Source: Macrostomum lignano (taxonomy: Eukaryota). From it: a stretch of DNA of 64,000 nucleotides. This document shows, in pieces, positions 1-64,000 of the stretch (within the stretch, counting starts at the first letter, position 1; the number at the start of each line of letters is the position of its first letter). Made by a program: the position numbers and the translations under genes. Under the pieces are notes generated by a model, which saw nothing but the letters and a program-made list of their open reading frames with translations, was not told where the DNA came from and did not search any database. The DNA is taken from assembly GCA_002269645.1 (NCBI GenBank), contig NIVC01001984.1, positions 1 to 64,000 on the forward strand, read 5' to 3'.

Positions 1-319
1 TTATTTAAAGTAAACGAAGCAAGCAAATTATGCAGAGCAATAACAAATAAGTGCATTGGGATTTTACATTAGGATCTCAGATTGCTTCGGTTAATCTATG
101 TCACTATGTTTTCGGTGACAATGGGTGTCGTCAATAAGTGTTGAAAAAATCTAATAAGAAGACAACTACGTCAGCTATGTACATAATATTATGCCAGTAT
201 CACGAAGCGACAATGCATGAACTTTTAAAAGAAATGTAACAAATTCTGCTGTGCAAAGCTAAACGATAAGCTACGAGTACAAGTTATCAGACCTATTACC
301 AATTTTGATTTTGGGTTGG

Positions 320-1475
320 AGAGTGAGAGATTGGGGTGGTGGGTGAGAGCCGCTGAAATTAGGGTGGGTGAGAGCTATTTAAATTGGGGTGGTTTGCGAG
401 AGCTTTTTAAATTGGGGTGATGGGTGAGAACTATTTAAATTGGGGTGGTGGGTGAGAGCTATTTTGATTGGGGGTGGTGGGTGAGAGCCGCTGAAATTAG
501 GGTGGTGAGTGAGAGCTATTTAAATTGGGGTGGTGTGCGAGAGCAATTTAAATTGGGGTGGGGGTGAGAGCTATTTAAATTGGGGTGGGGGTGAGAGCTA
601 TTTAAATTAGGGCGGTGGGTGAGAGCTATTTAAATTGGGGTGGTGGGTGAGAGCAATTTAAATTGGGGTGGGGTGAGAGCTATTTAAATTGGGGTGGTGG
701 GTGAGAGCAATTTAAATTGGGTTGGTGGGGACAGCCAGTGAAATTGGGGTAGTGGGTGAGAGTTTTTTAAATTGGGGTGGGGTGAGAGCTATTTAAATTG
801 GGGTGGTGGGGGGGAGCCAGTGAAATTGGGGTGGTGGGTGAGAGCCACTGAAATTAGGGTGGTGAGTGAGAGCTATTTAAATTGGGGTGGTGTGCGAGAG
901 CAATTTAAATTGGGGTGGGGGTGAGAGCTATTTAAATTGGGGTGGAGAGCTATTTAAATTAGGGCGGTGGGTGAGAGCTATTTAAATTGGGGTGGTGGGT
1001 GAGAGCAATTTAAATTGGGGTGGTGGGGACAGCCAGTGAAATTGGGGTAGTGGGTGAGAGTTTTTTAAATTGGGGTGGGGTGAGAGCTATTTAAATTGGG
1101 GTGGTGGGGGAGCCAGTGAAATTGGGGTGGTGGGTGAGAGCCACTGAAATTAGGGTGGTGAGTGAGAGCTATTTAAATTGGGGTGGTGTGCGAGAGCAAT
1201 TTAAATTGGGGTGGGGGTGAGAGCTATTTAAATTGGGGTGGGGGTGAGAGCTATTTAAATTAGGGCGGTGGGTGAGAGCTATTTAAATTGGGGTGGTGGG
1301 TGAGAGCAATTTAAATTGGGGTGGTGGGGACAGCCAGTGAAATTGGGGTAGTGGGTGAGAGTTTTTTAAATTGGGGTGGGGTGAGAGCTATTTAAATTGG
1401 GGTGGTGGGGGGGAGCCAGTGAAATTGGGGTGGTGGGTGAGAGCCACTGAAATCGATGTGGTGGGTGAGAGGCAC
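320..1475 (+). repeat. G-rich minisatellite (about 28-bp unit) with higher-order structure, downstream of the CCN stop
   Basis: Unit ggggtggtgggtgagagctatttaaatt. A variant block recurs at about 488, 845 and 1141. Confidence 0.9.
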
Positions 1476-1589
1476 AACTTGCCATTGAAGTGAATTTTAA
1501 TTTAAAACTGATTCCAATAAAAAAGACTGCGCTTTTAATCCATCGCATTTAAAGGTTCAACAAACTTGACCGGTTCTTCACGCGTTACT

Positions 1590-4795
<3,206 letters not shown>

Positions 4796-6709
4796 GACTG
4801 GCGAGTCCTGGCCTCGTTGTCCCGATGAGTCAGTCAGTCAAGCCATGCCGGCTACTTGATTGGCGAAACTGTTAGCTAACGAGAGCCGAGAGTTGTGGCT
4901 TAAACTTTATAGGCATTTAGCATTAAGATGCATGGGTTGAGAAAGGGTTTGGATTGGTTGAGAGGTCCTGTCTATTCAGTAGCAAGCTAGCTTATAAGTT
5001 GCCTGAGAGCTCCTTTTGATGAAGCAGACTTGCGGAGTGAAGACGGCGGAGAAGTTCCGCCAATGGTGTGCGCGCGCCGTTCAGGTTGAATTTAGGCCTC
5101 TCCCTGAAACTGCTGACAGCTTCCTGTAGCTTTTCTTTGCTCGTCTGTCGCCACCTCTCCTTACTCCCTTTCTTGCCGTGGCAACTCTCACTTCAGGCAT
5201 CCAATGGGAGATTGGCAACTCTTTTCCTGCCTTGCTCACTGCTCAGGGTTTGACTTCTAGTAGTCACAGTCTCACGCTTTGCCTACCCTTTCAGATATTT
5301 GTGTGTGTGTGTGTAGGTGAATGAATGCCTCGCTGACGTTGAAGACTCAAGCAAGACTCAAAGAAGAGACGATCGGAGAGGGCGGAGGGGAGATGGCCTC
5401 TCGCGCGCACAAAAAACTCCTTCTTAGCTTTCCCACATTGAAGCTTTTTTGCAATCCTTGATCCATATTTTCTTTCCGCGATTCTGCCCAGTCCCAAAAT
5501 CCCCCCTCAGATCTTCTGCTCAGCTCCCTGGGGAGTTTGCGCCCGAGATTATCCCCATAACTCAGATAGCAGCTTCTCATTCCCGAGCGAGATGGGGCAG
5601 GAGATCGGGCTCTTGCTTCGTAGAGTGTCAACGTCGGCTTGCTTTGGAGCAAATTTTCTGCAAGAAAATTAATCGAAATTTGGATAGTCATCGCCAGCCA
5701 CTAATCCATCGATCAGTGATCACAGAGTTTTCTTTGAAGGCTAGATCTCGTAAGCACTCGAGTATAGTTTATCGTTCGTGGCATCAAAATTAATGAGTTT
5801 AAAGTGAGTTCCTAAGCGGTAAACGCGTCTGACTCTCAATCGCGCTCGACTCCGAGGACTTGTGTGCTCGAAATAGTGATTTGTTTTGCGGGTTGGGTTG
5901 GGTTGAGAAGAATTGCGTCAAGGCCGGCTTTGGGTCGATGTCGCCGAAGACGAATTGTGGCATGAATATTTGTTCTATTTATAATTGAGCTGATTAGTGA
6001 GTGGATGAGTGAATACATGAGTGAGTACATGGTTGACTGCATTTGACACGTGAGTCATTGAGTTGTCAAAAAGTTCATGGCTGCAAATATTGACTTTAAC
6101 TTTAGCCCGTAATCTACTGGATGGCGAAGCGTTCAAATGGAGCAGCCCCGTGAAGTGTGAGGAATTGGGATACTAAAATGCAAGTCACTGACGGAACGAA
6201 AAAGAGTTGAGATCCGGGGATGAAGAGACGAAACCAAACAGACTCAGCGCTGGCCAATCTATGTGGATGACTTGAGCTGCAGTTGGGTGATCGATATAAA
6301 GTCGCTGGGAAGAATGAAGAATAAAACGTCGCATCTCGGAGGGAAAAACGAGAGGAGAGTGGAATAGGGATAAAAGAGTTAGAGAGAAGATAGATCGTCT
6401 AAGGATGATCGATGAAGTCGGTTGGAGACAACAGGATTTTGTCCCCTTCTTACAAGAGGCTTAGGAGGTCGAGATCGAGTAGCTGCTGCATGCTCAGCAT
6501 GCTCAACAATCCATGAGGAGCGAAAAACCCGAGGCGCGCGGTCGTGCAAAATGTGTGATAAAATATGCATCGAGAAACATCAGTTGACAACAAAAAAAAC
6601 TTGACAACATAAAGATTTGAAAAACTTTGAATTGTCGTAAATCTAGCATTAATTTTTTAGGAAGCGGCAAAATTTTCGACGATTTTCAATGGCAATCCTG
6701 GCTCAAGGT

Positions 6710-7548
<839 letters not shown>

Positions 7549-10107
7549 GCTGAATTCGCTCAATCAAAATTGGCAGAATATTCAGCATTAGTCATGCGCT
7601 GCCCCATGTCAATTCATAAATCGGGCCTATACTTCTGTACCAACAAGCTAGGCTGCATGGTAGCTGATTTACAACGGCCAAAACGTAAGCGTTTGTTGGT
7701 CCAGGCAATCAATCATCAATGAAATGAAATACATGTATGTAGTTTATTTTGTATCCTTCGCCTGATCATGTACATGTATTTAACAATTTCAGACAATTAT
7801 ACAGTGCAGGGTGTATTTTCTTCATAATTTACAGCAGGGTTTTAAGAAAATTTAACACAAATGAAAGAGCTGCGCATTATAGATAAATGGACATAAAGAA
7901 TGAACACATAGAGAACTGTGAGCGTGCCAGCGTAGTAACTGCTAGCGTATATAGTATATCGCGCTTAATCGTGAATGTTTAGGGGTCAGTAGTAGTGGAT
8001 CGAATAAAGCGCACGGACTGCGATTGCCTTCATGCTAGAATAGTATAAAGACACGAATTATTCAACGTCCCGACAATTACGAGGTCTAGGCGACGACGCC
8101 AAGGAGAATCTTGCGGTCTCGCGCGGACGTTAGACATGAAGCTACTCGAAGAATAGTATATTTTTATATAAAGAGACTTTTAAAACAAATATCGAAGACA
8201 TAACACCATCAAAGGTATGTTAGTTTACATCTTTTAACATCCTAAACGTACATGTACATGATCATTTCGTTCTCGTAAATTTTAATGATCAGAATGCACC
8301 TGGATTTATACATGTAAATGTATGAGCAATTAAATTACAAACGTTGGCTGCCCCACGCAAGTTTTGCTTTCCACTAATTATGGAGGATTTTTAATTACTG
8401 TGTTTTCAGCATAATTTTAAGCAGACGACGTTCTGTATAATTTTGACTGCTCTGTGTACAATGACATGTATAATATGAGTGTTATATTTGAGCAGTCTTT
8501 CGCTATTTTTGAGCCAATATTTTATAACAGACGATTTCTCCGTCCTGCTACATTGGTTGTCCTTTTAGTTCGTATATGTACATATATTTTACAAGTAAAT
8601 TTAGAGCCATGCGCATGTACAAAGTAAAGGGACTTGTTTAATTTTTTGTATACAACTTTTTTCTGATTATGTCAAATATTTCTTTGATAGAAGTAAAGCA
8701 TAGGGTTTCATTTCAAATACCGGCTTCATCAGTCTAGTATTTACCTAATTTAAATACTAAATACTAGAAATACTAGAATACTAGAATACTAAATTTACGT
8801 ATTTAGTATTATGTTATAGTAATACTAATAATAATACTAAAATAATAATACTAAACATAATACTGTTTAGTAATACTATTACGTAAGTATTACGTATTAC
8901 GTATTACGTATTACGTATTACGTATTACGTACGTATTAAGTATTACGCAAAATAAAAATTAACTTTTGCAACGCAATATTTTACTAGCAAGTTTTAGTAT
9001 AATAAAACTGCGAATATTTTCTAAAAGAAACACTTACCTGACTCTGCAAAATGGTACTTAACTTAGTTTGTTAATTCACGGTACAACCTAGGCCTAAAAA
9101 TAGAATTTGATGGTCACGTCATTTCCGAGAACTTTGATCTCTTTCTTCAACTGTGTTCTATACTTCTATTCTAGTCTAGACTTTTATATGCATTAGTGGT
9201 TGTATACTCATTTCTATAAATAACAAAACTATGACAATATTTCTATGACAATATTTCGAGGTAATTTAAGGCCTGGTCTATTTAAACTAAACTAGATATA
9301 AACATATTTAATATTTGAAGTTTTGAACAAAGTAAAATCCTAGTGCTTAGTAGGCCAGGCCCTAGCCTATGGCCGAGGCGACTAGAAGGCCTGGCTAACC
9401 TGTAGTGTAGTAGGCCTAACTTCTACTAGTACTAGTTCTGAGCATCGTTATCAGACATAATTATATAAGCCTCGAGGAATATTACCCTAGCCAGCCTATG
9501 GCATGCAAGCTATGCTAGCTGGCTGGCTAACATCACACTGTAGAGCTTGTAAGGCCTATAAATCCTAGAATAGGTAGGGCCTATGCTAGAAATTTCTGGC
9601 ATAAAATTAAGTTGAGTTGAGTGTGCAATTGGAAGTTGGCATATAGATAGTTGGCATAATATTAATATTTCTACTTATTAGGCCCTATTCCTAATTTGAC
9701 CTAATTTATTTTCTTAAAATCTGCCTTCTGGTTTCTGGGTCTAGGCATAGGCATAGGCCTACTTAAAATTTTTACCTTGTCAGTTGCTTTTCATTTTGTG
9801 ATTTTGGCTCATTTAGGCGTATTTAAAAGAAAAATAATTTATATATAGCTTTAAAATTGCTTCTTAAGTATGTGTATAAAATCCCTTGTATTTCTTAGGG
9901 CCTATAGTTTTTATTAATGAAATAATAGGTGTCCTAATTAATTTTTTTATTTTCAATGATCTTATATCTAAGGCTGAGTGGATCAATCAATCAACCAGCC
10001 AGATTTAATGTGTATCTCCTCCTAGATGGCTGAAAACTCAAATGTGGGACCTATAGTCTGGATCATGCTGGGTGCACACCCAAACAAAAATTGAAGAATT
10101 ACAAATG

Positions 10108-10245
10108 CATGCCAAAAAAAACCTTGGGAATCACCTGGTCATTTCTATTGGCAACAGTACCACACACATGTAAGTCACTATTGACTGAGAGCAGTCATGT
10201 AACTACTATTCTGTCCAATAGTCACTTACATGTGTGTGTGTGTGT

Positions 10246-10291
<46 letters not shown>

Positions 10292-10338
10292 TACCAATAG
10301 AAACAGCCGAGTGAATCCCAAGGTTATGCCCAAGCATG
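10108..10338. mobile_element. Palindromic MITE-like dispersed element, copy 1 (internal (TG)n expansion)
   Basis: Arms accttgggaatcacc..ttctattgg / ccaatagaaac..gtgaatcccaaggtt. Its reverse complement aligns with 51909-52079. Confidence 0.65.
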
Positions 10339-10950
10339 AATCTTAACCCTAGCCACTGAATCCTGAGAGTTGAGCTCTATTTGACAAAGAAAATTTTTTT
10401 TGAGTCCAGTTTCACGGAGTGGATTTTGATCATTTTTAGTTTCACAGAGAGGATTTCTGTTTTGTGAAGAGGATTTTGATTTTTTTCAATTTAATAGAAA
10501 ATATTTTGATGGATTTGGAGAAAAGTTAGATGATAGGATTTGGGTCATGCGATTCATCTGATGGAGTTCAAACAATAGAATTCTAGTAATGGGAGTTCTT
10601 CCCCTTTCTCTTCCAACAGAGGAGTTGACCTCATAATCTTTAAAAGTATAAACTATATTAAAAACCATATTATATAACTAGGGCCTATCTAAAACCAGGC
10701 AACATCTAAAAATATTAATATAAAAAAATAATTTCTAAGTATTATATACTTGTTAATATTAGTGCTTAGTTTGGCACTCATTGTAGGCACTTATAAAATC
10801 TATCTATAGGCCAAAATGAAAGCCAATACCCAATTCCAGAAAGTTATATATGTGCTAGAAAATTCTAGCATCGAAATGACCCCTTCATTTTTGATATGCA
10901 AATTCATGCCATTTTTGGAATAAAAATTTATGCCTTTTTTATCCAGTCCT

Positions 10951-11221
10951 AGAGTTCTGGCGCCGGAACCCATTTTCTAAGGGCTATGGATCCAGCAATG
11001 ATATTCCAGTAGTGCAATTTATGGGCATAATATAGCAGAAACATTTTTACTTTTTAATGGGTGGTTGACATGGAGATTTTTTTCTATATAAGCTAAAAAC
11101 AAAATGAGGAGATTCAAAACAAGATACTTCTAATGTTCAAGGACTTCATTAGTAGATAACTGCCTACAGAAGACTGCCAGATCTATAGCCATTAGAAAAT
11201 GGGTTCCAGTGCCAGAACTCT
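10951..11221. mobile_element. MITE-like element with about 47-bp imperfect terminal inverted repeats
   Basis: 10951-10997 (agagttctggcgccggaacccattttctaagggctatggatccagca) versus the reverse complement of 11175-11221 (agagttctggcactggaacccattttctaatggctatagatctggca). TSD not resolved. Confidence 0.6.
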
Positions 11222-11990
11222 TAGCCATTACCACAAATTTTATTGAACAAATTTATGTTATATATGAAAAATTTTGTGTAAATAAATGTGTTTAATGTGA
11301 AATAAAGAAACTCTGTATACTCTAAAAAGTTGGTAATGAACTTTGTTTTAATATTAAATAAGACTAGTAAAAATTATTGATAAAAGTTTTTTATGCATCA
11401 TTTTTTCAGAATTATTATTTAATTTTGTTTAAGATCAATAAATTTATAATTTTAAAAAGACCTTTGTTATAATTTAACCTTTTTATAAAACTCAACTTGT
11501 AAAAAACCAAATTACTTATTTAGGAGAAATTTTAGGCATACAATTTATTGAAATTTTCCATTTTTGGTCTTTACTGGCATATATTTAGCAGAACGAAAAT
11601 GAGTATGTGCAATGCCAAAATAAGTGCCTGTGATACCAGAATAAGCATTGACAACATTGATTCTAAAAATATATATATATATATGTAGGAATGTAGGCAT
11701 GTATATATACTATAACATCCATGGCAATGCCCTTGTTTTAAAGGTTAATGCACATATGTTACAGGTCTAAAATATATATTTCTTTATTGAGAAGGTAATT
11801 TGGGTTTTCCAAATATATTTCAGAACTTTCAGTATTCACTACCAAATTATAACTTTTTGTAAAATAAGAATATCAAAAAATATACTAGATATGATGAATA
11901 AAATACATTTTTATAATATTTAAACATTAGTGTAAGATTGGATCTGGTCAAGTTTAGAGTTAAGGAAATTTTCTATTTTTTCATGCAATT

Positions 11991-12254
11991 ATGTCAGATC
12001 AAGCAGCTGTAGAACAACCAAACAAAGGCGATGCCACAGATGCTGGGTCCAGCATCTTCAAGCGCTCTAGCCAGGTGCAGCCAGCATTTCCTCAGCCTCT
12101 GCCAACTGCTGCTCTAGAAGACATTGATGCTGAGTACCAGATGGGCAATCCCAGTAGGGGTTTTTGTCTGATCTTTAATCACGTGAGTTTAACTTGTTTT
12201 ATCTGAATAGGAATAGCTGTCTAACGCTTTTGTCTGTGTCCAGCTCTCTTAGTG

Positions 12255-12299
<45 letters not shown>

Positions 12300-12308
12300 T
12301 TCTGTCTT

Positions 12309-12359
<51 letters not shown>

Positions 12360-12360
12360 T

Positions 12361-12439
<79 letters not shown>

Positions 12440-14046
12440 TAGTGCCTGTCTGTCTATCTGTCTTAGTGCCTGTCTGTCTGTCTGTCTTAGGGCCTGTCTG
12501 TCTGTCTGTCTTAGGGCCTGTCTGTCTGTCTGTCTTAGGGCCTGTCTGTCTGTCTGCCTGATATGATATTTATTAATGCGTATCTACTCAAGTTCTAATT
12601 CCTTTTGGTTCTTCAGCATTTCAATAATAAAGCGATATTGTCTGCAACAGCTAATAAAATCGGTCGCACTCAAACAGGTGAACTTTCTCAGCTCAACCCA
12701 CCAGCCGACCCGCGAGGGCTCCGACGTGGACGCCAGCAGCATTGAGAACTCGTTTCGTCGTCTGGGCTTCGATGTTCGAACTTTTCGCGACCTGACAGCC
12801 TCGAATCTGCTGGATGTTCTGCGCGAGTTCCGCCTCAAAAATCATTCCAATAACGATTGTTTTGCTGTAGTGTTGCTGTCTCACGGATATGAGGGCCACT
12901 TCTACGCCAAGGACAGGGACTTGCCTATCGACTTTGTTGTTCGACAGTTCAAACCGGACGCTTGCAAAACTTTGGCTGGCAAGCCGAAGCTGTTCTTCAT
13001 CCAGGTATGTCTTCTGCTGGGATTCTGAGGTTAGGTTAGCTGGGATCTTGAAAATTTAAGCAATTTGTTTCTTAAATCTCAGAATGGGATTGGGGATCTC
13101 GGAATGGAATTGGGGCTCTCTGAATGGTATTGGGGATCTCAGAATGGGATTGGGGATCTCAGAATGGGATTGGGGATCTCAGAATGGGATTAGGAATCTC
13201 AAAATGGTTTTGGGGATCTCAGAATGGGATTGGGGATCTCAAAATGTGATTGGGGATCTCAGAATGGGATTAGGGATCTTAAAATGGGATTGGGATCTCT
13301 GAATGAGATTGGGGGTCTCAGAATGGGATTGGGATCTCAGAATGGGTTTGGTGATCTCAGAATGGGATTAGGAATCTCAGAATGGGATTAGGAATCTCAG
13401 AATGGGATTAGGGATCTCAGAATGGGATTAGGAATCTCAGAATGGGATTAGGAATCTCAGAATGGGATTAGGAATCTCAGAATGGGATTAGGAATCTCAG
13501 AATGGGATTGGGGATCTCAGAATGGGATTAGGGATCTCAGAATGGGATTGGTGATCTCAGAATGGGATTGGGGATCTCAGAATGGGATTGGGGATATTTA
13601 GGAAGGCTTTCATCATCCATCCCAATTAACGTCAGGCCTGCCGCGGTGACAACTTTGATCGAGGCGTTGAAGTCACCGACGGCGAAGACGACACCCTGGA
13701 CGCTCTGCCACCAGCTGGCGTTGGCGTCGGCAGCGGCGCTGGCATCAGCGGGCCGTTCCGAGTGCCGCTCGAGTCGGATTTCTTCTTCTTCTACTCGACC
13801 CCGCCCGGCTACTTCAGCTGGAGGAACAGCCACAGAGGCAGCTGGTTTGGGCAGCAGCTGACGGCTCTGCTGGATCGCCACGGTGACCGCATGGAGCTGC
13901 AGCATCTCATGCTGATGGTGCAACGCCTGGTGTCTTCGGCCTACGCCAGCGACACGGGAGACCCGAAGAGCACAGGGATGAAGCAGATGCCAGTGACTGT
14001 TAGCCAGCTTAGGAAACTGCTGTACTTCAGACCTAAGCAGCATTGA
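11991..14046 (+). CDS. Short-prodomain effector caspase (caspase-3/6/7-like), about 309 aa, 3 exons
   Basis: Exons 11991-12182, 12678-13004, 13636-14046. Motifs: RGFCLIFNH, VVLLSHG (catalytic His), GKPKLFFIQ|ACRG (catalytic QACRG split by intron 2), SDFFFFYSTPPGYFSWRN..GSWF. A further upstream exon cannot be excluded. Confidence 0.94.
12255..12560 (+). repeat. (TCTG)n microsatellite in caspase intron 1
   Basis: Direct reading. Confidence 0.95.
13081..13592 (+). repeat. 20-bp minisatellite in caspase intron 2
   Basis: Unit agaatgggattggggatctc. Confidence 0.93.
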
Positions 14047-14864
14047 AGCCGGCATGCGACATTCTTGACTAACTATTTTTTTTATTGCAAACAGCCTTTT
14101 GCAATCAATTTTCCAGTGCACTGCACCACAATCAACCTCTCAGAAAAGCTTCTGCACTGACTGATGTCAGTAGCTTGGCCATAGACAAAATTCCGCTCCT
14201 TTTTGCATGGAGTCGATTTCGGTTTGGGCCATAGACTACTATTGAGTAGGCGAAGCCACAGAGTCTCCGTGTCCAGTTTTAAAAGCTGCGAGTGGAAAAT
14301 CGACTGCAAGAAAGGCGATATTACCAGTAATTTGATTAACTATTTATTGCCATAGACACTGATATGATCAACGCCAAAAAGTTGTGTATCTTTATTTACT
14401 TTTGATATTTAATAGGTTTTCTGATTATTAAATACAGCTGATATAATATAAAATCTCTATGGTATTTATATTGTTCCTGTTTGTGTGTATTCAGAATTTA
14501 TCTCCAAATATTTAAGCTTATTTACCCTTCTCATACGAGCTATAATGTTTTCATAAGCTTTTAGTTCGAGGTGCCTTTGGCTGTACTAAATTAAATTGTT
14601 AATTTACCTTTACTAAGAGTAATTATATGTAATTAACTGTTTTCTGAAAATTCAGCTTAAGTTAGAATTTTTATTAGTTAAATATAACTCACTAGTAATG
14701 CTCTTTTTAAGTGCTTTTTTATCTGCTTCCTATCTAAATAGTGTTGACCCATGTTTACTTGTTTATTGTGGGTTTAAAATGTCTTTACGAAAATTGTTTT
14801 GAAAGTTTAAAGTTTTTAAGAACTGATTAAAATAAAGGGGTCAGTGTTTTAAGTAATTCTTGTC

Positions 14865-16080
14865 ATGTGAGGTCAGTGTATTTAGTATTGTCAGGTGAGG
14901 TCAGTGTCTTAAGTATTGTCAGGTGAGGTCAGTGTATTTAGTATTGTCAGGTGAGGTCAATGTCTTGAGTAGTTCTTGTCAGGTGAGGTCAGTGTCTTAA
15001 GTAATTCTTGTCAGGTGAGGTCAGTGTCTTGAGTAATTCTTGTCAGGTGAGGTCAATGTCTTGAGTAATTCTTGTCAGGTGAGGTCTTGAGTAATTCTTG
15101 TCTGGTGAGGTCAATGTCTTGAGTAAGTCTTGTCAGGTGAGGCCATTGTCTTGAGTAATTCTTGTCAGGTGAGGCCAATGTCTTGAGTAAGTCTTGTCAG
15201 GTGAGGTCTTGAGTAATTCTTGTCAGGTGAGGTCTTGAGTAATTCTTGTCAGGTGAGGTCAATGTCTTGAGTAATTCTTGTCAGGTGAGGTCTTGAGTAA
15301 TTCTTGTCTGGTGAGGTCAATGTCTTGAGTAAGTCTTGTCAGGTGAGGCCAATGTCTTGAGTAATTCTTGTCAGGTGAGGCCAATGTCTTGAGTAAGTCT
15401 TGTCAGGTGAGGTCTTGAGTAATTCTTGTCAGGTGAGGTCAATGTCTTGAGTAATTCTTGTCAGGTGAGGTCAATGTCTTGAGTAATTCTTGTCAGGTGA
15501 GGTCAATGTCTTGAGTAATTCTTGTCAGGTGAGGTCTTGAGTAATTCTTGTCAGGTGAGGCCAATGTCTTGAGTAAGTCTTGTCAGGTGAGGTCTTGAGT
15601 AATTCTTGTCAGGTGAGGTCAGTGTCTTAAGTAATTCTTGTCAGGTGAGGTCAATGTCTTGAGTAATTCTTGTCAGGTGAGATCTTGAGTAATTCTTGTC
15701 AGGTGAGGTCTTGAGTAATTCTTGTCAGGTGAGGCCAATGTCTTGAGTAAGTCTTGTCAGGTGAGGTCTTGAGTAATTCTTGTCAGGTGAGGCCAATGTC
15801 TTGAGTAAGTCTTGTCAGGTGAGGTCTTGAGTAATTCTTGTCAGGTGAGGTCAATGTCTTGAGTAATTCTTGTCAGGTGAGGCCAATGTCTTGAGTAATT
15901 CTTGTCAGGTGAGGTCTTGAGTAATTCTTGTCAGGTGAGGTCAATGTCTTGAGTAATTCTTGTCAGGTGAGGTCAATGTCTTGAGTAATTCTTTTCAGGT
16001 GAGGTCAATGTCTTGAGTAATTCTTTTCAGGTGAGGTCAGAGGGGTTAGTGTTTTAAGTACTTTTCAGGTGAGGTCAGGG
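14865..16080 (+). repeat. 24/32-bp minisatellite between caspase and RBM48
   Basis: Unit gtcaggtgaggtc(aatgtc)ttgagtaattctt. Confidence 0.93.
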
Positions 16081-16210
16081 ATCAATCTCCAGAGTACCTC
16101 CTGTCAGAAGTTTCTGTGATGTTATGTAACTCTAGTTGGGTTGGTGATAAAATCACAAAAAAATCATAACCATTGCTAAGCTCTCAACTGCTGAGATCTC
16201 AAATTTCTTC

Positions 16211-19200
16211 ATGTCCGCTGACAACCAGCAGGGGCGACCGTTGCCCAGGCATCACGCCAAGCAGGGACCCTGCCTTAACCGGCCTCCTTATAGGGATGGC
16301 AGGCGTAAGACTGCCGTTAAGGTGAGGATGGGACAATTATACCTATATTTGAGCTTAAAGAGACTCTGATTGGTCAGGAGATTCTCTGATTGGTCAGGAG
16401 ATTCTCCGATAGGTCATGCGATTCTCTGATTGGTCAGGAGATTCTCTGATTGGTCAGGAGATTCGCTCATTGGTCAGGAGATTCGCTCATTGGTCAGGAG
16501 ATTCGCTGATTGGTCAGGTGATTCTCTGATTAGTCAGGCGATTCTCTGATTGGTCAGGCGATTCTCTGATTAGTCAGGCGATTCTCTGATTGGTCAGGCG
16601 ATTCTCTGATTGTTCAGGCGATTCTCTGATTGTTCAGGCGATTCTCTGATTGTTCAGGCGATTCTCCGATAGTCAGGCGATTCGCTGATTGGTCAGGCGA
16701 TTCTCTGATTAGTCAGGCGATTCTCTGATTGGTCAGGCGATTCTCTGATTGGTCATGAGATTCTTTGATTGGCCGGAAGTGAAAGTGGGTAAAGAAAGTG
16801 GGGGGTTAAAGGTTGGCAATAGGGAATTTGAATTTTGGGAATGAGGATTTAAAAATCCCCCTAACCCCCTACAAGGCCTACTGCATCTCAGACGAGTCTC
16901 AGTACCTGCAAATCTACGGTGTGCCGGCCATCGGTCTGACAGATCACGTGACCCGCTCGGCCAGTCGCTTTGGCCCAGTGGAATCGGTGACCCGTTTGGA
17001 CAGTTCCGCGTCTGTTGCAACGTCTGCACCATCAACTAGTCAAAATAGCCAACTTGTTGAAGCCTTCACCGATACATTTCTGATTAAATTTGTCAGGATT
17101 AATAGTGCAAGGTTAGTGGCTCTTTATTTTATTGTTTATTAATTAAATTTTATTTAATATCATCAATATAAGCTGCATGTACTCCAGACTCTACCGGAAG
17201 CCGACACGAGTACCTAGAAAATAATAGTACCCTTTTTAAAAATGATTGTTTGCAGATTATCAAATGGCGTAGATTAACAAATATCTAACCCATTTTCTCC
17301 ACTGTTTCTTGTGTTTCATTTTTGAATAGAGGGCTAGTTATCAAAAATAACTTTTGAGGCAGTTTCTAAACAGTCCTTATTTAACTATTTAAATAAGATA
17401 TAGAATATAGAATAGATAGATCTATAGATATCTCTGATCAATCTATAGATATCTCTGATCAATATGTAGATATTCCTGATCAATCTATAGATATCTCTGA
17501 TCAATATGTAGATATTCCCGATCGATCTATAGATATCTCTGATCAATATGTAGATATTCCTGATCAATCTATAGATATCTCTGATCAATCTATAGATATC
17601 TCTGATCAATCTATAGATATCTCTGATCAGTCTGTAGATATTCCTGATCTATCTATAGATATCTCTGATCAATCTATAGATATCTCTGATCAATCTATAG
17701 ATATCTCTGATCAATATGTAGATATTCCTGATCAATCTATAGATATCTCTGATCAATCTATAGATATCTCTGATCAATCTATAGATATCTCTGATCAGTC
17801 TGTAGATATTCCTGATCTATCTATAGATATCTCTGATCAATCTATAGATATCTCTGATCAATCTATAGATATCTCTGATCAGTCTGTAGATATTCCTGAT
17901 CTATCTATAGATATCTCTGATCAATATGTAGATATTCCTGATCAATCTATAGATATCTCTGATCAATATATAGATATTCCTGATCAATCTATAGATATCT
18001 CTGATCAATATGTAGATATTCCTGATCAATCTATAGATATCTCTGATCAATATGTAGATATTCCTGATCAATCTATAGATATCTCTGATCAATATGTAGA
18101 TATTCCTGATCAATCTATAGATATCTCTGATCAATATGTAGATATTCCTGATCAATCTATAGATATCTCTGATCAATATGTAGATATTCCTGATCAATCT
18201 ATAGATATCTCTGATCAATATGTAGATATTCCTGATCAATCTATAGATATCTCTGATCAATATGTAGATATTCCTGATCTATCTATAGATATCTCTGATC
18301 AATATGTAGATATTCCTGATCAATCTATAGATATCTCTGATCAATATGTAGATATTCCTGATCAATCTATAGATATCTCTGATCAATATGTAGATATTCC
18401 CGATCGATCTATAGATATCTCTGATCAATATGTAGATATTCCTGATCAATCTATAGATATCTCTGATCAATATGTAGGTATTCCTGATCAATCTATAGAT
18501 ATCTCTGATCAATATGTAGATATTCCTGATCAATCTATAGATGTCTCTGATCAGTCTGTAGATATTCCTGATCAATCTATAGATATCTCTGATCAATATG
18601 TAGATATTCCTGATCAATCTATAGATATCTCTGATCAATATGTAGATATTCCTGATCGATCTATAGATGTCTCTGATTAGTCTGTAGATATTCCTGATCA
18701 ATCTATAGATATCTCTGATCAATATGTAGATATTCCTGATCAATCTATAGATATCTCTGATCAATATGTAGATATTCCTGATCAATCTATAGATATCTCT
18801 GATCAATATGTAGATATTCCTGATCAATCTATAGATATCTCTGATCAATATGTAGATATTCCTGATCAATCTATAGATATCTCTGATCAATATGTAGATA
18901 TTCCTGATCAATCTATAGATATCTCTGATCAATATGTAGATATTCCCGATCGATCTATAGATATCTCTGATCAATATGTAGATATTCCTGATCAATCTAT
19001 AGATATCTCTGATCAATATGTAGGTATTCCTGATCAATCTATAGATATCTCTGATCAATATGTAGATATTCCTGATCAATCTATAGATGTCTCTGATCAA
19101 TATGTAGATATTCCTGATCAATCTATAGATATCTCTGATCAATATGTAGATATTCCTGATCAATCTATAGATGTCTCTGATCAATATGTAGATATTCCTG

Positions 19201-21269
19201 ATCAATCTATAGATATCTCTGATCAATATGTAGATATTCCTGATCAATCTATAGATATCTCTGATCAATATGTAGATATTCATGATCGATCTATAAATAT
19301 CTCTGATCAATATGTAGATATTCATGATCGATCTATAGATGTCTCTGATTAGTCTGTAGATATTCATGGTCGATTTCAGATATCTGATCAGTCTGTAGAT
19401 ATTCCTGGTCGATCTTTAGATATCCTCATCAGTATGTCGATGTTCCTGATGGATTTATATATATCCATGGCCAATCTCTAGATATCATGGCCAATCTCTA
19501 TATATCTATGGTTAATATCTAGATATCTATGGTTAATCTCTGAATATCTATAATTCATTTCTGGATATATCTGTTCAATCTCTAGATATTCCTGATCAAT
19601 CCTCATCCATATCTCTAGCCACTCCAAGAATCAGTGGGATCAGTACTCAGCTCGCTGATCCATTTTGTATCCTTGCTTTTGAGAAAGACACAATTGAAAG
19701 CTGTCAATTATTTTCCTTAAACTAATCGATAAACAATCGGAAATCAGACACGCCAAGAGGCGCATGGACGATTTGAACTTTTTCGGCGGTGTATTACATG
19801 CCGTGTACGCTCCCGAGTTCGAATCCGCGGAGGAGTGCCGACTTAAATTGAAGCACCGCTGTCGGCAGGTGAGGTCTGGACTGGCTATGAGTAAGTACCG
19901 CGTGATTAATACTCATTTTCTTGTGTAATTTAAAAAAAATTGATTCTTTGTATCCGATATGTAGTGTAATTAACTTTACAGAGCGGAAATTTTCGTGTTT
20001 CTTTTTTTGGGTTGTATTTTTCCTTTAGACAGCGATTGGGTACGTAAAAGATACTTGGCGCTTGTTTTAAGTGGCGACGCGAAGTTAAAGAGAGGGGTGT
20101 CCGCGAGATTGGAATGTCAGGCCAGAAAAATATCACGAAGAATGATTTCAAAGGGATTAGGATGTCAAAGAGATGGGCATGTCAGAGACATGGGATGTCA
20201 GAGAGATGGAGATGTCAGAGAACTGGGCATGTCAGAGACATGGAGATGTCAGAGAGATGGAAATTTCAGTGATGGGAATGTCAAATAGATGGGCATGTCA
20301 AAGAGATGAGGATGTCAGAGGGATACATGTAGGGATGTCAGAGAGATAGAGATGTCAGAGATGGGTATTGCAGAGAAGATGGGGATGTTAGAGAGATTGG
20401 GATGTCAGAGAGGTAGAGATGTCAGAGAGATGGGGATGTCAGAGAGGTAGAGATGTCAGAGAAGATGGGGATGTCAGATAGCTGGGGACGTCAGAGAGAT
20501 GGGGAGTCAGAGAGCTGGGGATGTCAAAGAAATGGGGATGTCAGAGAGATGGGGATGTCAGAGAGCTGGGGACGTCAAAGAGATGGGTATGTCAGAAAGC
20601 TGGGGATGTCAAAGAAATGGGGATGTCAGAGAGGTAGAGATGTCAGATTAGACAAGGATTCCATAAAAATCATCTGAGATAGTTATGTGAAGGAAATAAC
20701 GCCATAAGAGGCATCAAACAAAAATGCATGCAGCCATCATCTACCTTCGATTAAATGCAGAAGTGACAGCCATGGCCACAGCGGATGGTTCTGTTGATCA
20801 GGAGAGCAACATTGAAGATGCTGCTGCACCGCCGCCTCCTCCGCCGCCCCCGCCGCCGCCACCGCCACCACAGCATCAGCCACCGTCCAGTGCTTCAACA
20901 CCAGCACCATCAGCTTTGCCAGCTCACCCAGCAGTTCTACAAGCCAAACTGGCAATGTCAACTCAATTATACTCTTCAATATCAGGCTCTTCTGCTGCTG
21001 CTCCTAGACCTGCTTGTGGCAGCAATAATAAACGGTCGGCAAGTACTTTGGATTCTGAGGAGAGAAAATCTTCAAGTTCCACTGTTGGTCCTTCCCGGTT
21101 GCCGCCTGCGAAATATTTTCGGCAAGCTCCGGGTGCTCAGAGATCGAGCTCAACTGTATCCACCGTTGGCAGTTCAAATCAGTCGAAAACTTCTTTAAAG
21201 TTCGATTCTGGTCAACTGTTGACAATGAGGCCCAGGCAGGTTGTGCTGCGCAAGTTGAATTCCAAATAG
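16211..21269 (+). CDS. RBM48: RNA-binding protein 48 (atypical RRM; minor-spliceosome factor), about 332 aa, 4 exons
   Basis: Exons 16211-16321, 16876-17111, 19748-19890, 20761-21269. Joined sequence YRDGRRKTAVK|AYCISDESQYLQIYGVPAIG..FTDTFLIKF..SAR|HAKRRMDDLNFFGGVLHAVYAPEFES matches the RBM48 signature as I recall it. Low-complexity Pro/Ser C-terminus. Confidence 0.9.
16362..16772 (+). repeat. 20-bp minisatellite built on an inverted CCAAT box, RBM48 intron 1
   Basis: Unit attctctgattggtcagg(a/c)g, about 20 copies. Confidence 0.92.
17395..19420 (+). repeat. 42-bp (2x21) minisatellite in RBM48 intron 2
   Basis: Unit tctatagatatctctgatcaatatgtagatattcctgatcaa. Confidence 0.95.
20150..20650 (+). 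repeat. Degenerate approx. 20-bp purine-rich repeat in RBM48 intron 3
   Basis: gggatgtcagagagat motif. Confidence 0.85.
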
Positions 21270-21309
21270 TCAGCAAATTCAGTCAGTAGTTTTTATACTG
21301 GGGTGTTTA

Positions 21310-21570
21310 GGAGATACCCGAAGTGTTTAGAAGTAGATACCCGAGTGTTTAGAAGTAGATACCCGAAGTGTTTAGAAGTAGATACCCGAAGTGTTTAGAA
21401 GTAGATACCCGAAGTGTTTAGAAGTAGATACCCGAAGTGTTTAGAAGTAGATACCCGAGTGTTTAGAAGTAGATACCCGAAGTGTTTAGAAGTAGATACC
21501 CGAAGTGTTTAGAAGTAGATACCCGAGTGTTTAGAAGTAGATACCCAAAGTGTTAAAGAGTAGATACTGT
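21310..21570 (+). repeat. 23-bp minisatellite downstream of the RBM48 stop
   Basis: Unit gatacccgaagtgtttagaagta. Confidence 0.92.
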
Positions 21571-21937
21571 TTCGAAATGGAAAAGAGAAGTTAAGTGAAG
21601 CCTATTCTGAACTAGTGTGCTTTACTTAATTTCCAATGCTTACTTAATCGTATTTTCACGCCTTTTTCTGCCGTATTTCATCTCTGTAATTAACTAACTT
21701 CTGGCGTGTGTCGTTTGTATCGATATTAGTAAAACGTATTATAAAGTAACATCATAAATGAAATAATACATTTTCGATTCATTTCTCTGTCTCAAAAAAG
21801 CATTTAAAGTAACAAATAAATTGTAATTTTTATGTACGTCATAATTCACCAACAAAAGTCAAATTTAGAAATCAATCGATTGTTGAAAATTTAACAACTT
21901 TTTTTAAACTTAATCTTGGTTTATTTTTGGTTACACA

Positions 21938-24845
21938 GTCTCAGGTGATCTCACTGTCTCACAGGTGATCTGATCTCACTGTCTCACAAGTGATCTCACT
22001 GTCTCACAGGTGATCTCACTGTCTCACAGGTGATCTCACTATCTCACAGATGATCCCACTGTCTCACAAGTGATCTCACTGTCTCACAGGTGATCTGATC
22101 TCACTGTCTCACAGGTGATCTCACTGTCTCACAGGTGATCTCACTATCTCACAGATGATCCCACTGTCTCACAAGTGATCTCACTGTCTCACAGGTGATC
22201 TGATCTCACTGTCTCACAGGTGATCTCACTGTCTCACAGGTGATCTCACTGTCTCACAGGTGATCTCACTATCTCACAGATGATCCCACTGTCTCACAGG
22301 TGATCTCACTGTCTCACAGGTGATCTCACTGTCGCACAGGTGATCTCACTATCTGTCTCACAGGTGATCTCACTATCTCACAGGTGATCTCACTGTCGCA
22401 CAGGTGATCTCACTATCTCACAGGTGATCTCACTGTCTCACAGGTGATCTCACTGTCTCACAGGTGATCTCACTGTCTCACAGGTGATCTCACTATCTCA
22501 CAGATGATCCCACTGTCTCACAAGTGATCTCACTGTCTCACAGGTGATCTGATCTCACTGTCTCACAGGTGATCTCACTGTCTCACAGGTGATCTCACTG
22601 TCTCACAGGTGATCTCACTATCTCACAGATGATCCCACTGTCTCACAGGTGATCTCACTGTCTCACAGGTGATCTCACTGTCTCACAGATGATCTCACTG
22701 TCGCACAGGTAATCTCACTATCTGTCTCACAGGTGATCTCACTATCTCACAGGTGATCTCACTGTCGCACAGGTAATCTCACTATCTCACAGGTGATCTC
22801 ACTGTCTCACAGGTAATCTCACTATCTTACAGGTAATCTCACTGTCTCGCAGGTGATCCCACTGACTCACAGGTGATCTCACTATCTGTCTCACAGGTGA
22901 TCTCACTATCTCACAGATGATCCCACTGTCTCACAGGTGATCTCACTGTCTCACAGGTGATCTCACTGTCTCACAGGTGATCTCACTGTCTCGCAGGTGA
23001 TCTCACTGACTCACAGGTGATCTCACTATCTGTCTCACAGGTGATCTCACTATCTCACAGGTGATCTCACTGTCTCACAGGTAATCTCACTATCTTACAG
23101 GTAATCTCACTGTCTCGCAGGTGATCCCACTGACTCACAGGTGATCTCACTGTCTCACAGGTGATCTCACTGTCTCACAGGTGATCTCACTATCTTACAG
23201 GTAATCTCACTGTCTCACAGGTGATCTCACTGTCTCACAGGTGATCTCACTATCTGTCTCACAGGTGATCTCACTGTCTCACAGGTGATCTCACTATCTC
23301 ACAGATGATCCCACTGTCTCACAAGTGATCTCACTGTCTCACAGGTGATCTGATCTCACTGTCTCACAGGTGATCTCACTGTCTCACAGGTGATCTCACT
23401 GTCTCACAGGTGATCTCACTATCTCACAGATGATCCCACTGTCTCACAGGTGATCTCACTGTCTCACAGGTGATCTCACTGTCGCACAGGTGATCTCACT
23501 ATCTGTCTCACAGGTGATCTCACTATCTCACAGGTGATCTCACTGTCGCACAGGTAATCTCACTATCTCACAGGTGATCTCACTATCTCACAGATGATCC
23601 CACTGTCTCACAGGTGATCTCACTGTCTCACAGGTGATCTCACTGTCTCACAGGTGATCTCACTGTCTCACAGGTGATCTCACTATCTCACAGGTGATCT
23701 CACTGTCTCACAGGTGATCTCACTATCTCACAGGTGATCTCACTGTCTCACAGGTGATCTCACTATTCCACAGATGATCCCACTGTCTCACAGGTGATCT
23801 CACTGTCTCACAGGTGATCTCACTGTCGCACAGGTAATCTCACTATCTGTCTCACAGGTGATCTCACTATCTCACAGGTGATCTCACTGTCGCACAGGTA
23901 ATCTCACTATCTCACAGGTGATCTCACTATCTCACAGGTGATCTCACTGTCTCACAGGTGATCTCACTGTCTCACAGGTGATCTCACTGTCTCACAGGTG
24001 ATCTCACTATCTCACAGATGATCCCACTGTCTCACAGGTGATCTCACTGTCTCACAGGTGATCTCACTATCTCACAGGTGATCTCACTGTCTCACAGGTG
24101 ATCTCACTGTCTCACAGGTGATCTCACTGTCTCACAGGTGATCTCACTGTCGCACAGGTAATCTCACTATCTGTCTCACAGGTGATCTCACTATCTCACA
24201 GGTGATCTCACTGTCGCACAGGTAATCTCACTATCTCACAGGTGATCTCACTATCTCACAGGTGATCTCACTGTCTCACAGGTGATCTCACTGTCTCACA
24301 GGTGATCTCACTGTCTCACAGGTGATCTCACTATCTCACAGATGATCCCACTGTCTCACAGGTGATCTCACTGTCGCACAGGTAATCTCACTATCTCACA
24401 GGTGATCTCACTGTCGCACAGGTAATCTCACTATCTCACAGGTGATCTCACTATCTCACAGGTGATCTCACTGTCTCACAGGTGATCTCGCTGTCTCACA
24501 GGTGATCTCACTGTCTCACAGGTGATCTCACTGTCTCACAGGTGATCTCACTGTCTCACAGGTGATCTCACTGTCTCACAGGTGATCTCACTGTCTCACA
24601 GGTGATCTCACTGTCTCACAGGTGATCTCACTGTCTCACAGGTGATCTCACTGTCTCACAGGTGATCTCACTATCTCACAGATGATCCCACTGTCTCACA
24701 GGTGATCTCACTGTCGCACAGGTAATCTCACTATCTCACAAATGAACTCACTATCTGTCTCACAGGTGATATCACTATCTCACAGGTGATCTCACTGTCG
24801 CACAGGTAATCTCACTATTTTACAGGTAATCTCACTGTCTCACAC
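21938..24845 (+). repeat. 20-bp satellite (about 2.9 kb) between the convergent RBM48 and RJL genes
   Basis: Unit tctcacaggtgatctcactg with recurring variants. Confidence 0.96.
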
Positions 24846-24973
24846 TTGATTCCAAATTCATAAGAAGTTAGCCGTTCATTATTAAAAGTGTTCAGTTATT
24901 CATGTTTATATACATGTAGCTGATATTACCGCAAAAAGTTGTAGGCAAAAGTACTAAATGTCCTTTCTTATAT

Positions 24974-26515
24974 TCACTCCATTTTCACTCCGCGAGCCGC
25001 CCATGCCGCCCGATTTCGTTGCACAATTCGTTGGAGAAGGTCGCGGAACGCCTTGTCAACGCCTTCGCCTGTGGCGGCCGAGGTCTCGTATAGATGCAGC
25101 TTGTGCTTGGCTGCTGCTTTGGCTGCGTCTGCAGGGGTCACCTGTGTGTGCGTTCAAATTTACTCTTGAGGTCTGAGATTCACTCCTAATTGGCAGGCCT
25201 AAGATTCACTCTATATTGTCAGGTCTGAGATTCACTCTTGATTGTCAGGTTGGAGATTCACTCTTAATTGTCAGGTCTGAGATTCACTCTTAATTGTCAG
25301 GTCTGAGATTCACTCTTGATTGTCAGGTCTGAGATTCACTCTTGATTGTCAGGTCGGAGATTCACTCTTAATTGTCAGGTCGGAGATTCACTCTTAATTG
25401 TCAGGTCTGAGATTCACTCTTGATTGTCAGGTCTGAGATTCACTCTTGATTGTCAGGTCTGAGATTCACTCTTAATTGTCAGGTCTGAGATTCACTTGAT
25501 TGTCAGGTCGGAGATTCACTCTTAATTGTCAGGTCTGAGATTCACTCTTGATTGTCAGGTCGGAGATTCACTCTTAATTGTCAGGTTGGAGATTCACTCT
25601 TAATTGTCAGGTCTGAGATTCACTCTTGATTGTCAGGTCTGAGATTCACTTGATTGTCAGGTCTGAGATTCACTCTTGTGAGGTATGAGGTTCACTCTTG
25701 GGAGATCTGAGATTCACTCTTGTGAGATCTGAGATTCACTCTTGTGACTTGTGAGGTCTGAGATTCACTCTTGATTGTCAGGTTTGAGATTCACTCTTGT
25801 GAGGTATGAGGTTCACTCTTGGGAGATCTGAGATTCACTCTTGTGAGATCTGAGATTCACTCTTGTGAGATCTGAGATTCACTCTTGTGAGATCTGAGAT
25901 TCACTCTTGTGAGATCTGAGATTCACTCTTGTGAGATCTGAGATTCACTCTTGTGAGATCTGAGATTCACTCATAATTGTTAGGTTTGAGATTCACTCTT
26001 GTCATGTCTGAATATTATTGATTTTGCCAGTTACGAGTATAAGAACAGCAGTGATTTATTACCTGTCTCTTATCCTTGAGATCTGCCTTATTAGCCAGAA
26101 GCACAATATCTGGCATCGAGCTCTGCTGCTGCTGCTGCTGCCCAGGACTCCCAAGGCAGCACTGAGCAATCTCTCTCATCCAAGCGTCAATATTAGCTAC
26201 AGATTTTGCTTCCGTGAGATCAATGGTCAGCAGCACTCCGTCGCAACCGGAGTAGAGCTCATTTCTCACCTCCAGGTACTCGGGATAACCGGACAGATCC
26301 CACATGTTCACCCTCAGATCGATGCCATCCACCCTGAACACCTTGAAGCCGTAGTCCGCTCCAACTGTTGGCTGGTAGCCTGCCGAAAACCGGCTGTCGC
26401 AGAAGTGCTTGATTAGGCAGGTTTTACCCGAGCCTGGAAATCCTGCGGAGACCAACTTAACCCATGCCAGACAGGTGGAAAAGTCTGGGATTGGGGTCTG
26501 TAACTGTTTGCTCAT
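24974..26515 (-). CDS. RJL/Rbj (DNAJC27-like) Rab-related small GTPase without a J domain, about 206 aa, 2 exons
   Basis: Exons 26515-26063 and 25141-24974. G1 GFPGSGKT, G2 YQPTVG, G3 WDLSGY, EVRNELY (RJL-like), G4 NKAD, G5 ETSA. Stop after ..AARGVKME, with no prenylation Cys. Confidence 0.8.
25165..26010 (+). repeat. Approx. 21-25-bp minisatellite filling the RJL intron
   Basis: Unit ctgagattcactcttgattgtcaggt, grading into ctgagattcactcttgtgagat. Confidence 0.92.
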
Positions 26516-26859
26516 TTTAGTTGCGGTTTGCTTGGAAAATATTGTCTTCTTCTTTTGCGAGTTGCTTCTCTCTCGCTCAGCCTTGTCGAGTATGATTCTG
26601 CACTGCTCCGCTTCGCTGTGAGATTTTCCAGGCTTTTATAAGCCCGTGAGAGCTTATGAAAAATGAACAGCTATATTAGCGCTGGGTCTCGGCTTTATAA
26701 TACCACACTTCTGCTTGTGCAAGCATGCCAGTCTACGAAAAGAGAGCAATTGTGTTGCATTTTCAAGCACCTGAGATACTCCGGCCATATTGTTCTGTCA
26801 GTGGCGTATTTTTTATATAGCACATTCCCCTGTGTTTAAATGTGTGCAATGTTTGAGAT

Positions 26860-27420
26860 ATGAGATGTAGGAGATTTTAAATTTCGGAGAAATGAAGTGT
26901 CGGAAATATGAAGTTTCGGAGATATGAAGTGTCGGAAATATGAAGTGTCAGAGAAATAAAGAGTCGGAGATATGAATTGTCGGTGATATGAAGTGTCGGA
27001 GATATGAAGAGTCGGAGATATGAATTGTCGGTGATATGAAGTGTCTGAGATATGAAGAGTCGGAGATATGAATTGTCCGTGGTATGAAGTGTCGGAGAAA
27101 TGAAGTGTCGGAGATATGAAATGTCGGAGATATGAAGTGTCGGAGATATGAAGTGTCGGAGAAATGAAGTGTCGGAGATATGAAATGTCGGAGATATGAA
27201 GTCTCGGAGATATGAGATGTCGAAGGTATGAAGTGTCGGAGATATGAAGTGTCAGAGATATGAAGTGTCGGAGTGCTGAAACGTCGAAGATATGAAGTCT
27301 CGGAGATATGAGATGTCGAAGGTATGAAGTGTCGGAGATATGAAGTGTCGGAGATATGAAGTGTCGGAGATATGAAGTGTCGGAGATATGAAGTGTCGAA
27401 GAAATGAAATGTTGAAAATA
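26860..27420 (+). repeat. 16-bp minisatellite upstream of RJL
   Basis: Unit gagatatgaagtgtcg. Confidence 0.9.
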
Positions 27421-27909
27421 TAAAACCTCACTCTGACAATTCATTGTGCTTATGACGCCACAAAAAGTCACGTGACAGTTTCGTACAAGCTCAACTTTTA
27501 CGATTTGTATTTGGTTTCCGAGCCAAAGTATGCACACAGAGATTTAATAGCATGCACGCATGAGAAATGTATGATGCAACGTACACATCAGAATGTCCAA
27601 AGAAGTTGAAGAACGGCTTCTTCAGAATCTGTAATTTAATACTAAAAAACGTAATACTACTAATTAGGCTACACAATAGGAAATGGGCTATGACACCTTA
27701 TTATTAATATATAGCAACTTAAAGGGTGGTCTTACTGTATAGATTTAATATAGAATTCCATAGATTGTATTGTATACTAGCGCTGAATATTACCTCAGCA
27801 AGACGTTTTCTACCTGTAAATACTAAATATTAAATTCTTACTGTTCAATAACTATTTCAGAAACAAGCTGAAATTATATTCGATGTGTTACAAAAAATAC
27901 TTTATCGTA

Positions 27910-28418
27910 ATTATGGGAAAATCAGATTGGGGATCTGGGAGAATCAGATTGAGGATCTGGGAAGATCAGATTGGGGATCCGAGGGAATTAGATTAGGGAG
28001 CTGGGGGAATCAGATTGGGGATCTGGGAGAATTAGATTGGGGATCTGAGAGAATCAGATTGGGGATCTGGGAGAATCAGATTGGGGATCTGGGAGAATCA
28101 GATTGGGGATCTGAGGGAATCAGATTGGGGAGCTGGGGAATTGGATTGGGGATCTGAGGGAATCAGATTGGGGATCTGGGAGAATTAGATTGGGGATCTG
28201 GGAGAATCAGATTGGGGATCTGAGGGAATCAGATTGGGTATCACGGAGAATCAGATTGGGGATCCGAGGGAATCAGATTGGGGATCTGAGAGAATCAGAT
28301 TGGGGATCTGGGAGAATCAGATTGGGGATCTGGGAGAATCAGATTGGGGATCTGGGAGAATCAGATTGGGGATCTGGGAGAATCAGATTGGGGAACTAGG
28401 TGAGTCAGATTGGGGATC
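27910..28418 (+). repeat. Approx. 23-bp minisatellite abutting the nAChR stop codon
   Basis: Unit ggggatctgggagaatcagatt. Confidence 0.92.
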
Positions 28419-28425
28419 AATTTAT

Positions 28426-31400
28426 TTATCCCTTAAACACATCCGGAGCAGAGAACAGAATCGCGCATGTCGAGATGATGGTGAAGCAGGAGAACAGGAT
28501 GAGGCAGAGTCTGTCCACCACTCTGGCCGCGAATTTCCACTCGCTGCTGACTTCTCCGTCCGCCACATCATCGGAGATTTTCTGCGTGACGATTCGAAGT
28601 TCGTGAACGATGGCGGCGAGCTCGGAACGCACGCTGCAGGGCGGCTGCTGCTGCTGAACCTCATCGTACACCGGTGGCGCCCTCGACGCAGCGGCCTGGG
28701 CAGCGGATGCTCGAAAATTGTCCTCCAGGTCCAGCACGTTCGCCAGCAGCGACTTTGAAGAGCGTTCGCGCAGCTCCATCGAGGCTGGCCCTGGGGAGGC
28801 GTGGCAGCATGAGATTATCCTCGACTCTCATGGTGAGATTATCCTCGACTCTCATGGTGAGATTATCCTCGACTCTCATGGTGAGATTATCCTCGATTCT
28901 TATAGTGAGATTATCATTGATTTTTATGGTGATATTATCTTTGGTTCTTTTGATGATATTCTGCTCGATTCTTATGGTGAGATTATCCCAGATCCTTATT
29001 ATGAGATTATCCTCGATTTTTTAATGAGATTATCCTTGATTCGTGTAGTGAGATTATCCTCGATTCTTATGGTGAGATTATCTCTGATTCTTCTGGTGAG
29101 ATTTTCCCTGATTCTTGTGAGATTATCTTTGATTCTTATGGTAAGATTATCAATGATCTCTATGATGAGACTATCCTTAATCATACATTATCCCAGACTC
29201 TTATGGTATGATAATTCGCTTTTCTTATGGTGAGATTATCCCTAATTCCTATGGTGAGATTATCCTTTGTTTAGATGAGATTATTCATTATTCTTATGGT
29301 GAGAATGTGTCGACTCGTATGGTGAGAATATCTCTGATTATCATGAGATTATTCCGCCTCTCCGATCCGATCTCCGCCCTCACCTCCCTGCTGCTGGTGG
29401 TGATCCGCCAGCAGCTCCCTGTGGTGCTCTGTGCCGAAGCCGGAGCCGGCGGATGCGCTGGCCCGGAAAGTGCCCAGTTTGCCTCCGCCGGTGGCGCCGC
29501 GAGTTCGGCGACGCCTCATCCGGATCGGCTCCGAGTCCGTGTCCCGGCGCATGCGGCGCATGCAAAGAATGCTGGCCAGGTAGGTGCAGATGAACTGGCG
29601 CACCTGGTTGCCATGGCGACGGGAGTTTTGGAGTTGTTAGTTTGTGTCGAAATCTTCTGTAGGCTATCGCTAAATCTATTGGAATGAGATTATCTGAATT
29701 CATATCATGAGATTATCGCTGAATCCATCCCAGGAGATTATGTCTAAATCCATCTCATGAGATTATTGCTGAATCCATCTCATGAGATTATCGCTAAATT
29801 CATATCATGAGATTATCGCTGAATCCATCTCATGAGATTATCTCTAAAACATTAGATAATCTATAGTATTTAAGAAGTCAAAATTCGCTTTAAACTCTTA
29901 CCCAATTAGGAATTGGATGCGATTCGGCATCTCTGTGATGGTAGTTGAGCACAATCACGGTGAACACCACTGATAGACTGCACATGATCATGGTGCAGGC
30001 AAAGTACCTGCCTGAAAGTTTACCAGAAAAAATTTCTACAACTTCTGAAAAAAATACTTAAAAAATTGATTGGAAAACAAAAATTGATTAGAAAAATCAT
30101 TGTTATCATAAATTACAATTAGACACAGAAATAGAAAGCGAAATCCTATAGTTTAACAATTAAGTGCTTTGCAGGACTTCTTTACTTAAGGTAACTCGTT
30201 TTAGGTAAATTTTTGTCTGGAGTAAATTTCTTGAGAAATCAATGCTAAAATAGATTTATCATTTTTCATAATTTCAATCAAAACTACATTGTAGCATTGT
30301 TAATGGATTTCATCTTTACCAAATTTAAGGCTTCTTAGCTGCTAAAGTGCAGCCTTGTATGTAGGATACAGCAAATTCAATTTTATCAAACGGATTTTTC
30401 AAAATTAAAGAAACTTACCTGTTTAACAAAATCGATACTGCTTTTATTAGGAAAAGAAAAATTTCATTTTCTTAATTGCGTTTTTATACTGTTATTAGAT
30501 TACTTTTTTATTATGTATAGGGCACCGAAAAGCGTGGATATCGTAAATTTTACCCGCCTACTACTTAGTAGTAAGTATAGTATCTCGCAGCTCACCTATC
30601 ACAGGCACAGAGTCTGACGTGGGCGGCATTGCCTCAGCAACCATCATTAGAAATACCGTTAGAGATAGAAGAATTGTGACACCTAAATAAAATTATCAAA
30701 TAATATTATAGCTACTGTATCAATACTGTTAGTAAGAATAATATAATTACAGTCTTATTGATTAATTTATTTTTACTTTTTTCTGAAGCAAGTCTCTTGG
30801 AAAGTTTGGATGGGCATTTTAAATTTGTCGATTGGAAATTATTGTTTAGTTTTAGTTTGAGAATCTGACAGACTGACGGACGCAAACTAAAATTTCAGAC
30901 CAAAATGAGAAATTGTGTAAACAAAAATAAAGTTTTAGTATAATCTATCTATACAGACCGTAGTGAATTCACACAAAAATTATTAAGAATCATGCCAAAA
31001 AACCGACGTACACAAAACGAAACAAATTTTCAATAGCATATTACCTGAATTATGCTACTAAAAGTAGGAAAAAAGCGCCCTCACCAATAAGCGGCAGCGC
31101 TTCCGAAGTTTGCGGCATTGCGTCAGCCACAAGCAGCAAAAACATGGTCAGGGAGAGCAGGATGGTGACGCCTGCGCCAAGTAAAATTCATAAATCATAT
31201 TTTACCGATCAGTTGCTTGTTAATAATGAGGTGTTAGAACCAAGTCTAACAGCTGTAACAGAATTCATCTAATGTTCGAATTCTGTCTAACAGCTGTACC
31301 AGAATTCATCTAATGTTCGAATTCTGTCTAACAGACTATCAATTTATCTAACATGTTCCTTCACTGTCTAACAGACTAACATAATTTATCTAACATGTCC

Positions 31401-34400
31401 CTTCACTGTCTAACAGACTAACATAATTTATCTAACATGTCCCTTCACTGTCTAACAGACTAACATAATTTATCTAACATGTCCCTTCACTGTCTAACAG
31501 ACTAACATAATTTATCTAACATGTTCCTTTACTGTCTAACAGACTAACATAATTTATCTAACATGTTCCTTCACTGTCTAACAGACTAACATAATTTATC
31601 TAACATGTTCCTTTACTGTATAACAGACTAACATAATTTATCTAACATGTTCCTTTACTGTCTAACAAACTAACATAATTTATCTAACATGTCCCTTCAC
31701 TGTCTAACAGACTAATTTATCTAACATGTTTCTTCAATGTCTAACAGACTAACATAATTTATCTAACACGTTCCTTCACTGTCTAACAGACTAACATAAT
31801 TTATCTAACATGTCCCTTCACTGTCTAACAGACTAACATAATTTATCTAACATGTTCCTTCACTGTCTAACAGACTAACATAATTTATCTAACATGTTCC
31901 TTCACTGTCTAACAGACTAACATAATTTATCTAACATGTTCCTTCACTGTCTAACAAACTAACATAATTTATCTAACATGTTCCTTCACTGTCTAACAGA
32001 CTAATTTATCTAACATGTTCCTTCCCTGTCTAAAAGACTTACATAATTTATCTAATATGTTCCATATCTGTCTAACAAAATGGATTTGTTACATAACAGG
32101 TCAGACTCGTGTGTCTAACAGATAAATTTTTCCTAAATCAATTTAGGATTATTAATTATTTAATTAGAGATTATTGCAGTGCTACTCTTATTCAGTAGGC
32201 TGGGCGCGTATGTGTGCATTTAAATGTTTTTTATCGTAAATTTATTGTGAAATTCCATAGATTGCGCAATATCAGTGTGTAGCAATATTTTGCGTGTTCA
32301 TGTATGAAAATGTTGCGCCAATCGGTTTGCGAGTTTAATACAGATGGCTGCTGCTCTTTTGCAAATGGAAATTTTCTAATAGCTCTGCGAGGTGCTTAGC
32401 ATAAGAAATCGAAGAAGCACTTAAAACTCGAATTTTTTTATAGAGTGGCCCTAACCTGAAAAATGTGATTTTTCAAGAATTCATTGCGCATTATTGGATC
32501 TTCTTTCTGAAATAGGTATGCAATTCCTTTCGACTTTCCCTGCATTTCCTTTTCATCTCCCTGCATTTCCCTTTGATCTCCCTGCATTTCCCTTTGATCT
32601 CCCTGCATTTCCCTTTGATCTCCCTGCATTCCCCTTCACTCTCCCTGCATTTCCCTTCACTCTCCCTGCATTTCCCTTCACTCTCCCTTCATTTCCCTTT
32701 GATCTCCCTGCATTTCCCTTTGATCTCCCTGCATTTCCCTTCACTCTCCCTGCATTTCCCTTCACTCTCCCTGCATTTCGCTTTGATCTCCCTGTATGTC
32801 CCTTTACTCTCCCTGCATTCTCTACATACAACTTCAAAAAAATAAACTTTAACTATGTCTAAATCATTCTGAAAGTTATAAATTTAAACCAATAAACAAA
32901 AAATTTAAACAAAAAACTCACCCAACGATATCTTCTCTCCTGCATCCGGTGGCAGCATGAAGGTGAGTAGCGCCATGGAGGAGATTAACACGCAGGGGAT
33001 TATGAGATTAAGCCCATAGTACAAAGTCCGTCGGCGGATGTTGATCCAGTACTTCAGATCGATGAACGGGAACGGGCAGCAGTCGTAAAGAAGAGCCGTT
33101 CTAACGCCAGGCATGCCTGACAAAACAGGTTAACATTTTCCGGCTTTGATTTTTGCGCGTTATTTACGAGCGCACATTTTCAATTAAAAATATGTAGTGA
33201 GTGCTCTTAAAGGTTTTAAGCGTGTTTGCCGGTTTATTAAGTACAAAATGAACTTTGCAATGCTTTTTACGCTAGGCGCTTAAAGTTGCATTTTGTGCGA
33301 GAATTGGTCGTCAATTTTAAGCAACGGTTAAACGATAACCTGAGATTCAGGAGACCTGAGATTCAGGAGACCTGAGATTCAGGAGACCTGAGATTCAGGA
33401 GACCTGAGATTCAGGAGACCTGAGATTCAGGAGACCTGAGATTCAGGAGACCTGAGATTCAGGAGACCTGAGATTCAGGAGACCTGAGATTCAGGAGACC
33501 TGAGATTCAGGAGACCTGAGATTCAGGAGACCTGAGATTCAGGAGACCTGAGATTTAGGAGACCTGAGATTCAGGAGACCTGAGATTCAGGAGATCTGAG
33601 ATTCAGGAGACCTGAGATTCAGGAGACCTGAGATTCAGGAGACCTGAGATTCAGGAGACCTGAGATTCAGGAGACCTGAGATTCAGGAGACCCAAGATTT
33701 TCCCATATTTTTCAGCCATCCGTCCTTTCCAAGAATCGCTAACCTATCAATCAATGCCACGTGACCTCAAAACGAAATTTTTGTTTTACCGAAGCTGACT
33801 TTTTCCCCAGCATCCGGCGGTATGATGAAGCTGAGCAGGGCTAGCGAGGACAGAAACGAACAGGGGCCAATTAAATTGAATACGTAATAAAGCTTGCGCC
33901 TGCGGATTAGCAGGTAGAATTTCAGATCGATATATGGATGGGGGCAGCAGTCGTATAGGATGCTGGTCCGCACTCCCGGTAAACCTGCGTGCAAGTTGGA
34001 CGAGTCAAAAATTTTTCTGGCTGGGCGAACATTAAAAAATGCCTGGATTTTTCGGCAATAAAACTGATTCTGAGATTTCAACACTTTGAGATTAAACCAA
34101 TTACCGATTATTCACTGCCGAATATGCAGTTCAATTAAATGATTATAACCATATTAAAGTCTGATAAAAGATCGTTGAACTAAGAAAATATTGTAAATGT
34201 GACATTTCATTCAACCAATGAATAGTCAGTCGGTCAATCAATCAATTAATCAATCAATCAAATCAATCAATCAATCAGATCTATCAATCAATCAGATCAA
34301 TCAATCAATCAGATCAATCAATCAATCAAATCAATCAATCAATCAGATCAATCAATCAATCAGATCAATCAATCAATCAGATCAATCAATCAATCAGATC

Positions 34401-37400
34401 AATCAATCAATCAGATCAATCAATCAATCAGATCAATCAATCAATCAGATCAATCAATCAATCAGATCTATCAATCAATCAGATCAATCAATCAAATAAA
34501 TCAATCAATCAGATCTATCAATCAATCAGATCAATCAATCAATCAGATCAATCAATCAATCAAATCAATCAATCAATCAGATCAATCAATCAATCAGATC
34601 AATCAATCAATCAGATCTATCAATCAATCAGATCAATCAATCAAATCAATCAATCAATCAGATCAATCAATCAATCAGATCAATCAATCAAACAGATCAA
34701 TCAATCAATCAGATCTATCAATCAATTAATGAATTAAATAACAAATCAATAAATTATCAAAGCGTACAATCAAACTACAAATTAATCAAGGGAAATAGCA
34801 TTCGCTGTCAATAGATTATTACAATCTTTCACAATCTCTATTGTGAATCTCTATTACAATCTTATCAAGTTTTGCATACCTTCCAGGTTCCACTCGCCAC
34901 TCTCAACATAAGTCGATATGTCGCCAGACCCTTTCTCCGAACAGTTTTTCGGGTCCTTCAGGATTTTCTCGGTCGTGTCCAGGTTGGGGTCGTCGCACTT
35001 GAACCGCAAATCCACGGTGCCCCCATCATAAGTCCAGGAGCCGAACTTCAACTCGCATTTCTGAGTATCGAACGGAAACCAGGTGATGTCAATTTTGCAG
35101 GTGGACTTGAACATGCCAGGCGGGATGTAGTTCATGCTGCCGTAGTGATTTATGACCACATTCGTCGGAAATGTGCCGTCGAACTTCTCGTCCGCGCTGG
35201 GAATCCAAGAGGGATAATTATCCTCTAATTATTCTTGCCTTCTGGCTCGTGAACTTTTAGAGCTGAAATATCGGATATATTCTGCAAAATCCAGAGATAC
35301 TCTTTATTATGCCTAATATCTCGTAGAGGTGCGATACCAACTCATCTCAGGGTGAAATTCTAATTGATTTCTAGGAATGAGATTCTCATTGATTTCTAAA
35401 AAGAAGATTCTAATTGATTTCTAGGAAAAATATTCGTATTGATTTCTAGGAAAAATATTCGTATTGATTTCTAGGAAAAATATTCGTATTGATTTCTAGG
35501 AAAAATATTCGTATTGATTTCTAGGAAAAATATTCGTATTGATTTCTAGGAAAAATATTCGTATTGATTTCTAGGAAAAATATTCGTATTGATTTCTAGG
35601 AAAAATATTCGTATTGATTTCTAGGAAAAATATTCGTATTGATTTCTAGGAAAAATATTCTAGCTCGTAATTGATTTCCAGGAATGACATTTTCTTTGAT
35701 TTCTAGGAATGAGATTCTAATTGATTTCTAGGAAAAAGATCCTAATTGATTTCTAGGAAAATAATTCTAATTGATTTCTAGGAAAATAATTCTAATTGAT
35801 TTCTAGGAAAAATATTCTCATTGATTTCTAAGAATGATTGGATTCTCATTGATGGCTAGGAAGATTCTATTTCATTTCTTGAAAAAATTCTTTTTGATTT
35901 CTAGGAAAAAGATTCTAATTGATTTCTAGGAAAAAGATCCTAATTTATTTCTAGGAAAATAATTCTAATTGATTTCTAGGAATGAGATTCTCATTGATTT
36001 CTAGGAATGAGATTCTCATTGATTTCTAGGAATGAGATTCTCATTGATTTCTAGGAAAAAGATCCTAATTTATTTCTAGGAAAATAATTCTAATTGATTT
36101 CTAGGAATGAGATTCTCATTGATTTCTAGGAAAAAGATCCTAATTGATTTCTAGGAAAATAATTCTAATTGATTTCTAGGAAAATAATTCTAATTGATTT
36201 CTAGGAAAATAATTCTAATTGATTTCTAGGAAAATAATTCTAATTGATTTCTAGGAAAAAGATTCTAATTGATTTCTAGGAAAATAATTCTAATTGATTT
36301 CTAGGAAAAAATATTCTCATTGATTTCTAAGAATGAGATTCTCATTGATGGCTAGGAAGATTCTATTTCATTTCTTAAAAAAATTCTCTTTGATTTCTAG
36401 GAAAAAGATTCTCATTGATTTATTGGTATGAGATTCTATTTAATTTATAGGAATCAGATTCTCTTTGATTTCTAGCGATGCGATTCTCATTTATTTGTAG
36501 AAAAAATTCTTCTTAATTTCTTAAAAAGGTTCTAACTGATTTTTTGTAAAAGGATTTTAATTGATTTCTAGGAATAAGATTCTATTTGATTTCTAGGAAT
36601 GAGATTCTCATTTATTTCTAGGAAAAGGCTTCTCATTGATTTCTAGGGATGACATTTACGTCAACTTCTATGCATGATATTTTAACTAGCTGTTCCAAAA
36701 AATCACAATTTGACAAAAAAGCTGTCAGATAAACCAACCTGTTGTACAACAAAATGTCGGGTTTCCACACCTTGCTTGGGTCGATGTTAATCTTGGTGAT
36801 GTTCCCGTAGTCTGCTGGGTCCCACATGAAGTGATAATCGCTCCAAGTCTGAATGGAAATAAGTTTGTTTTGTTATAATAAATATTGCAACACGCGTTGA
36901 CGGTTTAAATTGGTGCCATTTTTCCGACAGTACGCTCGTATTTAACAAGTTTTAAAACGATGTTGGTCTATTTGTCTGTATTTGTGTGTCCCAGTGTCTG
37001 TCTGGATGTGTCTCAGTATTTGTCTGGATGTGTCTCAGTGTCTGTCTGGGTGTGTCTCAGTGTCTGTCTGGGTGTGTCTCAGTGTCTGTCTGGGTGTGTC
37101 TCAGTGTCTGTCTGGGTGTGTCTTAGTGTCTGTCTGGATGTGTCTTAGTGTCTGTCTGGATGTGTCAGTGTCTGTCTGGGTGTGTCTCAGTGTCTGTCTG
37201 GGTGTGTCTCAGTGTCTGTCTGGATATGTCTCCGTCTGTCTGGATATGTCTCGTCTGTCTGGATGTGTCTCAGTATCTGTCTGGATATGTCTCAGTGTCT
37301 GTCTGGATATGTCTCCGTCTGTCTGGATATGTCTCCGTCTGTCTGGATGTGTCTCAGTATCTGTCTGGATATGTCTCAGTGTCTGTCTGGGTGTGTCTCA

Positions 37401-40400
37401 GTATCTGTCTGGATATGTCTCAGTGTCTGTCTGGGTGTGTCTCAGTGTCTGTCTGGGTTGTCTCAGTGTCTGTCTGAATGTGTTTCAGTCTTTCTGGGCG
37501 TGTTTTCAGTTCAAAAGTATCGACTATTTCCAAGCCAAAAGTGGCAAGCCAATAAATCACTTTACTGATTAATTATTTAATACCGCCAATAAACTGCATA
37601 TTAAAAGATAACAAAGTCCAAGTTGCTCAAATAAAATTTTCTCCACTTACCAGGTCGAGCCAAATGTTTGAGAATAGAATCTGATTCTTCTCGTCCTGAG
37701 GATGTGCAAAAATGGGTTTTGGGTTGAATTGGGCACTAGATATGAGATCTAGAGATGATAATTGAGATCTGGAGATTATAATTGAGATGTAGAGATGATA
37801 ATTGAGATCTAGAGATGGTTATTGAGATCTAGAGATGATAATTGAGATCTAGAGATGAATATTGAGATCTAGAGATGATAATTGAGATCTAGAGATGATT
37901 ATTGAGATCTAGAGATGATAATTGAGATCTAGAGATGATAATTGAGATCTAGAGATGATAATTGAGATCTAGAGATGATTATTGAGATCTAGAGATGATT
38001 ATTGAGATCTAGAGATGATTATTGAGATCTAGAGATGATTATTGAGATCTAGAGATGATAATTGAGATCTAGAGATGATTTTTGAGATCTAGAGATGATT
38101 ATTGATATCTAGAGATGATTATTGAGATCTAGAGATGATAATTGAGATCTAGAGATGATAATTCAGATCTAGAGATGATAATTGAGATCTAGAGATGATA
38201 ATTGAGATCTAGAGATGATAATTGAGATCTAGAGGTGATGTTAACTGAGTTCTAGAGATGAGATTTGAGATTTGAGACTTCGAGATGAGATCTGTGATCT
38301 ACACTGTAGAGAGATGAGATTTAATAACTAAAAAATGAGATCTGTGATCTAAAAATGAGAACTGAGATCAAAAGAAGAAATCTGTGATTTAAAGATGAGA
38401 TCTGAAATCTTTGCAATATTTTTTAACGATTTGACAGTTTATAACTCAGGAGCATAAGCAGTAGGCTATAAATTATTAAAGAAGTCTCATAGCCATAAAA
38501 ACTCCGTCGGAAATAACTCAAACAAGTTCTTGAGCTAAATAATGCTAGTTCAATGAGTCCTTTGCTGCCTGACTCTGAGAACAGCTGCACACAGCTGGCG
38601 GGGTCATGTGAGCAGGCGCTTAGGCCGGTCAGTCAGCGGATTGAGTTCAGTCACCCGCATCAGATTGAGCTGGGCTGCACTTGCTTTGGTTTTGCTGCAA
38701 TTTCTATGGAGATCTTTTTTGTATTGGTTAAAAGCAGCTGGTCATGTCGGCTCTGGAACTGGCAGAGGGCTTTGCTGTTATTCTGCTGCAGTTTTTTAGA
38801 TACTGGTGCTGGCGTCCCCGGTGCTGGCTCCCCCGGTGCTGGCGTCCCCGGTGCTGGCTCCCCCTGTGCTGGCGCCCCCTGTGCTGGCTCCCCCGGTGCT
38901 GTCTCCCCCGGTGCTGGCGCCCCCGGTGCTGGCGCCCCCGGTGCTGGCGCCCCCGGTGCTGGCGCCCCCGGTGCTGGCGCCCCCGGTGTTGGCGCCCCCA
39001 GTTCTGGCGCCCCCGGTGCTGGCGCCCCCGGTGCTGGCGCCCCCGGTGCTGGCGCCCCTAGTGCTAAAGTCCCTAGTGCTAAAGCCTCTGGTGCTAAAGC
39101 CCCTGGTGCTCCCAATCGGGCTGTTGGTACATCATGAAAGATCAAGGCTCACACAGGGTGTACAGCGGCTTCGGCTATGCTAATTCAAAAGCCCTTGCTC
39201 AACTGCAAGCCCGTCAATACGCACCACATCAATGATCTGCTGCAGGGACACTTTGAACCAGACGTACAGGACTGCTGAGTCATTCTGTACGGGCCGCTCC
39301 ATGGGGTTGTGCCGCAGGCTCTCGTTCTTGTTGTCGAACAGATCTCGCAACAGCCGCTTCTCGTGATGGCCCGCCTCCACTGCTGGGCGTCCGGTTCGAA
39401 AATTGAAAGTTGAGAGCCATTTTCATAGTAAAAAATATTTGAATTTTTCGATACTGTAGTTCCGATTGAAGTTCAGGTGGAGTTCAGGTGGAGTTCAGTT
39501 GGAGTTCAGGTGGAGTTCAGGTGGAGTTCAGGTGGAGTTCAGGTGGAGTTCAGGTGGAGTTCAGGTGGAGTTCAGTTGAAGTTTAGGTGGAGTTCAGTTG
39601 AAGCTCAGGTGGAGTTCAGTTGAAGTTCATGTAGAGTTCAGGTGGAGTTCAGATGCAGTTCAGGTGCATTTCATGCAGTTTCATAATCAAAGAATCCCCA
39701 AAACTCGCACAAAACATTTGCAGGGAATTCTGTCTGAATTGACAAATTCCGAAGTAGCCAGTGAATGATGCAAATATTTTTAGCCATTATATTCACTTAA
39801 TCTTCAAGCAGATAGATGAACTGCAGAGTCTTAATGGATAACTTTGCGAGATATGCGAGAACCTATTCAGGTACAGCTTCGGGTGACCCCTCCCTTCAAC
39901 CTATCCCTTACCTAGCTGTTGGCCAGTTCTAAGATCCCCATTTTTTGGATCGATTACGGAGATCCCGGAGCCCAACCTGCTCTGACTGTGTGTTGTCAGG
40001 GCTGCTGCTAATCCTCTTGTGAAAAAATCCATACAGCCAACCCACCACTCTTCTCGGAAAACTGTCAATCTAAGCATTCTCTTACCTTAGTAGTTCGTAA
40101 TAATATAAGCTCAGCATAGAAGCTGTTAAAAGATCAGACTGCATCTGAGTCTGAGCAGCCGGTGTTCACCGATTCCGCTTGGAGCTTTGGGAGTCTCTGT
40201 TTACCAGCGGTGAGAAGGTAATTATGGGGGATTTCTCGACTACTGATGCTGGGAATTCAGTCAGTGGGGAATTTCTCGACTACTGATGCTGGGAATTCAG
40301 TCAGTGGGGAATTTCTAGTCTACTGATGCTGGGAATTCAGTCAGTGGGGAATTTCTCGTCTACTGATGCTGGGAATTCAGTCAGTGGGGAATTTCTCGAC

Positions 40401-41721
40401 TACTGGTGCTGGGAATTCAGTCAGTGGGGAATTTCTCGACTACTGGTGCTGGGAATTCAGTCAGTGGGGAATTTCTCGACTACTGATGCTGGGAATTCAG
40501 TCAGTGGGGAATTTCTCGACTACTGATGCTGGGAATTCAGTCAGTGGGGAATTTCTCGACTACTGATGCTGGGAATTCAGTCAGTGGGGAATTTCTCGTC
40601 TACTGATGCTGGGAATTCAGTCAGTGGGGAATTTCTCGTCTACTGATGCTGGGAATTCAGTCAGTGGGGAATTTCTCGTCTACTGATGCTGGGAATTCAG
40701 TCAGTGGGGAATTTCTCGACTACTGATGCTGGGAATTCAGTCAGTGGGGAATTTCTCGTCTACTGATGCTGGGAATTCAGTCAGTGGGGAATTTCTCGAC
40801 TACTGATGCTGGGAATTCAGTCAGTGGGGAATTTCTCGACTACTGATGCTGGGAATTCAGTCAGTGGGGAATTTCTCGACTACTGGTGCTGGGAATTCAG
40901 TCAGTGGGGAATTTCTCGACTACTGATGCTGGGAATTCGGTCAGTGGGGAATTTCTCGACTACTGATGCTGGGAATTCGGTCAGTGGGGAATTTCTCGAC
41001 TACTGATGCTGGGAATTCGGTCAGTGGGGAATTTCTCGACTACTGATGCTGGGAATTCGGTCAGTGGGGAATTTCTCGACTACTGATGCTGGGAATTCGG
41101 TCAGTGGGGAATTTCTCGACTACTGGTGCTTTCTCACCGAACTGAAGCTGGAGAATTCAGTTAGGGGGGGGGGGAATTCAGCTAACTCAAACTCATTCGT
41201 CAAAGATTATTGTGCACACGCAAAATCCTTTCAACAGAGAAATTCACATTTCATTTACTGCGCCTCAAATGGGATTTACTCAACAGATCGTTAAAAGAAA
41301 TTTCTCGGCTTTGAGAAATTCCTAACTCAGAATAGTGGCGAGGCCAAGTGCTCAAGCTGGTGTTTGAGCAGCTGCTAGATTCACGCCATAAAAATTGTCT
41401 TCTGTTAGCAACTAAACTTTCGATTTTTACTACAGCTATGACCCGTGGAAACCTGGGCAGCAAATTCTGCCTGCTCTTGTGTTAATGTGCAGCTCATAAA
41501 ACTTTCAACAGTTCAAGTATTAGATGTAGATTAGAGGTTGCCATTTTTATTCAGTGCATTGATGGCCGGACCACTGACTGCGAGAGGCCGGCATATCAGA
41601 TGGGGAGACAGACGATTACGAAGAGGGAGAGGTAGAGAGGGGAAGGGGAGAGATGAGAGTTACGAAAGTAAGGCGAAAGAGAGAGGGAGAGATTGAAAAG
41701 GGGAGAGGAGAGAGAGACAGA

Positions 41722-41797
<76 letters not shown>

Positions 41798-44116
41798 ACA
41801 GAAAGAGAGACAGAAAGAGAAAGAGAGACAGAAAGAGAGAGAGAGAGGGAGAGAGAGGGAGAGTAAGAGAGAGAGGGAGAGGGAAAGGGAGAGGGAGAGT
41901 GAGAAGGAGAGGGAGAGAGAGAGAGAGAGAAAGAGAGGGAGAGAGTGAGAGGGAGAGTAAGAGAGAGAGGGAGATAAAAAGGGAGAAGGGGAGAGAGAGG
42001 GACAGAGGTAGAGGAGAGAGGGAGGGGTGGAGAGAGGTAGAGGGAGAGAGGGAGAGGGAGAGTGAGAAGGAGAGGGAGGGAGAGAAAAAGTGTGAGGAGT
42101 AGGGACAGCAGAGTGCAGGACATCGCTAGAAGCGGGTTGGTTTTGTGATTGATTTATTTTTAAACTCCTTCGCAAGCTAGCCATTATTTTGACACAAATG
42201 ACGCGCAAAAACGAACTAAAAATTGCGATAAAAACGGTATTTCAACAGTCCCCGGAAGTTAAAGAGCAATTTGTCGTAGTCAAATAGACTGCAAAAAGGT
42301 TTAATGGGTCTTCAACTTTTCCCAGACTTTATTCCAGCAATTTTATCATACCAAAACAATCACTAAATAAATATGGTTCAAACGTATTTAACATTGTTTT
42401 CTACGGCTTGCGAATAATCTAGTTTGTAAACTTTACAGTTTGTAAACTGCCCCTAGTTTGTAAACTGTCTAGTTTATGGATTGTCTAGTTTTCTGAATGG
42501 TCTAGTTTGTGAATGGTCTAGTTTGTGAATTGTCTATTTTGTGAATGGTCTAGTTTGTGAATGGTCTAGTTAGTGAACTGTCTATTTTGTGAATGGTCTA
42601 GTTAGTGAACTGTCTATTTTGTGAATGGTCTAGTTTGTAAATTGTCTACTTTGTGAATGGTCTAGTTTGTAAATTGTCTACTTTGTGAATGGTCTAGTTT
42701 GTAAATTGTCTACTTTGTGAATGGTCTAGTTTGTAAATTGTCTACTTTGTGAATGGTCTAGTTTGTGAATGGTCTAGTTTGTGAATGGTCTAGTTTGTGA
42801 ATGGTCTAGTTTGTGAATGGTCTAGTTTGTGAATGGTCTAGTTTGTGAATGGTCTAGTTAGTGAACTGTCTATTTTGTGAATGGTCTAGTTTGTAAATTG
42901 TCTACTTTGTGAATGGTCTAGTTTGTAAATTGTCTACTTTGTGAATGGTCTAGTTTGTGAATGGTCTAGTTTGTGAATGGTCTAGTTTGTGAATGGTCTA
43001 GTTTGTGAACTGTCTATTTTGTGAATGGTCTATTTTGTGAATGGTCTAGTTTTGTGAATGGTCTAGTTTGTGAATTGTCTAGTTTGTGAATTGTCTAGTT
43101 TGTGAACTGTCTATTTTGTGAATGGTCTAGTTTGTGAATGGTCTAGTTTGTGAATGGTCTAGTTTGTGAATGGTCTAGTTTGTGAATTGTCTAGTTTGTG
43201 AACTGTCTAGTTTGTGAACTGTCTATTTTGTGAATGGTCTAGTTTGTGAATGGTCTAGTTTGTGAATTGTCTAGTTTGTGAATTGTCTAGTTTGTGAATT
43301 GTCTAGTTTGTGAATGGTCTAGTTTGTGAATGGTCTGGTTTGTGAATTGTCTAGTTTGTGAATTGTCTATTTTGTGAATGGTCTAGTTTGTGAATGGTCT
43401 AGTTTGTGAATTGTCTATTTTTGTGAATGGTCTAGTTTGTTAATGGTCTGGTTTGTGAATGGTCTAGTTTGTGAACTGTCTATTTTGTGAATGGTCTAGT
43501 TTGTGAATGGTCTAGTTTGTGAACTGTCTATTTTGTGAATGGTCTAGTTTGTGAATGGTCTGGTTTGTGAATGGTCTAGTTTGTGAATTGTCTATTTTGT
43601 GAATGGTCTAGTTTGTGAATGGTCTAGTTTGTGAACTGTCTATTTTGTGAATGGTCTAGTTTGTGAATGGTCTAGTTTGTGAATTGTCTAGTTTGTGAAT
43701 TGTCTAGTTTGTGAATTGTCTAGTTTGTGAATTGTCTAGTTTGTGAATTGTCTAGTCTGTGAACTGTCTAGTTTGCGAATTGTATAGTCTGTGAACTGTC
43801 TAGTTTGTGAACTGTTTAGTTTGTGAACTGTCTAGTTTTTGAACTGTCTAGTTTGTGAACTGTCTAGTTTTTGAACTGTCTAGTTTGTGAATTGTCTAGT
43901 TTGTGAATTGTCTAGTTTGTGAATTGTCTAGTTTGTGAACTGTCTATTTTGTGAATGGTCTAGTTTGTGAATGGTCTATTTTGTGAATGGTCTAGTTTTG
44001 TGAATGAACTCCTCAATCCAGTTCCAGACCGCAACCCCGCCAGACTCACCCTTCAAGACCAGTCCAACTAGCAGCAGACCCGATGTCATCACCAAAGCTG
44101 CAGTCGCGGATGTCAT
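28426..44116 (-). CDS. CHRNA7: Nicotinic acetylcholine receptor alpha subunit, alpha7-like, cation-selective signature, about 557 aa per isoform
   Basis: Exons 44116-44050 (signal peptide), 39382-39225, 37695-37651, 36848-36739, 35196-34880, [33984-33790 or 33116-32922], [31171-31085 or 30682-30596], 30011-29902, 29603-29384, 28790-28426. Motifs: WKPDILLYN, Cys-loop [20 protein letters not shown], vicinal CC in loop C, PDAGEK, TM4 [11 protein letters not shown]. The symbol denotes family similarity, not proven orthology. Confidence 0.93.
28808..29845 (+). repeat. gagattatc-based repeats in the last two nAChR introns (28808-29345; 29685-29845)
   Basis: Unit gagattatcctcgactctcatggt and degenerate derivatives on both sides of one exon. 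Confidence 0.85.
30596..30682 (-). CDS. nAChR alternative exon '8b' (TM2 pore + TM2-TM3 loop), 87 nt
   Basis: tatttag|GT GTC..ATA G|gtgagc. Encodes [29 protein letters not shown]. Too short for the ORF track. Confidence 0.9.
31085..31171 (-). CDS. nAChR alternative exon '8a' (TM2 pore + TM2-TM3 loop), 87 nt
   Basis: ggcgcag|GC GTC..ATT G|gtgagg. Encodes [29 protein letters not shown]. Too short for the ORF track. Confidence 0.88.
31255..32825 (+). repeat. Two minisatellites in the intron between exons 7b and 8a (approx. 44-bp unit 31255-32080; 21-bp unit 32530-32825)
   Basis: Units ctgtctaacagactaacataatttatctaacatgttccttca and ctccctgcatttccctttgat. Confidence 0.9.
32922..33116 (-). CDS. 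nAChR alternative exon '7b' (loop C + TM1), 195 nt
   Basis: tgtcag|GC ATG..TTG G|gtgagt. Encodes [65 protein letters not shown]. Open, phase 1-1. Confidence 0.92.
33338..33695 (+). repeat. Homogeneous 16-bp minisatellite between exons 7a and 7b
   Basis: Unit ctgagattcaggagac. Confidence 0.95.
33790..33984 (-). CDS. nAChR alternative exon '7a' (loop C + TM1), 195 nt
   Basis: cgcag|GT TTA..TTC G|gtaaaa. Encodes [65 protein letters not shown]. Open, phase 1-1. Confidence 0.88.
34225..38240 (+). repeat. Intronic arrays in the nAChR gene: ATCA-rich (34225-34730), approx. 26-bp (35355-36650), GTCT/GTGT-rich (36965-37490), 21-bp (37735-38240)
   Basis: Units atcaatcaatcag; gatttctaggaaaaataattctaatt; gtctcagtgtctgtctgg; attgagatctagagatgat(a/t). 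The span is interrupted by exons. Confidence 0.88.
38805..39110 (+). repeat. GC-rich 15-bp minisatellite in nAChR intron 2
   Basis: Unit ccccggtgctggcgc. Confidence 0.9.
39465..44005 (+). repeat. Arrays in nAChR intron 1: 12-bp (39465-39680), 40-bp (40225-41130), GA tract (41630-42100), 16-bp (42415-44005)
   Basis: Units gagttcaggtg(g); tactgatgctgggaattcagtcagtggggaatttctcgac; (GA)n; tagtttgtgaatggtc. Confidence 0.9.
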
Positions 44117-44477
44117 CTCCCGGATGCTTCTATGCTAGCCGTTCAATTTAATATTTGTTAGAACTGATCCACTGCCTCTAGGCTAAGAGTAGAAATCTAT
44201 GAAATCAGCACATAGAAATCTGAAGCTCAACTCTACTTTCGAGACGACGAGAGCTCGAGGGTCTGCTACTTTTAATTAAAGCCTCGATGAGAAAGCAAAG
44301 AAGTGAGAGTGCACTCGGGAGAGCTAAGAGATGCAGGCATTGGCTGGGGCGGTCAGGCCAACCAGAGTTGAGTTGGGTTGTCTGCCACAGTTCCTAAATT
44401 TTCCTTTGAGAAGAGTTTGGTGCCGGAAAAGAAATTTGATGCGAAATTAAGAGAAAAAGGGGCGAAACGACACACAG

Positions 44478-44480
44478 TCG

Positions 44481-44576
<96 letters not shown>

Positions 44577-46965
44577 GGCACTAAGAAAGACAGAAAGACA
44601 GACAGACAGACAAATAGACAGACTGATAGACAGACAGACGGACAGACAGACAGACAGACAGGCACTAAGACAGATAGACAGACAGACAGACAGGCACTAA
44701 GACAGATAGACAGACAGACAGACAGACAGGCACTAAGACAGATAGACAGACAGGCACTAGGACAGATAGACAGACAGGCACTAAGACAGACAGACAGACA
44801 GGCACTAAGACAGATAGACAGACAGGCACTAAGACAGACAGACAGACAGGCACTAAGACAGACAGACAGACAGGCACTAAGACAGACAGACAGACAGGCA
44901 CTAAGACAGACAGACAGACAGGCACTAAGACAGACAGACAGGCAGACAGTCACTGAGACAGTGAAATTTTCACTGTCGAACTCCCAACAAAAATCCCCCC
45001 TGAAGTTTTGGAAGCAAAATTTAATTGAACCTGACTCGAGAAAGGGTCAGTGGGAGAATCAGACATTTAAGTGGAGGCGCTTTCTCTAGCAAGAGTGGGG
45101 CAATAAAATTTCGGTAGATATGCGTTTCTTTTTAGCGCCCAGCAACCGCTTCACCCGCCACCTACACCGCCAGCGCCAGCATGCACATGCGCAGATGCAC
45201 ACCATATCTAAATATATAAGCCTATTGATTTGCATTGGCTACTGGCTGAGTAACTCCATGTTTTATATCATTTTATTCTAACCGCTGGGTTCTCTGGGTG
45301 GCTAAGGGGAATTATTAAAGTGGGAAGGGAGTTGGTAGTAGCCAAATCCCCTCCTGATGCCAAACTAGACCAAGTGAGCACAATCGCACAGTTTAACCAA
45401 CCCAGCTCAAATGTGTGCCGAAGGCAAACAGACCATCGCAATACAAGCCCAGCTCCCATCCAGTTTGTTTTGATAGCCTGTCTGCCACTGATGTGTGCTG
45501 CGATTTGCATTGTATGCCAGTGACTTGCTGATTGGCTAATCTGTGTTGGCCAAGTCAGTCAGTCAGTCAGTCAGTCAGTCAGTCAGTCAGTCAGTCAGTC
45601 AGTCAGTCAGTCAGTCAGTCAGTCAGTCAGTCAGTCAGTCAGTCAGTCAGTCAGTCAGTTACTCAGTCAGTCAGTCAGTCAGTCAGTCAGTCAGTCAGTC
45701 AGTCAGTTACTCAGTCAGTCAGTCAGTCAGTCAGTCAGTCAGTCAGTCAGTCAGTCAGTTACTCAGTCAGTCAGTCAGTCAGTCAGTCAGTCAGTCAGTC
45801 AGTCAGTCAGTCAGTCAGTCAGTCAGTCAGTCAGTCAGTCAGTCAGTCAGTTACTCAGTCAGTCAGTCAGTCAGTCAGTCAGTCAGTCAGTCAGTCAGTC
45901 AGTCAGTCAGTCAGTTACTCAGTCAGTCAGTCAGTCAGTCAGTCAGTCAGTCAGTCAGTCAGTTACTCAGTCAGTCAGTCAGTCAGTCAGTCAGTCAGTC
46001 AGTCAGTCAGTTACTCAGTCAGTCAGTCAGTCAGTCAGTCAGTCAGTCAGTCAGTCAGTCAGTCAGTCAGTCAGTCAGTCAGTCAGTCAGTCAGTCAGTC
46101 AGTCAGTCATTCAGTCAGTCAGTCAGTCAGTCAGTCAGTCAGTCAGTCAGTTACTCAGTCAGTCAGTCAGTCAGTCAGTCAGTCAGTCAGTCAGTCAGTC
46201 AGTCAGTCATTCAGTCAGTCAGTCAGTCAGTCAGTCAGTCAGTCAGTCAGTCAGTCAGTCAGTCAGTCAGTCAGTCAGTCAGTCAGTCAGTCATTCAGTC
46301 AGTCAGTCAGTTAATCCCTCAATCATTCACTTGCTTATTCACTCACTCAGGTACTCAGTGACAAGCTGTTTTTTCAATTATAATCACTTTCTCAGTCGCT
46401 CACTCGAGCCTCAAAATGTGAATTTTCTATTTTTGCTCACTTCAGAAAAAACATTACTGAAACTCACTAAAGAGTTTAATTATTTTATTAGTAATTTACT
46501 ATAGATATAGTTAAATTATTATTGTATTAAATTAGTAGACTTTAAACAGTAAAAACAAAGAGCTGCACTTATTCATAAGATTATAACAAAAACGCGAACG
46601 GGTAATCGTTTCAATTTTGTTGACTACTTGCTACGAAAAATTTATAACGAAATTGAATTAAATTTTAGAGTGTCACTGTTAATAGCAAATCTTATACAAG
46701 CATTTTCTTCTGCAAAATAATGAATAAAATAGGACGCTTGTAAGTGCAATTAATCAAATTAGCATAGCCGTTAGCTGGAGGAAATTCTGGATCAACTGAA
46801 GGTGGAAGGAGAGGAGAGGAGAGGAGAGGAGAGGAGAGGAGAGGAGAGGAGAGGAGAGGAGAGAAGAGGAGAGGAGAGGAGAGGAGGGGAGAGGAGAGCA
46901 GAGGAGAGGAGAGGAGATGAGGGGAGAGGAGAGCAGAGGAGAGGAGAAGGGTGACGAGGAGAGAG
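44478..46965 (+). repeat. Intergenic microsatellites (GACA)n 44478-44950, (TCAG)n 45553-46310, (GAGGA)n 46805-46965
   Basis: Direct reading. Confidence 0.93.
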
Positions 46966-47245
46966 GAAATACAAGAAAAAGTCTTAACAAAAACAAAATC
47001 AAAAGTAAATTACCAAAAATATTATTTCAATGGCCAATTTTCAATTCCTTGCAGCCTAAGAATAGCTAAAGAAATTATCCAGACAAATAAATAAAATAAT
47101 AAGTAAAAAGTAACTCAAGGTCAAATACTACAGCAGAACAGAGTGTTAAAACTCTCTGTTTAGAATATTCAATTACAGATCAGAAATTGTCAGCAGTGAT
47201 ATCTGAAACGGCAGTATTAATTATCAGGGTCAGACCACTAAAAAG

Positions 47246-50200
47246 TCATTCCCGCAGGTACCTTCTGTAGAAATCCTGCACATCCAGCAGCACGCGGGAT
47301 CTGTCCCGCATCCGCACCTCAACAGCTTCAATTTCGGGCAGGTGCACATCCCGAATGCCGAGGCGAATCGGTGGCAGTTGCGGCTCCAGCGGCTGCTGCG
47401 GTTGAGGAGGCGGCGGAGGTTGAGAAGACAGGAATTTCTGCTGCTGCTGCTGCTGCATCGGAGGCTGCGCAGCTCTTCCTGTGTACACATCCGGGTTGGA
47501 TTTGTAAGCTCCCACATCCGGAGGCGGTGGCGGACTTCGCGACCGAGAGATCCGGTATTGATAAGGAGTCGAGGGCGGCGGCTGCTGCTGTTGAAGCACT
47601 TGACGCTCCACGGCTGTAGGCTGCTGAAGAGGCTGCGGTGGTGGAGGCGGCGGCGGTGGCGCCGGCGGCCCAGCGGCTGCACCATAGCGATCCAGAGTGG
47701 CTGGCGGAGGTGGCCCTCGGACACTGTCCGCCGGTCGGTCATGAGGTTCCGGCGATGCGGCCGGAGAGTCGTCCGCTGCTCCGGCTGCGAATGTCGGGTG
47801 CTGCAGCGGCGGCAGGTGATGCGGCGGCGGCGGTGGTGGCGGCGGCGTCACGGGAGGATAGCGGGCCAGCTGCTGCTGAGGGTGGAACATGATTCATGCT
47901 TCAACTCAATTGCTTGAACTGGTACATGTACAAGACAACCCATCTGGTGGAATTTATTGTACACAAGCCCCAAATGTCATGGTCCCACCTTTGGGGCTGA
48001 CTTTAATTTTGATGAATTTGCGATCATTTTAGGCCAGATTTTCTGCTCCTCTTTTTTGACAGTCACGCAAGCGACCATAACTCATTGGAGCTTCAATCGA
48101 TACCTCAATCTGTCTTTTTTGACCCGTCACAGACTGTCTGTCTGGCTCCCAAGAGTCCGTGGACGACAACAACAATGAAGAGTAAATATTCAATTCCTTC
48201 GAAATCGAACGGGAGTGCGGAGGGGGAGACGAGTTCGATCAGATTAGAGCTAGCCAGAGGCTGGTCTCGGGTCAATAAGTTCATCTGGAGCTCTGTCAGC
48301 ACCGGGTGGGCGAGCGCTCTCCATCTCTCCATCTCAACCCAAGAATCCACAGCAGCTGCCGTGAGGCCGCAAGTCTCAACTTTTCTCCCTGCAACCCTCT
48401 TTCTTCTTTCTCTCGAATTCGTCGCCAGGGGGGGGGGGGGTTCCTAGGCATAGATTTCCAGTCTCTCGACCTCTCCTATACTTGATGAAGAAGCGGTTTC
48501 GCTAGGCATGTCGAGTGGACCAAACACAGACCAAGAGGCGGCGGCGAGGGTGTGTGTGAGAACAGGGCGGGCGAGTGGGAAAGTTCGACACTCCCCAAAG
48601 TCGCGAATTAATTTATTTCGTTTCCCCTTGGTCTGAAGCTCGACGGTTCTTCCAAAGAAAGTCGATGATTGACTTTTCAAGCTTCCTGACTTTCGAGGGC
48701 GTCGCCTTAGTTGCGTCAAGTCTAGCATATAATTATCTTTTTTCATTCTATATTTTCGATTTTGCTCGATTTTAAACGGCTTTTTAATGGCGATTGGTTT
48801 GTTGCTGACCGAATAAGAGAGACGCTGAATGATTATGGGAAGTCTCGTCATCAAAACAATGTTTCAGGAGCTGAGGTGAATCAAAGACAATGATTCAGGG
48901 GCTGAGGTGAATCAAAGACAATGATTCAGGTGCTGAGGTGAATCAAAGACAGTGATTCAGGGGCTGAGGTGAATCAAAGACAATGATTCAGGGTCTGAGG
49001 TGAATCAAAGACAATGATTCAGGGGCTGAGGTGAATCAAAGACAATGATTCAGGGGCTGAGGTGAATCAAAGACAATGATTCAGGGGCTGAGGTGAATCA
49101 AAAACAATGATTCAGGGTCTGAGGTGAATCAAAGACAATGATTCAGGGGCTGAGGTGAATCAAAGACAATGATTCAGGTGCTGAGGTGAATCAAATACAA
49201 TGATCCAGGGTCTGAGGTGAATCAAAGACAATGATTCAGGGTCTGAGGTGAATCAAAGACAGTGATTCAGGGGCTGAGGTGAATCAAAGACAATGATTCA
49301 GGTGCTGAGGTGAATCAAAGACAATGATTCAGGGGCTGAGGTGAATCAAAGACAGTGATTCAGGGTCTGAGGTGAATCAAAGACTATGATTCAGGGGCTG
49401 AGGTGAATCAAAGACAATGATTCAGGTGCTGAGGTGAATCAAAGACAGTGATTCAGGGGCTGAGGTGAATCAAAGACAATGATTCAGGGGCTGAGGTGAA
49501 TCAAAGACAATGATTCAGGGGCTGCTGAGGTGAATCAACGACAGTGATTCAGGGGCTGCTGAGGTGAATCAAAGACAATGATTCAGGGGCTGCTGAGGTG
49601 AATCAAAGACAATGATTCAGGGGCTGGGGTGAATCAAAGACAGTGATTCAGGGGCTGAGGTGAATCAAAGACAGTGATTCAGGTGCTGAGGTGAATCAAA
49701 GACAATGATTCACGGGCTGCTGAGGTGAATCAAAGACAGTGATTCAGGGGCTGCTGAGGTGAATCAAAGACAATGATTCAGGGGCTGCTGAGGTGAATCA
49801 AAGACAATGATTCAGGGGCTGAGGTGAATCAAAGACAGTGATTCAGGTGCTGAGGTGAATCAAAGACAATGATTCAGGGGCTGAGGTGAATCAAAGACAG
49901 TGATTCAGGGTCTGAGGTGAATCAAAGACAGTGATTCAGGGGCTGAGGTGAATCAAAGACAATGATTCAGGTGCTGAGGTGAATCAAAGACAGTGATTCA
50001 GGGGCTGAGGTGAATCAAAGACAATGATCCAGGGGCTGCTGAGGTGAATCAAAGACAATGATTCAGGGGCTGAGGTGAATCAAAGACAGTGATTCAGGTG
50101 CTGAGGTGAATCAAAGACAATGATTCAGGGGCTGAGGTGAATCAAAGACAGTGATTCAGGTGCTGAGGTGAATCAAAGACAGTGATTCAGGTGCTGGAGT

Positions 50201-50563
50201 GAATCAAAAGAATGATTCATGGACTCAAAGAGCAAAAGATTCAGGCTAACGATGACCTAAATTCTAATTAAAAACCAAAACAACCATTAGAACAGGGACT
50301 CAAAAATACAATACCTGCTGCAGCTCAGCCTGTTGATCCTGCAGTCTTACGAAGCCAGCAGGGGCCCGATACTGCCCGTCCCTCCGCAGGAAGTCGCCAT
50401 ACTCAGCCGCAGTGGTGGGAGTTCCCGCCTTCCTGACATCCAGATCGTAGTTCTTCAACCGGTTGGGCACCGTAATGAGTGACACCTTGCCGCTGTCATA
50501 GAAATTTCCGTAGGCGTCGTTACTAGTGAACGCCGGGACGTACGAGTTTCGGTAGAATGACAT
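47246..50563 (-). CDS. Uncharacterised Pro/Gln-rich protein, about 292 aa, 2-exon model
   Basis: Exon 50563-50315 (MSFYRNSY..AELQQ|gtattg) joined in phase 0 to 47875-47246 (ccctcag|QQLARYPP..poly-P/Q..LPEIEAVEVRMRDRSRVLLDVQDFYRRYLRE*). GC-rich and coding-like; no family recognised; the junction is inferred. Confidence 0.6.
48855..50225 (+). repeat. 29/32-bp minisatellite in the intron of the Pro/Gln-rich gene
   Basis: Unit ctgaggtgaatcaaagacaatgattcaggg. Confidence 0.94.
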
Positions 50564-51908
50564 TCTCTGTCGCTTTTCTTCATCAACTTTCTAGAAAACT
50601 CTGTTAAGCTCTGTGGCTACAGGCTTGCTCTCTAACTTAAAAAGACTGTCAAAGCGTAGAGCTGAGGAGGGAAGGTGCAGAGATAGAGACCATAGCAACA
50701 AAAGGCGTCAAGCCCTCTTCCCGCGGCCCCAAACTGGATGAATTTTGAATAACGAACGCAACGTTAGTCTTCTCCGTCTTTCTCTCTATAAAGAGATTGG
50801 AGATTTAACCGAGCACACAAAGGCAGGTCGCACGATCCGCTGTTGCACGCAGCAGCTTTTTCTCTCTTCTCTTCTCTTCTCAGAAGATTTATTCTTGGTC
50901 ATTAAGGCAAGCAACTTTTCTACCCAATGCCAACTGCATCTTTCAGCACTTTTTTTAATTTACTAACTTCTACCTACAAGTAATCGGCTCTATCGTACCC
51001 AATGACGTGCTGTGAATTTATTGTTCTGTACGTACGTGTACATGTCATACGTGCTTATATCCCTTCCTATATAAATTTTTTCGATTTAACTAAATTGTGC
51101 AAAAGAAAAGAGAAATTATGGGGCTTTTTGAAACGAACTGACATTACGAAGGATTGTCTTTATAGACAGAGAGCATTAACAAAAATTCAAGTAAGAGAGA
51201 AGACAAAGGATCGAGGAAGCTACCAACAAAGACGATACGCAAGATCGGGGGCCAGTCGCCAACCACAAGAACTAAACGCTCTCTACCCCAAGAACTAAGT
51301 GAAACAGGTAGCCGACCGTTGCTACAGTTAACATCTAGCAACTGAGAGTTAAGTTATACAAAACACTTTAGCCGCAATATTGATTGTCCCGCGGATTCTG
51401 CAAGATAAAGCAGAGTTCTGCACGGTTAGCAGAGAGCAATTTATAGCTCCATCTTGAAAGCCGAACTCGCGGTGTTGCAGTTCAATCAGCACAAAAGAGG
51501 ACTCCCAACAACTGGATTATGTACTGACAGCTGGAGCGGATCAAGAAAGTTTCTCACCTACAATAAACTCTGTGCACCAAGAGGCACCTGCTCGAAAACA
51601 GCTAAGCCAGAGGAATTAACGACCGACCGAGATCTGTCTCGTCCAGCTTCCTCAGTTCAAGGAGACACGTCGGCATCGATTGGAAAAGCTTGCCAGCAAC
51701 CGCCGCTCAAGACTGCATGAAGCCGCACTTTTTGCTGCCGGCACAGAGGCCTGGAGGACTGGTTAAGTCTGTCAGTCCCTCACAAATGGATTGCAATCAA
51801 ACTTAGTCGAAATACAATAAAATCTAATCGAAAACCTTCGATTTAATACTAGCAGTAGTACTACGAGGAGTGTTCGGAAAGTTCTGACACTTTTAAACAG
51901 GTGGAGAC

Positions 51909-52079
51909 CATGCTTGGGCGCAACCTAGGGATTCACCCGGCCGTTTCTATTGGCAACACACACACACGTAAGTCGCTATTGGACAGAATAATAGTCACGT
52001 GACTGCTCTCAGCCAATAGCGACTTACATGTGTGTGTCCAATAATAGAAATGGCCGAGTGATTCCCAAGGTTGCGCATG
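51909..52079. mobile_element. Palindromic MITE-like dispersed element, copy 2
   Basis: gcgcaacctagggattcac..gtaagtcgctattgg [spacer] ccaatagcgacttac..gtgattcccaaggttgcgc. Homologous to 10108-10338. Confidence 0.65.
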
Positions 52080-53217
52080 TATGGAGACTGCAGTGTCTGT
52101 TAGGAAAGCTGTATTGAGCGGTTGATGATGATAGTTAAAGACAGAAACAGTTTGTTTCTAAAAGTACAAAAACCATCGCTTTCTATATCCCATAACCCCC
52201 CCCCCAAGGCGCAGTGAAGTGCCCATGCCTAACGATAAATAAAGTCAGGGCATCTGCACACTCCTGTGTGAGTGTGCGCCTTCTCAGGGGAGTCGGCGGA
52301 ATGGGCAGTAATGCCTCTCGCCGGTTGTGTGCCTGTCGCTTAAAGTGCACCAGGGTCCACACAGCCTCCATGACTCCAATAAAACAAAAACCAAAATACT
52401 TTTGCATTGAAACATTTTTCGGTATACAACAAAGAAGTTGTATAAACTGAAAGAAAAACCGTATTAAATTTAAACATATGATCGTATAATTAATCGGCTG
52501 TTAATAGGATAAACTAAATTTTGCTTACAGTGGCCGGACTTTAAAATAGCAAATTTGCTTTCAATAGTCAAATCAGTTACGAGAAAAAAGACAAAAAATA
52601 TTAAACAAAAATGCAGGAGATTTTAGTTAGCAGTTTCACTGCAACAAACTGCACTATTATAGTAGAACAATAACATAAAAATCCTAGATTTCAAATACAG
52701 TCAAAGTACAACATTTTCCCAATTTCACAACCCAGTGGGACTTTTCCGTCCGCCCCGATGTCCGCCCGCGCCTCCGCCCTTTTTTGGGCGACGGCCGCCC
52801 CATGGAGCTACGTGACCTCCGCCCCGGCGTCCGGGGCGGCGCCGCTGGGCGGAGCCTGATGAAATTTGCTCATAAGCCTACTATTAGTAGTAGAATTAGC
52901 ACAAATTTTTTTTTGCTGCATTCACTCAGCATTTTTTTCACGATTTTTCTGCTTTTTGGATTTTTCGATTTTGGGATATTAGCGATCACTGGCTTCGTAA
53001 TTAAGGCTATTAGAATGATTCAAAGACTTGTTCGCTTCGTTTTGTTCCTACTGGTGCAGGCAACTCCGTAATGTATATTTAAGTCATAGGTAGTTCGTGT
53101 ATTTTAATTATTTGCAAGTATTTTAAGGCATTAAAACATTTTATAAATAAGCGCAATAATTCTTTAAAAAAGAAATTACAAATGAATATTAGCAAAATCA
53201 GGAGTGAAGCGAGTCGG

Positions 53218-53445
53218 CAGGGGCGGATTGAGGGGGGGGCATTAGGGCGGCCGCCCCCTATCAAAATAGCTTGATAAAAAATATTTTTTTTACCTAAGTT
53301 TAAAAACCTAAGTTTTTTGTGCATAGCTTCATTTTTTACTTTTAACACACTTTTTGCGCCCCCCTAGCTTAAAAATGGCGCCCCTCATACTCTTGATGGC
53401 GCCCCCACACTGGGACCCCCGAAATGAAATTCCAGATCCGACACT
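53218..53445. mobile_element. Degenerate short MITE-like insert nested in the EnSpm element
   Basis: Starts caggggcggattgagggggggg and ends ccagatccgacact, resembling the 'CAGxGGCGGAT..ATCCGCCxCTG' class of short invertebrate elements. Internal GCCCC motifs. Confidence 0.4.
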
Positions 53446-53712
53446 TCGAGTCAGTTGTTAACTTTCCTCCACTTCAGCCAGCAACAGTAGCGGCCCGTGC
53501 AACGATCAGAAGTTTTTAATCAAATAGGGGAACAAATGAACAAATGAACGATGTGAGGTCCCCCACCCTATTTTACCGACTTGAAACCCCGGACCTATGC
53601 GTATCTATGCATAACTAAGCAGCAACTCTTCTAAGCTCAGTATCTTACAAAAGCACCTTAATTAGCCTATAGGCTTTCACATTTCTGATACTATTTTAAC
53701 TATATTACGCAT

Positions 53713-56082
53713 TTAATCGTCACTGTAGTCGGAAGGACACCGAAACTCATCGTCACTCGACCCCATCAAATCATCCATTTCTCGAACAGCTCTGTTTACA
53801 TTCGCACTGCGGCGCTTTGCTGCCCTCTGCTGCTGAGTAGGAGCTGGCCGCTTCTGGGCCCGCTGCGGCGTAGCAGATGTGGTGGCCTGCGAAAGCCCGC
53901 TGGCTTGTGGAGTCGAGGCTGCGCTTCTTGCGCTGATTGAATTTGATGGCGTCATGGCACCGATTGTGTTGCGGCGATGCGACCGCCCCGAGATTCGGTC
54001 AGCTCCGTGCCTCAGGTACTGCCGCACTTGGCTAGCGACCAGATCCTGAGACGGCCTGCCGTCCTCCGCTCTGGTGCCGTAAATTGCTGAGACGGCATCT
54101 GCAATTCCAACAAGGGATGCAAAATAGGTCGATAACTATACAAGATTGTGGTATAAAATGACTATATCCGTGTAAAATAAGCATTATAATTATAATTGTT
54201 TTTATGGGTTACAGATTGCAAGAAGGGTTAGCTGCATTTAGCTTAATAACAGAATATCGTACCTTGGATGTAGCCCAAAAACTTGGATTGAAACGCGAGC
54301 TCCCGATCGGATAGCTCCGTGGCTGCACCAGACTGGCACACCCTGTTCCGCATGCCCTGTCCATTGAAATTGACAAGTGCTTGCAGTCGGGGCGTCAGGA
54401 TGACATTGACCATGTCGGTGACTGCAGTTGCCCAATCTCCGCGCCGGCATAGACGGAGATGATTAATCTGAGGGAAGTGACAGTAAGTTGGGTTCCAGCT
54501 TAATTTCGATTAATATAGAAACGAAACTACTTTTACTACTTACTCCTCAGAAGCAGTAGCAAGTAGGGGAATTTTTTAATTAAAATAGGTTAACACTGAA
54601 ACTTACCAAAGTCAAAACTCGCTCAGAAGGCAAATCAGCGAGGAAGCGAGCATACTCCTCCAGTGAACTCAGAGGTTCAAACAGCAAGCTGGCTGATTGC
54701 CCTGCCCGCTGATCCAGACGGGCCTGAATTCCAGCCAGTATGTTGATTATCTGCTGCTGGCTTTCCTCCAGTTTCATTGTCCGCTGGACCAGCTCTCGCA
54801 GCTGAGATACATGGAGGAATACGAGGCCGTCAGCGGAATTTAAGGGCATTGGCGCAATAGACTGAAGCTGTTCTTGCAGCCTCTTGATTGGGCCCGGCCC
54901 GAACTGCAAGCGGACTGGCCGATCGTCTGTGCCAGCAGCAGGTGTGCCAGCATCAGCAGCAGTGCTCAGTAGAGTTTTTTGAATCGTCGACGCCTCTGCA
55001 GCTGCCTTTGCCGCTTCCGCTTTTGCCACTGCCGCCTTCGCTGCTGCCGCCTTCGCCGCCGCCGCCTGTGCTGCTTTTGCCGCTGCCGCTTCCGCCGCTG
55101 CCGCTTCCGCCGCTGCCGCTTCCGCCGCTGCCGCTTCCGCCGCTATCGCTTCGGCCGCTGCCGCTTCCGCCGCTGCCCTTTCGGCCGCTGCCGCTTCCGC
55201 CGCTGCCGCTTCCGCCGCTGCCGCTTCCGCCGCTGCCGCTTCCGCCGCTGCCGCTTCCGCCGCTGCCGCTTCGGGCGCTGCCGCTTCTGCCGCTAAAGCC
55301 TCCGCAGCTGCGGCTGTGGAGGCCGCACTTTTAGAGGCTTCGATCTCTTTCGCTGCCGCAACCGCTGCTGGGGTCTCTGCGTTTCTAGCAGCAGCAAATG
55401 CCGGTGGAAGTGGCGGCAATGCAGAGCCTTTCGAAATCGTCGAATTCGTCGTGGCAACAAATTCAGCATCAGACTCCGGATCGCTTTGAAAGAAATCATC
55501 CGTGTTTGAGGCTGATCCAGTTGCCTCATTCTAAATAGGAGGATGTGGAAGGCAAACTACTCACTGAACCACTCATCCACTGACTCACCCACATACTGAC
55601 CCACTAGTTGACTTGGAATAACAGCTTACCCTTATTTGATAACGGCTGCGGGCCCTTCTCCAATCTTCGCGGGTGAAGACGCGTGGCTGCACTTTCTCTA
55701 GTACATCGGCTAGCCGTTTCTTCTTCCTAATTAATTCTCTTGCGTAGCTGAAGCTGCTGGCCTCCAGACAGTCTTCCATAATAACCTAAAAGATTTGTAG
55801 GTTATTTCTTGAATTTTTATGCATCAATTTCATTAGTTCATTTTTTTTAAAATCACCGAAAATCAGAAAATCAATAAAATATTGTTAAATTCTTACCTGA
55901 ACAATGTAAGCTTCGTAATACTTTTCGTTGTACAGCACTTCACATTTCCATTTTAATGTACAATGGCTCCTATCGAGCCACTCCTGCTCTGTCAGATTTT
56001 TTAGATGTGAAGGCAGAATCACATCCTCTTCCATCATCTCAACTACTTGTCTGTCAATTGCAAAAACAACTAAAAATTTCAT
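53713..56082 (-). CDS. Transposon accessory protein (DUF4806/BEN-like C-terminus, (EAAAA)n helix), about 618 aa, 5 exons
   Basis: Exons 56082-55897, 55785-55630, 55530-54607, 54467-54263, 54098-53713; GT-AG, phases 0,0,0,1, no internal stop found. The C-terminal LLFEPLSSLEEY..VNVILTPRLQALVNFNGQG..YLRHGADRISGR resembles the DUF4806-type partners of animal CMC elements (from memory). Confidence 0.75.
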
Positions 56083-56412
56083 TTTTAAACTTAAAAAATG
56101 ATTTTTTGGATTGACAAAGCACGCAGATCGCACGACAATTGCACGGGGGAAGGTAGTAGAGCAGTTGGAAGTTAAGAAGACAAGTCATAGTTTCAAATAT
56201 CGGGGTGGCAGTGGCACCATTCAGCAAATTAGCCAATGGGATCCGATTGCGGTTGGCCCGCCCTTTCGCTGGATTGGCTAAGCGCTCAGTGCGGGCGATG
56301 GCAGAGTGTTGGTGTTGTTCATCTTACAATTTTGATTAGAAATTCTTGATCATTCAAATTTGATTATTTGTTTAAAATTTTATTGAACGAAACGGAAACG
56401 TAATTATACGTC
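56083..56412. promoter_or_regulatory. Putative bidirectional promoter between the accessory gene and the transposase
   Basis: 330 bp between divergent ATGs. CCAAT at 56233, inverted ATTGG at 56273, and GC box CCCGCCC near 56257. Confidence 0.5.
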
Positions 56413-58377
56413 ATGGCATCAAGGAGCAAACGAAGAAGAGCGGATGATTTCCTAATGACTAGGTTTCTCCGGGACGATGTCGGCTATGGCAAAGCAATGC
56501 CTGAAGCTAGCCCTGTAGAAGTTGATGTCACGGAGGAGCCGACAGAAACTGCTGAAGTTGAGGAAGAAGAAGCTGGCTTTGATGAGCTTCGGTCGTTGAG
56601 CAGCACTGACGATGAAGAGGAAGAGAAACCCCAGGATATTCGCTCAACAGAGAAGAAACTGCTGGACTTGCTGGTCAGTTTCTTCACCATCTTTGGCTAT
56701 TCCAGACCAGCGGCTATTTTCCTACTGGCCGGACTTCGTGCGATTGATTTGCCAGCACCTAACTATAAAACAGTCGAGCGAATTCTGAAAGAAGATCAAC
56801 CCACTGGAAAGACAACTCCAATGGGCAATGGACACTTCCGGTATGTGTCGATTCTTGATAACCTGCAGTTGCTGCTCAGCCAAGGTCTGCTGCGACTGAT
56901 GCCCGAGAATGAGCACCGTGATGATCAAAGTTCCACTCCTAAAGTGTTTAAGTTCGAAGGAATCGTCAATTGCGATGGTTTACCACTCTACCATTCGAGT
57001 GGATTCGGACTGTGGCCTATTTTAATGAAAATTCCTGGCGCATTCGCAAAGCCTTTTCCGGTGGGAGTTTGGGCCGGCGTTGGAAAACCTCCACTTTTGC
57101 CCTACCTTCAAGAATTTTGCCAAGAGGCCACAAAATTTCTTTCTGGTCCTGTCACAATTAGTAAAGACGTCTCCATTACTCTATCAACAATTTATTTCGT
57201 TTGCGACGCCCCCGCCCGAGCATTTTTAATGGCAACCTTGAATCACAACTCCTATCATGGCTGCAGCTATTGCCGAGCGGTAGGGCCTCGTGTTGCAAAC
57301 CGTGTGACTTATGCACTGACGGCTGGAGAAAGCCGCTGCGGAAAGATCTATCGCGCAGGGATGGAGAGGAACCAGGAAACAAAAAGCAGGATTCGTTCTC
57401 CGCTACTGGATTTGCCGAGCATAGATTTTGTCACGTCTTTTCCTCTTGATTATCAGCATGCTGTTTGTCTTGGTGTTGTTCGCAAGCTAATGAACTTATA
57501 CTTTGGCAAAGGACCAGCCGGTGAATGCAAGCTTAATCCGACACAGTTGCGCCGAATGTCGGATAAGATCACTTTGGTTGCTTCGTGGACACCGTCAGAG
57601 TTTCAGAGACGGCCTCGGCGAATTGATATAAACTTACAGTACATGAAAGCAACAGAATTTCGCCAATTTTTACTTTATTTGGGACCGATTCTGTTTCGAG
57701 GCTTCGTGCAGGAAAAATATATTAATCATTTCTTGCTTCTGCACTTTGCTCTATATGTCTACTCTGATAGGCGGCTGATCGACTTGTATGACCACGCTAA
57801 AAAATGTATTGAAGAATTCGTATTAAAAACAGCGGAACTTTTTGGACAGCAGTCCGTTAGTTATAACATTCATGCTTTGCTTCATTTAGATCAGTTCGTG
57901 CGGCAACACGCAGATATTAATTACTTCTCAACGTTTGCATTTGAAAACTATCTGGGTGCAGTGAAGCGAAGCATTAAAGTCACAAGGCACCTTGCAGCCC
58001 ATTGCGTCCAACAAGTTTTTAAGGTGAGAAAGCAAACGCTGCTTCAAAACCACAGCATTCCGGCACTAAGATACCGGCCGACAGCAAGTGACAACTGCTG
58101 TTTTGTCGATGAAACCTGCAATACGTGCGTCTACATCGACAGCCTTTCAGCAAGTGGACTAGTTTCTGGCAGGATTCTTCTTCCCGAGAGTGACGTTTAC
58201 TCGTACCCATACGAATCCCTCACGCTTGGAATTGGGATTTACCGCCTTACATCGATTGTCACTAGTGGTGTGCCGCAACGCAAATGCTGGATTTGGCCTT
58301 CAAAAAATCTGGATACCGAAGCAACTGACGCAGAAAGTCGTTTCCACGTTGTGCCTCTAACGGGCGACAGGGATTAG
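56413..58377 (+). CDS. CMC/EnSpm-type DDE transposase, 654 aa, uninterrupted ORF
   Basis: Motifs NCDGLPLYHSS..LWPIL, GKP, FVCDAPARAFL, HNSYHGCSYC, PLDYQHAVCLGVVRKL, EFQRRPR, KATEFRQFLLY, YNIHALLHL, FAFENYLG. Confidence 0.93.
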   Translation: MASRSKRRRADDFLMTRFLRDDVGYGKAMPEASPVEVDVTEEPTETAEVEEEEAGFDELRSLSSTDDEEEEKPQDIRSTEKKLLDLLVSFFTIFGYSRPAAIFLLAGLRAIDLPAPNYKTVERILKEDQPTGKTTPMGNGHFRYVSILDNLQLLLSQGLLRLMPENEHRDDQSSTPKVFKFEGIVNCDGLPLYHSSGFGLWPILMKIPGAFAKPFPVGVWAGVGKPPLLPYLQEFCQEATKFLSGPVTISKDVSITLSTIYFVCDAPARAFLMATLNHNSYHGCSYCRAVGPRVANRVTYALTAGESRCGKIYRAGMERNQETKSRIRSPLLDLPSIDFVTSFPLDYQHAVCLGVVRKLMNLYFGKGPAGECKLNPTQLRRMSDKITLVASWTPSEFQRRPRRIDINLQYMKATEFRQFLLYLGPILFRGFVQEKYINHFLLLHFALYVYSDRRLIDLYDHAKKCIEEFVLKTAELFGQQSVSYNIHALLHLDQFVRQHADINYFSTFAFENYLGAVKRSIKVTRHLAAHCVQQVFKVRKQTLLQNHSIPALRYRPTASDNCCFVDETCNTCVYIDSLSASGLVSGRILLPESDVYSYPYESLTLGIGIYRLTSIVTSGVPQRKCWIWPSKNLDTEATDAESRFHVVPLTGDRD

Positions 58378-59864
58378 ATTAGATATGAACTGATTCGTAA
58401 GTCAATTTTAACCCAACGTTTTTTTTTCAAGGTTTCTAAACAAGTGTATTGCCTAACTTATTGAAACTCGTATCATTTCCCACAGCTGTTTTGGAATCAT
58501 CGATCAGCTGCTTTGATTTCTCGACTCCGCCTCGCAGGGCTCGCATGCATCTACCGAAAAAAACTACTAGCTTATTCGACTGTGAACTGGCAATATCAAT
58601 ACACAAAGACAGACTGAAACATCGAGAACGCTAGACTGTTTTTTTCTCTGTTCTGCTTTGCTCTCTTTGTTTTGATTTGTTGAACCAAGATTTATAGCTA
58701 TATAGCTAATAGAAATCGTGGGACCCATTTTATTCATGGTCTGTGAACCCTGCTGGCCTGGACATGCCTGGATCAAACAGAGGCTCGAAATAAGCTTTTT
58801 TCTTATGGGGGTGGGGTATAAAGAGACAGAGGCAGCTGTTGTGGCCATAAAAAATGTCGGCTCGACAGGCTTTGAGTTGCTCCTCTACACGATATATCTC
58901 TCTCGCAATTCAGTTCGAAATAAAATTGATACATACTTCCCCACCAACACACTGCCCGCTTCTTTGCTATCTATCAAACAGGCCTTTTCTGTTCGAACTC
59001 AGTCTCCCATAAAGTAAACAACTATATAACTTAGAAGCAGGTCTGTGGGCTAGAACTGAGCTAAAATCTATCTGCTTCCATGAATGGCTTCGAAAAGGAA
59101 CACTTTTGGCGCAGCCAGAAATTTGAATCCACTTGGAGAGTGGAGGGAGTGGGCCTGTACAATATCGAAAATATACGATTCCCCATTCCCTTGCATTTTC
59201 TGTATCCCCTGTCACCCTTTTGCTGCGTTAACACCAGTACACCAGTGAATAGAGAGGCCAGCTAAATTTCCAAGACACTACAGATCCGAACCGTCAAGAG
59301 AGCTTTTTTCTGAAAATAAAGTTCGTTCATTTCTTGACACTGAGTTAGGTGTGTCAATAATTTCAGCATTAACGACAGTTAGATTTATCAAATTTGAGTG
59401 TTGAGAACTATGTGTTTGAATAATTAAACTAACTTTTTATCAATATGTTTCATTAACTGGTTACTAACTCTTTTAAGGCTTATTAAGCCGTTAATACCCA
59501 TGTGAATGTTACAGTAACTATATTTTTTACGTTTTAATTACAAAGTTTAGCCTTTCAACAACAACGCTTAATCTGTTTTGCATACTTGTCCTGTCTTACA
59601 TTTACTACAATGAACAACAGTATCTGCTTGTAACTATCTATACTTCGAGATTTGTGTGTCGTCTGAAACGAAAGAGTTGATATTTTTAGCGTGAGTTACA
59701 AACGTACAAATATTAAAAACTCAATAAAAATTTACAACCGCAACAAATTCACGGGGCGCTTTCATTAGGCAAAAATTTCACTTTGCCGAAAAGCACTCTC
59801 TTTCACTAGGCCGAACCTTATGTACCTCGTAAGAGCGTGCTCGGCAATGTGAAGTTCCTCTATC

Positions 59865-61090
59865 CTCTCTACCCTCTCTCCTTTCTACCCTCTCTTCTCT
59901 ACCCTCTCTTCTCTACCCTCTCTCCTTTCTACCCTCTCTTCTCTACCCTCTCTTCTCTACCCTCTCTCTTCTCTACCCTCTCTCCTCTCTACCCTCTCTT
60001 CTCTACCCTCTCTTCTCTACCCTCTCTCTTCTCTACCCTCTCTTTTCTCTACCCTCTCTCTTCTCTACCCTCTCTCTTCTCTACCATCTCTCCTCTCTAC
60101 CCTCTCTTCTCTACCCTCTCTCTTCTCTACCCTCTCTCTTCTCTACCCTCTCTCTTCTCTACCCTCTCTCTTCTCTACCCTCTCTCCTCTCTACCCTCTC
60201 CTCTCTACCCTCTCTCTTCTCTACCCTCTCTCTTCTCTACCCTCTCTCCTCTCTACCCTCTCTTCTCTACCCTCTCTCTTTCTACCCTCTCTCCTCTCTA
60301 CCCTTCTCCTCTCTACCCTCTCTCCTCTCTCCCTATTTCTTCTTTCTCTTCCTTCTCTCCTCTCCTCCCTCTCTCCCTTCTCTCGTCTCTTCCCTCTTTT
60401 CTCCTCTTGTCTTCTTTCTTATCTCATCTCTCTCTGTCTCTCATGTCTCATGAGCTTGCACTGGATTTTTCATCTGGCCCTTGAGGAAAAAAGTTTGCCA
60501 GCCTCTGGGTTAAAGCTTTGAGTCAGCTTTGCTTCTCGCAGCGCAGCACAGCGAGCCAATAGGTCGGATTACCTAGCTCTTACTTCCCTGGCCAATTTAG
60601 ACTGCCATAACTTTGCCCCAAATAAATATATTTATTTCAAACTTGAGTCGATTGCGCCTTGATATGTTTTCTGTCTAAACATGGAGTCTCAGCTTCATAA
60701 CTCAATCAGGACAGGACAGAAACTATGAGCATGTGAAGTTTGCCTGATTTTTATCTATTCTTTCGCCTGTGGAGTAGTAGAGCAGTTAGAGAAAACAGGG
60801 AAACATAGAAAGCTATAGAAAACAGAGGGAGAGAGAAGAGATGAAAAAGCAGTAGACAAGAAGACAGATAGAGCAGCAGAGAGGACAGATGAAAGGGATG
60901 CAGGGCAGATGCAAGAGAGGGAGGATGAAAAAAGGGTACAGCGGAAGAGAAGACCGGGATAACAGAGTGAGAGTATAGACAGATCGAAGGGGGGGGGGGA
61001 GAACAGTGTGAACAAAGGGAGAGAGGAGAGTAGACAGATAGAAGGGACTGAGGAATAGGTTGAGAGAGGACAGATGGAGAGAAAAAGAGA
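59865..61090 (+). repeat. CT-rich minisatellite (59865-60450) and GA-rich tract (60780-61090) inside the transposon
   Basis: Unit ctctaccctctct(c/t)ttct; purine-rich degenerate tract. Confidence 0.85.
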
Positions 61091-62156
61091 CAGTAGAATC
61101 TTGCTTAAATAAACCGACGGAATCGAAATCGTAGACCTTGTTTGGTTTTTCCTAACTTCCATTGCACTAGCTATTTAAATATTTTTTGTTAGATTTTAAA
61201 TCAAAGAAGCAAAAGAGATACAGGGTTCCAAATTCTGTGGGTTTAAATTCCAGATGTTAAAGCAGCGTGTTTTCACCAAAACAAATATATAAATAATCAA
61301 TAGTTAGTTTTGCCTGCAGAGAAATATCCAAGCTGCGCAACGGCATCCAGGAATAAAAAATCTGCGATTTTAGTGGACACTACTCAAAGCTGTAACAGCT
61401 GCTGCAGCATTTTTCAGATCATTGATTATGGATTTCTGGCCAACAGGAACAGCATGAAGTCAAGCATTGCAGACACTACTCGTAGTTTCACCCAGTGAGG
61501 AGCACTTAATTCTACTTCTAAGGGGCATTTTAAGCCGGCATGTTCGATCAGCAGGTTTAGCAGCAATTAAAAATAGATGGCAAAGACAAGCTCACTTTCT
61601 AAAAGCGCAAATATTTAATATTTATCGTCTATTTGATGCTTTTAATCTTCTTTCGACTGCAAACAAAAATTTGTTCTCGGGGGCCTGCAACTCTACGCTA
61701 CTAAAAGTAGTCTGATGCGCATTTAAATTTTTATGAAACTCTACACATCTTTCCGGAAAAATAATTTCACAATGTTGGCACTAGGCAACAGCAAATATTT
61801 CCCTAACGTTTATTGTAAAGAGTAGTCACCTATTATTGTGATAAAAAACGGTTCTCCCGCTAAGCTGTAAGGGCAATGCTATTAAATAAAGCTGCCTGGA
61901 ACATGAAACATGCCAAATTTAGGTTGCCGCCTCATAGGCCGCCGGGCGATCACCGGGCGGCTTCGATTAGGATTTAAAAAATCGTACTTATTAAGGCGAA
62001 ATAAAGTATCACGATTACAAAATCACAATTTCTCATTGAAAAATCAGATCATCCTTCATTGTAAAGTGAAAATAAAAATATTTACTGACTGCCCTCACAG
62101 GCGGTCGCGAGGGCGCACACCGCCCACTGTACGCCCCACTTTGTTGTCCCACTGGG

Positions 62157-62600
62157 AAATATCCTATTATCCCCAAATTTACAAATATCTCATTATCCCC
62201 GAATTCATAAACATCCCATTATCTCCAAATTCATAAATATCCCATCATCCCCAAATTCTAAAATATCTCATTATCCCCGAATTCATAAACATCCCATTAT
62301 CTCCAAATTCATAAATATCCCATCATCCCCAAATTCTAAAATATCTCATTATCCCCGAATTCATAAACATCCCATTATCTCCAAATTCATAAATATCCTA
62401 TTATCCCCAAATTAAAAAATATCAGATTATCCCCAAACTCACAAATATCCCATTATCCCCAAATATACAAATATCCTATTATCCCCAAATTCAAAAATAT
62501 ACCATTATACCCAAATTCACAAATATTCCACTATCCCTAAATTCACAAATATCCCATTATCCCCAAATTCACAAACATCCCATTATCACAAATCTCCTAC
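62157..62600 (+). repeat. Approx. 24-26-bp minisatellite into whose edge the transposon inserted
   Basis: Unit atatcccattatccccaaattcacaa. Confidence 0.9.
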
Positions 62601-62626
62601 AAATCGCATTACTCATTCCCAGCTAA

Positions 62627-62882
62627 CTAAGCGCCATTATCATTACTATTGTGCCCAGAATTGTGCGCAAGCGACTGTCGGGAACTCAGCTGCGACTCCG
62701 GCGGCGGGCCAAAGAACTCGCATTCCAGATACTTCAGCCAGAGATCCAAGGGCGCGTCAGAGGGTGGCAGGATGCAGCCGGGCGGCAGGCAGCCTCCAGG
62801 CTGTACGGAGACCACCCGTATCGCTCGCTCAGAGCCAATGTCCAGCTCCACGATGTCCATACCGCGCCTGCCCGCCATGTAC
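62627..62882 (-). CDS. Terminal coding exon of an unidentified gene extending beyond the window
   Basis: Pyrimidine tract with branch-like ctcac..cccttgcacag|G TAC ATG. Open frame YMAGRRGMDIVELD..LDLWLKYLECEFF.. to TAG at 62627. The upstream sequence is an intron-type minisatellite. Confidence 0.6.
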
Positions 62883-62984
62883 CTGTGCAAGGGTGAGTAG
62901 AGAGCTGACAATAAGAAAATGGATTGGGATTATGGGATAAAGAGGGGAAGGGCGAGGCTGAGGATAAGGCAGAGTCAAGAAGGG

Positions 62985-64000
62985 GCCAGAGAGAGTTCAG
63001 AAAGAATCAGTCAGGATTTGGAAAGGGTTGGACTGATACAAATACGGAAAGGGTCAGACAGGACCCAGAAAGGGTCAGACAGGATCCAGAAGGGGTCACA
63101 CAGGATCCAGAAAGGGTCAGACAGGATCCAGAAGCGGTCAGACAGTATCCAGAAAGGGTCAGACTGACAATACGAGAAAAGGGTCAGACAGAATCCGAAA
63201 GAGGTCAGACAGAATCTGGAAAGGGTCAGGCAGAATCCGGAAAGGGTCAGACAGAATCTGGAAAGGGTCAGACTGACAATACGAGAAAAGGGTCAGACTG
63301 ACAATACGAGAAAAGGGTCAGACTGACAATACGAGAAAAGGGTCAGACTGACAATACGAGAAAAGGGTCAGACAGAATCCGAAAGAGGTCAGACAGAATC
63401 TGGAAAGGGTCAGGCAGAATCCGGAAAGGGTCAGACAGAATCCGGAAAGGGTCAGACAGAATCCGGAAAGGGTCAGACTGACAATACGAAAAGGGTCAGA
63501 CAGAATCCGGAAAGGGTCAGACAGAATGCGGAAAGGGTCAGACTGACAATATGGAAAGGGTCAGACAGAATGCGGAAAGGGTCAGACTGACAATACGGAA
63601 AGGGTCAGACAGAATCCGGAAAGGGTCAGACAGAATGCGGAAAGGGTCAAACTGACAATCCGGAAAGGGTCAGACAGAATCCGGAAAGGGTCAGACAGAA
63701 TCCGGAAAGGGTCAGACAGAATGCGGAAAGGGTCAGACTGACAATATGGAAAGGGTCAGACAGAATGCGGAAAGGGTCAGACTGACAATACGGAAAGGGT
63801 CAGACAGAATCCGGAAAGGGTCAGACAGAATGCGGAAAGGGTCAGACTGACAATACGGAAAGGGTCAGACAGAATCCGGAAAGGGTCAGACAGAATCCGG
63901 AAAGGGTCAGACAGAATGCGGAAAGGGTCAGACTGACAATACGGAAAGGGTCAGACTGACAATACGGAAAGGGTCAGACAGAATGCGGAAATGGTCAGAC
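62985..64000 (+). repeat. Approx. 24-bp minisatellite (intron of the truncated gene)
   Basis: Unit ggaaagggtcagacagaatcc / ggaaagggtcagactgacaatac. Confidence 0.92.

What the first reader, a model, noticed from the sequence alone, without database searches (positions are those of the whole stretch)
32922..33984. Tandem-duplicated loop C + TM1 exon pair in an alpha7-like nAChR: a splice switch on the agonist site
Seen: two intact 195-nt, phase 1-1 exons (33984-33790 and 33116-32922) encode the same segment, each with its own acceptor and donor and no stop. 7a has canonical loop C (YDCCPHPY) but a diverged TM1 ([20 protein letters not shown]). 7b has an alpha7-like TM1 ([20 protein letters not shown]), but its second loop-C aromatic is Phe (YDCCPFPF). 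Established: the two loop-C tyrosines belong to the aromatic agonist box, and insect alpha6 has mutually exclusive exons 3 and 8. I do not recall a loop C/TM1 pair in any nAChR. Inference: including both would break the topology, so they are mutually exclusive and give subunits with different ligand pharmacology.
Basis: partly seen in the sequence, partly recalled or inferred. Interest (0 to 1): 0.88.

Follow-up and report, generated by a model that had tools for sequence, protein, structure and literature searches.

The report
Alternative TM1 exons in flatworm nAChR
A flatworm (Macrostomum lignano) alpha7-like acetylcholine-receptor gene carries two interchangeable copies of the exon for loop C plus the first membrane helix, an old pair shared with ribbon worms and annelids, and its conserved difference lies in the channel helices rather than the agonist site.

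Summary
Exons 7a (33984-33790) and 7b (33116-32922) are intact 195-nt, phase 1-1 exons of one minus-strand alpha7-like nAChR gene. The window is from Macrostomum lignano or a very close relative.

The 7a/7b pair is old and under selection:
- A paralogous locus keeps all four exons, with dN/dS of 0.15 for 7a and 0.08 for 7b.
- The same order (7a-type first) occurs in Capitella, Owenia, a TARA Oceans contig and the nemertean Lineus longissimus.
- In Lineus, equal-length RefSeq isoforms use one copy or the other.
- An RNA-seq-based GenBank model at the paralog skips 7a and 8b.

Mutually exclusive use is therefore well supported, though no reads were examined for this gene.

The "agonist-site switch" reading is not supported as the conserved function. 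The Tyr/Phe difference is peculiar to this gene copy. The three positions that always separate 7a from 7b lie at the start of TM1 and the start of TM2.

Paralogs hard-wired as 7b+8a, and apparently 7a+8b, suggest coordinated choice. So does a candidate intron-intron RNA stem. This is only a lead.

No paper describing an exon-7 pair was found.

The parts
34880..35196 (-). Constitutive exon 5/6 (fused; Cys-loop, loops B and F); its donor at 34880 feeds either exon 7 copy
   Evidence: AG/GT, 317 nt, ends in phase 1
33790..33984 (-). Exon 7a: loop C + pre-M1 + TM1 + M1-M2 loop + first 3 residues of TM2; derived type (RRRK, YYV, ...GEKVSF)
   Evidence: dN/dS 0.15 against the paralog copy; groups with the 7a-type of Lineus, Capitella, Owenia and TARA
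33338..33692 (-). 16-nt satellite (about 22 copies) filling half of the 673-nt intron between 7a and 7b
32922..33116 (-). Exon 7b: same segment, ancestral alpha7-like type (RRRT, YYG, ...GEKISL)
   Evidence: 73-75% identical to the 7b-type or single exon 7 of annelids and nemerteans; 62% to human alpha7
31085..31171 (-). Exon 8a: TM2, derived type (13' Met, 20' Asp: [28 protein letters not shown])
   Evidence: dN/dS 0.05 against paralog copies
30596..30682 (-). Exon 8b: TM2, ancestral type ([28 protein letters not shown])
   Evidence: dN/dS 0.06; closest to the single exon 8 of Capitella and L003
29902..30011 (-). Constitutive exon 9 (TM3), acceptor for either exon 8
33716..33735 (-). Candidate 5' arm of a long-range intronic RNA stem, 54 nt downstream of the 7a donor (UUCUUGGAAAGGACGGAUGG). 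A lead, not established
   Evidence: (I2)
30794..30813 (-). Candidate 3' arm, 111 nt upstream of the 8b acceptor (CCAUCCAAACUUUCCAAGAG). A lead, not established
   Evidence: (I2)

Best explanation
The window holds an alpha7-like nicotinic receptor subunit gene of Macrostomum lignano. It has two adjacent clusters of tandem-duplicated alternative exons: 7a/7b (loop C, pre-M1, TM1, M1-M2 loop, first turn of TM2) and 8a/8b (rest of TM2). One copy from each cluster is spliced into a given mRNA. The subunits produced share the same ligand-binding core and cytoplasmic loop but have different TM1 and TM2 helices. 7b and 8b are the ancestral, alpha7-like versions; 7a and 8a are derived. The 7a/7b pair arose before flatworms, annelids and nemerteans diverged and has been kept by selection. 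Its conserved effect is on the membrane part of the subunit, through the start of TM1, one face of TM1, and the cytoplasmic end of TM2. That would alter gating or desensitisation, pore properties, or subunit packing and assembly. In this particular gene copy the two exons also differ in loop C (PHPY versus PFPF), which may add a modest change in agonist potency. Shown: anatomy, homology, selection, conservation of the pair and its order, and alternative use in annotated isoforms of an orthologous gene and of a paralog. Inferred: mutually exclusive use in this gene and the functional consequence.
For: Anatomy and open reading frame. Identity of the gene: Pfam Neur_chan_LBD and Neur_chan_memb; best solved relative is human alpha7 at E = 9e-134, against 1e-90 for alpha4, beta2 and alpha3. 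Organism: UniProt M. lignano models P0122, P0378 and P0379 are identical to the window in most exons. Selection: window versus paralog locus L006 gives dN/dS of 0.15 (7a), 0.08 (7b), 0.05 (8a) and 0.06 (8b) at dS of 0.9-2.1; all splice sites and lengths are kept. Deep conservation: a 7a-type exon followed by a 7b-type exon, each 195 nt, occurs in Capitella (L005), a TARA contig (L001) and Lineus (L008); back-to-back copies occur in the Owenia model. Three diagnostic residues are shared by all 7a-type copies, and a neighbour-joining tree puts them in one clade. Alternative use: Lineus isoforms X1-X6 are all 480 aa and differ by whole-exon substitution of exons 3, 4 and 7. GenBank model P0132 at L006 uses 7b+8a and skips the intact 7a and 8b; that annotation is built from RNA-seq assemblies (PMC5730564). 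General rule: tandem-duplicated exons are nearly always spliced in a mutually exclusive way (stated in PMC1919356). Insect alpha6 has such exons 3 and 8 (PMC6393475 abstract; PMC2064938).
Against: No RNA reads or cDNA of this gene were available, and no transcript containing 7a was seen for any M. lignano gene in an RNA-based annotation. The only 7a-containing M. lignano models (P0129, P0374) come from a pipeline that elsewhere reads through both copies. RefSeq isoforms of Lineus are computed models whose read support I could not inspect. Bootstrap support for a single origin of all 7a-type exons is low (24%) because the exon is short. Both exon lengths are multiples of three, so no frame-based mechanism enforces exclusivity, and no enforcing element was demonstrated. 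The functional effect is inferred from residue positions only.
Confidence: 0.8

Rival explanations
1. One reading: the pair is mainly a switch on the agonist-binding site, giving subunits with different ligand pharmacology through the loop-C Tyr/Phe difference.
For: The exon does encode loop C, and in this gene copy the copies differ there (YDCCPHPY versus YDCCPFPF). A Tyr-to-Phe change in the YxCC motif of alpha7 lowers ACh affinity about tenfold according to PMC2064938, though that concerns the first Tyr.
Against: The difference is not conserved. Other M. lignano paralogs have Phe in both copies, and an allele has PLPY. Annelid, TARA and Lineus copies have Tyr in both. No loop-C position separates the 7a-type from the 7b-type; the three that do lie in pre-M1/TM1 and TM2. 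Phe keeps the aromatic ring (my knowledge: the second loop-C Tyr tolerates Phe with small effects in muscle and alpha7 receptors).
Confidence: 0.12
2. Exon 7a is a decaying pseudo-exon, a duplicate no longer spliced in, and 7b is constitutive.
For: RNA-based GenBank models of M. lignano paralogs all use 7b (P0124, P0132, P0139). One paralog (L004) has no 7a at all. The 7a donor GTAAAA is further from consensus than the 7b donor GTGAGT.
Against: dN/dS is 0.15 over dS of 1.2 between paralog copies. There is no stop or indel, and length, phase and AG/GT are kept in at least two independent loci and four paralogous proteins. A 7a-type exon persists in three phyla and is used in Lineus isoforms X3 and X6. 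The transcript assembler used for GenBank dropped minor isoforms (isoform-frac 0.75), so the absence of 7a there says little.
Confidence: 0.04
3. Both copies are included together, as in the UniProt M. lignano models and many arthropod RefSeq models, giving a subunit with two loop C/TM1 units.
For: Gene models P0122, P0123 and P0126 (M. lignano), P0135 (Capitella), P0142 (Owenia) and many arthropod models contain both copies in tandem, and the reading frame stays open.
Against: An extra transmembrane helix would invert TM2-TM4 and put the C-terminus on the wrong side (established topology of Cys-loop receptors). The RNA-based model at L006 skips 7a and 8b. Lineus isoforms have constant length. 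Read-through of in-frame tandem exons is a common behaviour of ab initio gene predictors (my knowledge).
Confidence: 0.03
4. Variant of the best explanation: the two clusters are not chosen independently but as matched pairs, 7a with 8b and 7b with 8a. An intronic RNA stem between the intron after 7a and the intron before 8b loops out 7b and 8a.
For: Paralog L004 has only 7b and 8a in its genome. Two allelic models of another paralog (P0129, P0374) contain 7a+8b only, from a pipeline that otherwise includes every copy. The RNA-based model at L006 is 7b+8a. In L006 the strongest complementarity among all ten intron pairs joins a site 26 nt after the 7a donor to a site 68 nt before the 8b acceptor: a 13-bp perfect stem plus 6 bp, with 1 of 400 dinucleotide shuffles as good. 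The window's best match for the same intron pair lies at the equivalent places, 54 nt and 111 nt.
Against: The window's stem is not significant alone (86 of 400 shuffles reach it). A duplex-energy test on 150-nt splice-site-proximal pieces does not single the pair out. L007 is a 99.65% copy of L006 and adds nothing. Introns of the paralogs share no alignable sequence. The genomic content of the 7a+8b paralog could not be read. In insects all combinations of alpha6 exons 3 and 8 are found (PMC2064938).
Confidence: 0.25

Closest known systems
Insect nAChR alpha6 (Dalpha6 and orthologs): mutually exclusive exons 3a/3b and 8a/8b/8c
   Same: Same gene family (alpha7-like group), same principle, and exon 8 is the homologous 87-nt TM2 exon. 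Tandem copies have equal length and phase and are spliced one at a time (PMC2064938, PMC1919356, PMC6393475).
   Different: No exon-7 (loop C/TM1) alternatives are described for insect alpha6 in the papers read. This gene has no exon-3 pair in the window. The flatworm exon 8 pair need not share its origin with the insect one; this was not tested.
Lineus longissimus (nemertean) alpha7-like gene, RefSeq isoforms X1-X6 (XP_064652926 and others)
   Same: Same exon pair in the same order, 7a-type (RRRKLYFLANL...[14 protein letters not shown]) upstream of 7b-type. Isoforms of identical length use one or the other.
   Different: Lineus also has alternative exons 3 and 4 but a single exon 8. Both of its exon 7 copies keep Tyr-Tyr in loop C. 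These are computed models, not published cDNAs.
Capitella teleta CAPTEDRAFT_221893 and Owenia fusiformis CAH1797308 (annelids)
   Same: A 7a-type exon is followed by a 7b-type exon, 195 nt each in Capitella, and the 7a signature residues are shared.
   Different: The public models wrongly include both copies. Capitella also has two exon 3 copies and one exon 8.
Pancrustacean alpha7 genes with two tandem exon 7 copies (termites, locusts, planthopper, lobster, prawn, barnacle, woodlouse)
   Same: The homologous loop C/TM1 exon is duplicated in tandem. Zootermopsis X1 and X2 differ by exactly 65 residues.
   Different: Here the first copy is the canonical one and the second is divergent (RRRTLFYTVNLIVPCVMISS...). 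The copies lack the spiralian 7a signature and fall inside the arthropod clade in the tree, so the duplication is probably independent. Most RefSeq models seen include both copies.
Human CHRNA7
   Same: Best solved relative. Exon sizes 45, 110, 195, 87 and 110 nt for exons 3, 4, 7, 8 and 9 match what I recall for CHRNA7. 7b is 62% identical to the human exon 7 peptide.
   Different: The vertebrate gene has single exons 7 and 8. Exons 5 and 6 are fused here, and there is a 23-residue insertion in loop F.

Membership tests
Cys-loop nicotinic receptor, alpha-type subunit of the alpha7-like group | Neurotransmitter-gated ion-channel ligand-binding and transmembrane domains | tested here: met
   Pfam PF02931 at E = 2e-63 and PF02932 at E = 8e-50
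Cys-loop nicotinic receptor, alpha-type subunit of the alpha7-like group | Cys-loop (two Cys 13 residues apart) and vicinal Cys pair in loop C (YxCC) | tested here: met
   [15 protein letters not shown] in exon 5/6; YDCC in both 7a and 7b
Cys-loop nicotinic receptor, alpha-type subunit of the alpha7-like group | Closer to alpha7 than to other nAChR subunits | tested here: met
   PDB search: human alpha7 at E = 9e-134, next alpha4/beta2/alpha3 at about 1e-90. Named hits are alpha7, acr-16 and insect alpha6
Cys-loop nicotinic receptor, alpha-type subunit of the alpha7-like group | Forms ACh-gated cation channels (homomeric for alpha7) | not testable with these tools
   Only the GEK motif (-1' Glu, typical of cation-selective members) is seen, in both exon 7 copies
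Tandem-duplicated, mutually exclusive exon cluster | Adjacent homologous exons of equal length and equal phase, each with its own splice sites | tested here: met
   195/195 nt and 87/87 nt, phase 1-1, AG/GT throughout, E = 7e-29 between the exon 7 copies
Tandem-duplicated, mutually exclusive exon cluster | Both copies kept by purifying selection | tested here: met
   dN/dS of 0.05-0.15 between paralogous loci; conservation across three phyla
Tandem-duplicated, mutually exclusive exon cluster | Exactly one copy per mature mRNA; both copies used in some transcripts | tested here: inconclusive
   Shown only indirectly: the RNA-based model at paralog L006 uses 7b+8a, and Lineus isoforms substitute the exon. 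No reads for this gene, and no RNA-derived 7a transcript in M. lignano.
Tandem-duplicated, mutually exclusive exon cluster | A mechanism that prevents joint inclusion (competing RNA structures, steric hindrance, incompatible spliceosomes, or frame shift with NMD) | tested here: inconclusive
   Frame shift excluded (both lengths are multiples of 3). Steric hindrance excluded (introns of 673 and 402 nt). All sites are GT-AG. One candidate long-range stem, significant in L006 only.

The most novel reading that the evidence does not exclude
The two neighbouring clusters work as one nested switch. A long-range RNA stem between the intron after 7a and the intron before 8b loops out 7b and 8a. The gene then makes two matched TM1/TM2 combinations (7a+8b or 7b+8a) rather than four. 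After gene duplication, separate paralogs were hard-wired to one combination each. This would be a coordinated choice between two mutually exclusive exon clusters that swaps a co-adapted pair of pore-forming helices.
Probability: 0.25. Interest if true: 0.75.

Novelty: new variant of a known kind. Interest (0 to 1): 0.55.

Why it matters
Mutually exclusive exons in nicotinic receptors are known mainly from insect alpha6 (loop D and TM2) and alpha4, where they matter for receptor diversity and insecticide resistance.

This finding adds a third site, the loop C/TM1 exon. The pair is not a flatworm oddity. It is shared by at least three spiralian phyla, and a probably independent duplication of the same exon exists in crustaceans and hemimetabolous insects.

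It points to TM1, together with TM2, as a part of alpha7-like subunits that animals repeatedly vary by splicing. It gives three diagnostic residues to test by mutagenesis.

It also flags a systematic annotation error. Many public models (UniProt M. lignano, Capitella, Owenia, and perhaps many arthropod RefSeq entries) include both copies and so describe proteins with an impossible topology.

Tried and rejected
1. A protein-database search with 7a alone gave a single hit. The word index is too coarse for a 64-residue divergent exon. The exhaustive representative search and a full-length profile were needed.

2. Intron conservation between the window and paralog L006 was sought with blastn at word size 7. 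Only exons align, so no conserved docking or selector element could be read off.

3. The generic inverted-repeat scan of 29900-34900 gave 14 pairs, mostly AT-rich and at about chance level. Only pair I2 was kept as a lead.

4. RNA duplexfold on whole introns gives meaningless global pairings, because satellites dominate (one search timed out).

5. The duplex-energy z-score test on 150-nt donor-proximal and acceptor-proximal pieces did not single out any pair in both loci.

6. The locus of the 7a+8b paralog (P0129) is not on record. Whether it truly lacks 7b and 8a could not be checked.

7. L007 turned out to be a 99.65% identical duplicate of L006 and is not independent evidence.

8. Nine literature searches found no description of alternative exon 7 in an nAChR. 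Bombyx alpha8 'exon 7' alternatives encode TM2-TM3, which is a different segment. Drosophila Dalpha5 isoform A merely lacks its exon 7, which encodes part of TM2.

9. Assembly artefact was rejected. The copies are only 61.5% identical, and the arrangement recurs in other loci and phyla.

10. Exon 1 (signal peptide) was not located.
Full report
**1. What is in the sequence**

On the minus strand, 33984-33790 and 33116-32922 are two 195-nt open segments. Each is preceded by AG and followed by GT, and each is read as 2 bases + 64 codons + 1 base.
- The two copies are 61.5% identical in DNA and share 42 of 64 residues.
- tblastn of one against the other gives E = 7e-29.

I aligned human alpha7, written from memory, to the window and read the splice sites. 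This gave a complete minus-strand gene from exon 2 to the stop codon:

| Exon | Coordinates |
|---|---|
| 2 | 39382-39225 |
| 3 | 37695-37651 |
| 4 | 36848-36739 |
| 5/6 (fused) | 35196-34880 |
| 7a | 33984-33790 |
| 7b | 33116-32922 |
| 8a | 31171-31085 |
| 8b | 30682-30596 |
| 9 | 30011-29902 |
| 10 | 29603-29384 |
| 11 | 28790-28426 (TAA, followed by AATAAA) |

- Every exon has AG/GT.
- The frame is open with any one exon 7 and any one exon 8.
- The 87-nt TM2 exon is also present twice (66.7% DNA identity, 19 of 28 residues).
- No other exon has a second copy in the window.
- Exon 1 was not found.

**2. What gene and what organism**

The product has the two Pfam domains of Cys-loop receptors. 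It is much closer to human alpha7 (E = 9e-134) than to any other solved nAChR subunit (about 1e-90).

A profile search returned Macrostomum lignano proteins at the top. UniProt models P0122, P0378 and P0379 are identical to the window through most exons. P0378 and P0379 differ by one residue in 7b; P0122 also differs by one residue in 7a. The window is therefore M. lignano, or a very close relative, and probably another allele or duplicated copy.

Those UniProt models read straight through 7a, 7b and 8a. That would give a subunit with an extra membrane helix and is an annotation error.

**3. Is 7a a live exon?**

M. lignano has several paralogs of this gene.
- Locus L006 (GenBank NIVC01002951) carries 7a, 7b, 8a and 8b in the same order, with the same lengths and with AG/GT.
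- Between the window and L006, synonymous sites are near saturation (dS 0.9-2.1).
- dN/dS is 0.15 for 7a, 0.08 for 7b, 0.05 for 8a and 0.06 for 8b.

A pseudo-exon would not behave this way. Two further paralogs known only as proteins (P0123, P0129) also have intact 7a-type segments.

**4. How old is the pair?**

The one database hit to 7a alone led to a TARA Oceans scaffold, L001. After the end of exon 6 it carries a 7a-type exon (…[15 protein letters not shown]…GEKVTC) and then a 7b-type exon. Both are 195 nt with AG/GT.

The same arrangement is found elsewhere:
- Capitella teleta (L005).
- The Owenia fusiformis protein model.
- The nemertean Lineus longissimus (L008), with the 7a-type exon ending at 75889 and the 7b-type at 76676-76873.

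Three alignment positions separate every 7a-type copy from every 7b-type or single-copy exon:
- The residue after RRR is K/Q/R in 7a-type and T/V in 7b-type.
- The residue after YY is V/I/L in 7a-type and G/A in 7b-type.
- The last residue, TM2 position 3', is F/C/M in 7a-type and L in 7b-type.

A neighbour-joining tree puts all spiralian 7a copies in one clade and all 7b copies with the single-copy exons of other animals. Bootstrap support is only 24%, as expected for 63 residues. Order in the gene, exon length and shared derived residues together make a single duplication the most economical reading. It would predate the split of flatworms, annelids and nemerteans.

7b is the ancestral form. 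It is nearly the same as the single exon 7 of nemertean, chelicerate and myriapod genes and is 62% identical to the human one.

**5. Is the use mutually exclusive?**

The evidence is direct for relatives and indirect for this gene.
- Lineus RefSeq isoforms X1, X2, X3, X4 and X6 are all 480 residues. They differ by whole-exon substitutions of exons 3, 4 and 7. X3 and X6 carry the 7a-type exon and the others the 7b-type.
- In M. lignano, the GenBank model P0132 at L006 joins exon 6 to 7b, 7b to 8a and 8a to exon 9, skipping the intact 7a and 8b.
- The GenBank annotation was built from StringTie/TACO assemblies of RNA-seq plus a de novo transcriptome. The isoform-fraction filter of 0.75 removes minor isoforms (PMC5730564).

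So the copies are not always co-included, and the absence of a 7a transcript there is uninformative. The literature rule is that nearly all tandem-duplicated exons are spliced mutually exclusively (PMC1919356).

What enforces exclusivity is open:
- Both lengths are multiples of three, so joint inclusion would not shift the frame.
- The introns between the copies are 673 and 402 nt, too long for steric hindrance.
- All splice sites are GT-AG.

**6. What does the switch change?**

- An allele has PLPY.
- The other paralogs have Phe at the second aromatic in both copies: 7a is PHPF or TYPF, and 7b is PYPF or PFPF.
- Annelids and Lineus have Tyr in both copies.

The loop-C difference is therefore lineage-specific noise, or at most a local refinement. 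It is not what selection has held apart for hundreds of millions of years.

The constant differences sit where the extracellular domain meets TM1 (RRR-K/T) and in the first turn of TM1 (YY-V/G). In Macrostomum 7a, further changes follow down TM1 (NLIIPCVLI becomes NLIGPCSFL). The last constant difference is at the cytoplasmic end of TM2 (GEKISL becomes GEKVSF).

Exon 8a changes pore-facing or ring positions of TM2 relative to 8b (13' Val to Met, 20' Glu to Asp). This matches the known insect alpha6 exon 8 variants, which also alter TM2 (PMC2064938).

The best-supported reading is a switch on the channel, gating or assembly part of the subunit. A possible minor pharmacological side effect may exist in this gene copy. 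This is inference from position; no function was measured.

**7. A lead: coordinated choice**

- Paralog L004 has only 7b and 8a in its genome.
- Two allelic models of another paralog have 7a+8b only. They come from the same pipeline that elsewhere includes every copy.
- The RNA-based model at L006 is 7b+8a.

This pattern is what one expects if the ancestral gene made 7a+8b and 7b+8a, and duplicates later fixed one each.

An inverted repeat in the window (I2) pairs a site 54 nt after the 7a donor with a site 111 nt before the 8b acceptor. It consists of 10 bp, a 3x3 loop and 6 bp.

I tested the same idea in L006:
- The best complementarity among all ten intron pairs is again between these two introns, 26 nt after the 7a donor and 68 nt before the 8b acceptor.
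- It has a perfect 13-bp stem plus 6 bp. Only 1 of 400 dinucleotide shuffles does as well.

Weaknesses:
- The window's stem alone is not significant (86 of 400 shuffles).
- An energy-based test does not single the pair out.
- L007 is a near-identical copy of L006.
- The paralogs' introns do not align.

I rate the nested-switch model at about one in four.

**8. Comparison with what is known**

Known mutually exclusive exons in nAChR genes:

| Gene | Alternative exons | Source |
|---|---|---|
| Insect alpha6 | 3 and 8 | |
| Insect alpha4 | 4 | |
| Lepidopteran alpha8 | their 'exon 7', which encodes TM2-TM3 | |

None of the papers found describes alternatives for the loop C/TM1 exon. This is a limited library, so it is not proof of absence.

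In sequence databases the feature is present but unremarked. It appears correctly in Lineus RefSeq isoforms and wrongly as tandem inclusion in many other models.

Pancrustacean alpha7 genes also have two tandem exon 7 copies. There the divergent copy is the second one, it lacks the spiralian signature, and it groups with arthropod sequences. That is probably a separate duplication of the same exon.

**9. Verdict**

- The mutual-exclusion inference is well supported but still needs reads.
- The agonist-site emphasis is not supported as the conserved function.
- The finding is a new variant of a known kind and of moderate interest. It would be of higher interest if the coordinated 7a+8b / 7b+8a switch proves real.

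Noticed in passing
window 28000-39700: Almost every intron of this gene holds its own satellite array, with units of 11 to 42 nt and up to about 50 copies. Examples are the 16-nt unit at 33338-33692, the 42-nt unit at 31324-32077 and the 25-nt unit at 35357-36647. This fits the reported 15% simple/tandem-repeat content of the M. lignano genome (PMC5730564).
   Followed up: partly
window 34890-34990 (exon 5/6, loop F): There is a 23-residue insertion relative to human alpha7 ([26 protein letters not shown]). Its two cysteines are conserved in all M. lignano paralogs (KCSNESL...RCSE, KCANESL...RCTE), which may mean an extra disulfide in loop F. Capitella, the TARA contig and L003 lack it.
   Followed up: no
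L005 5311-5355 and 5614-5658; L008 61458-61505, 61606-61653, 68550-68666, 68712-68819; L007 19732-19773 and 21528-21572: Other exons of orthologous or paralogous genes are duplicated as well: exon 3 (loop D) in Capitella, Lineus and one M. lignano paralog, and exon 4 in Lineus. Lineus RefSeq isoforms use them alternatively. The window's gene has single exons 3 and 4.
   Followed up: partly
P0134, P0138, P0143, P0145, P0146, P0150, P0160, P0243, P0246 (arthropod proteins): Alpha7 genes of termites, locusts, stick insects, a planthopper, decapods, a barnacle and a woodlouse have two tandem loop C/TM1 exons. Most RefSeq/GenBank models seen include both, which is topologically implausible. Zootermopsis X1 and X2 differ by exactly 65 residues. 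Dipteran and lepidopteran alpha7 sequences seen have one copy.
   Followed up: partly
P0122, P0123, P0126, P0128 (UniProt M. lignano); P0135 (Capitella); P0142 (Owenia): Public protein models read through both exon 7 copies, and often both exon 8 copies. This produces subunits with duplicated TM1/TM2, which is probably mis-annotation of alternative exons.
   Followed up: yes
L006 2843/2844: Exon 6 of the paralog appears to use a GC donor (AAG|gcaagt), while the window's exon 6 uses GT.
   Followed up: no
window 26015-26515 (-), 12576-13028 (+), 56413-58377 (+): Other coding pieces lie in the window: an ORF with a Ras-family small GTPase domain (Pfam E = 1e-23), an ORF with a caspase domain (E = 1e-30), and a 654-residue ORF with no Pfam match, which may belong to a mobile element.
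   Followed up: partly
P0242 (ENA contig, 205 kb): In one unidentified marine species the intron between the 7a-type and 7b-type exons is only about 75 nt and is open in frame, so a single ORF spans both copies.
   Followed up: no
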